Source of the DNA: a virus | Lineage: Duplodnaviria > Caudoviricetes | IMG/VR virus record: IMGVR_UViG_3300013137_002980 | Location: 1-50,635 of that record | Direction: 5' to 3' (one strand) | Length of the DNA: 50,635 nt | Shown here: in pieces, positions 1-50,635 of the stretch | Layout: every line of letters begins with the position of its first letter | How positions within the stretch are numbered: the stretch's first letter is position 1 | Position numbers and translations under genes: made by a program | The notes under the pieces: model-generated | Databases searched by the model: none | Seen by the model: the letters and a program-made list of their open reading frames with translations, nothing else | What the model was told of the DNA's origin: nothing

Positions 1-162
1 CAGCTTAGCATTGGCGGGTAAAAAGGGTTCTAGTGGGTGTGTTTATATTTTAGAATCAGTCATTTACAAATTAAGAATTTAATATAAATTAAGTTTATCA
101 TCGCATATATTTTAGCTAAAAAGTGCGATGATTTGAGTTTAATTATTTAGCCAAAAATCAAA

Positions 163-191
163 TTCACAAAATTTTCACAATATTTTCACAA
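163..191. repeat. Three tandem TTCACAA repeats with 11-bp period; candidate integrase arm-type sites near the prophage end
   Basis: TTCACAA at 163-169, 174-180 and 185-191 in the AT-rich non-coding terminus; function inferred from position. Confidence 0.5.
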
Positions 192-257
192 TATGATTTT
201 TTCAGGCTAAAAATTTATTGACTTAAATGACAGTGGAATTTTGGGAAAAATGGGCAT

Positions 258-280
258 AAAAAAGCCACCCGAAGGTGGCT
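258..280 (-). terminator. Rho-independent terminator after antirepressor
   Basis: Minus strand GCCACC-TTCG-GGTGGC followed by T-run. Confidence 0.85.
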
Positions 281-288
281 AAATATCA

Positions 289-1116
289 CTAAATGACGGG
301 GTTTAAACTGCGGCATTCTGACAGTGTTTTGTAGCCTATCCCGCCCTTATGCCAATCATGTCTTTGCGCCAACTCATAAATTGGCATGTAGACTTCCCTG
401 CCTACAATTTGCCGTGCATCTTCTGCAGCAAATTTAAAATGGTCATGGATACCATGTCCCATAGTCGGGCTAATCTTGCGGATCGCTTCTCCGAACTCTG
501 CCCACCAGTGGTTGAGCCATAGCGCGTGCAGTGCGATTGAACGTGACCGATCGGAAACAGCAGTTTGGTTTTTCTCTGCTTGAGAAAATAACGCTATTAA
601 GTGATGCACGTATTCCACCGCAACTGGTATCGCCTCGTATGGAATATCTTCTATATGCTCTACATTAAAGCGTTGATGCACAAGTTTATAGGCTTCTGAG
701 TAATTTAAGTGTTTGGTTTTAGCCACGAGCATATTCACAGCATTGGTTAGTGGTTCACGCTCTGATTTGTGGGTTTTGGCTACTGGTGCATCTACCGCTT
801 TGTCCAAAATATCTAAAACCCATTTTCGGAATTGCTTAGCGATAACTGTTTTGGAAAACATAGCAATTAGGTGAGCACCACGAAGCGAGAAAATACGGTT
901 TTCCATTTCCACTTTACCCGTCTTTCTAACGACACTCATTTTGAGGGTCGTTGTCATTGATGCAGTAAACTCATCTTTATTACGCTCATACACTTGAGTA
1001 ACTGCATCAGATTTTACATAACCTAGTGCCCCTGCCAATTCGCTCGCAGTTAACCAAACTTGCCCATCTTGCTGTATGGGATTAAATTTAACTTCATTAA
1101 ATGTTAGACTAATCAT
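289..1116 (-). CDS. Phage antirepressor, Bro-N domain plus P22 Ant C-terminal-like domain
   Basis: WLTASELAGALGY...RIFSLRGAHLIAMFSKT..AKQFRKWVLDILD (Bro-N); NYSEAYKLVHQRFNVEHIEDIP..AVEYVH (P22_AR_C-like); GGAG RBS. Confidence 0.85.
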   Translation of the reverse strand: MISLTFNEVKFNPIQQDGQVWLTASELAGALGYVKSDAVTQVYERNKDEFTASMTTTLKMSVVRKTGKVEMENRIFSLRGAHLIAMFSKTVIAKQFRKWVLDILDKAVDAPVAKTHKSEREPLTNAVNMLVAKTKHLNYSEAYKLVHQRFNVEHIEDIPYEAIPVAVEYVHHLIALFSQAEKNQTAVSDRSRSIALHALWLNHWWAEFGEAIRKISPTMGHGIHDHFKFAAEDARQIVGREVYMPIYELAQRHDWHKGGIGYKTLSECRSLNPVI

Positions 1117-1183
1117 GTCTTTTCTCCTGGTAGAGAATTAGATAGAGCCCCTTGTTTGATGTGAGAGTCGCAAGGGGTTTTTT

Positions 1184-1256
1184 ATCCCCATTGGGGATGC
1201 ATTAAACTGTATTCTTCAAAATATATGTTGTCAATCCCCATTGGGGATATTATTAT
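1184..1256. promoter_or_regulatory. Divergent sigma70 promoters with two identical palindromic operators ATCCCCATTGGGGAT
   Basis: Operators at 1184-1198 and 1234-1248; plus strand TTGTCA(1228)-17bp-TATTAT(1251); minus strand TTGACA(1234-1229)-17bp-TACAGT(1211-1206). Confidence 0.8.
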
Positions 1257-1285
1257 AAAAATAATTTGGACTGAACTAACTAAAA

Positions 1286-1729
1286 ATGGCTAGAAATTTA
1301 GACGTCGAATACAAAATGCGTATGACGCAAGAGCTAAAAGACAAAATTGTCGAATCGGCTAAAGAACTAAATCGCTCAATGAATGCGGATATTGTGGCTC
1401 GACTTGAAGAAAGCTTTTTGAGAAATGAGAGTTCTGCTCCTGCCAGTTCTGATGTAAAAATCATTCATTTAAAAAATGGAAAAAAACGTGTGGTTTATGG
1501 AAAGTTGCTCAATACGCTTGATTTAGACTACACACAAGAACTCTCTGCCCTACAAAATGACATTCACCTTTCTCTAGAAGTATTAAGTGGCTCTTCTTTT
1601 TGGAATTCATTAAAGTTTTTCAATAAAGATGTTTTAGTTTTTAAGGGCGACAATCATATTGATGTTGTAGATAACGGTAAAAGAAGTCTTGGTTGGTTGG
1701 TTGTAGAAGATCATGATGTCAGTACTTAA
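1286..1729 (+). CDS. Arc/Mnt-family ribbon-helix-helix repressor with C-terminal extension
   Basis: YKMRMTQELKDKIVESAKELNRSMNADIVARLEESF matches the Arc fold. Confidence 0.9.
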   Translation: MARNLDVEYKMRMTQELKDKIVESAKELNRSMNADIVARLEESFLRNESSAPASSDVKIIHLKNGKKRVVYGKLLNTLDLDYTQELSALQNDIHLSLEVLSGSSFWNSLKFFNKDVLVFKGDNHIDVVDNGKRSLGWLVVEDHDVST

Positions 1730-1827
1730 AAAAGAAGTGATGAAAATTAATTTTAAGCTTAACTAAAACTCTTAAATTTAATAAGTATGAATATCAGCAA
1801 ACTAAATTATCAATAGGGCCTTTTTAA

Positions 1828-2499
1828 ATGGATATTTTTTCTAATATATGGGGCTTTCTTAAAGAGTATAGTGGTATTTTTGCTAGTATTCCTGTACTGA
1901 TCTACTTAACAAACCTTGTTATTTTAAAATTTATTAAAAAAGATGAACTGGTGCTTCAAAAGGACTTAAACATTCAATTAGAGCGAGAGAAAGCTAATTT
2001 TAATGCCAAACTTGAACGAATAAAGGCACACTATACTCAAGAGAATGAAAAGTTAAAAAGCGAATTGTCACATCAAAATGCAAGATTACAAATTGCATAT
2101 TCAGGCGTATATAAAGATCAAGCTGAAGCATTACGTTTACTTTATACTTTAATCTTAGAATTTGAAGTAGCAATACGAGATAGAAGGAATCCAAATATTA
2201 TAGATTCGAGCAAATATAAAAAGCCTGCCGAAATACTAGAAACTTTTAAAATTGAATTCTACAAAAATGCTATTTTTTTACCTCATCATCTCGATGAAAA
2301 AATATTTGAAATTATTGGCTTTGGATTTTCGAAATTTCTTTTCGATAAGTTTTTGCTTGCTGAGCAAAAGGCAATTCAGGGTGATTTAGATGAGGCAAAC
2401 AAACTTAGTGATGAAGGCTTTGTTAATGATGCTGAATTTATTAAACTTAGAGATGATTTTAGAAATGAAATAAGAAAAATCTTAGCCATAAATGAGTAA
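1828..2499 (+). CDS. Hypothetical AT-rich membrane-anchored coiled-coil protein (accessory gene)
   Basis: N-terminal hydrophobic segment GIFASIPVLIYLTNLVIL followed by heptad-rich helix. Confidence 0.7.
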   Translation: MDIFSNIWGFLKEYSGIFASIPVLIYLTNLVILKFIKKDELVLQKDLNIQLEREKANFNAKLERIKAHYTQENEKLKSELSHQNARLQIAYSGVYKDQAEALRLLYTLILEFEVAIRDRRNPNIIDSSKYKKPAEILETFKIEFYKNAIFLPHHLDEKIFEIIGFGFSKFLFDKFLLAEQKAIQGDLDEANKLSDEGFVNDAEFIKLRDDFRNEIRKILAINE

Positions 2500-2503
2500 T
2501 ATA

Positions 2504-2529
2504 AAAGCCCCTCAAGGGGGCCTTTTTTT
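2504..2529. terminator. Bidirectional terminator
   Basis: AAAAGCCCC-TCAA-GGGGGCCTTTTTTT between convergent genes. Confidence 0.8.
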
Positions 2530-2568
2530 AGAGACAGCTTAATGTTTTAAATTTAGTTGCTATGACTT

Positions 2569-3624
2569 TTATTGTGCATACATAATAGATATAGATTTTA
2601 CTGTTTCATTAAAATGATCAACAAGTTCAATATTTCGTTGTTCATTTTTTATGTCGAATGTTCCTTTGTTCTTAAAGAGCTCCTTCCTTTTATCTATTTT
2701 TTGTTGGTCTAACAATTTATCACACTCGGTATTAATGTAGTTATCATATAGTTTAGAAAAATATTTTGCGAGCAAATCTTTTATCAAATTTTCTAAATTG
2801 TGACCTCTAAAAAACATATAGCAGTTTGATTCATTAATATTTTGAACACACATATAGTCAATGACTTTATTAAAATCTTTGATTGCATTAAAGCGAGTGA
2901 AATGCTGTAAAATATTATTTTCAAACGAATGTAACTTCTGCACTAGAGATAGCCATTCATTACAAGAAAAGAAATTTTCCTCAAAAAAACTAATATTATT
3001 AGGCTTAATTTTATTAATATCCTGTAAAATACTATAAAGTGATATTAAGCTATACTTTGCATCCCTATTCTTATCTTTTAAAATAAAATCATGGAAAATA
3101 GCTTGCAAAAGCGGCTTATACAAAATTTTTGAGAATTCAGCATAAAACCTATCTAACCAAGGTGCTTTGTTTGAAATCACGGACTTATGAATGCACAACT
3201 TTTTTGCGAAGAAATTTTGAACAAACTCTTTGTGGTATTCTATACTTTCGACAGAATGTACAAGGGTTTCAAAAATATAATCTGATTTTTTATATTCACC
3301 GTGGTCAGGATTAATGGCTTTGTTCATCAAAAAAACAATATAGTCATAATCACTATCTTTACAGACAACGAGATATTTACCCAAATTATAATGCCCTATT
3401 TTCTCTAACTGCTTACAACCTTCAGCTGGTAATATTCTTAACTCATCTGACATATCTATTGCGGTAGCAAAATCAAAGACCAAATTATCTTGCTCTGGAA
3501 ATGCATCACTCCACAACCGAACGTCTTTTTTATTTTCCACTAAAACTTTAACGTGTTTTTGATCAGTAAAGTAATCAAAGTTTTCATAATATTCACTTGA
3601 TTCTTCAAATGCTATGTCACTCAC
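2569..3624 (-). CDS. ariB: DUF4435/TOPRIM-like nuclease, PARIS AriB-like effector
   Basis: VLVENKKDVRLW, VCKDSDYDY (DxD), HSVES and RGHNL motifs; 4-bp overlap with upstream ABC-type ATPase. Confidence 0.75.
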   Translation of the reverse strand: MSDIAFEESSEYYENFDYFTDQKHVKVLVENKKDVRLWSDAFPEQDNLVFDFATAIDMSDELRILPAEGCKQLEKIGHYNLGKYLVVCKDSDYDYIVFLMNKAINPDHGEYKKSDYIFETLVHSVESIEYHKEFVQNFFAKKLCIHKSVISNKAPWLDRFYAEFSKILYKPLLQAIFHDFILKDKNRDAKYSLISLYSILQDINKIKPNNISFFEENFFSCNEWLSLVQKLHSFENNILQHFTRFNAIKDFNKVIDYMCVQNINESNCYMFFRGHNLENLIKDLLAKYFSKLYDNYINTECDKLLDQQKIDKRKELFKNKGTFDIKNEQRNIELVDHFNETVKSISIMYAQ

Positions 3625-4910
3625 TCTTCAAACTCCACGCTATTTTTTAACTTTGTAACATTAATAAATCCAACATCTTCTATATCACGCGGAATTAGAG
3701 CTGGAGAGTGTGTTGATATAAAGAACTGAGATTTTGGCGCTAATTCTAGAAAAGTGCTCAACAAGATTCTCTGCCACTCTACATGCATAGCTAAATCTGG
3801 CTCATCAAAAATAAATATAGTATTGGAGTCTTTATATAAAAATACTATTAACAGTAAACAAATGAGATTTTTTTCACCTTTTGAACAGTCATACCACTGT
3901 ATCTCTTTCTCTTGTACTCCACTTCTTTTATGTATTATTTCTTTAAAATAAATCAAACCATCATCAGATAAAAGCACTTTTTTATTGATTTGCTCAAAAA
4001 ATAAATTTATTTTATCTAAAAAATCATTTGCCTCTTTTGTAAACCTTTTTTTAGATAATAGATTATTAAAAAATGATTTAATTTCATTATTATCAAAATA
4101 GTTAAAATCTTCTTTTGATTTTAAATACTCATTTGCTAAATCTTCTGATAATGAGTCATCACTAGATATAACACATTTTCTAAATTCTGATAAAAGTAAA
4201 AAAATTGATTTATCTAAATTATTGTTTTGTGAAAAAACATCTAAGCCACTTAAATTATTAGGCGTATTTAAACCTCTTGTATAAAAAAATTGCTCATCCT
4301 TATAAAATGCCGCAGACAATTTTCTTATATTAGATTTTAAGTCTTGATTGTATTGATTCATAATGGGTGATACATCTGAATACACTGTTTTTTCCAATCC
4401 TACATTTATAGCAAAAATATTTGTAGAGTTTTCTTCTCTGGCAACTTTTTTTGTTATATTAGCTGACTCTTGATTGCTGCTTAACTCCTTTACCAAATAA
4501 TCATAATACTCTTTGATACCCAAGTTTTCTTTACCTGAAACCTTTTGTGAAACTCGTTGGACACTTTCAAAATCATATTGCTTTGTAATAATATTTTTTA
4601 TAGTTATTTTTACTTTGCTATTTGGGGTGATAATACCTGGAATAGAGTCTTTATAATTTTCATAGAATTTATCATCTAATAAAGTTAATTCAACGCCCCA
4701 ATCTTTTCTTGCTGAGAAGAGTGGGCGCTGAACTTTTTGACCAACACCGTCTAATGCCAAAAATATACCATTAAGTATTGTCGACTTACCTGCACCATTG
4801 TAGCCAGTAAGGATTGTCATTCTTTTCGCATAAGAAATCTCAGTAACACTTTTATCTGAGTGCACCCCAATAAAATTAGAATTTTTTAAAAAAATCATTA
4901 TGATTCTCAC
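3621..4910 (-). CDS. ariA: ABC-type (AAA_15/AAA_21) ATPase, PARIS AriA-like sensor
   Basis: Walker A GYNGAGKST, signature CSKGEK, Walker B IFIFDEPD, H-loop ISTHSP; very AT-rich. Confidence 0.8.
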   Translation of the reverse strand: MRIIMIFLKNSNFIGVHSDKSVTEISYAKRMTILTGYNGAGKSTILNGIFLALDGVGQKVQRPLFSARKDWGVELTLLDDKFYENYKDSIPGIITPNSKVKITIKNIITKQYDFESVQRVSQKVSGKENLGIKEYYDYLVKELSSNQESANITKKVAREENSTNIFAINVGLEKTVYSDVSPIMNQYNQDLKSNIRKLSAAFYKDEQFFYTRGLNTPNNLSGLDVFSQNNNLDKSIFLLLSEFRKCVISSDDSLSEDLANEYLKSKEDFNYFDNNEIKSFFNNLLSKKRFTKEANDFLDKINLFFEQINKKVLLSDDGLIYFKEIIHKRSGVQEKEIQWYDCSKGEKNLICLLLIVFLYKDSNTIFIFDEPDLAMHVEWQRILLSTFLELAPKSQFFISTHSPALIPRDIEDVGFINVTKLKNSVEFEE

Positions 4911-5156
4911 AATTTGATTATACTCGAGTCACAATGCACAAAGTTTTGGCAAGTGATTTGATGATCTATTATGCTTTCCCTCAAATGAGAGTCAATGTCA
5001 TTATTTATCAATCATATAATAAGTTATCATTTCAATCATAGTATTATTTTTTTGCTCTTGTCATAACTCCTATTGAATGCTACATCGTTTTACGCCAACT
5101 ATATAAATGACATAGTCAACATCAAACATGCCAAATCGCATAGACATTACCCGAAA

Positions 5157-5213
5157 GGACTAAAATCCAAATTTGTCAACCAACTTTTTGGACTAAAACA
5201 GAGATTTGTCAAC
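5157..5213. repeat. Direct repeat GGACTAAAA-N5-ATTTGTCAAC, two copies 33 bp apart
   Basis: Copies at 5157-5180 and 5190-5213. Confidence 0.7.
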
Positions 5214-5247
5214 TAAAGTGCCATTTGGACATTTAGTACTGAAAAAT

Positions 5248-5274
5248 AAAAGCCCGCATCAGCGGGCATTTTTT
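5248..5274. terminator. Terminator hairpin GCCCGC-ATCA-GCGGGC, copy 1
   Basis: A-run/hairpin/T-run; identical core at 6032-6048. Confidence 0.8.
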
Positions 5275-5279
5275 ATTCT

Positions 5280-5378
5280 TTATTTTATTTTTGCTACGAT
5301 CTGCTCCTCACCTATCTCACAACGTATTTCTACAGCACAGTTTAGCCCAAATATAGACAACAATAATTTAAACATCAT
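5280..5378 (-). CDS. Small 32-aa ORF MMFKLLLSIFGLNCAVEIRCEIGEEQIVAKIK (below ORF-track cutoff)
   Basis: Hand translation; GGGGA RBS; terminator follows; resembles the 34200-34313 product. Confidence 0.45.
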   Translation of the reverse strand: MMFKLLLSIFGLNCAVEIRCEIGEEQIVAKIK

Positions 5379-5395
5379 TTTCCCCAAGTATTTCT

Positions 5396-5629
5396 TTATC
5401 TATTGGGTAGATTTGAGTTATGTTTCATGCGATTCATTCGATCAATATCTGTAGGTTTGTAGCCATGATCCAAGAGATACTTGGTCTTATCATCGGGATA
5501 GTCTCTCAGAATATTGACTCTCCGACAAACCCGGTACGGTTCATTCCTTCTAGAATTACTATAGATTTCCAATAATTCAAGCCACAAGGTGTATACTCTC
5601 ACGCGATCATTAATCACATAAATAGACAT
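5396..5629 (-). CDS. Possible 77-aa hypothetical protein (MSIYVINDRV...)
   Basis: Open frame ending just before the RBS of 5280-5378; starts back-to-back with the 5631 gene, so uncertain. Confidence 0.3.
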   Translation of the reverse strand: MSIYVINDRVRVYTLWLELLEIYSNSRRNEPYRVCRRVNILRDYPDDKTKYLLDHGYKPTDIDRMNRMKHNSNLPNR

Positions 5630-5630
5630 T

Positions 5631-6026
5631 ATGAAATTCATTATCTTGGCTTTATTTTTCTTTTCTACTTGGGCATCGGCAAAAGAAATTAATTCAATTC
5701 CAAATGAGTATATTGGACTCTGGGGTGATAGCGTCCGCACATGCAAAACTAAAGAGCCTAACGGGGACTTTATGCTCCTTGTAAATGTTACTCCAAAGCT
5801 TATTGAGGGGAGTTATGCGGAATCAAGCTTTACATTTAAACCTATTTTTATAGAAGATGACTGGATGCACAACAAAGCTCTACCAACTGCAGGATGGTAT
5901 GCGCCATATTACGATGAAGATGGTGATCAGCAACAAAAACCAGTATTGATGAATGTAACGCTTTTCAAAGAGCGCAATGGATTGTACATATTGCCATTAG
6001 CTAGCACAAAACTTGTAAAATGTTAA
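5631..6026 (+). CDS. Hypothetical exported protein
   Basis: Signal peptide MKFIILALFFFSTWASA; IPNEYIGLWG..C motif; terminal Cys. Confidence 0.75.
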   Translation: MKFIILALFFFSTWASAKEINSIPNEYIGLWGDSVRTCKTKEPNGDFMLLVNVTPKLIEGSYAESSFTFKPIFIEDDWMHNKALPTAGWYAPYYDEDGDQQQKPVLMNVTLFKERNGLYILPLASTKLVKC

Positions 6027-6030
6027 AAAG

Positions 6031-6055
6031 AAGCCCGCATCAGCGGGCTTTTTTT
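6031..6055. terminator. Terminator hairpin GCCCGC-ATCA-GCGGGC, copy 2
   Basis: Between convergent genes, with T-run. Confidence 0.85.
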
Positions 6056-6066
6056 ATAGAAAGAAA

Positions 6067-6432
6067 TTAATAAATAATACCATCCCACCAACCACGCACA
6101 TCTCTGTTGGTAGTATATGAGGCAGTGTTACCTGGTTTCAGTGTGTAGTTGCAGGTGTAAACTGTTGCATACTGACGGCCAGTTCTTGCATGTGTCAGAT
6201 AATTGGTTTGTACCGCTCTTCCAGTAGAACAACCAGATAAGCTCAAGGCTTCTGATAATGTCGTATAGGAGGTTGATAGTCTTTGTGTTGGTCCATCACA
6301 TTGATATTTACCTGAATTGGTCTGCCAACAAACTGCAAGTGCTGTATTAGGAGAGTCATCAGCTATTACTTGCGTGGATCCAAAAATTGAAAAACACATA
6401 GTCATAGCTGCAAATAATTTTAAAGTCTTCAA
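6067..6432 (-). CDS. Hypothetical exported Cys-containing protein
   Basis: Signal peptide; four Cys in mature part; GGGG RBS before TTG start. Confidence 0.75.
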   Translation of the reverse strand: MKTLKLFAAMTMCFSIFGSTQVIADDSPNTALAVCWQTNSGKYQCDGPTQRLSTSYTTLSEALSLSGCSTGRAVQTNYLTHARTGRQYATVYTCNYTLKPGNTASYTTNRDVRGWWDGIIY

Positions 6433-6585
6433 CTTTAATTCCCCTTAAAAAATTAACTCTGAAATGCTGCTTAAAATTTCATATATAGCATGACTATTTA
6501 AATAGGGATACTCCCAATATTAGGATGTCTTTTGGATGACGCTTAGATTAATTTAGTAACAGTGTTGCTATAAAGGGACTTAAAA

Positions 6586-7170
6586 ATGAAAAAAAATATT
6601 CTGGGGATAATAGCGCTTTCGGTTATATCCATGTGTACATTTGCGGCTACAGATGGGGTATACGCTATTCAAAATGGCTACTACTCTATCAATGTTAAAT
6701 TCGCAGAAAATAGTCTCACAATTGTTGAGCCTAATAAAACATCCACTTATCTAAAAGATACGAGTGGAAATTATATTTTCACAAATCCAACCAACAACAT
6801 TACTTATGGTATGCGTGTTGTGGATGATAAAACCATAGAGGCATACAAGCCAGGTGTTCCAAACTCAACAACGGTTCTCACATTAAAATCTGCATCAGCC
6901 AAAGCCTCAAGTGAGGATAAAGGTAATCAGATGAAAGCTCTTGCTGATAAATATTTTAAACTTGCGGAATCAGACAGTAACAATGTTCACACGTGGGCAA
7001 ATTGTGCCTCTGTAGCTTTGGCTTATTCGAGCCTGTCTTTGGAAAAAGCAAAAGAAATGGAGTTACAAGCAGCGACTTTAATTAAGTTAAGTCAATCGCC
7101 TGTAGCAAACTCATCTCCTTGCTCTGAAGTAATATCTAATAAAACTTGGATATCAGCTCCAAGCTATTAA
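6586..7170 (+). CDS. Hypothetical exported protein
   Basis: Signal peptide MKKNILGIIALSVISMCTFA; AAGGGA RBS; Cys pair in helical C-terminal domain. Confidence 0.8.
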   Translation: MKKNILGIIALSVISMCTFAATDGVYAIQNGYYSINVKFAENSLTIVEPNKTSTYLKDTSGNYIFTNPTNNITYGMRVVDDKTIEAYKPGVPNSTTVLTLKSASAKASSEDKGNQMKALADKYFKLAESDSNNVHTWANCASVALAYSSLSLEKAKEMELQAATLIKLSQSPVANSSPCSEVISNKTWISAPSY

Positions 7171-7198
7171 TAAACAAAGTTAATTTAAGCAAAAGCCC

Positions 7199-7786
7199 TC
7201 ACTTGAGGGCTTTCTTATACGCATTACCAAGCTTCACATCATAAGAGTTCTTTGCATACGCAGGGCCATTATAGCCACGTGCGAATGTTCGCCAATCCTT
7301 ATTTTTGAGTGCATTAATCAGCTTGTTCGTCACAATGTAGCGGCACATCGCATCAAGCTGTGATGCTTCATCACGGTACATGGCATTGATGAAGTTTTGC
7401 AGAGTCGGATAGCCCAAAGCTTTCCAGTGATAGCCCATCACCTGACCAATGCCCCATGATGCTGACTCTAAAGCCGATTCACGATGATATTGAGCAGCTG
7501 CATTCAAACGTCCGTGCTGTGCCGAGTATAAGCCATAGTTGCCCATGGTTTTATTGCACAGATCAGGACGCTCACGCATAGCCTTGTCTGCTGTAGCTGC
7601 TTTACCGTTAGCAATCAGTCTTTGCCGAAATACATGTCGCTCAAACAGAATCACTGGTGTACCGTCAGCATTAAACCCACTGCCCTTGCACTCAACTTCG
7701 ATCACGGCTTTTAATGCAGCGGCTTCGATGCCGAGTCCCAATGCTTGTGCTTGGATTTGTGCTTCAGTTAGTTTTTTGCTCATCAT
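7199..7786 (-). CDS. Endolysin, N-acetylmuramidase (DUF3380-type)
   Basis: VIEVECKGSGF, ILFERHVF, SASWGIGQVMG, ARGYNGPAY motifs; probable start MMSKK at 7786. Confidence 0.9.
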   Translation of the reverse strand: MMSKKLTEAQIQAQALGLGIEAAALKAVIEVECKGSGFNADGTPVILFERHVFRQRLIANGKAATADKAMRERPDLCNKTMGNYGLYSAQHGRLNAAAQYHRESALESASWGIGQVMGYHWKALGYPTLQNFINAMYRDEASQLDAMCRYIVTNKLINALKNKDWRTFARGYNGPAYAKNSYDVKLGNAYKKALK

Positions 7787-8051
7787 TATCTCCATGCAAT
7801 TCAGGCTGATATTTCAAGCGGGAAAAAACACTTAGCACATTGTTTAGGAAGCCAAGCCACAATACCCATGAATGCGGTAATAACTCTTTAATTTCTTGTG
7901 GCACCGCTGCCCAAAACTGTGGAAAGTTAGCGCCAAATAGCCACAACAATTCAAAAGCTGCGTACATCAAGACATAAAAAAAGGCGCTTAATGCACCCAC
8001 TTGTACTGACTTGAGTCTCCATGCTTGTTTCCAATCATTAATTAATTTCAC
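7764..8051 (-). CDS. Putative holin/antiholin-like membrane protein
   Basis: Two hydrophobic segments; immediately upstream of endolysin. Confidence 0.65.
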   Translation of the reverse strand: MKLINDWKQAWRLKSVQVGALSAFFYVLMYAAFELLWLFGANFPQFWAAVPQEIKELLPHSWVLWLGFLNNVLSVFSRLKYQPELHGDNDEQKTN

Positions 8052-8419
8052 TTGTTGCCACCCCCGATAATCGCAATAAATGCAGACTTAACTTCCGCAA
8101 TGACTTCTGCAATTGATTTACCCTGCATCAGTGCAATTGATTGATAAACGATACCAATCGTCAGTAATCCAAATACAGCGAAAATCAACATCACAAAGCC
8201 TTGCGCCATGTGTGAATATTGGTTTAATTCGTAGTATTCAATGAATGCAGCACCGCCATATAAGCTGACTGACACACTGAATAGGAACTTGCCAATCACG
8301 CCTAACGTGACTTGTATTTTTCCTTCTTTATCAATATCCCCGCTTAAAACAAGCGCAAGGATTGCCCCCACAACTGCTGGAACTAATTTAATAAACCACG
8401 GTAATGCGTTTTCTTGCAT
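8048..8419 (-). CDS. Putative holin (three transmembrane segments)
   Basis: Three hydrophobic helices; first gene of lysis cassette; GGAG RBS before MQEN. Confidence 0.65.
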   Translation of the reverse strand: MQENALPWFIKLVPAVVGAILALVLSGDIDKEGKIQVTLGVIGKFLFSVSVSLYGGAAFIEYYELNQYSHMAQGFVMLIFAVFGLLTIGIVYQSIALMQGKSIAEVIAEVKSAFIAIIGGGNK

Positions 8420-8477
8420 CGTCTTTTCTCCAGACATAAAAAAACGCCCTTTCGGACGCTTGCTTTAATTTAAATTT

Positions 8478-8708
8478 TCACACTTCGATTTGCACTACAT
8501 CACCGCTTGCTGCCAAGCGTTTTATCTCCCCATCTGAAATAAAAACTGTTGTGCCGACATTGTAGCGGGTCGTACTGGTACACATCACCAAACCTGAACC
8601 ATCTACAACTAAAACTTTATAATTCGGATGATTTTCATGCGTGATTTCGCCAACGAATTCAGGCGCTTTGGGCATTAAATCAATCAATCTTTGCAGTGCA
8701 TTACTCAC
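8478..8708 (-). CDS. Small tail-tip protein
   Basis: End of tail operon, overlaps upstream gene; small beta-rich sequence. Confidence 0.55.
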   Translation of the reverse strand: MSNALQRLIDLMPKAPEFVGEITHENHPNYKVLVVDGSGLVMCTSTTRYNVGTTVFISDGEIKRLAASGDVVQIEV

Positions 8709-10779
8709 GATTCACACGCTCCACTTTGACAGTCTGATTAACTGCAGCATGACTGAATGCTACGCTGACACTTTCAACAATGCCCCACCACTCTGCGTTA
8801 AATGCAAAGACTTCGCCTGGTGCACATTCGCCTACGTCTGCAGAGATCGGCATGGTCAATGTGTGTGTTTCTACCATACCTGCTTTGGCTAATTTAGCTT
8901 TACCAAACGCCCCCATGCTCACTACATCAAACAAAGGATTGTTTTCAGGTGGCAATAGTACGTCTGCGGCTGTGCCTGTGCGTTTGACTTGCCCTTGCTT
9001 GCCTGTTCTGTCATTTGTTAGCGTGATGCCGTTGTAGTCGGGATAAAGCTCATAATCTGTGGACTGACTGGTAACGAGTGAATCAGGTACCAAGCGGTCA
9101 TAATCATCTACTGTGAGCGTATCCCAAAATGTCTTTTTATAAAGCGGCTTGATTGAAAGCGTATTGCTGCCCTTTTCGCTATAAATAAAGCCGCCACCAC
9201 TTTCTGCAATCAGTTTAATGGCTGAGATTGGTGCAAGATTGGAATAACTTAAACTGTTATTCGCTACGATCCAGCCAAGGTCATCAATCAATTGCCAGTT
9301 CAGCACGGTATTGCTAAATACACGGTCTAACTCGGCTTGTGCAAGTTGCACCGATGTACGCTCATTCTCTTGTAAAAACGAGCGCAAAGGCGCATACGGT
9401 GCATCAAGTAAAGCGGTTTGACTGCGACCTGTGAGTGTATAAGTGATATTGCCAAAATTACGTGAACGTGTGCGATTCTCAAGCAGCATGTGATGCTCAT
9501 GCCCATTGACCAAAATCTTTAAAATTACAGGTTGCCCATTGATTGGCTCAAGTTTGGCAATTTCAGTATGCGGCACAGTTAAGCTATATGACCACGCCCA
9601 ACTGCTACGATCTGAGCGATAATTACCGTCATACACTAAAATTTCTGCATCATTATCAAGCCGTGTCACAGATAAACTATTCAAGATATACCACCAATTT
9701 TGATTTGGAATTGCGGGAATACAGTCATCAACACCAAAGTTTAAAATGACGTTATGCGCATCGACTTCATTGCATAGACAGATAAAGTTTAGGTCGCCTG
9801 TACCTTCGTATTGCGGCAATTCAGGCTTTGGCCAAGGCTTTACTGGATGCTTGCGATAATGAATCGCTTTGGCTTTTTCCCAAGCTAAATCATTAGTCGT
9901 GACAAGCTCTAAACCCTTATCCCATTCAAAAGTAATATGCTTTTCAAAGACGTGTGCCACTTCATGCGCATACGTGATATTGCGGCGCTTACGAATCATT
10001 TCGTGCCAGTCTGTGACTCGATTGATACGCAGCTTTAAGGTTTCATCAAATAAGTAGCTTTGATGAATGAATCGCTTGTCGCTTACTTGCCAAATTAAAT
10101 ATGCATCAGTCTGTAGTCCAGTGGTTTTCTCATGTTCAATTCTGACTGCTTGCGCAAGTGAATTTGAACGATCAAAGCCCGCCATAGCTTGCTGACTCAG
10201 CACCAAGCCTTGGTCATAAAAAAGTGCATCATTTGATACTCTTAAAATTGGTTTTGCCCATGGTATTTCCGTGACACTCAATGCAGCGACTGCCTTTTGG
10301 CAACTAGCATCAAACGCATAAGACACCCCGACGATATGGTTTATATCGAATACGGCATCAATTTCAAACAGGAAGGCAGTATCTAAAACCGTATCAATCG
10401 TGCATAGGTTTTCTGTAAATTCCGCAACAATCTCAAAGCTAAAACTGGTGTCTAAGACAGTATCAATCTGCCCGATAACATCGGTATTTTCTTCAAAGAC
10501 AGCAACAACTTCAAAGCCAAGCTCGGTATCTAATACCGTGTCTATGACTGCAGTATTTACACCACTGTCAGCATAAATTGCTGTGATTTCAAAACTAAAG
10601 CCAGTCTCTAAAACCGTATCAACAACTGCAGATAGATCATCTCCAAAATTGAGATTAGTCGAGCCGTCGGCTAAGTGCTCAAAATTGAGAATGATGTTAT
10701 GACCGTCGGTATTGTCGGGTCTAAAATTCAGGTTTAGATTGTGCGCATCAACGGTGCCGAGCTTATTTTTAAAATCCAC
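8701..10779 (-). CDS. Tail-tip/hub-like virion protein with N-terminal repeats
   Basis: Position in tail module; four IDTVLDT.F.FE repeats; C-terminal hub-like beta region. Confidence 0.7.
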   Translation of the reverse strand: MDFKNKLGTVDAHNLNLNFRPDNTDGHNIILNFEHLADGSTNLNFGDDLSAVVDTVLETGFSFEITAIYADSGVNTAVIDTVLDTELGFEVVAVFEENTDVIGQIDTVLDTSFSFEIVAEFTENLCTIDTVLDTAFLFEIDAVFDINHIVGVSYAFDASCQKAVAALSVTEIPWAKPILRVSNDALFYDQGLVLSQQAMAGFDRSNSLAQAVRIEHEKTTGLQTDAYLIWQVSDKRFIHQSYLFDETLKLRINRVTDWHEMIRKRRNITYAHEVAHVFEKHITFEWDKGLELVTTNDLAWEKAKAIHYRKHPVKPWPKPELPQYEGTGDLNFICLCNEVDAHNVILNFGVDDCIPAIPNQNWWYILNSLSVTRLDNDAEILVYDGNYRSDRSSWAWSYSLTVPHTEIAKLEPINGQPVILKILVNGHEHHMLLENRTRSRNFGNITYTLTGRSQTALLDAPYAPLRSFLQENERTSVQLAQAELDRVFSNTVLNWQLIDDLGWIVANNSLSYSNLAPISAIKLIAESGGGFIYSEKGSNTLSIKPLYKKTFWDTLTVDDYDRLVPDSLVTSQSTDYELYPDYNGITLTNDRTGKQGQVKRTGTAADVLLPPENNPLFDVVSMGAFGKAKLAKAGMVETHTLTMPISADVGECAPGEVFAFNAEWWGIVESVSVAFSHAAVNQTVKVERVNRE

Positions 10780-10796
10780 ATGAGCACCCTTTTAAT

Positions 10797-11183
10797 TTAA
10801 GGTCTTAATTTGATGGACTGGATAAACAGCGTACCGCCCACGACTAAATTGGTATTAGCCAAGCTAATGTCAGTACCCACAGTTAGATCCGCTGCCACCT
10901 CGCCCGCACCGTTAAAGATACGCGCCCACGTTGCTGTGCCTGACTTAATCACACTGCCTGTATCTGTTGGGTGTAATTCAACATAAGTGGCTGTGGTTTC
11001 TTTAATGCAGGGTTCAGGAAAAACCAAAGTGACTAAAGCATTATTGGAATCTGCCGCCACCGATGTATCTGCAGGCTGCGCACCTTCATAAAAAATAACG
11101 GTAGCACTTTGGCTACCACTATCCATGAAATTTGCAAAGGCTTGAATCATGGCAAGCCGAGCATTGACTGAAGTTTGACTCAT
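10797..11183 (-). CDS. Virion structural protein (tail module)
   Basis: GTATWARI motif typical of phage tail-associated proteins; position. Confidence 0.6.
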   Translation of the reverse strand: MSQTSVNARLAMIQAFANFMDSGSQSATVIFYEGAQPADTSVAADSNNALVTLVFPEPCIKETTATYVELHPTDTGSVIKSGTATWARIFNGAGEVAADLTVGTDISLANTNLVVGGTLFIQSIKLRP

Positions 11184-11476
11184 TTTGGCACCACATTATC
11201 TTGTATGACTGCGTTGAATTGCTGTTTTTTGTCAAAAGCCACAACAAAAGTCTTTAAGTCCGTGTTTAATCCTAAAAACTGATAATTACCATTTTGATCG
11301 GGCTTTCTCATTGCGATTGGTTGTAGATTAGCCTTGTTATAAAGTAGCACAGTCGCATCTTGGTATTGCTGCCCCAGCTTTTTAACTGAGCCTTGAATTT
11401 TCGCAATAACCTGCCCACCTTGAATATTTTGAAGGTGATTATTGGTTTTTGTGGCTACTCTTGAGCATGGTTTCAT
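11180..11476 (-). CDS. Small beta-sandwich (carboxypeptidase-regulatory-like) tail accessory protein
   Basis: VLLYNK...PDQNGNYQFLGL...FNAVIQDNVVP pattern. Confidence 0.55.
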   Translation of the reverse strand: MKPCSRVATKTNNHLQNIQGGQVIAKIQGSVKKLGQQYQDATVLLYNKANLQPIAMRKPDQNGNYQFLGLNTDLKTFVVAFDKKQQFNAVIQDNVVPK

Positions 11477-12744
11477 TCAAACTCTCCCAGATAAAAATAC
11501 ACACTTCCAGCATCCGGGTTGGCCCAAATTGCATCAATAATATACATGGAGTTATCAGACAATAAAGGTGTTGTTTGGGTCACATTCCCTCGGTTGTTTC
11601 CAGAATAATGGATGTGCTTTAAATTGCCTCTTAATCTATTCTGGTTATCAAAAAATGGAAGTTCTAAAGCCGCTACCGATGTTGCGCCATAAATGCCACT
11701 TCTCCCTGTTAAAAGGTCTGGGATTATGGATGTTGCGATTGTATGATTAACAACTTTGCTTATGATGTTGTAATTTGTGGATAAAAATTTAGCCTTGTCT
11801 GCGTCAAATGCTAATGGTGTGCCACCTGTAACCGAGACAAAGCCTCCAGAAGTCGAGCCAGCTTCTGTAACCTTTAAGGTAGTCATTAGAAACCAGGAAG
11901 GAACAATAGACCCATCTAATATGGAATTAAATAACCCACATCCTGAAAGAAGTTTATTTTGATGATTGTCTGGTGTTAATGACCTGGTGAAATAGAACGC
12001 ATCCGCATCTCCCAGCAAAGTGAAATTTCTATTTCCACTGGGCGGTGTGCTGAAATCAAACGGCCCATTGGGCATGGGTTGTGAACAAGCGTAATACCAT
12101 TTGCTCCAGCCACGATAATTACTTGTCCCCGACCCAGTAAGGGACCAGTTTTTTTTCAAATTGCTGGTATCGATTGGTAATTGTAAAACGCCTGGATTTT
12201 CATAATCATCAATGTGCTCCATGCTTTCAAGTAGACCCACCATAGCGGACTTTGCATAACTCGAATTATAAGTATTTGTCTCATCTGAAGTCGTTTCATC
12301 TACACGTATATATGGGTGTTGTGACATTGGGTTTTTGGCACGATAAACACGCTTTACATCGTTTGCATCACGGAAAATAATTTCATAGCCGAGTGATGCT
12401 AATTTTCCTGCGCCTACTGTTGTGATGCTTGTTTCTGCAATTGCGGTATGTGGTTTTAGAATGAGTTGTGTGGTGTTAGGCACGCCTTTGATTCGGTATT
12501 TCTGGTTAAAAGAAGCAGGCGCAAAACCTGTTAGTTCTACCACCTGAAGTAGCATGGCGTTATGTGCTGCGTATAGTGTGATATGCACATCACCTTGTGC
12601 ATCAATTGATGCTGTTGTGATTTGGGTAAAATCAATGCCTGTCACCAAGGCTTTATCAAGCAAGCGAATTAAATCACCCCAGTTATTCCCTAGAGTTAAG
12701 CCATTTAAGTGGCTAAAGTATTGAACATCTACATCTGTCGCCAT
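11473..12744 (-). CDS. Putative tail fibre/receptor-binding protein
   Basis: N-terminal WGDLIRLLDKALVTG motif; position after major tail-tip genes. Confidence 0.55.
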   Translation of the reverse strand: MATDVDVQYFSHLNGLTLGNNWGDLIRLLDKALVTGIDFTQITTASIDAQGDVHITLYAAHNAMLLQVVELTGFAPASFNQKYRIKGVPNTTQLILKPHTAIAETSITTVGAGKLASLGYEIIFRDANDVKRVYRAKNPMSQHPYIRVDETTSDETNTYNSSYAKSAMVGLLESMEHIDDYENPGVLQLPIDTSNLKKNWSLTGSGTSNYRGWSKWYYACSQPMPNGPFDFSTPPSGNRNFTLLGDADAFYFTRSLTPDNHQNKLLSGCGLFNSILDGSIVPSWFLMTTLKVTEAGSTSGGFVSVTGGTPLAFDADKAKFLSTNYNIISKVVNHTIATSIIPDLLTGRSGIYGATSVAALELPFFDNQNRLRGNLKHIHYSGNNRGNVTQTTPLLSDNSMYIIDAIWANPDAGSVYFYLGEFE

Positions 12745-12796
12745 TTTTCACATCCATAAAAAAGACCGCATACAGCGGTCATATTTGATTTAAGTT

Positions 12797-14413
12797 TTAA
12801 ATCACACGGTCAATATCACCACGTAGCATGATCTGGAACTGATCCGACATAACAGTTGGCTCAGATTGCTTCACTGTACGAATTACCCAAACTGGGAAGT
12901 TCGCAGCAATAGTATTGAAGCGCAACACGTTACCGTTTGCCCAACCCGCACCCCAACCTTCTTTTTTCACTGTGAAGTAAGGTAAGCCAGTCACAGGGTT
13001 AATCGGTGCAAAATCAGCGGTCACGCTACCTGTGCCAATTTGCCCTGAATACTCACCAACGCATCGGAATGATTGTGCATCCGTAAAGATTAATGCCCAG
13101 CGTTCCTGAATTGCACCTTTGTTGGTCACAGTGATTGGATACAAGGCATCGTTGTAGTTTGCCGAGATACCGCCACCGGTCGCCTCATCTGCCCAAGTAT
13201 TGTTCCATGACTGCTGCACAAATTTACGTGTGTAGCGTGACTGCATATCACCAATTACCAGGGCTGAACCAACAATGGTGTCGATTGCATCATAGTTATG
13301 TGTAAGCGGCTTGGTGAAGGTCAGCTGCCCGCTGATCTGCACATCACGAATTAAGCCCATGTCCTGATAGCGATACTTGGCCACAATTGGCGCAACCAGA
13401 GTATTTAGCGAAAAATCACCGTTTAGCGTCACTTTGCCGTAGTCATAATCGACTACATACATATCAAATGGTACTTTGGCACCTTCGCTATCTTCAAGCT
13501 CACACCATGAAATACGCTGATCGTTTAAATCATAGGTTTGCCCTGCAATATGGCTTGGCAATTCCTGTGTTTTGCTAGAGCTGACAATACCAATGTCACC
13601 AACTCGGAAAATAGGTACACGTCCATCGAGGGGCAGACGTGTTGCAGACAATCCTAAAATTTCAGAATCAAGCGGAATATAAGTATAGGCAATTGCGTTA
13701 TAACGCACCGATGAACCATCAATCCAAACTGGTACATTGATGTAGGTTTTGCCCGCTTCCTCGTACTCCATACGCACGTCATACCAATCTTTAGCGGTAA
13801 TTTCTGCACGATTGGCTTCGGTAATTTCGGTTTTATCGTAGAAGTAAATATCAACAAAACCTGTGATATGATTAATCTTGCCGTGTGCAAGGCTTGTTTC
13901 AATCACGCCATTTTCATCGGTGGTCAGTGTTAATTGCCCATGCTCTAACGATGCTACAACCACAGTTAAAGACTGCGGGCGAATTGGAATTACGGGCGTT
14001 CTAAAGCTGATTTGGTTCATCGGTGGCAAGTCGGTTGTGGTCGTCAGTGAGTCCAAACTAACTGTGTTGTCACTGTTTGGTGTCCATGACTCGATTTCTA
14101 CCTGACCTGTGCCGTATTGAATCGAACCCGATGCAATGCCACTATTGTTTGATGGGTCTACATTGCGATATAGAACCCCATCACGATCTAAGAAAGTATC
14201 TGCACCAACTCTAAAGCGTGCCGATCCTGTCAAAATCTGCTCGTCATAACCAGATGACAGATCAAGCCGTAACTTATCAGCCACAGCAATTGTACTGCTT
14301 TGGTTTACACCTGAACTGTCACGGTATTTCACAGAAATTGTAGTTTCGTTATAGGCCCGAAATGCTTGTGTGGTGCCACTAATTTGGGATGTAACTGGAG
14401 AATAAAAAGACAT
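12797..14413 (-). CDS. Large tail-tip structural protein, second part
   Basis: GSIQYGTG/GKINHITG motifs, RLPLDGRVPIFR; AGGTGG RBS. Confidence 0.75.
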   Translation of the reverse strand: MSFYSPVTSQISGTTQAFRAYNETTISVKYRDSSGVNQSSTIAVADKLRLDLSSGYDEQILTGSARFRVGADTFLDRDGVLYRNVDPSNNSGIASGSIQYGTGQVEIESWTPNSDNTVSLDSLTTTTDLPPMNQISFRTPVIPIRPQSLTVVVASLEHGQLTLTTDENGVIETSLAHGKINHITGFVDIYFYDKTEITEANRAEITAKDWYDVRMEYEEAGKTYINVPVWIDGSSVRYNAIAYTYIPLDSEILGLSATRLPLDGRVPIFRVGDIGIVSSSKTQELPSHIAGQTYDLNDQRISWCELEDSEGAKVPFDMYVVDYDYGKVTLNGDFSLNTLVAPIVAKYRYQDMGLIRDVQISGQLTFTKPLTHNYDAIDTIVGSALVIGDMQSRYTRKFVQQSWNNTWADEATGGGISANYNDALYPITVTNKGAIQERWALIFTDAQSFRCVGEYSGQIGTGSVTADFAPINPVTGLPYFTVKKEGWGAGWANGNVLRFNTIAANFPVWVIRTVKQSEPTVMSDQFQIMLRGDIDRVI

Positions 14414-14424
14414 TTAGACCACCT

Positions 14425-16395
14425 TTATGCAGAGGCATAAGTTGCTGTATATCGCGCTTCGTAAACATATCTAAATGTTTTATAAGAAGCTGTTGGCGTC
14501 ACAATGCATTGACCTGTGCTGTAATCAATCGTGCCTTGAATATCGCCTGCATCATTGATTAAATTACCCATATTGCCGCCTGTTGGGTCGTCTTTAAGAT
14601 GCACCATAAGCGTATTTAGACCTGATTGATCTGTCACAGGAATCTCTAAAGCCACACTGCTCGGCTGAATGCTTGAACCTGTGCCAATAGTAAAAGTCAG
14701 TTGTTGATCGCCCTCAGGTATCGCTGACTTGGATTGGCTAAGCTGTGGACCATAGTTATACGTGATGTTGAATTGCGTATTTTTCTGCGGCAGTTTGTTC
14801 GGAATAATCCGCCCTGTACCTGTGGCATAGTTGATATATCCCGCTGCATCACCTGTAAACAAACCTTTTGAATTGCTAGATGCGGTTTTAGTTGCACCTT
14901 CTAATAACCAGGTCACAGTAATGCCTGTCGCAACACCTGTGTGTCCAAGATTAAAATCAAAGCCAGCTTCCCTTACACGCAAACCTGAACGCACGAAAGT
15001 TGCAATCGGTGTGCCCCAATGCGCCAAAATTGGCGTATCAACATCTGGCAATGCACCTGTAGTTAGCAAAAATGAACCCGTTTCATAGTTAATCATGCCA
15101 GAGCCAAAGGAGCTGTGAACACCTTTTAATTGACCTGATCCATCGTCTTTTAGCTCATAAAACTTGCCTTGTGACATATACGACAGCGATAAACTGCCAG
15201 GCGCAGGAATCGGAATTAATACGCCCGTCCAGTTGGTGCTTTGGCTATTTTGCGTCACAGGAATGGCATAGCTTTGGAAATACTGTCTTGGTGCAGCAGC
15301 AGGCTTAAATGTAATTACCAAGATGGTCGAGCCAGTGCCTGCAGCAGAAGTCCACTGAATCAAGCCACGCTGATAATCAATCGTACCGACTTGTGTGCCT
15401 TGACTGTTTTTAAGCAATCCACCTTGGTCGCTAACAGGCTGACCAAACAATGTAAACGCAATGCTTGAGGGCATCACGCTTGAGCCTAAATACAAGTTTT
15501 GACTCACGCCCACAGTGGTTGGGAAGTTTGCAGTAATGCTGCCATCATTACCAGGCACCAAAATAATGCTCTCACCTGCAGCATTCACATCAATAATCGG
15601 AGTTTCAGTCTGTGCTGATGGAATCAACTGTGTGAACATGCTAGATGCATTCACAGTGAACTCACCGACTTGCGCATTTGATGCCAATTTTACCGATGCA
15701 CAATACTCACCTGTGTCAGCCACCAAAGATTCACGAATGATGGTTTTAGACTGTGTGTTACCACCGTACCACTGGGGAGCAGTCAACCCAACAAAATCAC
15801 GCTCAAGCGGGTCGTTAATGGTGTAAGTGGCAATCTTGTATTCCACGTTTTTACCATCAACCACCATAATCGCAATACGAGTTTCCACTTTAGTGATACG
15901 CACATATTGCTCAAATTCAAGCGCCTTGCCTTCGTCACTGACTAGAACAATGGTATCGCCAACGCTTGATTCCGCTTCTTGTGGAAACATAGCCACTTGC
16001 AACTGCTTCATGCCTTGCCAGTGTGTATCCAGTGGTGTGCCTGCAATCTGCCCACCTTTAGCCAAGTAATTCTCTACTCGGTTTTGGGCGCTACGGCGTT
16101 CATCAGTCCAGTTTTTTGTACTGAATAGTAAAGCCGACACGTTTGGGTCTTGTGGGTTTTCCGAAATGAATACCGTTGCGCCCATCAATGAATCTGTATC
16201 TTCAGTAATCACAGCAGGAAAGATTTTACGCATGGATACGTCACCCATGGTTCGATCCATTTCTGACACGTCATTGAACAAGTTATTACTTTGACCATCA
16301 ACGATGACCTGACCTGAATACTTACCACCACCATCGTCTGTGTCAGTCAATCGCTCCGATTTATAGAGCACCAAATCTTTTGTTTCAATTGCCAT
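14425..16395 (-). CDS. Large tail-tip structural protein, first part
   Basis: SERLTDTDDGGG and NNLFNDVSEMDR N-terminus; repeated G.I.Y..G motifs. Confidence 0.75.
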   Translation of the reverse strand: MAIETKDLVLYKSERLTDTDDGGGKYSGQVIVDGQSNNLFNDVSEMDRTMGDVSMRKIFPAVITEDTDSLMGATVFISENPQDPNVSALLFSTKNWTDERRSAQNRVENYLAKGGQIAGTPLDTHWQGMKQLQVAMFPQEAESSVGDTIVLVSDEGKALEFEQYVRITKVETRIAIMVVDGKNVEYKIATYTINDPLERDFVGLTAPQWYGGNTQSKTIIRESLVADTGEYCASVKLASNAQVGEFTVNASSMFTQLIPSAQTETPIIDVNAAGESIILVPGNDGSITANFPTTVGVSQNLYLGSSVMPSSIAFTLFGQPVSDQGGLLKNSQGTQVGTIDYQRGLIQWTSAAGTGSTILVITFKPAAAPRQYFQSYAIPVTQNSQSTNWTGVLIPIPAPGSLSLSYMSQGKFYELKDDGSGQLKGVHSSFGSGMINYETGSFLLTTGALPDVDTPILAHWGTPIATFVRSGLRVREAGFDFNLGHTGVATGITVTWLLEGATKTASSNSKGLFTGDAAGYINYATGTGRIIPNKLPQKNTQFNITYNYGPQLSQSKSAIPEGDQQLTFTIGTGSSIQPSSVALEIPVTDQSGLNTLMVHLKDDPTGGNMGNLINDAGDIQGTIDYSTGQCIVTPTASYKTFRYVYEARYTATYASA

Positions 16396-16799
16396 TATTC
16401 GCTCCAAAATCTTAGCGTTAAACGCATCATTTCATCTGAACTGGTCGCTGGTGAACCCCACACGCTGACCGCTTCCAGTGCCGTATCTTGGTGATTGAAA
16501 ATCACATCAAATTGCCGATTGTCATGTGGCCATTCAAACTGCAAGCGAAATTTCTCGCTTAAAGCTGACCATTCCTGCAGCTTGCGCACATCACTTAACT
16601 TCGCCCAACCACGGTTGCTATCAGGTGTTAAAGTGATAGGTCGGGCACCGACTTTGATGCCTTCTTGAATAATAGCCGCGCCACTAATGGCACGTTCCAC
16701 GGTTTGCTCTTTAGGCTTCCATTCAAATTCGTCAGACCATAAAAAACCGTCTTCTAATGAGACGGTTTCGGATGTTGCTAAGCGTATTAATTTCATCAC
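16395..16799 (-). CDS. Distal tail-like protein
   Basis: Directly after tape measure gene; LWSDEFEW and RPITL motifs. Confidence 0.65.
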   Translation of the reverse strand: MMKLIRLATSETVSLEDGFLWSDEFEWKPKEQTVERAISGAAIIQEGIKVGARPITLTPDSNRGWAKLSDVRKLQEWSALSEKFRLQFEWPHDNRQFDVIFNHQDTALEAVSVWGSPATSSDEMMRLTLRFWSE

Positions 16800-19700
16800 A
16801 TTGCCTTTTTCAGCATTTCAAATTCACGCAAGATGCTTTCCATCATGTCTCCATCTTCCTGTGAGCCTTGCATTTCAAAGCGTTTGCCGCCTGATACAAA
16901 CTCAAAGCGCACGTTTTTGGTTGGTGTGGTTTCAACATCACGGAAGTTTGGTTGAGGGATACTTGGTGCATAGTCATTCACCTTTGGTACGCTGCCAGTG
17001 CTTCTAACATCAAGATTACGAAGTAATTCATTAATCTTGTTGGTACCGTGTTGCGTGGTCAGACCTTTTGCTGCGGCGTTATTAAACTCCTGCTCAATGA
17101 GCTTATTCATTGCCAGGTTGCCGCCTTTACCGTATGCGGCAAATTTAGCATCACGGTCCGCACTCAAGCCTTGGGACCAAATAGACCCGGCCAGTTTTTT
17201 GGCCTCGGAATCGCTATACCCCATGCTCTTGATCTGGGCAATGACATCATTTTTAGAATATGACTCATAGCCTGAAATAGCAGCGCTTAGGCCTTCGCCT
17301 TGGCGTTTCATTTCAGCATCCCATTTTCTGGCTGACTCTTCAACGGCCTTATTCCACGTTTGTTGAGCAGCGTTGGCTTCATCACGTGCAATTTTGCCAG
17401 CTTCACGATAACCATCACCAATACGGCGGGCAGAATCTCGGACACGGTGGTTTGCTTCGGTCAAGTCATCCATGGCTTTGACTGAGGCTTTACCGGTGTC
17501 GTCGATTTCAACACGAAGCCCATGTGCTGCCGCCTTGGACTGGACTAATGCAATTTGAGCCTTGTCACCAGATGCAATGGCTGCATTCAGCATGGTTGTG
17601 TAGGCTTTTTGAATACCCTCTGCTGTCGCCTGGCCACTTTGAGATACCACTTCAAAGTTTCTTTGAGCTACAACAGCCGCCTCTGCTAATTGGTCTTTGG
17701 TCTTGATTCCTAGAGCATTAAAAGCCGCAATAGCCGGGTTTAATGCAGCTGGTAGATCAGCTCCCTTTTTCTCAATCAGGCTTAGGCCGAGCGCTACTTG
17801 CTCACCAGTAATTAACCCTTGTCTCTCAAGCTCGATTAACTTGCTTTTTGCATAATCAAGCTCTGCTCTGGTTTGCGCAGTATCAATGGCTTTGTTTAGA
17901 TTGCTTGATAGCGCAAGCCCTGTATCAATTCCTTGTGCCTTGTACTCATCCAATTTGTCTATAACAACTTGGACATTGTTTGCAGCGGATTGAAATGAAC
18001 TCGAAAACTTACCCTGAAGATGTTCTGTGCTTAGTCCGGTGCGTTCCAGTGCGGCACGCATTACAGCCTCTGTCACGGCGGCCGATTTTTCAGCCTCCTT
18101 TGCAGTGCCAGCAAAAGCTGCCCGGGCATTGGTTTCGAAGACGACCAGATCCTTACCATCAAGCGCCTGCCCCAGACTGAGTTGCAACTCTTCAGCAGTT
18201 ATCTCGCCTTGTTCTTTAAGCAGAATTAAAGAGGTTACTGCATCATTGATGCCTTTCGTAGAGTCAAACTGCATGGCCTTGGTGATTTTATCCAATGCCT
18301 CTTTGGTTGGCTCACCTTTTTCAATAAGCTCATCAAACTGCTCGACAAGATTTTTAGCTTCTTCTGTCAGCTGATAAGTTTTGTCACGGCTCTTTTCTGC
18401 TGCAGCCGCAATCTCAGCTTTGGATTCAGCTACCACTTTTGCCCGAGCAATATCTAACTGCTCCTGACGCTCAAGTTTTTCAAGCGCTTCACCATAACCC
18501 ATGGCTTTGGCAGCAGCTTCACCCATCCAGGTGCCAAGTGGCTCAAGCATGCCATACGCAGCCGCCCCCACAACACCCAATGAAGTGATTGCAATGCCCA
18601 GAGTGCCCAATCGACCAACCAGCGTCATAATGCCGCCATCCGCCGCTTTGGTTGATGCTGTTACGGCATTGGAGCTCGTTGCCAATTGCCCTTTAGCTGC
18701 GGCCGCTGTGCGTGTGGCATTTGCATTGGCAATCTGCGCCTGCGTATTAGCAACAACTGCTGATGTTTCCTGAGTGATTGCGGTAGAAGCCGCCTGAATG
18801 TTTCGTGCTTTGTCCAAAAACATTAAGCCAATATTCAGTGCCTTATAGGCAACAAAAGCTTGGCCAGCCAGCATCAGAGTTGAAACAATCGAATCGAGGT
18901 TTTCGGCCACAAACTTGATTGCAGAAGCAACTTTTGAACTTGCTCCAGTTGCAGCATCCGCCTCACCAATGTACATGGTCCATGCGGTTTTCAAGTTCTC
19001 AATAGATGCGCCAATCGTTGCTGGGAACTTATCAAACTCGGAACTGATTCGCTCACTCTGACTTAAAAGCGCCTGTGTAACAACCTCGGTTGTAAGTTTG
19101 CCTTCACCTGCCATTTCTCGCAGTTTGCCAGTGGTTACATCCAGCCCATCAGCTAATGCCTGAGCCAAACGTGGTGACTGCTCCATCATTGAGTTAAATT
19201 CATCACCACGCAAAACACCTGAACCTAAAGCTTGGTTAAGCTGTGTGATTGCTGCTTCGTTTGATGCTGCTGATCCGCCACCAACCTGAATTGCTTTGTT
19301 AATAGTTTCAGTTAGTGCTAAAGCTTGCTCTTGTGGCCATTTCATTTCCTGCCCGATTTTGGTTAATCGTGCATATAGCTCGCCTGTCGCCTCAAGGTTT
19401 GAGTTGGTTGCGATTGCGACGTTTTTAACATCGTCCATGGCTTTTTCTAGGTTGCCATGTTCGCCAATCGCAATACTAAGGCGACCAGATAGGTTTTTAT
19501 AAGCATCTGCGGTCTGTGCAATTTCACTTGCCGTTACACCAATGCCGAGCGCAGCCAAAGCGCCAGTAAGCGCATTAAAACCTGTTCTTAATCCCTGTAA
19601 CTCACCAGATACGCCTTTAGCTGCCTGTTCTGTTTGGCTTAATTCCTGACTGGTTGTTTCAAGCTCTTTATCAAGCTGTTTTACTTGTTGCGCTGTTTCT

Positions 19701-19885
19701 TGTGACTGTGTACCAAGTTTATCAATCTCTTTTGTAGCGCCTTCTGTGCTGCCTGTAACCGATGCTGCACCATCCCTTAATACCGCAAACGCTTCCTTTG
19801 CAGCTTTTTCGGATTGGTGCATATTGCTAACAAAGCCTTTGGTATCGGCTTCCATTACCAACTTGAAAGTTAAATTTTTTGCCAT
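16796..19885 (-). CDS. Tail tape measure protein
   Basis: 1029 aa, Ala-rich helical; AAITQLNQALGSGVLRGDEFNSMMEQSP tape-measure motif. Confidence 0.95.
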   Translation of the reverse strand: MAKNLTFKLVMEADTKGFVSNMHQSEKAAKEAFAVLRDGAASVTGSTEGATKEIDKLGTQSQETAQQVKQLDKELETTSQELSQTEQAAKGVSGELQGLRTGFNALTGALAALGIGVTASEIAQTADAYKNLSGRLSIAIGEHGNLEKAMDDVKNVAIATNSNLEATGELYARLTKIGQEMKWPQEQALALTETINKAIQVGGGSAASNEAAITQLNQALGSGVLRGDEFNSMMEQSPRLAQALADGLDVTTGKLREMAGEGKLTTEVVTQALLSQSERISSEFDKFPATIGASIENLKTAWTMYIGEADAATGASSKVASAIKFVAENLDSIVSTLMLAGQAFVAYKALNIGLMFLDKARNIQAASTAITQETSAVVANTQAQIANANATRTAAAAKGQLATSSNAVTASTKAADGGIMTLVGRLGTLGIAITSLGVVGAAAYGMLEPLGTWMGEAAAKAMGYGEALEKLERQEQLDIARAKVVAESKAEIAAAAEKSRDKTYQLTEEAKNLVEQFDELIEKGEPTKEALDKITKAMQFDSTKGINDAVTSLILLKEQGEITAEELQLSLGQALDGKDLVVFETNARAAFAGTAKEAEKSAAVTEAVMRAALERTGLSTEHLQGKFSSSFQSAANNVQVVIDKLDEYKAQGIDTGLALSSNLNKAIDTAQTRAELDYAKSKLIELERQGLITGEQVALGLSLIEKKGADLPAALNPAIAAFNALGIKTKDQLAEAAVVAQRNFEVVSQSGQATAEGIQKAYTTMLNAAIASGDKAQIALVQSKAAAHGLRVEIDDTGKASVKAMDDLTEANHRVRDSARRIGDGYREAGKIARDEANAAQQTWNKAVEESARKWDAEMKRQGEGLSAAISGYESYSKNDVIAQIKSMGYSDSEAKKLAGSIWSQGLSADRDAKFAAYGKGGNLAMNKLIEQEFNNAAAKGLTTQHGTNKINELLRNLDVRSTGSVPKVNDYAPSIPQPNFRDVETTPTKNVRFEFVSGGKRFEMQGSQEDGDMMESILREFEMLKKAM

Positions 19886-19908
19886 ACCAACCTCAAATTT
19901 TGGGCATT

Positions 19909-19930
19909 AAAAAACCCACCGAAGTGGGTT
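19909..19930 (-). terminator. Terminator after moron gene
   Basis: Minus strand AACCCAC-TTCG-GTGGGTT plus T-run. Confidence 0.8.
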
Positions 19931-19944
19931 ATGTTTTGATTGAA

Positions 19945-20505
19945 TCAACTCAATACAGCGCAACTCTTTTTTTCCGATTCAGCCAATTCAAGTTGCTTTC
20001 TATAATCAATCATTTTTGTGGCTGCCTCCAACTCATGCTCACTCCCACGCATAAAGGTTAGGTATGCATCAATATTGGTGGTCATAGCATCCACGTATAA
20101 AAGGCGTGTTGACTCAGCGCAGCCTTGATATTTTTTTGATGATATATTTCGCTTAATTTCCTGCATTTTTGCTACTGGCTGGGATAGTGTAATTCTGCTC
20201 GTTGCTCCTGCAACTGTTGCAGCATCTGTCCACTCTAAAATGATTTTATTAAGCTCACTCGCTTGCTGAGGTGTAACTTCAGGGTTTTCAGTTAGCTTTG
20301 CATCAACCACCTGTTGAATGGTTTCTTTTTTAATCGCAGTACCACCAAGTTGTTTATCTAATTCTGCGGCGCGCTCAGATTCTAATTTTTGTTGATGCGC
20401 AATTTCAGCCTGCTTCAATCTCTCTGCATCAGCTTTATTGCTCTTATCCATGAAGTAAAATGCACCAAGAACGATAACCAGAGCGCCGATCAATAGATAT
20501 TTCAT
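19945..20505 (-). CDS. Moron: membrane-anchored hypothetical protein
   Basis: N-terminal TM, coiled coil, Cys pair; own terminator; sits between chaperone and tape measure genes. Confidence 0.75.
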   Translation of the reverse strand: MKYLLIGALVIVLGAFYFMDKSNKADAERLKQAEIAHQQKLESERAAELDKQLGGTAIKKETIQQVVDAKLTENPEVTPQQASELNKIILEWTDAATVAGATSRITLSQPVAKMQEIKRNISSKKYQGCAESTRLLYVDAMTTNIDAYLTFMRGSEHELEAATKMIDYRKQLELAESEKKSCAVLS

Positions 20506-20559
20506 ACCCCACCGTTTATTTAATATTTTTCAGTATATTAATAAATTCTGTGACATGAA

Positions 20560-21120
20560 TCACTGTATATTTAGCTCTTTTCTAAACTTGTCAAAACCCT
20601 TTTTATCTGAATGTTGTGCAGCACGCACGGCGGTAGCACTTAAGCTAACATCATTCATATAATTCTTTCGACCAGCTTTCAGATAAGCCTGAAACGCCCC
20701 ATAGGACATATTCATAATATCCTCATGCCGATGGCCCAGACTGATTAAGAATTGAAATGAATCAAACCAGCTGGCGTCAGGATCGGCCTTGCCTTTAGGC
20801 TTTGGTTCCACCTTAAGGCCTGCGCTGTTCACACTCACAATGGTACGCAGCAGCTTAATAAGTTCTGGCTGATCAACCGCCAGTTTCTTCAACTGATCCG
20901 CGTCAATCGAAGTCACCAACAGGCACATTTTAAAAACATCTACCGGATGAGCTAAAAACAGCTGTGTTAAAACTTCATCTGAATGATCTTTCTTATCTAA
21001 AAACACTTTGATTTGTGCAGTACAGCCAAGCCATTGATCATAGTTTTTCACCTGAATCTGGCGAACTTCAATATCACCAAGCCGAATGCTGCGATTATCT
21101 GCTATAAAAAAATCATTCAT
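20560..21120 (-). CDS. Putative tail assembly chaperone
   Basis: Between tail tube and tape measure; C-terminal LISLGH..EDIMNMSY motif. Confidence 0.65.
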   Translation of the reverse strand: MNDFFIADNRSIRLGDIEVRQIQVKNYDQWLGCTAQIKVFLDKKDHSDEVLTQLFLAHPVDVFKMCLLVTSIDADQLKKLAVDQPELIKLLRTIVSVNSAGLKVEPKPKGKADPDASWFDSFQFLISLGHRHEDIMNMSYGAFQAYLKAGRKNYMNDVSLSATAVRAAQHSDKKGFDKFRKELNIQ

Positions 21121-21131
21121 GATGGAGTCTC

Positions 21132-21153
21132 AAAAAAGCCACCCGAAGGTGGC
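21132..21153 (-). terminator. Terminator after rha
   Basis: GCCACC-TTCG-GGTGGC plus T-run, identical to 264-279. Confidence 0.85.
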
Positions 21154-21161
21154 GTTGGTTT

Positions 21162-21698
21162 TTAGTCAAATAAGCATGGTTGAATCTGCCGATCCACGTT
21201 TGCAATTGCAGCGGTTAAGCAATCACGTTGTTTTTTCCAAACCGATAACCCTTTTCCGCATGCGCTTGCTATTTCTTTTTCACATTCAAGTTTTGCGCTT
21301 AATGTTTCACGCTCCCGAATAAGAGAGAAATAATCGGTTTGCAATAAGGTGCGAGCCTCAAAAAATGCCTTAACAAGCGCCTTTTTGAAATCAATAACCT
21401 TTGGACTGTTCCGCATTAAAGTCATTAAAAAATATGATTGCTGCTCATTCAAGACTGCGTATCGAGTGTGGCGACCTCTTGTTGATTCGCGTTCTGAATT
21501 CGCCATTTCAAATGCGGAATTCAAAGTTTCAAATTTAACGCGCCCAAACTCCTGAATATCAGGGAGGTAAGTGCGGACCAATTGAATTACTGTTTTATGG
21601 GTTAATCCTAATCCAACCGCTATCTGTAGCGTTGTTGTGGTTGGCTCGCCTTTTTGCACATCCACCAGTTTGATTACTGGATTAAATTTAGCATTCAT
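21162..21698 (-). CDS. rha: Rha-family phage regulatory protein/antirepressor
   Basis: TTTLQIAVGLGLTHKTVIQLV...LNEQQSYFLMTLMRNSPKVIDFKKALVKAF; AAAGGAG RBS supports start at 21698. Confidence 0.85.
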   Translation of the reverse strand: MNAKFNPVIKLVDVQKGEPTTTTLQIAVGLGLTHKTVIQLVRTYLPDIQEFGRVKFETLNSAFEMANSERESTRGRHTRYAVLNEQQSYFLMTLMRNSPKVIDFKKALVKAFFEARTLLQTDYFSLIRERETLSAKLECEKEIASACGKGLSVWKKQRDCLTAAIANVDRQIQPCLFD

Positions 21699-21704
21699 AA
21701 TTAA

Positions 21705-21927
21705 CTCCTTTGAGTTGTGTTGAGCCTGAATGCAGAATGCAAATACAAACAAACAGGCATTAAAAAAGCCGACTTGTTAGGCCGGCTTTGCTTTAAAAAT
21801 ATAGATTCTTGTCAATAGGTTGGTAAATCACTTTGAGTTGTAAAAACCCCTTAATACAATTCAAAGTAATCTAAAAAACAGGCACAAAAAAAGACGCCTA
21901 TGCGTCGTGGAGTTTTCTTGTGCCTGT
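21705..21927 (-). promoter_or_regulatory. Structured leader of rha: two inverted repeats, candidate promoter, terminator and duplicated motifs
   Basis: IR 21878-21887/21918-21927; IR 21830-21842/21855-21867; TTACCA-17-TATATT (21826-21798); terminator 21762-21789. Confidence 0.6.
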
Positions 21928-21935
21928 AATGTGTC

Positions 21936-22697
21936 TTACGGCGTAACAGCTGCCGGAATAATGACGATATGGCCATACAATCCAAGCTCTGGATCGCTCT
22001 GCTTCGTAATATCAGAAAGCGCCTGGCCAGAGATTGCATATTGACCCAGTTCTTCATGGATTAATGGGAATGTGGTTTCCGGTGACTTCTTAGTACGCCA
22101 TAAGCGAACCGCCATGTGTTCACCATTGGCCGTATTGATACCCTTGAAGAATAGCTCGTACTCTTCACTGAAGTTCGACGCCAGCGTGGTATGTGACACC
22201 GCACCATTGGTATAAGACGCTAGGATCGGCATCGTCAGGCCTGCCACATCGTTAAATGTAACCGTACCAAACTTAGCATCGAGCGTGTACTGGTCTTCAG
22301 TCAGCGTAACCGGTGTGCCGACAGTAGAGTCTTTGAAAGTCACAGCGGAAAGGTTGTAGCCATCGAGTTTGATTTCTTCACCAGCAGCCACGGTGCCCAG
22401 TGAAACATCGGTGACAACTTCCGAAGCAACGTCTGTATTGGTACCAGAAACAATGTATTCCAGATTTTCTTTGTTCACCTCTTCCAGCTGGCCAGAGAAG
22501 TTAACTGAAGTGGTCTGCACCATCGTAAAGTCGGTCGTACGCATTCCAGACTTTGATTCAGTATGCTCCAGCACATCTGCACCAATTTCCAGTTCAAACT
22601 CTGGCACGTTGCCGATGTGGCGCATAGCACCTGCCACGCCCGCTGTAATTTTGGCTAAGTAAAACTTACCCTGGAGTGAAATATAATTTGTGCTCAT
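21936..22697 (-). CDS. Major tail tube protein
   Basis: YISLQGKFYLA..RHIGNVPEFELEI..EHTESKSG pattern; position after tail terminator. Confidence 0.85.
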   Translation of the reverse strand: MSTNYISLQGKFYLAKITAGVAGAMRHIGNVPEFELEIGADVLEHTESKSGMRTTDFTMVQTTSVNFSGQLEEVNKENLEYIVSGTNTDVASEVVTDVSLGTVAAGEEIKLDGYNLSAVTFKDSTVGTPVTLTEDQYTLDAKFGTVTFNDVAGLTMPILASYTNGAVSHTTLASNFSEEYELFFKGINTANGEHMAVRLWRTKKSPETTFPLIHEELGQYAISGQALSDITKQSDPELGLYGHIVIIPAAVTP

Positions 22698-22867
22698 TAC
22701 TTAGTATCCCCTGCAGATGCCTTTTTAGCTGTAACAGCCGTAGTTTTCACTTCTTCAATGACACCTTTGGCCAGTAATTCCTTAATCTGGGCATCAGCCA
22801 GACCGCCTACAATATCGCCTTCTTGGAAGCGACCGACCGGCTTTAATGCTTTGTATTGTTTTGCCAT
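22697..22867 (-). CDS. 56-aa virion-associated protein MAKQYKALKPVGRF... (below ORF-track cutoff)
   Basis: Hand translation; AGGAG RBS; TAATG coupling to tail tube gene; similar to N-terminus of 24239-24598 product. Confidence 0.75.
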   Translation of the reverse strand: MAKQYKALKPVGRFQEGDIVGGLADAQIKELLAKGVIEEVKTTAVTAKKASAGDTK

Positions 22868-22876
22868 GACTGGCTC

Positions 22877-23299
22877 CTAAATGAATTTTTGTGATTCAAA
22901 AATAATCGTGATGTATGCAAAGCCTGGACTATACCCATCCCGAACCGAAATCATTTCTAGTGCCGTTCGTGATGCCTGAGGCTGCCAGCCGGAAAGTAAT
23001 TGAATGACCTTCTCGGTTAACAACCCAGCTTCATCACTCACCGCTCGGCCATCAGTCATCTGAGATTGAGCATTACGACATGCCACCGTGACCGCCCATT
23101 GCTGACCGATCTGATTAATACTTCCACGACCTGCACTGGCTTTCTTGTCGATACGGACAAAATTGACGTGTGCTGACGGCGTAACCTGCGACATCTCGGT
23201 TACGCTGACTGAGTTTAACGGCGTATAGATCTTTAGAAGTTCTGGAATTTCTTTCAGCTTTTCTGCAATCTCATCACGCACCGCGAAGAAGGTGCTCAT
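22877..23299 (-). CDS. Tail terminator protein (Mu gp37-like)
   Basis: QQWAVTVACRN and LSGWQP motifs; position. Confidence 0.7.
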   Translation of the reverse strand: MSTFFAVRDEIAEKLKEIPELLKIYTPLNSVSVTEMSQVTPSAHVNFVRIDKKASAGRGSINQIGQQWAVTVACRNAQSQMTDGRAVSDEAGLLTEKVIQLLSGWQPQASRTALEMISVRDGYSPGFAYITIIFESQKFI

Positions 23300-23771
23300 C
23301 TATAAAACTCCCGACAATATCTAAAACCATGGCTTCATCTTCTGCATCAAGACCGAGTTGAGTCCGAGGCGGTAAAATCGACTGCTTAACTTTCCGATAT
23401 TGACCACCCACTGCAAAAGTAATGTATTGGCCATTCTTAGGTAGGATTGTTGCGCCGTAATGCAGATGCGGTGCGTACGCAACATCAGTGCCCACTTCCA
23501 CACCACTTGAAAGTACATTGTGTGTGTAGGAATTCATTAGACGGCCAGTATCACGCAGCGTCTCGCCACCTTGCATGCGTGCACGCCATGAAATCTTCCA
23601 CGGGTTTCCATCTACGCCAGTACCAGTTAGAAACCGATGCTGAATACTGTTGACCAGCCCAGCACCAATCTCATCAAACAGCTGGTTCTTTAAAGAATCA
23701 AAGTTTCCTAATTGCTTAAGTACTGCTTCAATCGGTGAACTATCTGCCTGAATGGTTATTGCAAAAGCCAT
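23274..23771 (-). CDS. Phage virion morphogenesis protein (Mu gpG-like)
   Basis: RF....VDGNPW, LRDTGRLMNS, VGTDVAYA..LHYG motifs. Confidence 0.85.
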   Translation of the reverse strand: MAFAITIQADSSPIEAVLKQLGNFDSLKNQLFDEIGAGLVNSIQHRFLTGTGVDGNPWKISWRARMQGGETLRDTGRLMNSYTHNVLSSGVEVGTDVAYAPHLHYGATILPKNGQYITFAVGGQYRKVKQSILPPRTQLGLDAEDEAMVLDIVGSFIDEHLLRGA

Positions 23772-23778
23772 AAGCACC

Positions 23779-24231
23779 TCACTTCAAGCTAGGCATCTGG
23801 TCCAAGATAGAATCTCCAAATACACCACCGGTATATGAAGTACCGACTGGCGCCGTTGAAGGTCGTCCTTTAGGTTGGTCATCCACGATCTGGTTTGTTT
23901 CAGGTAACTGAATCTGCAAATGTGCTTTGTTATCAGCCACACGCTTTAAGAATGCAATTGCATCTTCATAGCGTTTTCGCACCTCATCGGTTGGCTGCTC
24001 AAAATGAAGGCGGTAGCGTGCAATATCACACGCCATACGCTTTAAATTGCTCGGCACATTGGGAAGCGGCAAAGGATAACGACCACCGATATGACCGTTA
24101 ATCTCCTCCATTGCATCCTGGATTGCATCATTAATTGCTTGAGAACCTTTTGCTGCATCTTCATACATCAATTTCAGGTTCTCAATTGAAGCCCCAAATC
24201 GTGCGACCAAATCTGCTTCAGTCGCATACAT
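23779..24231 (-). CDS. Head-tail adaptor, Mu gp36-like (DUF1320)
   Basis: YAT.ADLVARFG, RYPLPL..VP..L...ACDIARYRL, RYEDAIAFL. Confidence 0.9.
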   Translation of the reverse strand: MYATEADLVARFGASIENLKLMYEDAAKGSQAINDAIQDAMEEINGHIGGRYPLPLPNVPSNLKRMACDIARYRLHFEQPTDEVRKRYEDAIAFLKRVADNKAHLQIQLPETNQIVDDQPKGRPSTAPVGTSYTGGVFGDSILDQMPSLK

Positions 24232-24238
24232 AAATCAC

Positions 24239-24598
24239 CTACTTGGCATCGTCAGCAGGTTTTGAGTCTGCTTTAGGTTTTGCAGCAGACTTCACCTTTT
24301 CCAGTTCAGCCACCTTGGCTTTGAGCTCAGCAATTTCTTGCTCAGCTTTAGCCTTGTCTGCAACTGCTGCCTGATTGGCTTTAGTTAAGGCTTCATTGGC
24401 TGCTGTTAGCCCAGCTTTGGCTTTTTCAAGTTCAGCTAAACGTGCAGCGGTACCATCTGCCTTAGGTTCTTCCGGCTCTTGATATTCTTCAATAGCCCCA
24501 GATGCTAAAAGGGCCTGAAGATGTTTAGCTTCAAGCCCCTCGATTTCCTGACCAGGACGAAAGTGCCCAATCGACTGTTTGGCAATGTACTTTGGCAT
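24239..24598 (-). CDS. Head-associated protein following capsid (packaging-chaperone position)
   Basis: AGGAG RBS; short globular N-terminus plus Ala/Lys coiled coil. Confidence 0.65.
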   Translation of the reverse strand: MPKYIAKQSIGHFRPGQEIEGLEAKHLQALLASGAIEEYQEPEEPKADGTAARLAELEKAKAGLTAANEALTKANQAAVADKAKAEQEIAELKAKVAELEKVKSAAKPKADSKPADDAK

Positions 24599-24608
24599 TT
24601 GATTCTCC

Positions 24609-25682
24609 TTATACGAACCCACGACCACCGACTAAACCGTTTTTATTGTTCGGAATAGCAAGTGGAGATGATTCAGCCAATAATTGAATGCTTGAAGGAT
24701 TCTTTTCCTGCCACTGGCTTAAATAGAACTCCAGTGCCTGACCAAATGCTTCAACGTTCTGCAATGCACAGTGTGCAATCCAACCATTCGCATCAGAAAC
24801 CAAACCAAAGAAATCTTCTGGAATAAAGCGCTCTGCAACACCTTCCATATTGTGTTTAACGTCATAGGTCCAGATTTCAATATTATCGACAGTACCTCGG
24901 AACTGAGGCTTATCAGCGTGGTCAAAAGTTGGAGTCAGCGGAACACTGATACCGGTATACGGCGCAATGAACTTCTCCTTGAACTCTGGGTCCTTGATTA
25001 AGGTGTTGTATACCTTAGAAGTGGTCAGAGCCATGATAGGTGATGTACCTGAGTGCTCAATAGACAACTCAATCATGGATTGAATGTCTTTAACAGGCGT
25101 TGCACCAGCTTGGCCCCATTTGACCAATGGTGTGAAATTACAGGCCGCATTACGCTCATAATCGACTTCATACATTGGGAAGTCAGCGGAAGCAAAAGTG
25201 GTTTTACCGTAAAGCAATACATCACGTGCAATCAATAATTTTCGGTTATCAATTGATTGACGAAGATATAAAGCCTTTTGAGCCTGATCAATCAGCAGTA
25301 GATCTGCATCAGATAGGCGATTTGAACCGGTAGCAATTACACCAAACTGGCGTAAACGTGCAATAAGTGCAGTATTCTGAATTTCACTCGGCATTACCGT
25401 CATCATCGGTTTTAGATAAGCCGGCTTCACGAATTTCACGTTACCAGATTCACCCACTTTAATCTGACGGCCAGCTGCAGTCGGAGTAACAAACGGTGCA
25501 AGTGGTGTCGCAGTATTCAGCTCACCCACAGGTACTTCTTTTTTAGTGTATGACACACGTTGTGGAAAGAAGCGATCCATTAACCAGGTATCAACCTTTT
25601 GAGTAGTATCGGTCAATAACACTAGCTGTGGAACGTCCAGCAATTCAACTGGTGCATTTTGAAATGTAAAAGTTTGACTCAT
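24609..25682 (-). CDS. Major capsid protein (lambda gpE family)
   Basis: WLMDRFFP, LAPFVTP, KPAYLKP, ESSPLAIP motifs. Confidence 0.9.
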   Translation of the reverse strand: MSQTFTFQNAPVELLDVPQLVLLTDTTQKVDTWLMDRFFPQRVSYTKKEVPVGELNTATPLAPFVTPTAAGRQIKVGESGNVKFVKPAYLKPMMTVMPSEIQNTALIARLRQFGVIATGSNRLSDADLLLIDQAQKALYLRQSIDNRKLLIARDVLLYGKTTFASADFPMYEVDYERNAACNFTPLVKWGQAGATPVKDIQSMIELSIEHSGTSPIMALTTSKVYNTLIKDPEFKEKFIAPYTGISVPLTPTFDHADKPQFRGTVDNIEIWTYDVKHNMEGVAERFIPEDFFGLVSDANGWIAHCALQNVEAFGQALEFYLSQWQEKNPSSIQLLAESSPLAIPNNKNGLVGGRGFV

Positions 25683-25685
25683 GTC

Positions 25686-26072
25686 TTAGTTCCCCACAAC
25701 TTTACGAAGTTCGATTTTATTAACCAATGCTTGTGCACGTACTGCATCATATTGAGCAGTAGTCAGAGGTGTTCCATTCACAGTAACTACTGCAATATCA
25801 AATGGACCTTGTACGTAGATCGGCATTTCCAAATTATTAGCAGCATGATAAGTGGCCTGCTCTGCTGTGAAATCTGATACAGCAATTGCATTCCATTCAC
25901 CCACCACACCTTCAGTGACAACAGGATGATCAGCAACGTTATTGGCACCCACGTTAAGTAAATCGCCGCGCTTATATGCTGTAGCGGTTTTTACTTTGGC
26001 ATTTTCTGTGCGCACTCCATCACCAACCACCAACTGTTTATTTTCAATAGTGCCTGTTAATACTTGACTCAT
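25686..26072 (-). CDS. Head decoration protein (lambda gpD-like)
   Basis: Size and position between protease and capsid; YKRGDLL and IYVQGPF motifs. Confidence 0.7.
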   Translation of the reverse strand: MSQVLTGTIENKQLVVGDGVRTENAKVKTATAYKRGDLLNVGANNVADHPVVTEGVVGEWNAIAVSDFTAEQATYHAANNLEMPIYVQGPFDIAVVTVNGTPLTTAQYDAVRAQALVNKIELRKVVGN

Positions 26073-27037
26073 GATTTAGCTCCTTGTTGCTGCGCCGCCA
26101 TAAACTGATTGAATGCCTGATCTAAAGCCGAACCTTGTGGAGCTTGACCACCCTGCCCCGGATTGGCTTGATGAGTAAACAAGTGAGCAAACGCTGGGTT
26201 TACACTTGGTGTTTGTGTTTGCTGTGTTTGGCCTGCAGGTGTTTGTGGCTGACTTGGTGCTGCAAATTGCTTAAGCGTAGTGGCCATCAAATCAAAAGCA
26301 TCATCAGGCATAGCTGCAAACTTGGTTTTTTCTTCAGCAGTAAATTCTTTGCCCAAGTCTTTACTTAAAGACTCGATAGCAGAATTGCGCTTGTCTGCTG
26401 CAAACTGTTTGTTTTGTTCAGTCAAAGTGGATACTTGACCTTCCAATTCTTGAATTTTCGCTTTCGCTTGTTCTAAGTCCACGTCTGTGTCCTCTTTGCT
26501 AGATTGTGTTGGGTTGTGGCTGGCTGCCACGGCGTTTGTGTTGTCATCTGCACCCAAAGCACAGAAAGACACTTCACGAATACGACCACCACGAAATACC
26601 GTGATTGGCCCTTGGTGAACTTTTCCATTGACTGTGACAGATGCATCAGCCTGAATTTCCTCAACAGAGGATGGCTCAATACGAACCGACATTTGCCACG
26701 GGAAACCATCGTCAGAGTCTTGAGCGACTTCAGTGCCAAACTCGTTGCTCATTAAGTCGCCTGAAACAACCAAGCCTTGTTGGTGGTTAATGCTGTGTTC
26801 ATTGATGACACCTGCACGCTGACGTGGTGAGTGGTCGAGTAATGCAGGAATACGCCCTTTAATTTGCATAGAATCCAAATCAAAAATAATGCGGTCCCAA
26901 TACCAATGGTCTGTAATCACTTCACCGCTATATGCCACGCCTGTGAATGTGCGTTTTTTCTTGCCTTCTTCGGCTTGATTGACGTTCAGATCACCAAGCC
27001 GAAAGCAGTATTTATCCTGTGTTTCCTCTACTGGCAT
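26069..27037 (-). CDS. Prohead protease with C-terminal scaffold
   Basis: FTGVAYSG, PALLDH, FPWQMSV, REVSFCALGAD; coiled-coil tail. Confidence 0.85.
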   Translation of the reverse strand: MPVEETQDKYCFRLGDLNVNQAEEGKKKRTFTGVAYSGEVITDHWYWDRIIFDLDSMQIKGRIPALLDHSPRQRAGVINEHSINHQQGLVVSGDLMSNEFGTEVAQDSDDGFPWQMSVRIEPSSVEEIQADASVTVNGKVHQGPITVFRGGRIREVSFCALGADDNTNAVAASHNPTQSSKEDTDVDLEQAKAKIQELEGQVSTLTEQNKQFAADKRNSAIESLSKDLGKEFTAEEKTKFAAMPDDAFDLMATTLKQFAAPSQPQTPAGQTQQTQTPSVNPAFAHLFTHQANPGQGGQAPQGSALDQAFNQFMAAQQQGAKS

Positions 27038-27050
27038 TTTTCATGCTCCA

Positions 27051-27076
27051 TAAAAAAACCGCCCTTTCGGACGGTT
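27051..27076 (-). terminator. Terminator after small moron
   Basis: Minus strand AACCGTCC-GAAA-GGGCGGTT plus T-run. Confidence 0.75.
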
Positions 27077-27092
27077 GTAATTGGTTTAAAAG

Positions 27093-27329
27093 TTAATTTC
27101 TTTCATACCGCACACAATGCTCAGTAATTTGTGGCACTATGACTTTCCCTGTGACAATGTTATTCACTTGCGTTTCAGTCTTGGTGCAAGTCCAATCTGA
27201 TTTATTTAGTGAAATTTTTTCACTTTTAGCGTCTTGCCATACCACATAACCAAAAAACAGAGCAATGGAAAAAATTAGGATAGCTGCGCCCCACATCAAA
27301 TACTTATCTGTCATTTTAGCCTTGTCCAT
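27093..27329 (-). CDS. Moron: small single-pass membrane protein
   Basis: One TM segment, WTC...CVRY Cys pair; own terminator. Confidence 0.7.
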   Translation of the reverse strand: MDKAKMTDKYLMWGAAILIFSIALFFGYVVWQDAKSEKISLNKSDWTCTKTETQVNNIVTGKVIVPQITEHCVRYERN

Positions 27330-27375
27330 GCTTTTGAGATTAGATCATAAACGATTTGCTGCTCTTGTGTAGTCA

Positions 27376-28581
27376 TTAACTCACCAATGCTTTTAATGTA
27401 TAAATCAGCTTGCCTTTGATCGTTTCAATAGAAACCACCTCAAATGACAGTCCCAGTGGAATTAAAACCCCTTGCCCTGCATTCAGCTTTTCCAGATCAA
27501 TACCCAATCCCTTGGCATTCTCAATCTGAATCACAATATCACCTGCAGTTTCAGTCATGAGTAACGGCGCGCTCAATTGAACTGTCTGCCCAACCTGATA
27601 CGCTGCAACCTGCTGGATAGTTGCACCACCGACCACAGTTGAAGCTGTATTGCTTGCCACAGCTTGAATCGCTGCCATATCAGTAGTGAGCCATCGCTTC
27701 AGCACATCGTCTGCCAGTGAAGCTGTGGATGCATTTAAATACGTGGTCAATGCTGAGTCATTACCTTGCACATAATCTAGAAAAGTCCGAATCGCACTTG
27801 GCCTGATCTGCGGATCAAGTGGAATCACTGTATCTGCAATCGTATTAAACAGATCTCGAGTTTTGTCATCCATCGGGGCAAACAGACTTGTCAGCTTTTT
27901 GGATGCAGTCCACTCGGCCTGAATAACCTGCTTTTGCTCTAACAGGTATTCTTTATCCAGGGAAGAAACACTGATCTTTTTATCAACCAGTGATTCAAGC
28001 TCACCAAACTGCAGTGGATGTGAACTCCAGTCCAATGCTTCAGCGACTTCAGGCAGTTGATCATCTGGTGTGATGCCGTATTTCAATGCCTGTTTCTCAG
28101 TCAGTGCAATCACTGTGCACCGGCAGCGGTACCCCAGTGGTGGGTAATGTGACAGCCAAAACGGATGGTCAATCGGCAATACGATTCGATCTAACGCTAA
28201 GTGACTGGGACGCACTCGGCTATCATTGATCGCTGAGTACATCAAATACGGTCGTTTAGCCTTGTTTCGTTGCTGTTGTTGCCATCGGCCGTGACCGTAT
28301 GCACTCTGAATATTGGTGCGGAATACATTATCCAGATAATGTTTTGGCAGGATGATTTCAGATTCTTCAATCAGCTTCTGAAAATCCTTAAACGTCCCAC
28401 CGTCTGCAATGGATTTATTCACCGCCTTGATGACTGTCTCAATCTGCTCAAGACTCGACAAAAAGCTAACTGTGGTTGCCATCTGTCGAGTCTTAAGGTC
28501 CATTGAATAGAAATCATCAGGTAGTACGATTTTTTTATTGTGGGCGTATCGCAAGGCCTCAAGAAAGGTAACTGGTTGCAT
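27376..28581 (-). CDS. Minor head protein (Mu gpF/MuF) with C-terminal extension
   Basis: VFRTNIQSAY..GRW, YSAINDSRVRPSH, FW..HYPPLGYRCRC. Confidence 0.9.
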   Translation of the reverse strand: MQPVTFLEALRYAHNKKIVLPDDFYSMDLKTRQMATTVSFLSSLEQIETVIKAVNKSIADGGTFKDFQKLIEESEIILPKHYLDNVFRTNIQSAYGHGRWQQQQRNKAKRPYLMYSAINDSRVRPSHLALDRIVLPIDHPFWLSHYPPLGYRCRCTVIALTEKQALKYGITPDDQLPEVAEALDWSSHPLQFGELESLVDKKISVSSLDKEYLLEQKQVIQAEWTASKKLTSLFAPMDDKTRDLFNTIADTVIPLDPQIRPSAIRTFLDYVQGNDSALTTYLNASTASLADDVLKRWLTTDMAAIQAVASNTASTVVGGATIQQVAAYQVGQTVQLSAPLLMTETAGDIVIQIENAKGLGIDLEKLNAGQGVLIPLGLSFEVVSIETIKGKLIYTLKALVS

Positions 28582-28583
28582 GG

Positions 28584-30041
28584 CTATTTACCTTTTTGAG
28601 CTGCCGCATACCCCAGCACATCAGCCGCATACAAAGCTTGATCCAGATTGGCCGTGAACTGCGTCTGTGTTGCCTCTGGAATCAGTTGCATTAAGTTAAA
28701 TGCCAGGCTTTCAGGACTATCCGATTTAAACACCAGCTCTTTCACCTGCTCATTGGACAGCAGCTGTAATTCACCTTGGCCATCCGTCAGTTCTTCAACT
28801 TCTTGCTGGGCATCCGATAGCTTGTTCGGCTTGGCTTTGAAGCTGAATGCTTGCTTCGGTACGGCGCTAAACTGACTGAAGTTGATTTGTGTTTGTTCCA
28901 TCAAATCGCCTTCTTGTAGGCCATATTCACGGATGAAATAAGCATTCGAGAAATTTGCACCGGCATTCTTCAAATATCCGTCACGTTCAGCCTGGTCTTT
29001 ATTCAGCGGTTTAGGCTTTTCACCCAGCATGACCTTGTGCTCACCCCAATTATTTAGAGCGCATACAGCATCAACCACCGCTTGTAGCGTAGGTGTGACC
29101 AGTCGAATATCGGATTTAAGCTTATCCATACGGACGTTTTCATGCACTTGACCTAATGCACGACTACCAGTGCCATCGGTGCCACTGGTGAGTGTTTGTC
29201 CCAGCACGACTTTCTGGATCTGGCGAATCAATACATTGTTGAATGATTCAAATGCAGCGCCGGCGGTACCACTGGTGCCCGAGGTTGAAAGAATCGAAAC
29301 CTCATCTTCAATATCAATTGATAGAACACTTTGAGCATGGGCATTCAGTAAAGCTCGGCTCATGTCTTCAGTTTCAGTATCTTTGCACTTACCAAGCAAA
29401 ATTGGTGTACCGAAACGTTCCAAGAACTTGGCCCAGAACTTAAAGCCATTTTGCTTAAAGAAGAACAGCCAATACAGCGTTGCCAATAATGCTTTTCCGT
29501 AAGGCTGCTCATAAGTGGCTTTACGTTGCGTCAGGAAGAACTTAAAAACCCGGTCAACTTCATGACCTGCACCACTGCCATCTACCCGCAAGATCAGCCG
29601 ACCATCATTTTTAGGCTCAAACCATTGCATTGGTTTTTCACCAATCCATTGCAAGCCAATATGCCCTTCAGGCTTTAACTCATAGACAGCCTCTTGCACG
29701 GAATAGCCAAAAAATAAAGCATTCAAGGCCCCGGTAGCAATTTCGTGGTACCACTCCTTCAGCATTTCATTCAGAAGCTCGGCCTCTGGTGTATCGCTCG
29801 GCTCTATCCGTAGCGGGGTGGCCAGCAGTGCATCTAGCCGGGTTTCAACGACCTGTGCAATTTCATCATCATCAAGCAAGACACGTAATTTATGACGTGT
29901 AATACCCGCTTTGCGCAGTACTTCATCAGTGTCCGGCTGGCGACCAAAGTTAACTAAAAACTGAGTTACGGCTTCTTGAGTGTATAAGTTGCCATAGGAC
30001 AAAGCCTTTTTTGACGCTTTGCCCTTTTTAGACTTTGCCAT
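28584..30041 (-). CDS. Portal protein (DUF935, Mu gp29-like)
   Basis: GYSVQE, PYGKALL, WAKFLERFGTP, VLGQTLTS, SRALGQVHE. Confidence 0.9.
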   Translation of the reverse strand: MAKSKKGKASKKALSYGNLYTQEAVTQFLVNFGRQPDTDEVLRKAGITRHKLRVLLDDDEIAQVVETRLDALLATPLRIEPSDTPEAELLNEMLKEWYHEIATGALNALFFGYSVQEAVYELKPEGHIGLQWIGEKPMQWFEPKNDGRLILRVDGSGAGHEVDRVFKFFLTQRKATYEQPYGKALLATLYWLFFFKQNGFKFWAKFLERFGTPILLGKCKDTETEDMSRALLNAHAQSVLSIDIEDEVSILSTSGTSGTAGAAFESFNNVLIRQIQKVVLGQTLTSGTDGTGSRALGQVHENVRMDKLKSDIRLVTPTLQAVVDAVCALNNWGEHKVMLGEKPKPLNKDQAERDGYLKNAGANFSNAYFIREYGLQEGDLMEQTQINFSQFSAVPKQAFSFKAKPNKLSDAQQEVEELTDGQGELQLLSNEQVKELVFKSDSPESLAFNLMQLIPEATQTQFTANLDQALYAADVLGYAAAQKGK

Positions 30042-30052
30042 GGGTTTTCCTT

Positions 30053-31459
30053 TTAATAGGTGCGACTACCTGCACCGGCTGGTTTTTTCGGTGTTCTGGT
30101 TTCATTTAGTTCATTGAATGCATCACTACCCGCATCAACCTGGTCATCATAACGACCATTCGGAAAGCTTCTTAACTCCTCAATAAATGGCTTATTCCAG
30201 TCACCGCGGAGCATTTTTACATTTCCTACGTTCACCTGAGCTGCAAATGGCTGAGCGCGAGTGATCTTGTCACCTGAAACCGTTTCGGCTTTGACATTAA
30301 AGCCGGATAGTTTGGTAATAAAGTTTTTGGCTTGAGCCTTACCAGCTTGCCCCGGGTCTTGTGGCAGTCGGATCGCTACAGACTTGCCATCAAGCTCAGC
30401 AGTTTGCGTAATACGCTTCTCAACACCATCTGGGCCTAGTTGCGCACGTTCAACATCGACAATATAGATATAACCATCCTTGCCTTTCGCCTCACGCACA
30501 CCTACTGTGTAGTCCCCTTCATTTTCTGATGATGCTAAATCCCATGCACGTACATGGTGGAGAAGATCCGCCGGTAGAGCATCAACAATTTCAATATTGT
30601 CGGGCTTGAAGAAACCACCTGCAGGTGGTGATGGCATTTGGCGATATTGCCCCGCAAATACATACGGCGCTGCTAGCTCCATTCTTTCTAGCGTTTCTAT
30701 GCTGTGTTTCTCAGGCCATAAAGCAGAACCATCAGGCTGAATAGCCGATAAGCATAAATGCTCCCACTCCTCACCGTTCCCACCATCCAGAAGCCATCCG
30801 GCCAAGTCTTCTTCATGCAAACGCTGCATAATGACAATAATCGGGGTATCTGGTGAGTTGGTACGTGATTCAAGAGTATTTTGGAACCACTCAATTACAC
30901 TTTTACGGATGGTGTCTGAACGTGCTTCACTGGCTTTATGCGGGTCATCAATAATGATTGCCCCGCCGAATGAATCACGAAATTTACCAGCACCAAAACC
31001 TGTGATGGTACCGCCGGTACCTTGTGAGTAACAGACACCACCTTGCGCGGTTCGCCAGTCATCCTTCGCTTTACTATCATCGCGTAGTTCAAATTCAGGA
31101 AATACGCGCCTATATGCTTCTTCCTGCACTAAATTACGTGTCTGGAAAGCGTTGTTAGCCGCCAAGGTTGCAGAATAACTAATATGAATAAATTCACTAT
31201 CAGGTGTCTTGCCAAAGCACCATGCCATGAAATTAATAACGGCCAGTTCAGTTTTAGAATACCGTGGTGGAATATTGATAATTAATCGCTTAGTTTCCCC
31301 ACGGTACACCTTCATTAATGCATCACAGATTGCGCGATGGTGCCAGTTGTGCAGCCACTTGTACTTTCTGCGCTCTTTAAACATATAACGCGAGAAAAAA
31401 TACAAATCTTCTTGAGCTTCAATCTGTATGGCCAACTCACGCGCTGGATCAATACTCAT
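30053..31459 (-). CDS. terL: Terminase large subunit
   Basis: INIPPRYSKT (Walker A), IIIDDPH (Walker B), MQRLH, AWDLA, DDQVDA. Confidence 0.95.
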   Translation of the reverse strand: MSIDPARELAIQIEAQEDLYFFSRYMFKERRKYKWLHNWHHRAICDALMKVYRGETKRLIINIPPRYSKTELAVINFMAWCFGKTPDSEFIHISYSATLAANNAFQTRNLVQEEAYRRVFPEFELRDDSKAKDDWRTAQGGVCYSQGTGGTITGFGAGKFRDSFGGAIIIDDPHKASEARSDTIRKSVIEWFQNTLESRTNSPDTPIIVIMQRLHEEDLAGWLLDGGNGEEWEHLCLSAIQPDGSALWPEKHSIETLERMELAAPYVFAGQYRQMPSPPAGGFFKPDNIEIVDALPADLLHHVRAWDLASSENEGDYTVGVREAKGKDGYIYIVDVERAQLGPDGVEKRITQTAELDGKSVAIRLPQDPGQAGKAQAKNFITKLSGFNVKAETVSGDKITRAQPFAAQVNVGNVKMLRGDWNKPFIEELRSFPNGRYDDQVDAGSDAFNELNETRTPKKPAGAGSRTY

Positions 31460-31916
31460 CTAAAACCCGCTCCCTAGCTTTTAGGTAGCTTTCGGTTGAT
31501 ACATTCTGGTTTATAGTTTCAATGGGCTTGCCATCCTTTCCTGTGATTTCTTGCCGGTTAGTGAATTGCCCACCAACATCCTTGGCCGCCTGCTCCAGAA
31601 TCTTGAGTGACATCACTACATTTTTAGAGTTACGCTCTAATTGCTTCTGGTACTGCTTGAGCCGGTAATGCTTATTTGCAATCGGGATGTCAATTAAGCC
31701 AGCATCAAAATCAGCGCGGGTTTTGTTGAATAGCTCGACAAACTTTTTGGAAAGGTTTTTGCCTGCCAGCTTGGTTGGATCGTATGAAGCACACTGCCGA
31801 CGATCAATTTCTATCTTAAACTCTTGTTTGACCGCATCAGCAACTTCTTGAGGTGTGTCACGGCATGCAAGAGCTTGAACTATAAATATTTTTACAGGCT
31901 CTTTTAGCGCTGCCAT
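31449..31916 (-). CDS. DUF2280-family protein, putative terminase small subunit
   Basis: FIVQALACRDTPQEV, YDPTK, IPIANK.YRL, LEQAAKDVGG; overlaps terL. Confidence 0.8.
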   Translation of the reverse strand: MAALKEPVKIFIVQALACRDTPQEVADAVKQEFKIEIDRRQCASYDPTKLAGKNLSKKFVELFNKTRADFDAGLIDIPIANKHYRLKQYQKQLERNSKNVVMSLKILEQAAKDVGGQFTNRQEITGKDGKPIETINQNVSTESYLKARERVLDEY

Positions 31917-31961
31917 AACCACCTCTTTGTCATACTACGTCAAACAAAATAGGCAAAAAAA

Positions 31962-32609
31962 TCACGCCAACTTCAATAAACACGTACCACATGCATGAGC
32001 AATTTTTGCCTTGCCGATTGTAGGACCATCATTTGCAAGCTCCACCATTTTTTGAACGTCTGGTGATGCACCGTAGCGCTGGACCACGCCATGGAATTCT
32101 TCGACGTCATGACCACGCATTTTAAGCTTTGGCCTACCTGTTGTTGGGCTGATATACATCTCACCCTCATGATCCAACTCATAGCCGATGTGGTAAAGCT
32201 CATGTTCTACCAGGGCGCAAAAGTCTGAATCACTGGCGGACTCAGCAAAGCCGGCATCAATGGTGATGATGTATTTCGGGATATAACCAAACCACTGGAC
32301 CAGTTGAAGCTCTTGGCGTTTTCGCTTCCAGCCACCAGCCATGATTGCGACCTGTTCAGCCTGTCCTAAGACAATATGCCCGCCCTTTTCAAATGGCCGA
32401 CTGGCCCACATAAAGCCGATCAAATCCCGATTGTAGTAAGACAGGTGAACGTGATCTGGATTGCAGAGTTCACCCTCTTCATCTATGAACGTACTCCAGA
32501 CCCAATCCTTTAAATCCTCATCTGGCCGGAAGTCATAAGGCACATCGTTATGCATGCTCCAATCGAAATCAAACACGCCTATGTCTTTGGGTGGCATTGG
32601 TCGTTTCAT
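31962..32609 (-). CDS. Putative phage metallopeptidase
   Basis: HELYH (HExxH) and HDVEEF.GVV.RYG motifs; C-terminal HACGTC. Confidence 0.85.
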   Translation of the reverse strand: MKRPMPPKDIGVFDFDWSMHNDVPYDFRPDEDLKDWVWSTFIDEEGELCNPDHVHLSYYNRDLIGFMWASRPFEKGGHIVLGQAEQVAIMAGGWKRKRQELQLVQWFGYIPKYIITIDAGFAESASDSDFCALVEHELYHIGYELDHEGEMYISPTTGRPKLKMRGHDVEEFHGVVQRYGASPDVQKMVELANDGPTIGKAKIAHACGTCLLKLA

Positions 32610-32623
32610 AATCTTCACCCATT

Positions 32624-32645
32624 AAAAAACCACCCGAAGGTGGCT
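32624..32645 (-). terminator. Terminator after moron
   Basis: GCCACC-TTCG-GGTGGT plus T-run. Confidence 0.8.
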
Positions 32646-32655
32646 TAATTTTTTA

Positions 32656-33102
32656 CTATGCATCAATTTCAAGTGTGTAGTTCTGTGGATCTAAAACCTT
32701 TTTTAAAGTAAATCCATTAGAGTTGTTAATCTTTATAAAGAGACCGTCTGCTTTGTCACTAAAATATACGAAATCTAAGTAGTGGGTTTCACCATCATTG
32801 CAAATCCAGGGTATGTAAGTAGACTTTAATTTTCCTGCTGAATATTGATGGATTTGAAACCCTTGAAAATTTACTAAAATCTTATCACCTTGTTCTTCTA
32901 ATGGAATATATAACCCTTCCCTTGATTCAAACAGATTTAAATCATCTATATCCCCGCTGTTAGCAAGGATGCATGTAGGCGATGCTAAAGATTGAACCAA
33001 ATCTGATACTCCACCCACTTTAGGTTTTTTTCTTTCCAGCTTAAGCTTATAAAAAAAATTCTTGTTCATAATAAAGATCTCGTTGATATTTTTAGAGATC
33101 AT
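32656..33102 (-). CDS. AT-rich hypothetical moron
   Basis: Open frame with composition distinct from neighbours; own terminator. Confidence 0.6.
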   Translation of the reverse strand: MISKNINEIFIMNKNFFYKLKLERKKPKVGGVSDLVQSLASPTCILANSGDIDDLNLFESREGLYIPLEEQGDKILVNFQGFQIHQYSAGKLKSTYIPWICNDGETHYLDFVYFSDKADGLFIKINNSNGFTLKKVLDPQNYTLEIDA

Positions 33103-33103
33103 A

Positions 33104-33589
33104 TCATTGATAACACCACTTCAAATCATCCGGCACAGTTAAATGTACACCCAACTTCACTACTGCAAAGTCATGCACGTAATTCAAATACTCGGTCATC
33201 TGCTTAACGCTTAACTTGGTTGTACTGCAAAGCCTTATCACCTGCTCTGCAATCACCCGGTATTCTTCACACTCATTCTGTTTAAGCATTGCAATCGCAT
33301 TGCAGGTTTCAGCAAACTTTTGATCATCACGACGATAGATATAAATCAGAAATCGTTTCTTAAACTCGTAATGGAGTGAGTCTTTATCCTGGCCAGTCTT
33401 TCTTTCAATCTGGCCAAGCCACATCCAATACAAACGATTCTGAGCTGTTGATCTATCATCCTCTTTCTGATCAATCACCACCCTTAACGGCTTACCCTCA
33501 TTAATTGCTTGAGTGTAATGGGTGTGCATGAAGTTAATGGCTTTGGTGATGTCGGCATAACTCTGGATAGGAAACACGGCTTTTTGCAT
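33104..33589 (-). CDS. ninB: NinB/Orf-like recombination protein
   Basis: RSTAQNRLYWMWL, STTKLSVKQMTEYL. Confidence 0.8.
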   Translation of the reverse strand: MQKAVFPIQSYADITKAINFMHTHYTQAINEGKPLRVVIDQKEDDRSTAQNRLYWMWLGQIERKTGQDKDSLHYEFKKRFLIYIYRRDDQKFAETCNAIAMLKQNECEEYRVIAEQVIRLCSTTKLSVKQMTEYLNYVHDFAVVKLGVHLTVPDDLKWCYQ

Positions 33590-33598
33590 CTCCTGCTC

Positions 33599-33874
33599 CT
33601 AGAAAACTTCTTTATCTTCCATCACCAACATCCGATTCACCCTCACCAACCACTTCTCAAACATGGCTTCGCTCTCGGTCCGGGTGCCAAGCTCAAAACG
33701 GTCGAATCTTTGATGGCATCCCACGCAAAGCGGCACCGTGTAAGCATCGTCAGCTTTTATACCCCTGCCTTTACCATGTCCTGAACTATTTGAATGAGCA
33801 GCCTGGCTGCGTGGATTACCGCACCGAATGCATGGTAGTTTTCTGATTGCTGCGAGTCTTTTTGGATTCCGCAT
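33599..33874 (-). CDS. DUF968-like HNH/zinc-binding protein
   Basis: LPCIRCG...QAAH...GIKADD...VPLCVGCH. Confidence 0.8.
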   Translation of the reverse strand: MRNPKRLAAIRKLPCIRCGNPRSQAAHSNSSGHGKGRGIKADDAYTVPLCVGCHQRFDRFELGTRTESEAMFEKWLVRVNRMLVMEDKEVF

Positions 33875-34037
33875 TTAATTGTTCTTCTATGCCGTGGATC
33901 TGCTTATTTACTTTGCGAAGTTCAGCACCGCACATTTCTTTAAATGCATAGCTTGAATACAAATGGTTGTAATTCATCAATCGGCTGCGGTTCTTTTCGA
34001 GTACTTCTAAATTCCGTTTTGCTTCTACTGTGTCCAT
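33816..34037 (-). CDS. Hypothetical phage protein (MDTVEAKRNL...)
   Basis: Probable start 34037; overlaps downstream gene. Confidence 0.6.
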   Translation of the reverse strand: MDTVEAKRNLEVLEKNRSRLMNYNHLYSSYAFKEMCGAELRKVNKQIHGIEEQLNAESKKTRSNQKTTMHSVR

Positions 34038-34199
34038 AACCCATCCCAACCTTCCGGTATTTCCGGATAGTTCAAATCGCAACCCTCTTTGCCGAACCCA
34101 TAACCATCCATATCCACCACCAATAAGAAAAGAAAACCCCGCCAATATCTAGTATGTGGCAGGGTCTTATATGCCGAAATCCGTTCGGCTATGGAGAAA

Positions 34200-34313
34200 T
34201 TAATCAATCTCTTTTAAACATTCTCGACACACTTTGATTTCTTCATCATCAATCGTGTGGTCAATCTCGGTCACACCGTGTAGGCCGAATAAACATAATA
34301 AGAATTGGAGCAT
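34200..34313 (-). CDS. 37-aa protein MLQFLLCLFGLHGVTEIDHTIDDEEIKVCRECLKEID, probable zinc-binding (C/H/CxxC)
   Basis: Hand translation; AGGAG RBS; first ORF of late transcript. Confidence 0.65.
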   Translation of the reverse strand: MLQFLLCLFGLHGVTEIDHTIDDEEIKVCRECLKEID

Positions 34314-34559
34314 GTGAATCTCCTAAATAAAACAACCCAGTTATCCAAAATGAATAACCGGGCTGAGTAGTTTCGTAATTTAAGGCTAACTTATGCGTTA
34401 AGAGCTTGCCAATTCTCACAGTAGACACTCGCCTTTTTAGGTGGTCAATCCAAGGGTGGGATTTATTTAAATCTCGACACCCATCTATGCACTCTGCTGA
34501 CCAGCGCAAAGCATCTATCACTTTTGGCATGAAGGGCTGATAGATAACCTTCAGACAAT

Positions 34560-34587
34560 AAAAAAGCCCACCATTTGGCGAGCTTTT
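34560..34587 (-). terminator. tR'-like terminator downstream of late promoter
   Basis: Minus strand AAGCTCGCC-AAAT-GGTGGGCTT plus T-run. Confidence 0.8.
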
Positions 34588-34621
34588 AAATCAATCTAGT
34601 GCTTTAACGTACACTTCGATC

Positions 34622-34661
34622 ACTATAACAGAAATATAGCAATTGGCGTTTAAACGGTCAA
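34622..34661 (-). promoter_or_regulatory. pR'-like late promoter with -10-like pause element
   Basis: TTGACC(34661-34656)-17bp-TATATT(34638-34633), then TATAGT(34627-34622); downstream of Q-like gene. Confidence 0.75.
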
Positions 34662-34864
34662 TAGTTTTCGTAAGTTACCAAAACTTCAAATGTTGCAAAT
34701 GTGTCATTACCTTTCCAAATTTCAGTTTGAGTAATTTTTGTCTTTTTTCCTGCGACCATGCGATCATCTTTTTGCTCAGGCTTGCTTCTAAGTATCACCC
34801 AATTGTTAATTTGGTTCTCTACATCAGTTAAATTGTGTCCACTAAATGCTTTAACAAAATTCAT
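34658..34864 (-). CDS. Small AT-rich hypothetical protein
   Basis: VKAFSG......ENQINNW pattern; tightly coupled to upstream gene. Confidence 0.6.
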   Translation of the reverse strand: MNFVKAFSGHNLTDVENQINNWVILRSKPEQKDDRMVAGKKTKITQTEIWKGNDTFATFEVLVTYENY

Positions 34865-34866
34865 TT

Positions 34867-35307
34867 TTATTCCATCTTTAAAAAGTTATATTTACCAGCA
34901 AGATAGAATCTAGCACACCCAACTACAATATTCACTTGTCCTTTTGACTGATTCGTCATTGTTGCTACTGCGCTTAAACTACGATTCTCCACCTTATGCT
35001 TCACCAGACACATCACTGCATACTTAGCCGCATAATCCACCGCATCAGAGTTAAAGATACCTTTCAGTAGATCCTGCACCTGATCCGCTTCAAAATCACT
35101 AATTTCGCACTTGATATAGCACTTCGAGTTACGTGGAGTTTTATCAGCTTCACGAATCAACCAGTAAATCTGGTTTACGTGTAACCCATCCGGCAAATCA
35201 CCACCCTTCATGCGAACAGTTTCACACCATGCCCCAAACTGCTCCAGCCACCCATCAATGTTGTACTTCGTCCAATCCATCACTTCTGTCTTTACCATCG
35301 CATTCAT
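34867..35307 (-). CDS. Putative late antiterminator (lambda Q-like)
   Basis: WLEQFGAW N-terminal motif, C-terminal HTH-like segment, position upstream of pR'-like promoter. Confidence 0.65.
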   Translation of the reverse strand: MNAMVKTEVMDWTKYNIDGWLEQFGAWCETVRMKGGDLPDGLHVNQIYWLIREADKTPRNSKCYIKCEISDFEADQVQDLLKGIFNSDAVDYAAKYAVMCLVKHKVENRSLSAVATMTNQSKGQVNIVVGCARFYLAGKYNFLKME

Positions 35308-35317
35308 CCCTATTCCC

Positions 35318-35830
35318 TCAAACCCTTAACTTTTCAACTTGAATAATCAGCTTCCCGCCTTTTTCTGATGGCAACCGCTTTACCAGCAATTCATCCACCT
35401 GAGAATCATCCAGAATCAACCCACCTTTTGACAAAGCATCGAAGCATGGTTTTACGATGTTATCGATGTCACGTATTTTCGCATCAGGTGGCGCGTATTC
35501 GATCTTTACGCGAACTCTGCCCTGATACCCTGCCGGCTCGATAAAACGCTTCATAACGTCAATAAAGTGGATTGCACGCTTACTTAATCGGTTGGTTTTA
35601 TTGGCTCCACGAATCCAGTAGTGATTTACCGAAGGAGGTGTAATTAAAACTTCACACCAGAGTAATTCATCGTTCATCGGGCCAAAACCTTTCCCCTCGA
35701 CCAAATGAGCCGGAACCTTTGGCATTGGATCAGGATTAGATTTCTTTTTCCCCGACTTGGCTGCCACACCAAATCGAGGTCCAATACCGGCTTTTCGTGC
35801 CTGTGCTGCGGTAATGCGAAGATTAGTCAT
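35318..35830 (-). CDS. rusA: RusA Holliday junction resolvase
   Basis: PPSVNHYW, PPD...RDIDNIVK...DAL, DDSQVD. Confidence 0.9.
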   Translation of the reverse strand: MTNLRITAAQARKAGIGPRFGVAAKSGKKKSNPDPMPKVPAHLVEGKGFGPMNDELLWCEVLITPPSVNHYWIRGANKTNRLSKRAIHFIDVMKRFIEPAGYQGRVRVKIEYAPPDAKIRDIDNIVKPCFDALSKGGLILDDSQVDELLVKRLPSEKGGKLIIQVEKLRV

Positions 35831-35945
35831 TGGCACCTCGCATTATCCAAACATAACGATCATGGCAAATCGACCAGTAGACATACTCACCGCGCTTTCT
35901 GAGTTTTCGTGCGCGTCTGTTTGAAATTTGACGATGTTTATTCAT
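35823..35945 (-). CDS. 40-aa basic protein MNKHRQISNRRARKLRKRG...
   Basis: Hand translation; GAGGTGAG RBS; fills gap in operon. Confidence 0.55.
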   Translation of the reverse strand: MNKHRQISNRRARKLRKRGEYVYWSICHDRYVWIMRGAND

Positions 35946-35953
35946 GACTCACC

Positions 35954-36514
35954 TCACAAATCGATCTGGTGCTTAGTAAGGCGAGCACCATTGTTTATTT
36001 GATCTTCCGCCTTCTGACGCGCATCAGTGAATGGGTCGCTAGCACCTCGCAGGGCTTTTTCCAAAATTCGTTTAATTGGATTTAAGATCTGCACTTTTGC
36101 TTGCCACCAATTCTTGGTTTGCATATCAGATGCTTCTGTTTTTAAATCTCTAAAGCACTCAATTTGTCTTTTCACATGTGTTAAGGCTTTATCTGTAACG
36201 CTATGCAGTTCATCCCGCTCAACCACCATCTTTAAATATTCAGCCTTCCATGAACTAGCTTGCATTTGCTCATAAGCAATCTTCTCAGCATCCTTCTGCA
36301 TATCCTCCTTGTAGACAGCTAATTGGGTTTTCAGGCTTTCAATCTGCTTCTCATACTTCCGCAGGTCAACATCTTGAAGCTTGATTACTTCATCCATTTC
36401 TTTGATAGCGGCTTCCTGATGAGTCCAAGCCTCTAAACAAGATGCGCGTCGACCTAAACGATTTTGATCACCGTTTAATATTTTTTCCTCATAAAAAGTT
36501 TCAAAATCACTCAT
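35954..36514 (-). CDS. Hypothetical coiled-coil protein
   Basis: ORF in operon; probable start MSDFE. Confidence 0.65.
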   Translation of the reverse strand: MSDFETFYEEKILNGDQNRLGRRASCLEAWTHQEAAIKEMDEVIKLQDVDLRKYEKQIESLKTQLAVYKEDMQKDAEKIAYEQMQASSWKAEYLKMVVERDELHSVTDKALTHVKRQIECFRDLKTEASDMQTKNWWQAKVQILNPIKRILEKALRGASDPFTDARQKAEDQINNGARLTKHQIDL

Positions 36515-36671
36515 CCCAACCCCTCCAATCACCCCGAATCAAATCTTCAAACTGCTTACTTTCTTCATCTGCCGCCTGGTGCATCATTTCAAATTGCTGC
36601 TGAAGTAATTCCTTTTCTTGCAAGTCAGTCGTTTTATTGATCTGATCTCTCAATTCTGTAAATCCTGTCAT
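36507..36671 (-). CDS. 54-aa hypothetical protein MTGFTELRDQIN...
   Basis: Hand translation; ATGA coupling with upstream gene. Confidence 0.55.
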   Translation of the reverse strand: MTGFTELRDQINKTTDLQEKELLQQQFEMMHQAADEESKQFEDLIRGDWRGWDE

Positions 36672-37258
36672 GCCGCCAACTCCTGTAAACGATATTTTCT
36701 GCGCATCCCGCGATTCACACGCTCAGCCTTAAACTTGTTGTAAGACGCGAAATCCTTAAATCTCACATCCGCTTTCATGTAGCACATGCACTTAAATAGC
36801 TTGTAGCCCTTGTCTAAAAATGGCTTATGCACATCATCGGTTTCCTTCTCTAAACCATTCCATCTGCGCTTAAATCCATGTTCATCCACCAACTTTGCAT
36901 CACTTCCGCCAAGCTTAAATTGGTCGTATGTCATGCTCGGCACATTGAATTGCACTGCTGAAGTCTGGATGTCGCTTGGGTCGTCCTTGTGGTAGTAGTA
37001 AGAATCCATGCCTACGAAAAACGCAGTGTCATCAGTCATCAAATCCCACAAAATTGGCACAACAAGATCACCATCAAAATACTCATACATGCCTTCAATG
37101 GCCTGTTTTTTTGACACGCCAGCCGCTTTCAATTTGTTCGAAGCTTCGGTCAATTCAACATCATCAAACGATGACCACAATTCATAGGTTTTAGCCAATT
37201 CATTTCGATACAGATTGACCAACTTGTTCGGGTTGTATTTTTTATTGCGCTTTTTCAT
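36668..37258 (-). CDS. Hypothetical phage protein (MKKRNKKYNPNK...)
   Basis: Coupled ORF in early-right operon. Confidence 0.7.
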   Translation of the reverse strand: MKKRNKKYNPNKLVNLYRNELAKTYELWSSFDDVELTEASNKLKAAGVSKKQAIEGMYEYFDGDLVVPILWDLMTDDTAFFVGMDSYYYHKDDPSDIQTSAVQFNVPSMTYDQFKLGGSDAKLVDEHGFKRRWNGLEKETDDVHKPFLDKGYKLFKCMCYMKADVRFKDFASYNKFKAERVNRGMRRKYRLQELAA

Positions 37259-37752
37259 ACTGCTGCCCGCTCCCACTTCTCAATCGCTTTCATCGCCAAC
37301 TTAATTTGCTCGTAACGCTCTTTTGAGCATGGTCTAGTTTGATTGGTTATTTGCGATATGAATGAATGTGCCATCTTTAACTCTCGGCATAAATCTCTAC
37401 CGCGGCCCTTGCGTTCTTTGCACCACTGATCCAAAGCTTGAATCTCTGCTAGGGTTGCCTGATCTTCTTTTTGTCGAGCACGTTTCTTGTGGGCTTCTGA
37501 TACAGCACTTGCCATAACTGCGCGCATGGTCTTTTGCGCGTTTTTCGGTTTTGTCAGTCGGTTGTTAAACAATGCACCTGGTTCCCCAGATTGCCCGGTT
37601 GGAATGCGTTTAATTTCTCCACCTTTGGCCAGATATTCAGCCAGTTCTGTGTCCAGCTGCTCACGTAAACTGCGTTTAGCTTCCATCTGAGCGTAAGTGT
37701 TGTCTTTCCCGATCTGGACGGCTCTGACTGATTCGCGTAGGTTTTCGTTCAT
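37255..37752 (-). CDS. Hypothetical regulator with SutA-like motif and C-terminal HTH
   Basis: LAEYLAKGGEIKRI motif; GRDLCRELKMAHSFISQI HTH-like segment. Confidence 0.6.
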   Translation of the reverse strand: MNENLRESVRAVQIGKDNTYAQMEAKRSLREQLDTELAEYLAKGGEIKRIPTGQSGEPGALFNNRLTKPKNAQKTMRAVMASAVSEAHKKRARQKEDQATLAEIQALDQWCKERKGRGRDLCRELKMAHSFISQITNQTRPCSKERYEQIKLAMKAIEKWERAAV

Positions 37753-38090
37753 GCTGCACCTCCGCTCAACCAATGACATTCAACCTCAAATCCCTCAATG
37801 TCTTTAAACAGGTTTTTGGCAAATGCGGTTTTTAGATACCATGAAATACCAGCTGCCCATGTTTTATTGTCCTTTGGGTTTAAAGCATTCGTAACTTCAA
37901 AAAATTCCTTTTCCCATTTATCAAAATCCACATGCTTCTCAGTAAAATGTTTCTTTTGCTCATCGCTCAGCATGTTCTTTTTGATTAATTCGATGAAACG
38001 CTCAAACTCCCCAAGTCGGAATACACCCAGAATCTCTACCCAATTAATTTCATATTCGCCACGAGCAACCAAGATAGTAAAAACCTTCAC
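37749..38090 (-). CDS. Hypothetical protein
   Basis: Coupled ORF, lower GC than neighbours. Confidence 0.6.
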   Translation of the reverse strand: MKVFTILVARGEYEINWVEILGVFRLGEFERFIELIKKNMLSDEQKKHFTEKHVDFDKWEKEFFEVTNALNPKDNKTWAAGISWYLKTAFAKNLFKDIEGFEVECHWLSGGAA

Positions 38091-38839
38091 ACCCCACCTC
38101 TCATACGCGCATCAGACCAGTTGCACTCCACCATATCCAGGCCATCGTGCTGGAACCTGGACCACAGGCGATCACCCAAATCCTTGCGCAGTTCTTCAAG
38201 CGTAAAGTTTGAAATCAGCATTGTTGGTTTGCCTTCGTCGTAACGGGAATACAAAACCTTGTGGACCAGCTGCAGACGGTTTTCATGTCGATCATGCAGG
38301 CCGTATTCATCCAGGATCAGCAGGTCATATTCCGTAAACCGGTAGATTGCGTTTGATTCGCTGTCATTAGCCTCTTTCTTCCAGGCATTGGCAATCTCAT
38401 TGGCCATGTCTTCGGAAGTGATGTAACGGGCGTATTTACCGTGCTCCAATACGTTTCTGGCCACCGCACAGGACAGATGCGTTTTACCGGTACCCGTACG
38501 GCCCACCATGATCAGGTTTCGGGTTTTACCGGCAATAAAATCCTTGGTGAATTTCACGCAGGTCATTTTTGCCAGCTTCTGGCCATCGTTCTGGGTCTGG
38601 TATTCAGCAAAGCCGCTTTGAGCATGACGGGCTGGCAACCTGGCACCGGCAAAGTGTTTTTTACGCACTTCGGTATCAACCTGCTTCTGGTGTTCACGGT
38701 TTGCCTGGATCAATTTTTCTTTGGCACAGGTACCGCAAATCGGGCCACCACCGGTGATCAGTTTTGGCTCGGCGTGAATTGCACAAAGTTCGTGACTGAC
38801 TTCAAGATTGAATTGTTGAGCAACAGCGGGTGAGTTCAT
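38087..38839 (-). CDS. DnaC/IstB-like AAA+ helicase loader
   Basis: CAIH..CGTC zinc motif, GRTGTGKTHL, LLILDEYG, ISNF, DRLWSR. Confidence 0.9.
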   Translation of the reverse strand: MNSPAVAQQFNLEVSHELCAIHAEPKLITGGGPICGTCAKEKLIQANREHQKQVDTEVRKKHFAGARLPARHAQSGFAEYQTQNDGQKLAKMTCVKFTKDFIAGKTRNLIMVGRTGTGKTHLSCAVARNVLEHGKYARYITSEDMANEIANAWKKEANDSESNAIYRFTEYDLLILDEYGLHDRHENRLQLVHKVLYSRYDEGKPTMLISNFTLEELRKDLGDRLWSRFQHDGLDMVECNWSDARMRGGV

Positions 38840-39744
38840 ATCAAATCCCCCAGCTCAATGTCATCGGTGCACGGTGCGTAGTGCTGGATCTCTCCCCAGG
38901 CATCGTTGACGTTTCGAGAATGACCCGGCTGACTCAGTGGTTTTTCGAATTGAGCCGATCTTTGGCCAACCTTGCTGCGTTTCACCCACTTCACGAAATT
39001 TGCATACATTTGGGTCGGTGTGAGTGAACCAGCGTTCAAGCGAGGTTCGTAATACGCATTCACCTCAAGCAGAATTTGATCGACCTGCTCTTGGGTCATC
39101 TTGGCTTCACCTGATCGCTGTAACCAGGAATTCAGTGAGTGCAAATCAGGTGTCCAGATTTGTAAAACCTGATCGACTGAATTTTCTTGCGCGCTACACT
39201 CTTTAAAATTTTCTTTAATATTTTCTTTAAGTGTTTCTTTAATAGGGTCCCGTTCAACGGTACTAGTCCCGTCCCCTTTGATGGGACTACCCCCGTCCCG
39301 TTTTGTGGTACTAGTCCCCTCCCGTTCAACGGTACTAGTCCCGTTTGAAGGCAGTCCCGTTTCATGGGACTGGTTAAGGGCCAAACTGTACACATTTAAA
39401 CAGCCGGTTTTGCGCTCAACTTTGATGAGTTTTTTATCTTCCAGTTCCTTGATACAGGTCATCACCGTGTCACGTTTTTTGATGCCGCAATACTTCTGAA
39501 ATTGGGTAATTGAGATTGAGTGAGATGTACGATCAAAGCCGGATGTTTGCCGCACAATGAACATAAGGCACTTAAAAGCTTTATCGTTTAATTGCGCCAT
39601 TATCTGGTCGTCAATTAAAGAGTTAGGCGTTCTTGTGTAGCCCTCTTCTTTTTTTGACATTACTTGTCGCTCTTTTTTGGGGAACCAAACCACTTCAGCT
39701 TGAGGTGCTGCTGGTTCATGTGCTAAATTTGCTCTTGTATTCAT
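38836..39744 (-). CDS. Replication initiator (lambda O-like N-terminus, DnaT-like C-terminus)
   Basis: EEGYTRTPNSL, IVRQTSGF, ISITQF; internal iterons; GAGGT RBS at 39744 start. Confidence 0.85.
   Translation of the reverse strand: MNTRANLAHEPAAPQAEVVWFPKKERQVMSKKEEGYTRTPNSLIDDQIMAQLNDKAFKCLMFIVRQTSGFDRTSHSISITQFQKYCGIKKRDTVMTCIKELEDKKLIKVERKTGCLNVYSLALNQSHETGLPSNGTSTVEREGTSTTKRDGGSPIKGDGTSTVERDPIKETLKENIKENFKECSAQENSVDQVLQIWTPDLHSLNSWLQRSGEAKMTQEQVDQILLEVNAYYEPRLNAGSLTPTQMYANFVKWVKRSKVGQRSAQFEKPLSQPGHSRNVNDAWGEIQHYAPCTDDIELGDLI
39180..39371. repeat. Replication origin: about six GTCCC(G)TT-initiated iterons (24-bp period) next to an AT-rich tract
   Basis: GTCCCGTTCAACGGTACTA-like units from 39247 to 39371; AT-rich 39180-39243. 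Confidence 0.85.
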
Positions 39745-39771
39745 ATTTGATTTACCTCGAATAAGAATCCC

Positions 39772-39808
39772 AAAAGCCTGATCTTGACCATCAGGCTTTT
39801 TCTTTTTT
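39772..39808. terminator. Hairpin between cII and replication gene
   Basis: AAAAGCCTGAT-CTTGACC-ATCAGGCTTTT. Confidence 0.7.
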
Positions 39809-40249
39809 ATCAACACAGGCATGGACCTGCGCATCCAGTTCAGCTAAGACCATGTGAAGCGTGTGGATGACTTTGGACATATCCATTGCTTCTCCCAGTG
39901 TTACCCGGCCATCAGCCATCATTTCCTTGAAAACCGCCTGTATATCTCCACCAGCAATTCCCATATTCAAAATCAGTTCTGTCAGTGCAGAATCCCGGCA
40001 TTCGGGAATGACCGGTAAATCAATAGCGACTTTCCCATGTTCAGCATTGAGGCTTTGCAAAATGCGTGGATCGCCTGTAATGGCCATGAGTTTTGAGGCT
40101 TCAACAAGTGAAATATGGTGCGTATCGGTATTCGGATTTACTTTGCTGTTGAGAACAGCCGGGCTTTTAATACCCATGCGTGGAGCCAGTGCATTTGCAC
40201 CGCCCGGGTAGTCGTGCACCGTGTGATAAGCCGCGTCTACAATGTTCAT
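39791..40249 (-). CDS. cII: Phage regulatory CII-family protein
   Basis: HDYPGGANALAPRMG...LNSKVNPN..TH; position after cro. Confidence 0.8.
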   Translation of the reverse strand: MNIVDAAYHTVHDYPGGANALAPRMGIKSPAVLNSKVNPNTDTHHISLVEASKLMAITGDPRILQSLNAEHGKVAIDLPVIPECRDSALTELILNMGIAGGDIQAVFKEMMADGRVTLGEAMDMSKVIHTLHMVLAELDAQVHACVDKKEKA

Positions 40250-40272
40250 TTGCGATTCCTTTGAACGTGTTA

Positions 40273-40518
40273 TTAGATAACGGCTTCCTTACTATTTTGA
40301 GTAGAACGAACATACACCCAATTAATATCAGGACGCAGTTGCTCCGCTCGAACAATTCCTTTCGTAAACTTTTCAATTGGAAGACAGCGCTCTTCTGGAA
40401 TTTTGTCGAAGTTCCACTTACTTAAAGCCCAAGGCGTTATATCCAGATTTCGAGCCAGAGCAGATTTACTGCCTGCAATTTTGATTGCTTTTTCAAAAGC
40501 GTCTTTTGGAGTTGACAT
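40273..40518 (-). CDS. cro: Cro-like (YdaS family) repressor
   Basis: AIKIAGSKSALARNLDITPWALSKW...IP..RC..IE..T.G....EQLRPDI; start at 40518. Confidence 0.9.
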   Translation of the reverse strand: MSTPKDAFEKAIKIAGSKSALARNLDITPWALSKWNFDKIPEERCLPIEKFTKGIVRAEQLRPDINWVYVRSTQNSKEAVI

Positions 40519-40534
40519 AATGCTACCAACAAAA

Positions 40535-40616
40535 CTACTTAAAGTAGAAGATAATATACTACCAAAAATAGAATTGGTGCAACCTAAAATACGGGGTAAT
40601 ATTCTACCTAGCGTAG
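40535..40616. promoter_or_regulatory. Right operator region, CTAC-N5-GTAG sites
   Basis: CTACTTAAAGTAG 40535-40547, CTACCAAAAATAG 40559-40571, CTACCTAGCGTAG 40604-40616. Confidence 0.8.
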
Positions 40617-40636
40617 AAAATGAGAAGGTCCGTAAG

Positions 40637-41299
40637 GTGCAAACAGCCAAATATCAAGAATTTGCTTCGCGGCTTAATAGCCTCATGCAAAAAGAAGGCT
40701 CACCAATAAAAAACGTGAACCAATTAAAAGATGCCATTCAGGTTACTTATGAAATGGCTCGTCGCTACACGCTTGGTATTGCAAAACCTCGTGAAGAGAA
40801 AATGCAAATACTTGCTGAAAGATTTAATGTAGATATTAGTTATCTGGACCACGGTACAGGTATAGAACCAAACGTCACTGCCCCTTTCCCTATCGCTGGT
40901 CGATTGATACCTGTTATTTCCTGGGTACAGGCTGGATCCTGGACCACAGTTGACTCCGTTCCAGCCGGTACTCAATTTGAAGAATGGCTGCCACCTAACC
41001 CGAAATGTGGAAAGAATGGATATGGCTTAGAGGTCGTTGGTGAATCAATGCTTCCAGACTTCCGCCCTGGTGACAAAATTTATGTGAATCCAGATTTTCA
41101 ACCAGACGATCTTAAGACTGGTGATCTGGTGATTGTGTCTTGCGAAGACGATGCCGAAGCGACGTTTAAAAAATTAATTTTAGAAAGTGGCCATATTTAT
41201 TTACAGCCACTAAACCCAAACTGGCCAGAACAGACTATTCCTTTAATAGATGGATGTAAGTTGGTTGGTAAAGTGGTTGGGTTGTATCGGGATGTTTAA
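40637..41299 (+). CDS. cI: CI repressor (HTH plus S24 peptidase)
   Basis: IPVISWVQAG cleavage region, VVGESMLP catalytic Ser, ATFKKL catalytic Lys; probable GTG start at 40637. Confidence 0.92.
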   Translation: MQTAKYQEFASRLNSLMQKEGSPIKNVNQLKDAIQVTYEMARRYTLGIAKPREEKMQILAERFNVDISYLDHGTGIEPNVTAPFPIAGRLIPVISWVQAGSWTTVDSVPAGTQFEEWLPPNPKCGKNGYGLEVVGESMLPDFRPGDKIYVNPDFQPDDLKTGDLVIVSCEDDAEATFKKLILESGHIYLQPLNPNWPEQTIPLIDGCKLVGKVVGLYRDV

Positions 41300-41326
41300 T
41301 TTTCTAAAATATTATTGGTTTTAAAA

Positions 41327-42508
41327 ATGCCTAATGAAGAATTAAATTTAACTAAGCTTATTGATACCTTAGAAGATGAAAAAACAGGTGCACATGCGCG
41401 CAAGGGCTTTGCGTATCAAGACTGGTGGGCAGCTCATAAGTCATTCGAATTACTTAGTAACAACAGCAGTAAAGATTTCGCTATTGGCGTTGAAATCAAA
41501 GAAGATGTAATTATTATCGACTCACTAGCCAATCCTTCTCAGTTTGAATTTTATCAAATTAAGAAAAAGGAACCTAACAATTGGTCTATTTCGGGTTTAT
41601 TAAAAGCTGAAAAAAAAGTTTCTACTCAAGAAAAATCTACTATTTCAAAACTTTATTCTAGATATAGAGATTTCAAAACCGACTCAACACACTTATATTT
41701 TGTATCAAATGCTCAATTGCAAATAGAAGTTGTAGAAAACAGCACTAAAAGAAAACATTTGTTGCATAACTCTAATTTTGCTACAGATTTAGATGTGGCT
41801 AATCTTACAAAAATTGAGGACAAGATTCGATCAGAATTGAAATTAGACCAAGACGAGATTGTTAATTTCGATCGCTTAAACTTCCAGAGGTCTGATATTA
41901 GTGCTTTATCCCCTGATATGTCTGTGATAGGTGCTGTTACTGGCTTGAATGAAGACAACAAACTTCCATTCAAATTGAATAATATCTCTTCAACTTGTAG
42001 ATTATTAGCTTCAAAATTCCAAAAATTAGGCATGAATACTGATTTTGCAAAAAATTTAGCACAGTTGCAAAAGAGGTGCTTAACAAAAATAGAGCTATTG
42101 GAATTTTTAAAAATAATAAATGAAAAAATTAAATCACCCGAAGATTATTTAAAAGAAGGAATAACTCAATTAAGATCCGAAAACTATCCCTTTCCAAAAT
42201 TGGAATTGCTTATAGATGAATCCAGACAAATATTAGTTGATATAACAGATAGAACAAAATTGGATGTGCAAAATCTATTTCATCAGGCCCATCAACTTTA
42301 TAAAACCCGCAATAGTTCATATTACAACCTAAACTCACTTACTGAAATGGTAAATAATTTTACTTCTGACCTAATGTCTTATAGTGATGAACCTACACAA
42401 AATATAAACTATATTAAATGTATCACTTTGCTTTTTTTTATATCCAAAGGTGAGATATATAATGAAAGATATTTCAACATACCAGTTACTCAGACTGATT
42501 CGAAATAA
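41327..42508 (+). CDS. lmuA: Lamassu LmuA-like effector with Cap4-type (DUF4297) dsDNA nuclease domain
   Basis: G..ARKGFAYQ, E..EDV, FYQIK restriction-like motifs; adjacent to SMC-like ATPase. Confidence 0.8.
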   Translation: MPNEELNLTKLIDTLEDEKTGAHARKGFAYQDWWAAHKSFELLSNNSSKDFAIGVEIKEDVIIIDSLANPSQFEFYQIKKKEPNNWSISGLLKAEKKVSTQEKSTISKLYSRYRDFKTDSTHLYFVSNAQLQIEVVENSTKRKHLLHNSNFATDLDVANLTKIEDKIRSELKLDQDEIVNFDRLNFQRSDISALSPDMSVIGAVTGLNEDNKLPFKLNNISSTCRLLASKFQKLGMNTDFAKNLAQLQKRCLTKIELLEFLKIINEKIKSPEDYLKEGITQLRSENYPFPKLELLIDESRQILVDITDRTKLDVQNLFHQAHQLYKTRNSSYYNLNSLTEMVNNFTSDLMSYSDEPTQNINYIKCITLLFFISKGEIYNERYFNIPVTQTDSK

Positions 42509-42629
42509 ACGTAAAGGCTTATGTAATGAAAAAGAAAGTCACTTTTTTAGAACTCAACTTGCTATCAAAGAAAGAGCAGAAAGCACTTCAGGTGGATCTA
42601 AACCATCAAAAAATAATTTTACACGGTGA
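42462..42629 (+). CDS. Cryptic 55-aa ORF overlapping lmuA and lmuB; candidate small third subunit
   Basis: AAGGTGAG RBS 7 nt before ATG 42462; open to TGA 42629. Confidence 0.4.
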   Translation: MKDISTYQLLRLIRNKRKGLCNEKESHFFRTQLAIKERAESTSGGSKPSKNNFTR

Positions 42630-44223
42630 AAATGATACAGGAAAATCTGTAATAATCCGACATATATTTTGGTGCATGGGTTTAAATCCTGTAAATATAT
42701 TTTCAGATATATGGGACCATAATATTACTGGCATGCTGAGAATACTTTATGACGACAAAGAATATTGTTTCTATAGAAATAAGGATGATAGATATTTATT
42801 TCATAATGAAACCCTAATTTTTAGTTCTAATAAGAATAGTGAGTGGAATGGTTTGTTGGGTGTTTTTTTTAATTACCCATTAAAGCTGCGTCTCAAATCC
42901 AATCATATAGAGAATTATGCTGGGCTAGAAGGTTTGCTAGTTCCTTATTTTATAGAGCAGGATACAGGTTGGTCGCTAAATTGGAGTGGGCCTTTTATTG
43001 GTTTAGCTCGTTATAAAGATTTTTATAAAGAAATATTATCAAACTTTACTGGATTTAACTCTATAGAGTCTATTGCTATTAAACAAGATATTGATTTATT
43101 TAAATCTGATCTAACAAAATTAAAAACACAACTTAAACTTTATGAAGATTCTTTTCATAAAATAAAAATAGAAACAAGCCATGCTCTACCAAGAACCGAT
43201 AAAAACCAATTCAGAAGAGAAATTAAAAAATCAAGTAATGAACTGAAGTCTTTACTTATAAAACAAAAAAATCTTAAAAATAGCTTATCTGAGTTAATTC
43301 AAAAAAAATTTAAATTAAAATCTATTTTAAGATCAAGTATAAGATCTTACAAAGAGATTGCTCTTGATATTGATTATTTAGATGAGAATCTTGAAGTTGA
43401 GTGTCCTACTTGTGGAACCTTGCACAAAAAAACATTAGAAGCATCGGCATCTTTAGAATTTGATTATACAATTTTAGACAACAATATAAAAAATTTAAAA
43501 AATGAAATACTAGAAATAGACAAAAAAATTGCTCCACTAAACTCCTCTTTAGTTGCTATCGACAAAGAAATAGATAATTTTAATAAAACTTTACAATCAT
43601 CAAAAAATAATATTATCTTTCAAGATATTATTGATGTTGAAGCAAATAAAAAAATTTCAAAATCATTTGAAAGAAATATAAAATCTGTGGCCGTGGATAT
43701 TAAAAAAATTGAAGAAAAAATCTCATTAGCTGAGAAAAGTATTGAAAGTTTAGAATCTAAGGATGTTAAGAAGGAAATAAAGAAAATTTTTGAAAATAAA
43801 TTAAAATATAACTTTAATCAACTAAACATTCCGTTTAATGGGAAAATAAATCAAATTCAATCTAGGCCCAATATCGGTGGAGGCAGTTCAAATCCACGAG
43901 CAATTTTAGCTCTTCACATGACATATCTTGAACTTAGTTTAATTAAAACTAATCTACCACTATTCCCTTTTGTTATAGATACACCACAGCAAAATGGACA
44001 AGATATGAACAATCTTTCTAATACATTTAATCATTTAGAGAATATTGATTTCACGCAATTAATAATTGGCTCAGAAATAATTCCAAGCCAAGCTAATCTA
44101 AAAAATTATAAAGTTTTAGAATTTAAAAATAAAAATGCGGTACTAAATTTAAAAGATTATACAAAGGTATCGAAATTATTTAACAATTTTGATACTATTA
44201 TGAATAATCTATTAGAGGTTTAG
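42526..44223 (+). CDS. lmuB: Lamassu LmuB-like SMC/Rad50-type ATPase (short coiled coil)
   Basis: Walker A GENDTGKS, coiled coils with central CPTCG zinc hook, GGGSS signature, PFVIDTPQQ Walker B. Confidence 0.85.
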   Translation: MKKKVTFLELNLLSKKEQKALQVDLNHQKIILHGENDTGKSVIIRHIFWCMGLNPVNIFSDIWDHNITGMLRILYDDKEYCFYRNKDDRYLFHNETLIFSSNKNSEWNGLLGVFFNYPLKLRLKSNHIENYAGLEGLLVPYFIEQDTGWSLNWSGPFIGLARYKDFYKEILSNFTGFNSIESIAIKQDIDLFKSDLTKLKTQLKLYEDSFHKIKIETSHALPRTDKNQFRREIKKSSNELKSLLIKQKNLKNSLSELIQKKFKLKSILRSSIRSYKEIALDIDYLDENLEVECPTCGTLHKKTLEASASLEFDYTILDNNIKNLKNEILEIDKKIAPLNSSLVAIDKEIDNFNKTLQSSKNNIIFQDIIDVEANKKISKSFERNIKSVAVDIKKIEEKISLAEKSIESLESKDVKKEIKKIFENKLKYNFNQLNIPFNGKINQIQSRPNIGGGSSNPRAILALHMTYLELSLIKTNLPLFPFVIDTPQQNGQDMNNLSNTFNHLENIDFTQLIIGSEIIPSQANLKNYKVLEFKNKNAVLNLKDYTKVSKLFNNFDTIMNNLLEV

Positions 44224-44269
44224 CTCTAGATATTTATTTTTCTATTAATATAACTAACTTTCATCCTAT

Positions 44270-44291
44270 ACCCACCTAATGGTGGGTTTTT
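44270..44291 (+). terminator. Terminator after Lamassu genes
   Basis: ACCCACC-TAAT-GGTGGGT plus T-run. Confidence 0.8.
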
Positions 44292-44339
44292 CTATAATTT
44301 TATTTATAATCTATGCTGAAATTACAACAAGACAAAACT

Positions 44340-44682
44340 ATGAAAAAACAGCCATAACCACCCTACTCCTTGTTTTGATCATCACTGGCTGCCAAAAGCG
44401 GCCAGCTGCTCTACCTGAAGAAGAACGTGCAAAGATAACAGAGCAGTTTGAAGACTCGGATGAAAAAATTAACGGCTATTTTGATTTATTGGAAAATCCA
44501 GATACTTCACAAAAAGTACGCAAACAGATCCTTTGCAAAGACTGGCCTGATATCTATTACAAGCAGTACGTCCCTGCTTTAAAGCAACTTTCACCAGAAT
44601 ATACCGATGAAGAATTAAGTCAGGCTCTCGACAGAGCTGTGGACTACTACAAGAAAAATATGTAATCAGCTGCAATCAGTAA
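44340..44682 (+). pseudogene. Lipoprotein gene apparently frameshifted in A-runs at both ends
   Basis: ATG-A6-CAGCC is out of frame with the lipobox LIITGC; one extra A gives MKKTAITTLLLVLIITGC; a second +1 near 44651-44658 gives ...YVISCNQ stop. Confidence 0.55.
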
Positions 44683-44769
44683 AGTAAAGCTCGTGTCATA
44701 TCTAGTGACTACTATCTAATCAAGGTCAATCGCAATCCTCACCTGTTATAACGAAGTAGCGCAAAACAG

Positions 44770-44800
44770 ACCCACCAATGCCTATCGGTGGGTTCTTTTT
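44770..44800 (+). terminator. Terminator
   Basis: ACCCACC...GGTGGGT plus T-run. Confidence 0.7.
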
Positions 44801-44892
44801 GTGTAATAACTCTGTAACAGTGGATTTAAACGAAGTCTTTTACCATTTATTATATTTACTCTAATGATTTAGAATACAAAAAGGAAAACAAA

Positions 44893-45246
44893 ATGAAATA
44901 CGTGTTAGGTGCAACTCTTGTAGCTCTAGCAATCACTGGCTGTAATTCGACTCCAAATAAAGAAGTAACGCGCGAAAACGTGATACGCAATGCTCCTAAA
45001 AACACACAAATTATCAGTTTTGTAGGCCCTAATGATTTAAAACTTTTCCTAAAATCATCTGACTTATTTGAAACTGCACAAATGATTGATGGATCGGGTA
45101 AGGTTTATCATCTTAAACGCGCTGTTTCTGGCAGTGGAGTTCGCTTAGCAAATGTTGATGGTGTTTCTATCCACTTCAAAGGCGGTGAAGGTATTGTCGA
45201 GTTTGAGAAAGACAAGCCGATCAGTATTACTGAAGTAAAAAAATAA
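44893..45246 (+). CDS. Lipoprotein, MliC/PliC-like lysozyme inhibitor candidate
   Basis: Lipobox AITGC; AVSGSGVR and IHFKGGEG resemble the MliC SxSGxRY and WxKG motifs. Confidence 0.6.
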   Translation: MKYVLGATLVALAITGCNSTPNKEVTRENVIRNAPKNTQIISFVGPNDLKLFLKSSDLFETAQMIDGSGKVYHLKRAVSGSGVRLANVDGVSIHFKGGEGIVEFEKDKPISITEVKK

Positions 45247-45262
45247 AGTATCAACTTAAGAT

Positions 45263-45291
45263 CAACCCACCCTAGCGGTGGGTTTTCTTTT
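45263..45291 (+). terminator. Terminator, copy 1 of 29-bp repeat
   Basis: CAACCCACCCTAGCGGTGGGTTTTCTTTT. Confidence 0.85.
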
Positions 45292-45378
45292 TTAAAAATC
45301 CATATTTTCCCTGATAGTATGGACTTAAGACCTTGTGCCAACATTATTCTTAAATAACCATAAATACTGGAGAAAAGA

Positions 45379-45885
45379 ATGGCTTTAGATAGAGATTTGC
45401 AATTAACACTACTAACTAAATTAAGTGATGTCTACCCTTATAATTATGATTTTAATCAAGACTTTGAATACAACTCGGAAGAACGAGAAAAAGCACTGAA
45501 AAATCTGTATTACTTACAATCACATGGACTAGTTAGTGAAAAAAGTGTCCATAAATCAAATTCACTTGGAAGTCAGGCTCCAATTATATTTGGTTCATCA
45601 GCGATTACTCACAAAGGTATGGATTTTTTAGCTAATGATGGTGGACTCTCGGCTATTTTGGGTGTTGTTACTGTCAAATTTGAGGCAGATACTTTAAAAG
45701 CAATTTTAGAGAATCGTATTAATCAGTCGGACTTATCGCCTGAGAATAAGCAATCAATGATTGATTCGCTTCGAGAGCTGCCTGCCGAGTCCATAAAACA
45801 CCTGACCATGAAATTACTGGATGAGGGCTTGGAGAATCTGCCAAATGCGATCGTATTAATTGGAACGTATCTTGGTTTATCCTAG
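45379..45885 (+). CDS. Hypothetical prophage protein with winged-helix-like N-terminus
   Basis: NLYYLQSHGLV...ITHKGMDFL pattern; GGAG RBS. Confidence 0.75.
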   Translation: MALDRDLQLTLLTKLSDVYPYNYDFNQDFEYNSEEREKALKNLYYLQSHGLVSEKSVHKSNSLGSQAPIIFGSSAITHKGMDFLANDGGLSAILGVVTVKFEADTLKAILENRINQSDLSPENKQSMIDSLRELPAESIKHLTMKLLDEGLENLPNAIVLIGTYLGLS

Positions 45886-46010
45886 AGAATTCTAAAAAAA
45901 TATTACCAGCATCAATGCATACACAATTATGCTTTGTTTTTAAATCAATATATATTCCCTTTCTTTTAGGGTTCACTACTACAGAGTTAAACATTTTTAA
46001 TTAATCCATC

Positions 46011-46039
46011 CAACCCACCCCAGCGGTGGGTTTTCTTTT
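46011..46039 (+). terminator. Terminator, copy 2 of 29-bp repeat
   Basis: CAACCCACCCCAGCGGTGGGTTTTCTTTT. Confidence 0.85.
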
Positions 46040-46057
46040 GCCTACTATAAATCAAAA

Positions 46058-46117
46058 CAACTAAAAGTAGAATTATTTTCTACTAAGTATTGACATTATT
46101 TCTACTTAAAGTAGTAT
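46058..46117 (+). promoter_or_regulatory. Left operator and pL-like promoter
   Basis: Three sites 22 bp apart (46058, 46080, 46102), the last identical to 40535-40547; TTGACA 46090-46095, TAGTAT 46112-46117. Confidence 0.8.
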
Positions 46118-46135
46118 TTATTTCACCAGACAACA

Positions 46136-46173
46136 AAAAAGCCCAGCTACTTTGGAAGGGAACTGGGCTTTTG
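46136..46173 (+). promoter_or_regulatory. Leader hairpin of early-left transcript (terminator/antitermination element)
   Basis: AAAAGCCCAG...CTGGGCTTTT inverted repeat between promoter and first gene. Confidence 0.55.
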
Positions 46174-46190
46174 CTAAACGCGAGATAAGT

Positions 46191-46622
46191 ATGAACAGAA
46201 AATTCACTCCTTTCAATACCCTGGCCATCACAATCGTTACAGCTTCTGTAACTGTTGGCGGTTTGGCCCTGGCATACAAGCCACAACAGGCGGCCCACGC
46301 ACCTGTTTATCAGCCTAAGGTTGCGCCTTCTGAGTACGGCATCAGCACCTTGGTCATGACTTCTGAAACCGAAGGTCGTGCAGTCATCAATCTGGATGGC
46401 TTTAGCGTTCACGTTCCTTTCACTGTTGACGCCTTCCAGGACAGCTACGGCGTTCCAGGCTCGGAATTTACTGCGGTTGAAGTTCAGCAGCTGGGTGAAA
46501 TCAAAGTTTTTGATGCCAATGGCAATCCTTACAACGATTTCACCGATCACGTGGACCACTACAACATCAACCTGCTGATCAAAGGCTATATCGAAAAACA
46601 CCGTTTAGTGGAGGCTGCGTGA
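46191..46622 (+). CDS. Hypothetical early protein with N-terminal membrane anchor
   Basis: Hydrophobic segment LAITIVTASVTVGGLALAY; first gene after pL. Confidence 0.7.
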   Translation: MNRKFTPFNTLAITIVTASVTVGGLALAYKPQQAAHAPVYQPKVAPSEYGISTLVMTSETEGRAVINLDGFSVHVPFTVDAFQDSYGVPGSEFTAVEVQQLGEIKVFDANGNPYNDFTDHVDHYNINLLIKGYIEKHRLVEAA

Positions 46623-46921
46623 TGACGACTGACACCAAACAATTTTCTAAGTACTTGGGCACTGATGCCAACGGCAATATGCGTATGCGCCTTGGCCCTC
46701 ATGTCTATGTACGCATCGGCCACCGCTTCTACATCGAACGCGATGATGGCCTTGAGCTGGTCACGCTTGAAACACACGTTGCCCGCCCGTGGATCATGAG
46801 CAATTTTGAACGTGAAGCTGCTTATCAGCGTCGTAAGACTTTGGCTCAGGCATTACAGGCATCACACATCCCATCCTACGAGCGCAAGGCATATAAGCGT
46901 CGTATGGGTTGGGCCAGATAA
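46619..46921 (+). CDS. Hypothetical early protein
   Basis: Coupled ORF with GGAGG RBS. Confidence 0.7.
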   Translation: MMTTDTKQFSKYLGTDANGNMRMRLGPHVYVRIGHRFYIERDDGLELVTLETHVARPWIMSNFEREAAYQRRKTLAQALQASHIPSYERKAYKRRMGWAR

Positions 46922-46933
46922 GGAGCATCTGTC

Positions 46934-48055
46934 ATGGCTTTACCAATTATTACTGCAGATCAGGTTTTAAATGTGAGCGCCATCATCACTTACATCTACG
47001 CCGACCCTGGTCTGGGCAAAACCTCACTTGGCTTTACTGCAGACAAAGCAATCTCGTTTGACTTCGACCGTGGTGCTCATCGTACTGGTGAGCTGCGTCG
47101 CGGTGCTGTGGTACAGGTCCAGCAATGGGCAGATGTGACTAACCTCACCCCGCAGGACCTGGCACCTTACAACACCGTGGTGATTGATACCGTGGGCGCG
47201 ATGCTGGAAAGCATCAAAACCCACCTGCTGTTGACGGCCAACAACCGCCAGAAAGATGGTGCTTTAAAACTGAAAGCCCAGGGCTTGGCTAACCAGACCT
47301 TTAAGAACTACATCAACATGCTGATCAGCTTGGGTAAAGATGTCGTGTTCATTGCCCATGCTTCGGAAGATCAAAACGGCGACCAGATTATCTATCGTCC
47401 AGATCTGGGCGGTAAAAACCGAAATGAGCTGTACCGCATTGCAGACATCATGGGCTATTTGACCACTGTCACTACCGGTGAAGGCAAGAATGCCCGGGTA
47501 ATTAGCTTTCGACCGTCGCCAACTCACCATGCCAAAAATTCAGGCGCCTTAGGTGGTGATACTGGAGAAGTGTGGGTGCCAGACCTGAAAGATCATCCGC
47601 AGTTTTTAGCGGATCTGATTCAACAGGCCAAAGACCATATCAACACGCTTACCCCTGCCCAGCTGGCCGCGGCAAAAGCCAATGAAGAACTTGAAAACTG
47701 GAAGCAAAGCTGTGCTGAAGCTCAGTATGCAAGTGACTTAAACCAGCTGACTGAAGCGCTTGATGACACGCATCTGAATTACAAGGCTATGCGCGCCGAA
47801 ATGGTCCAGCGCGCAAAAGAAATGGGATGCACGTTTGATAAGCAGCGCAACGCCTGGATTGATCCACCGGAATTTAACGGACTGAATGATCAGCAGCTGG
47901 CAGATCTGCAGGGCTTTATTGATGAACGCGGTCTGGACACTAAAACCGTTTGTGAATACCTGGGCTTGGATGCTTTAGCTGAAATCGAAGCTCAGAAACT
48001 ACCAGCAGTAAAAAAAGACATTGAAAAATTAGCGAAAGAAATGGTGAACGCATGA
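46934..48055 (+). CDS. Sak4-like (AAA_24) recombination ATPase
   Basis: YADPGLGKTS Walker A, FDFDRG, VVIDT, FIAH, HHAKN. Confidence 0.8.
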   Translation: MALPIITADQVLNVSAIITYIYADPGLGKTSLGFTADKAISFDFDRGAHRTGELRRGAVVQVQQWADVTNLTPQDLAPYNTVVIDTVGAMLESIKTHLLLTANNRQKDGALKLKAQGLANQTFKNYINMLISLGKDVVFIAHASEDQNGDQIIYRPDLGGKNRNELYRIADIMGYLTTVTTGEGKNARVISFRPSPTHHAKNSGALGGDTGEVWVPDLKDHPQFLADLIQQAKDHINTLTPAQLAAAKANEELENWKQSCAEAQYASDLNQLTEALDDTHLNYKAMRAEMVQRAKEMGCTFDKQRNAWIDPPEFNGLNDQQLADLQGFIDERGLDTKTVCEYLGLDALAEIEAQKLPAVKKDIEKLAKEMVNA

Positions 48056-48214
48056 ATATTTTAAATAGCAAAGAAGCTTTTGACGCAATGATGGCTGCAT
48101 ATATCAAGTGCGCAGAATCAAATTCCAGAATGGTGAACAGCTACTTGGTATTGGCAGAAAAGAAATGTGCTGGGTTTTCGCAAAAAATTTTGAAAAATTA
48201 GGGAAGGTGAAGTG
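48052..48214 (+). pseudogene. Probable deletion remnant joining a gene start to an out-of-frame gene end
   Basis: MNILNSKEAFDAMMA... stops after 49 aa, while another frame reads ...RIKFQNGEQLLGIGRKEMCWVFAKNFEKLGKVK stop coupled to the next gene. Confidence 0.4.
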
Positions 48215-48499
48215 ATGGATATTCATATCAACAGACCTCGATTTAACGCCAAAAGAATAGTTCGATTTAAATGCCCTGACTGCAAGAAAAATAGTCGAGC
48301 TATTGAGTTTTTTCAACACTATCGTGGATGGGATTCAACTTGCATAAATTGCGGCAGACAGTGGTGTGATGGCGAATGGGTGTATTTGGATTTTTATCGT
48401 GGCGTGCGGAAAAAGAATATCAATGCAGCTAAGCAGCTATGGCGAAAACTAAAAGATATTGGCAACGAAATAACATTTGAAGAATTTGAGGTGGCGTGA
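48212..48499 (+). CDS. Small zinc-ribbon-like protein
   Basis: CPDC...CINC. Confidence 0.7.
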   Translation: MMDIHINRPRFNAKRIVRFKCPDCKKNSRAIEFFQHYRGWDSTCINCGRQWCDGEWVYLDFYRGVRKKNINAAKQLWRKLKDIGNEITFEEFEVA

Positions 48500-48735
48500 T
48501 GGTATTAGCAAAATTCACAGCAAGCACACAAAAGCTTAAAAAGGCTGGCTTATATCAAATCGGAGCAAGAAAGAACCTAGTAATTAAGGTTAATAGATAT
48601 GCAAATTGCACAGTGAAGCTTACAGAAAACGGCCCTGTAATCATCCCTGAAAATCTTATCTACTTTTTCAACGAAAAAGAAATTCAAGCATTAAAGGATG
48701 GGAAGACACTAATTAAAAATGGGAAGGTGACGTGA
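48496..48735 (+). CDS. Hypothetical protein
   Basis: Coupled ORF, GAGGT RBS. Confidence 0.6.
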   Translation: MMVLAKFTASTQKLKKAGLYQIGARKNLVIKVNRYANCTVKLTENGPVIIPENLIYFFNEKEIQALKDGKTLIKNGKVT

Positions 48736-49034
48736 TGGATTTACAGAAAGAAATGCAAATTTGCAGCAAAGAGTTTGAAGAAAGATGGGGTGTTTTCTGT
48801 GAGGCACATGGTAGCAGGCATAACAAAAGCGTCGCTAAGTATTTTTTCTTTTCTTCATGGCAGCAAGCGAAAGCCTGGGTGGTTCCGGAAGGATTTGTTC
48901 TTGTTTGGAGAACAGATCTTGAATGTGCAATTGACGCTGTGAACTGGCCATCTATTGACGATTGTGATCACTACACTAAACAACCAGGCGGCTTGGAGGA
49001 TGTGCTTAAAGCACAGGAGCCAACCAATGACTGA
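48732..49034 (+). CDS. Hypothetical protein
   Basis: WQQAKA..VPEGFVLV motif common in phage early genes. Confidence 0.65.
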   Translation: MMDLQKEMQICSKEFEERWGVFCEAHGSRHNKSVAKYFFFSSWQQAKAWVVPEGFVLVWRTDLECAIDAVNWPSIDDCDHYTKQPGGLEDVLKAQEPTND

Positions 49035-49341
49035 AATTCAACTAACAAACATCCAGTTTGCAGAGCTTCAGCTCGATAACCTTGTCGCAAAAGACAAGCC
49101 TTACATCGAATCGTGGTCCGCCGGTGATGTTGGCTCATTCAATGCGATTTTAAATGCGGTGGATTACGACAATGAGTTCACGTATCACATGCGCGGCTGG
49201 TCAAGACAGCGAGTTAAAAGCGGCACCGGTGCAATGATTGAAGTGAATGAAATGAATGCGGACCAGTTGTATCACTTGTTCACCTGCTTTTTGAGCAAGT
49301 TGCCAAGTGGGGTTGTAGAGAGCTTAAAGGAGGTTTCTTGA
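49027..49341 (+). CDS. Hypothetical protein (MTEIQLTN...)
   Basis: AGGAG RBS before ATG 49027. Confidence 0.7.
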   Translation: MTEIQLTNIQFAELQLDNLVAKDKPYIESWSAGDVGSFNAILNAVDYDNEFTYHMRGWSRQRVKSGTGAMIEVNEMNADQLYHLFTCFLSKLPSGVVESLKEVS

Positions 49342-49619
49342 TGGCGCGTTACACCATCACTGTTGAAGCTGAAAGACCGCCGCAAATCATGCTTGGCCAA
49401 GAGATCGGCGGCGCAACAGTGAAAGAGTTAAAAGAGGTTGATATTGAGCTGGTTTCAGCAGCCCACCTGGCCCGGAAGTACAATCTGTCTGTGACCACGA
49501 TTCGAGAAAAGTTAGCCCCGATCAATCAAGGTACACAAGGCAAGGCGCTATACAATCCACGTTTAGCGCATGACCTGCTCACAACAAAAGTGAAAAAAGG
49601 CAGACCGAGAGCTAATTAG
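49338..49619 (+). CDS. Putative excisionase/HTH DNA-binding protein
   Basis: LVSAAHLARKYNLSVTTIREKL HTH, basic KKGRPR tail; adjacent to integrase. Confidence 0.6.
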   Translation: MMARYTITVEAERPPQIMLGQEIGGATVKELKEVDIELVSAAHLARKYNLSVTTIREKLAPINQGTQGKALYNPRLAHDLLTTKVKKGRPRAN

Positions 49620-50635
49620 CTCTCACTGTCGTTAAACATCTCTACTAAATCCTGGGCATCTGGATTGTAATAGGTATTAATTAAAATCCCGATTGTCTTA
49701 TGCCCTGTGATTTTCGCCAAAACTTCAACCGGCAACTTACGAACCTTCACCATTCTTGTAATTGCCTCATGTCGGGAATCATGGAAGTTAATATGCGGCA
49801 GACCTGCTCTTTTCTTAGCTCTTACCCATGTTGCGCAGCATATATCTTTATCAATCGGTAGCAGCTCATCATTATCCGGTGGCAATAAGGACAGCAGGCG
49901 CTTGGCTTCTTTTGATAGCGGAACGTTCCTGGATTCACCATTTTTTGTCATCGGCAGATGAACAAACCCATCCTTTAAGTCAGCCCTGCGCATCGCCAAA
50001 ATTTCGCCCTGGCGCATGGCGGTTTCAAGTGCAAACAGAAATGCCCATGCTACATAGTGTTTAGACTTTTCCGGTGTGGTCATACCGTCCCAGTCCAGTG
50101 CTTTGAGTAGCTCAGCTTGCTGCTCAGGTGTGATGCGCTGGTTTCGTGATTTTTCTTTACTCGGCATTGGTACTGCATGCCAGACATTCGACTCTAGCAA
50201 AAACAGTTCTTTCATTGCATACGTAAAGATGGCCGAGTAAATAGCATGCTCATTTCTCAGTGTTGCCACTTTCACTTCCTTTTTCCGTTTATTGCGCCAC
50301 TCCACAATGTCGCTGGGCTTAAAGTCGTAAATGGATTTATCGGCAATGTTTGGCGCAATTCTCTCAAGGTTTTTTATCTTGAGCATGATTGTCCGGGCAG
50401 ATCGCATGTGTCGGCCATGTTCGTGGTAATACTTATCGCAGAGCTGGCGAAAAGGATACGCTGGTTTTATCCCATGTTCGATATTCGCTTTCCCTGTTTT
50501 TAATTCTAGTAATTTGAGCGAAGCCCACTGCTCACATTCTTTTGCTGTATCCCTGGTTGCTGTGTATCTTTTATTTTCAAAAGTGACAGTGATGCGCCAG
50601 CTTGAGCCGCGCTGAATCGGTTTTGGAAGTTTCAT
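49616..50635 (-). CDS. int: Tyrosine recombinase (phage integrase)
   Basis: TAMRQGEI (R), TKNG (K), FHDSRH (HxxR), ITGH, NTYY (Y). Confidence 0.95.
   Translation of the reverse strand: MKLPKPIQRGSSWRITVTFENKRYTATRDTAKECEQWASLKLLELKTGKANIEHGIKPAYPFRQLCDKYYHEHGRHMRSARTIMLKIKNLERIAPNIADKSIYDFKPSDIVEWRNKRKKEVKVATLRNEHAIYSAIFTYAMKELFLLESNVWHAVPMPSKEKSRNQRITPEQQAELLKALDWDGMTTPEKSKHYVAWAFLFALETAMRQGEILAMRRADLKDGFVHLPMTKNGESRNVPLSKEAKRLLSLLPPDNDELLPIDKDICCATWVRAKKRAGLPHINFHDSRHEAITRMVKVRKLPVEVLAKITGHKTIGILINTYYNPDAQDLVEMFNDSES

Follow-up and report, generated by a model that had tools for sequence, protein, structure and literature searches.

A conserved small ORF across the lmuA-lmuB junction probably encodes the missing third subunit of "two-gene" Lamassu systems

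We found that a small ORF reading across the junction between lmuA and lmuB, in a viral DNA of 50,635 bp (the window, i.e., the whole stretch analyzed), is conserved among related loci, evolves under coding-type selection, retains its start codon and avoids stops. This ORF probably encodes the missing third subunit of "two-gene" Lamassu. Lamassu ranks among the common SMC-based defences against phages and plasmids, and its two-gene forms have hitherto been treated as lacking a middle subunit. Our best explanation, held with moderate confidence, is that positions 42462-42629 are a real, ancient and unannotated gene of many of these systems, coding for a basic micro-protein that would dock at LmuB/LmuA. 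Binding of the small protein and its binding site are predicted from a complex model (see below), and we infer a role in nuclease sequestration or DNA sensing as well as coupled translation. The relevant features of the window were:

40403..41299, + strand: CI/LexA-like prophage repressor with HTH and S24 peptidase (Peptidase_S24, 3.5e-22; PHROG transcriptional repressor, 2.1e-44)
41327..42508, + strand: lmuA, Cap4-nuclease effector (PADLOC LmuA, 1.8e-42; Pfam Cap4_nuclease, PF14130, 2.1e-29, with a cut-off of 26.2 bits)
42447..42454, + strand: Shine-Dalgarno-like AAGGTGAG, 7 nt 5' of the small-ORF ATG and within the lmuA codons K-G-E
42462..42629, + strand: small overlapping ORF, 55 codons plus stop, in frame lmuA +1, equal to lmuB -1
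42480..42515, + strand: conserved core of the small ORF, residues 7-18 (Y-Q-L-L-R-L-I-R-N-K-R-K), from an alignment of 85 distinct peptides
42526..44223, + strand: lmuB, SMC/Rad50-like ATPase of 565 aa (PADLOC LmuB, 1.6e-93, residues 3-559)
44270..44287, + strand: terminator-like hairpin with a T run behind it, at the end of the lmuA / small ORF / lmuB unit

The lmuA ORF opens at a TTG at 41315; its likely start is the ATG at 41327, because homologues begin at the corresponding Met, which gives a protein of 393 aa ending at the TAA at 42506-42508. LmuB presented a Walker A motif (GENDTGKS) and a CPTC zinc hook at residues 293-296, both invariant among homologues, and its N-terminus is also conserved. 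The prophage repressor lies directly upstream of lmuA on the same strand and is reported as context only. As in type I Lamassu (e.g., Bacillus cellulasensis NIO-1130), the window has a Cap4 / DUF4297 LmuA with lmuB directly downstream on the same strand, the latter coding for a protein of about 565 aa with Walker A and CxxC hook, and no annotated lmuC. Type I is also defined by the absence of a gene between lmuA and lmuB, and here the window departs: a conserved coding ORF runs across the junction, and therefore the architecture is two-gene by annotation only.

The small ORF starts with an ATG at 42462 and its TGA stop ends at 42629; it overlaps lmuA by 47 nt and lmuB by 104 nt, so that the first 34 codons of lmuB are doubly read. 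The first-pass annotation had proposed this ORF, with a ribosome-binding site in the 3' end of lmuA, and its start, length, both overlaps, AAGGTGAG and the quoted peptide were all recovered as described. In the related locus L001 the small ORF is preceded by AAAGGAGAA, at an unchanged distance from the ATG. The window product is basic (net charge +8) and predicted to be mostly helical; modeled alone with AF2, it formed one helix over residues 6-43 (mean pLDDT 68). The frame is open from stop to stop at 42408-42629 (73 codons), in DNA of only 27-31% G+C; no other off-frame stretch on the + strand of lmuAB stays open for longer (the runner-up has 47 codons). The earlier remark that it stays open despite AT-rich DNA is correct in this respect; however, the window alone is not decisive, since in 10% of synonymous reshuffles of lmuB the frame stayed open over this distance (p = 0.10), and the significance stems from comparing other loci. 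That p value would suit a chance open frame imposed by the LmuA and LmuB amino-acid sequences in AT-rich DNA, as would the origin of the Shine-Dalgarno-like sequence and the ATG in conserved LmuA residues (K-G-E and N-E, respectively). Such a chance origin is scarcely credible, being refuted by the presence of the ORF among relatives, its coding signature in free spacers and a blind profile test, all given below.

A search with a broader LmuB alignment recovered 372 LmuB relatives in species-representative genomes, of which the best 80 were examined; LmuB alone or the close-family alignment A1 had found nothing in genome and metagenome contigs. A small ORF in frame lmuB -1 between lmuA and lmuB was present in 73 of these 80 species-level relatives. 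Starts were 69 ATG, 3 GTG and 1 TTG; the proteins had a median length of 54 aa (family range, 41-81 aa) and a median net charge of +7. The ORF also occurred in all six distinct complete viral or metagenome Acinetobacter-type loci (L001, L002, L004, L005, L007 and L016) and in seven of ten plasmid loci (Polaromonas, Haematobacter, Roseomonas, Bacillus sp. RA, Agrobacterium, Aliarcobacter and P. putida S12), being unannotated in all seven of the latter records. Its amino-acid conservation spans genomes of 27% to 62% G+C and many bacterial phyla. Loci devoid of it, i.e., the remaining 7 of 80 species-level loci, the Klebsiella, Vibrio and B. mycoides plasmids and Listeria grayi, appear intact. 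In an LmuB tree of 96 tips, ORF-less loci formed one nested clade of eight (support 1.0) plus three single tips, a pattern that fits an ancestral gene with later losses. For the blind test, an HMM built from 12 loci known before the survey matched 46 of the 80 loci at E <= 1e-3, always at the junction, on the + strand and in frame lmuB -1, with no other match among the 13,022 six-frame peptides.

Searches with the 55-aa peptide itself gave no tblastn match in plasmids at E <= 10, and phmmer against 1.84 billion representatives matched the peptide alone; these results are explained by single-sequence searches being too weak for this family. Parts of the junction were contained in 20 sequencing runs, one of them (X10) of RNA. 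Four of the runs (X6, X7, X13 and X19) yielded fragmentary DNA contigs, mostly at least 99% identical, with 42462-42629 unchanged where covered, which are uninformative on conservation.

The core consensus of the 85 distinct peptides was [FY]-K-x-L-[IV]-R-N-L-R-x-K; R14 was the sole invariant column of the small-protein alignment A5, and the C-terminal half was not conserved in sequence. In locus L018 a TGA stands in place of this invariant Arg codon. The core is free of lmuA and lmuB in loci of the Polaromonas, Aliarcobacter and P. putida types, for instance. Codon periodicity was assessed in the 45 loci in which neither lmuA nor lmuB reaches into the 12 core codons. At codon positions 1, 2 and 3 the pairwise differences averaged 0.53, 0.33 and 0.69, respectively; position 2 was invariant in three codons, and position 3 held 1.1-1.96 bits. 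The synonymous share of differing core codons was 0.34, versus 0.088 and 0.038 for the two alternative frames. Compared with L001, the window showed a nucleotide identity of 78% overall, with a peak of 92-95% over 42455-42575. Synonymous differences were absent both from the 13 codons of the lmuA tail that are identical (42464-42505) and from lmuB codons 2-11, against a background of 264/684; a V-to-T change in LmuA was silent in the small ORF, and all six lmuB-synonymous changes altered the small protein.

All 87 extracted small ORFs overlapped the lmuB start, by 56-176 nt and always one base behind the lmuB frame. Among seven distinct loci the distance from the motif to the lmuB start varied only by multiples of three (-6 nt in L016, -3 nt in L022). 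Within lmuB the open length exceeded the synonymous-shuffle median in 73/73 loci, with p < 0.05 in 27 of them (median p, 0.078). Conservation, codon periodicity, stop avoidance and the ORF's own ATG (in 69/73) together favor the cryptic third gene at the position of LmuC that the first-pass annotation had suggested. A programmed +1 frameshift, by which the motif would extend LmuB at its N-terminus or give LmuA an alternative C-terminus, would agree with the frame order of Acinetobacter-type loci (lmuA, +1, +2) and with lmuB being small ORF +1 in 87/87 loci. We nevertheless consider it very improbable: the conserved region is headed by a start codon in 73/73 loci, a stop lies two codons before the small-ORF ATG in L016, and in L001 the lmuB frame does not open before the lmuB ATG. 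Moreover, no common slippery sequence was seen by eye in the Acinetobacter-type and plasmid junctions inspected, stop avoidance persists for 18 codons or more beyond any plausible shift site (in most loci, for about 35), the LmuA profile ends and the LmuB profile begins without the motif, and the seed HMM detected no in-frame fusion among ORF-less loci.

The start of the small ORF overlaps the lmuA stop as ATGA in 22/73 loci and lies 5-11 nt before that stop in another 25. Because the start is at or just before the lmuA stop, we propose that the small ORF would be translated from its own start by initiation coupled to lmuA termination; its ribosomes would then cross the lmuB ribosome-binding site and start and continue 56-176 nt into lmuB, one base behind. 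In its overlap with the preceding stop and its passage across the lmuB ribosome-binding site, the small ORF resembles ATGA-coupled small subunits and leader peptides; it differs from typical coupling ORFs in that the downstream overlap is long and universal and the peptide is conserved across phyla.

These properties bear on a purely cis-acting ORF, in which translation across the lmuB ribosome-binding site and start would set LmuB output per LmuA, perhaps with the nascent peptide pausing at its basic R-N-L-R-K-K stretch, and the released peptide would be functionless; a conserved arrest peptide is a possible variant. The invariable one-base-behind overlap, kept although the overlapped tail is not conserved in sequence, fits this reading, as does the placement of the lmuB Shine-Dalgarno within the R-K-[KG] codons of the motif, and the ATGA starts would hand lmuA ribosomes to the small ORF. 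It seems unlikely to us, since conservation with free third positions reaches about 10 codons upstream of the lmuB Shine-Dalgarno, needless for pure coupling, and beyond the lmuB start stops are avoided over 18 or more lmuB codons (some 35 in most loci), farther than occlusion alone would need. In addition, RNA structure at the junction, which translation might open, was not significant (z = -0.35 in the window, +0.68 in L001), and in the complex model the conserved residues fall into a specific interface. Thus, where the first-pass annotation had left the choice between a third gene and a translational-coupling peptide, the comparative evidence supports the gene, and a role in cis only is the less likely half of that proposal.

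Other candidate signals at the junction were set aside. An internal sigma-70 promoter (TATAAT, 42458-42463) was not sustained by a scan, which showed no promoter-like site at the junction and 18 such sites in the region against a shuffle expectation of 19.5; a T8 run at 42432-42439, considered as a slippery site, is missing from L001.

For the preferred reading, a third gene, we modeled a three-chain complex of a single LmuB, LmuA 14-393 and the small protein. The median score was 0.62, versus 0.01 for the best of three controls, in line with the third subunit put forward by the first-pass annotation. This mark was attained by 58/80 solved complexes and 2/110 mismatched pairs, a calibration that holds only roughly here because our own alignments and three chains were used. 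Runs shared at least 43% of contacts, with partner pLDDT of at least 47; at pLDDT 47-50, the fold that the small protein takes in the complex is uncertain. The predicted interface comprised small-protein residues 3-14 and 16-17 against LmuB 277-310, including the hook cysteines 293-296, and against LmuA 309-310 and 380-387 (the conserved ERYFNIPV end). The conserved helix is thus predicted to lie with the zinc hook of LmuB on one side and the C-terminus of LmuA on the other.

We propose that the N-terminal amphipathic helix carrying the consensus would dock between LmuB, at its coiled coil near the zinc hook, and LmuA, at its C-terminal end, helping to keep the Cap4 nuclease an inactive monomer on the LmuB dimer, and that the basic tail may add a DNA contact. 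A free-standing micro-protein without such a clamping role, e.g., one that inhibits free LmuA or acts as its antitoxin, or a small factor that binds nucleic acids, would share the strongly positive median charge and the single long predicted helix, and the predicted contact with the LmuA C-terminus would suit an inhibitor too. We find this distinctly unlikely, given that most low-error contacts in the model involve the LmuB hook region, that the score fell to 0.00 once LmuB was replaced, and that the Pfam and PADLOC models revealed no similarity to known antitoxin or defence families. Pfam gave no consistent match for the family as a whole. A profile search of the PDB brought up only a weak similarity to the basic helix at the N-terminus of ribosomal protein eL18 from archaea (E = 4.7e-4), which we read as compositional.

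Requirement for defence and DNA binding via basic residues count among the defining properties of the middle component LmuC. Like the gene for LmuC (DdmB; MC1-MC8 of three-gene, type II Lamassu / ABC-3C), the small ORF sits between lmuA and lmuB in the same orientation, and its product is small and basic. The available text of 10.1101/2025.03.14.643221 describes LmuC as a small single-domain globular protein that connects the C-terminal domain of LmuA with the LmuB coiled coils near the hook, and that of 10.1101/2025.06.23.660979 also places it in this region, where the small protein is predicted to sit. The latter differs in being far shorter (41-81 aa), with one predicted helix instead of a globular domain, and in its constant overlap with lmuB. 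None of the 73 small proteins matched the LmuC models of PADLOC (PADLOC-DB 2023) at E <= 1.

According to the accessible portions of the respective reports, the type I clade is held to have lost LmuC (PMC12663957) and its complex consists of LmuB2 and LmuA only (10.1101/2025.06.23.660979); in contrast, most members analyzed here carry an extra conserved coding frame. It is a tentative suggestion, a little short of an even call, that most type I Lamassu are three-component, with an ancestral micro-protein, dual-coded with lmuB codons 1 to 18-58, as the functional counterpart of LmuC that clamps the nuclease at the zinc hook. If so, published type I reconstitutions and cryo-EM structures would miss a native subunit because lmuA and lmuB were separately recoded, and obligatory read-through of the lmuB start by the small ORF may tie together the synthesis of all three proteins. 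In the available part of 10.1101/2025.06.23.660979, B. cellulasensis LmuA and LmuB were each produced from a codon-optimised gene of their own, yet they assembled into a 2:1 complex and gave E. coli protection against T1; therefore, at least one type I system, as described there, can do without such a peptide under over-expression.

Should the gene prove real, the parts list would change for detection (PADLOC, DefenseFinder-type rules), reconstitution and structural work, and there would be a new handle on how the nuclease stays silent without LmuC. Full-text searches of the Lamassu literature brought up no description of such an ORF; supplements and subscription papers fell outside this search, and an earlier description is possible. 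The small ORF is a clear, testable dual-coding region spanning phyla that gene callers overlooked: a database of 5.8 billion proteins contained only 14 such predictions, all unnamed, versus 73 carriers among the best 80 of 372 relatives.

The small ORF lay at the junction of lmuA and lmuB, the Cap4-nuclease effector gene and the SMC/Rad50-like ATPase gene of a two-gene (type I) Lamassu system. The three genes occupied three frames, the small ORF being at +1 relative to lmuA and lmuB at +1 relative to the small ORF:

41315-42508, + strand: lmuA ORF, likely start ATG 41327 (PADLOC LmuA, 1.8e-42; Pfam Cap4_nuclease, 2.1e-29)
42447-42454, + strand: Shine-Dalgarno-like AAGGTGAG, 7 nt upstream of the small-ORF ATG
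42462-42629, + strand: small ORF (ATG 42462, 55 codons, TGA 42627-42629)
42526-44223, + strand: lmuB (PADLOC LmuB, 1.6e-93)

The first-pass annotation had proposed this frame as a cryptic third subunit at the position of LmuC, the middle subunit of three-gene Lamassu systems, or as a translational-coupling peptide. Its coordinates, the upstream motif, the quoted peptide and the overlaps of 47 nt with lmuA and 104 nt with lmuB were all reproduced. The frame is indeed open in AT-rich DNA (27-31% G+C around the 73-codon stop-to-stop frame, a length that no other off-frame stretch of the lmuAB + strand reached). When the lmuB codons of the window were resampled synonymously, the frame remained open equally far in 10% of trials, and both the Shine-Dalgarno-like motif and the ATG were dictated by conserved LmuA residues (K-G-E and N-E); the window alone is therefore only suggestive of a gene. 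A promoter scan reported no promoter-like site at the window junction, and RNA structure there did not exceed that of shuffles in the window (z = -0.35) or in its close IMG/VR relative L001 (z = +0.68); a terminator-like hairpin was located 3' of lmuB. An eight-T run inside lmuA just 5' of the small ORF (42432-42439), a possible slippage site, was not kept in L001.

L001, the one close relative for which DNA was available, was 78% identical in nucleotide sequence to the window across lmuAB. It also contained the small ORF, there 57 codons long and preceded at an equal distance by AAAGGAGAA, and identity between the two reached its highest level in the operon, 92-95%, exactly over 42455-42575. 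As background, 264 synonymous differences fell among 684 identical-residue codons; the lmuA tail (42464-42505, 13 identical codons) had none, and neither did lmuB codons 2-11. The sole LmuA change in the tail, V to T through two bases, was silent in the small ORF. Deeper in lmuB, 6 of 29 identical codons differed and all six altered the small protein, so that sequence conservation in this pair is confined to its N-terminal part.

Among more distant loci, L002 (Acinetobacter sp. ANC 3781), L004/L005 and L007, with LmuA 36-41% identical to that of the window, all kept the frame order of the window, with 59-70 codons open over the junction. Since LmuA stops earlier in these loci, the conserved peptide S-T-Y-N-L-L-K-L-I-R-N falls in a 41-nt spacer, where differences were almost all synonymous. 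The small ORF of L016 (LmuB 28% identical) reads S-Y-N-I-L-K-L-V-R-N, and the LmuA frame over the same bases gives an unrelated peptide. In L018:2400-2520, an IMG/VR contig with LmuB ~30% identical, the frame reads M-E-K-N-Y-K-L-L-V, TGA, S-L-R-M-K-V-Y-E-K-I; the TGA falls exactly on the codon of the Arg that is the family's only invariant residue, and may mark a natural knock-out or a read-through site, or may be an error of sequencing.

The annotation had suggested looking for the ORF in homologous two-gene loci, and it was conserved there, in 73 of 80 survey loci, always in frame lmuB-1, and in 7 of 10 plasmid loci. The survey query was a broad LmuB alignment (A4), not conditioned on the small ORF, run against species-representative genomes; the 80 loci were the best of 372 LmuB relatives, i.e., the nearest to the query and not a random sample. 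Carriers included Pseudomonadota, Bacteroidota, Bacillota, Acidobacteriota, Thermodesulfobacteriota, Oligoflexia, Nitrospinaceae and one Saccharibacteria genome (phyla read from record titles); the ORF was not found in survey loci L055, L056, L088, L099, L101, L103 and L109. The predicted product had 41-81 aa (median 54) and a median net charge of +7. Its start overlapped the lmuA stop as ATGA in 22 loci, preceded the stop by 5-11 nt in 25 and by 17-62 nt in 24, and was just downstream in 2. The overlap with lmuB was 56-176 nt, exactly 107 nt in 26 loci; in the loci inspected, the stop comes from the N-[DE] codon pair right before the lmuB Walker A, the commonest end point of the small ORF. 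Start codons were conserved (69 ATG, 3 GTG and 1 TTG), which, together with the closed frames in L001 and L016, makes it very improbable that the frame is expressed as a +1 frameshift fusion instead of a separate protein.

A blind check used an HMM trained on the 12 pre-survey loci only to scan all 13,022 peptides from six-frame translation of the 80 loci. At E <= 1e-3 it matched 46 of these loci, each time at the junction, on the + strand and in frame lmuB-1, with eight extra domain rows on the same 46 peptides and no match to any other peptide. The remaining 27 carriers, more divergent sub-types such as T-R-L-R-R-I-L-R-S-L-K in sphingomonads, were assigned by ORF and alignment, a softer criterion than the HMM match.

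The carrier plasmids were those of Polaromonas JS666, Haematobacter, Roseomonas (with a weaker motif), Bacillus sp. RA, Agrobacterium, Aliarcobacter and P. putida S12, three of the seven having the ATGA overlap; the ORF was not found in the Vibrio europaeus, B. mycoides and Klebsiella plasmid loci, and none of the ten records annotated it. Two CDS were annotated for lmuB in Haematobacter (L024:1495-3228) and for lmuA in Bacillus sp. RA (L026:362-1452), which look like split or frameshifted genes; the small ORF was intact in both.

Coding was assessed in the 45 loci whose 12 core codons overlap neither lmuA nor lmuB. Pairwise differences averaged 0.53, 0.33 and 0.69 at codon positions 1, 2 and 3; the second position was invariant in three codons and third positions held 1.1-1.96 bits. 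Of the codon pairs that differed, the synonymous share was 0.34 in the small-ORF frame, compared with 0.088 and 0.038 in the two alternative frames. Inside lmuB the open length exceeded the median of synonymous shuffles in 73/73 loci, with p < 0.05 in 27 (median p 0.078). These loci are related and hence not independent trials, but at LmuB identities of 21-28% to the window, synonymous sites should be saturated. Survey presence, coding signature and stop avoidance thus support the main interpretation of the first-pass annotation as regards a conserved, selected coding gene. On a midpoint-rooted LmuB tree (FastTree, 96 tips; root not established), ORF-less loci formed one nested clade of eight (support 1.0; enterobacteria, Vibrio, Colwellia and Psychromonas) and three single tips, a distribution that suggests an ancestral gene lost later in some lineages.

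AlphaFold2, with a 73-sequence alignment, predicted a single helix (residues 6-43, mean pLDDT 68), with the highest confidence over the conserved first 20 residues. Prediction of LmuB, LmuA 14-393 and the small protein together, with controls, gave a median score of 0.62 vs 0.01 for the best control, a value of model confidence and not a measurement; the score mark is reached by 58/80 solved complexes and 2/110 mismatched pairs, a calibration that is only rough here because custom alignments and three chains were used. Runs shared at least 43% of contacts, and partner pLDDT was at least 47. On the small protein the predicted interface comprises residues 3-14 and 16-17; their partners are LmuB 277-310, around the CPTC hook (293-296), and LmuA 309-310 together with its conserved end, ERYFNIPV (380-387). 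Binding to LmuB and LmuA is supported by this model, and the predicted site would coincide with the place of LmuC in three-gene Lamassu, as described in two reports (10.1101/2025.03.14.643221; 10.1101/2025.06.23.660979). Given this coincidence, we favour, with some reserve, a micro-subunit that would work like LmuC. A cis-acting regulatory ORF would explain why the lmuB start is read through in every case, but not easily why residues are conserved 5' of the lmuB ribosome-binding site, and seems rather unlikely.

Pfam and PADLOC families, LmuC models included, gave nothing beyond scattered single hits among the 73 members, and a PDB profile search turned up no more than a weak match, to the basic helix at the N-terminus of archaeal eL18. 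The family profile matched 14 predicted proteins in a collection of 5.8 billion, the window's own included, none with a Pfam domain and with 'hypothetical protein' as the only recorded name. Type I Lamassu is described as a clade that lost LmuC (PMC12663957); the freely available main texts searched contained no mention of an ORF in Lamassu that is small or overlaps its neighbours. According to one report, lmuA and lmuB genes that had been codon-optimised separately yielded a 2:1 type I complex of B. cellulasensis, which defended E. coli against T1 (10.1101/2025.06.23.660979). Such recoding would destroy an ORF of this kind, so under over-expression the small peptide is not required in every system.

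The Lamassu unit of the window is prophage cargo, with a CI-like repressor gene (40403-41299) directly upstream on the same strand. CII-like, O-like and DnaC-like genes in divergent orientation also lie on the upstream side, and the downstream side has RDF-like and Sak4-like genes and an integrase gene (49616-50635); G+C was 23-33% over lmuAB vs 41% window-wide. The junction (42380-42700) was matched, mostly at >=99% identity, by contigs from four sequencing runs (bovine gut, fertilizer and wastewater metagenomes and one labelled organism A), and 16 further runs (lake water, gut, wastewater, bioreactor and unlabelled) shared part of its sampled words. The protein database entry for the window LmuB, P0006, has 515 aa on a 2835-nt contig, reflecting either truncation of the contig or a gene call that places the start ~50 codons too far downstream.
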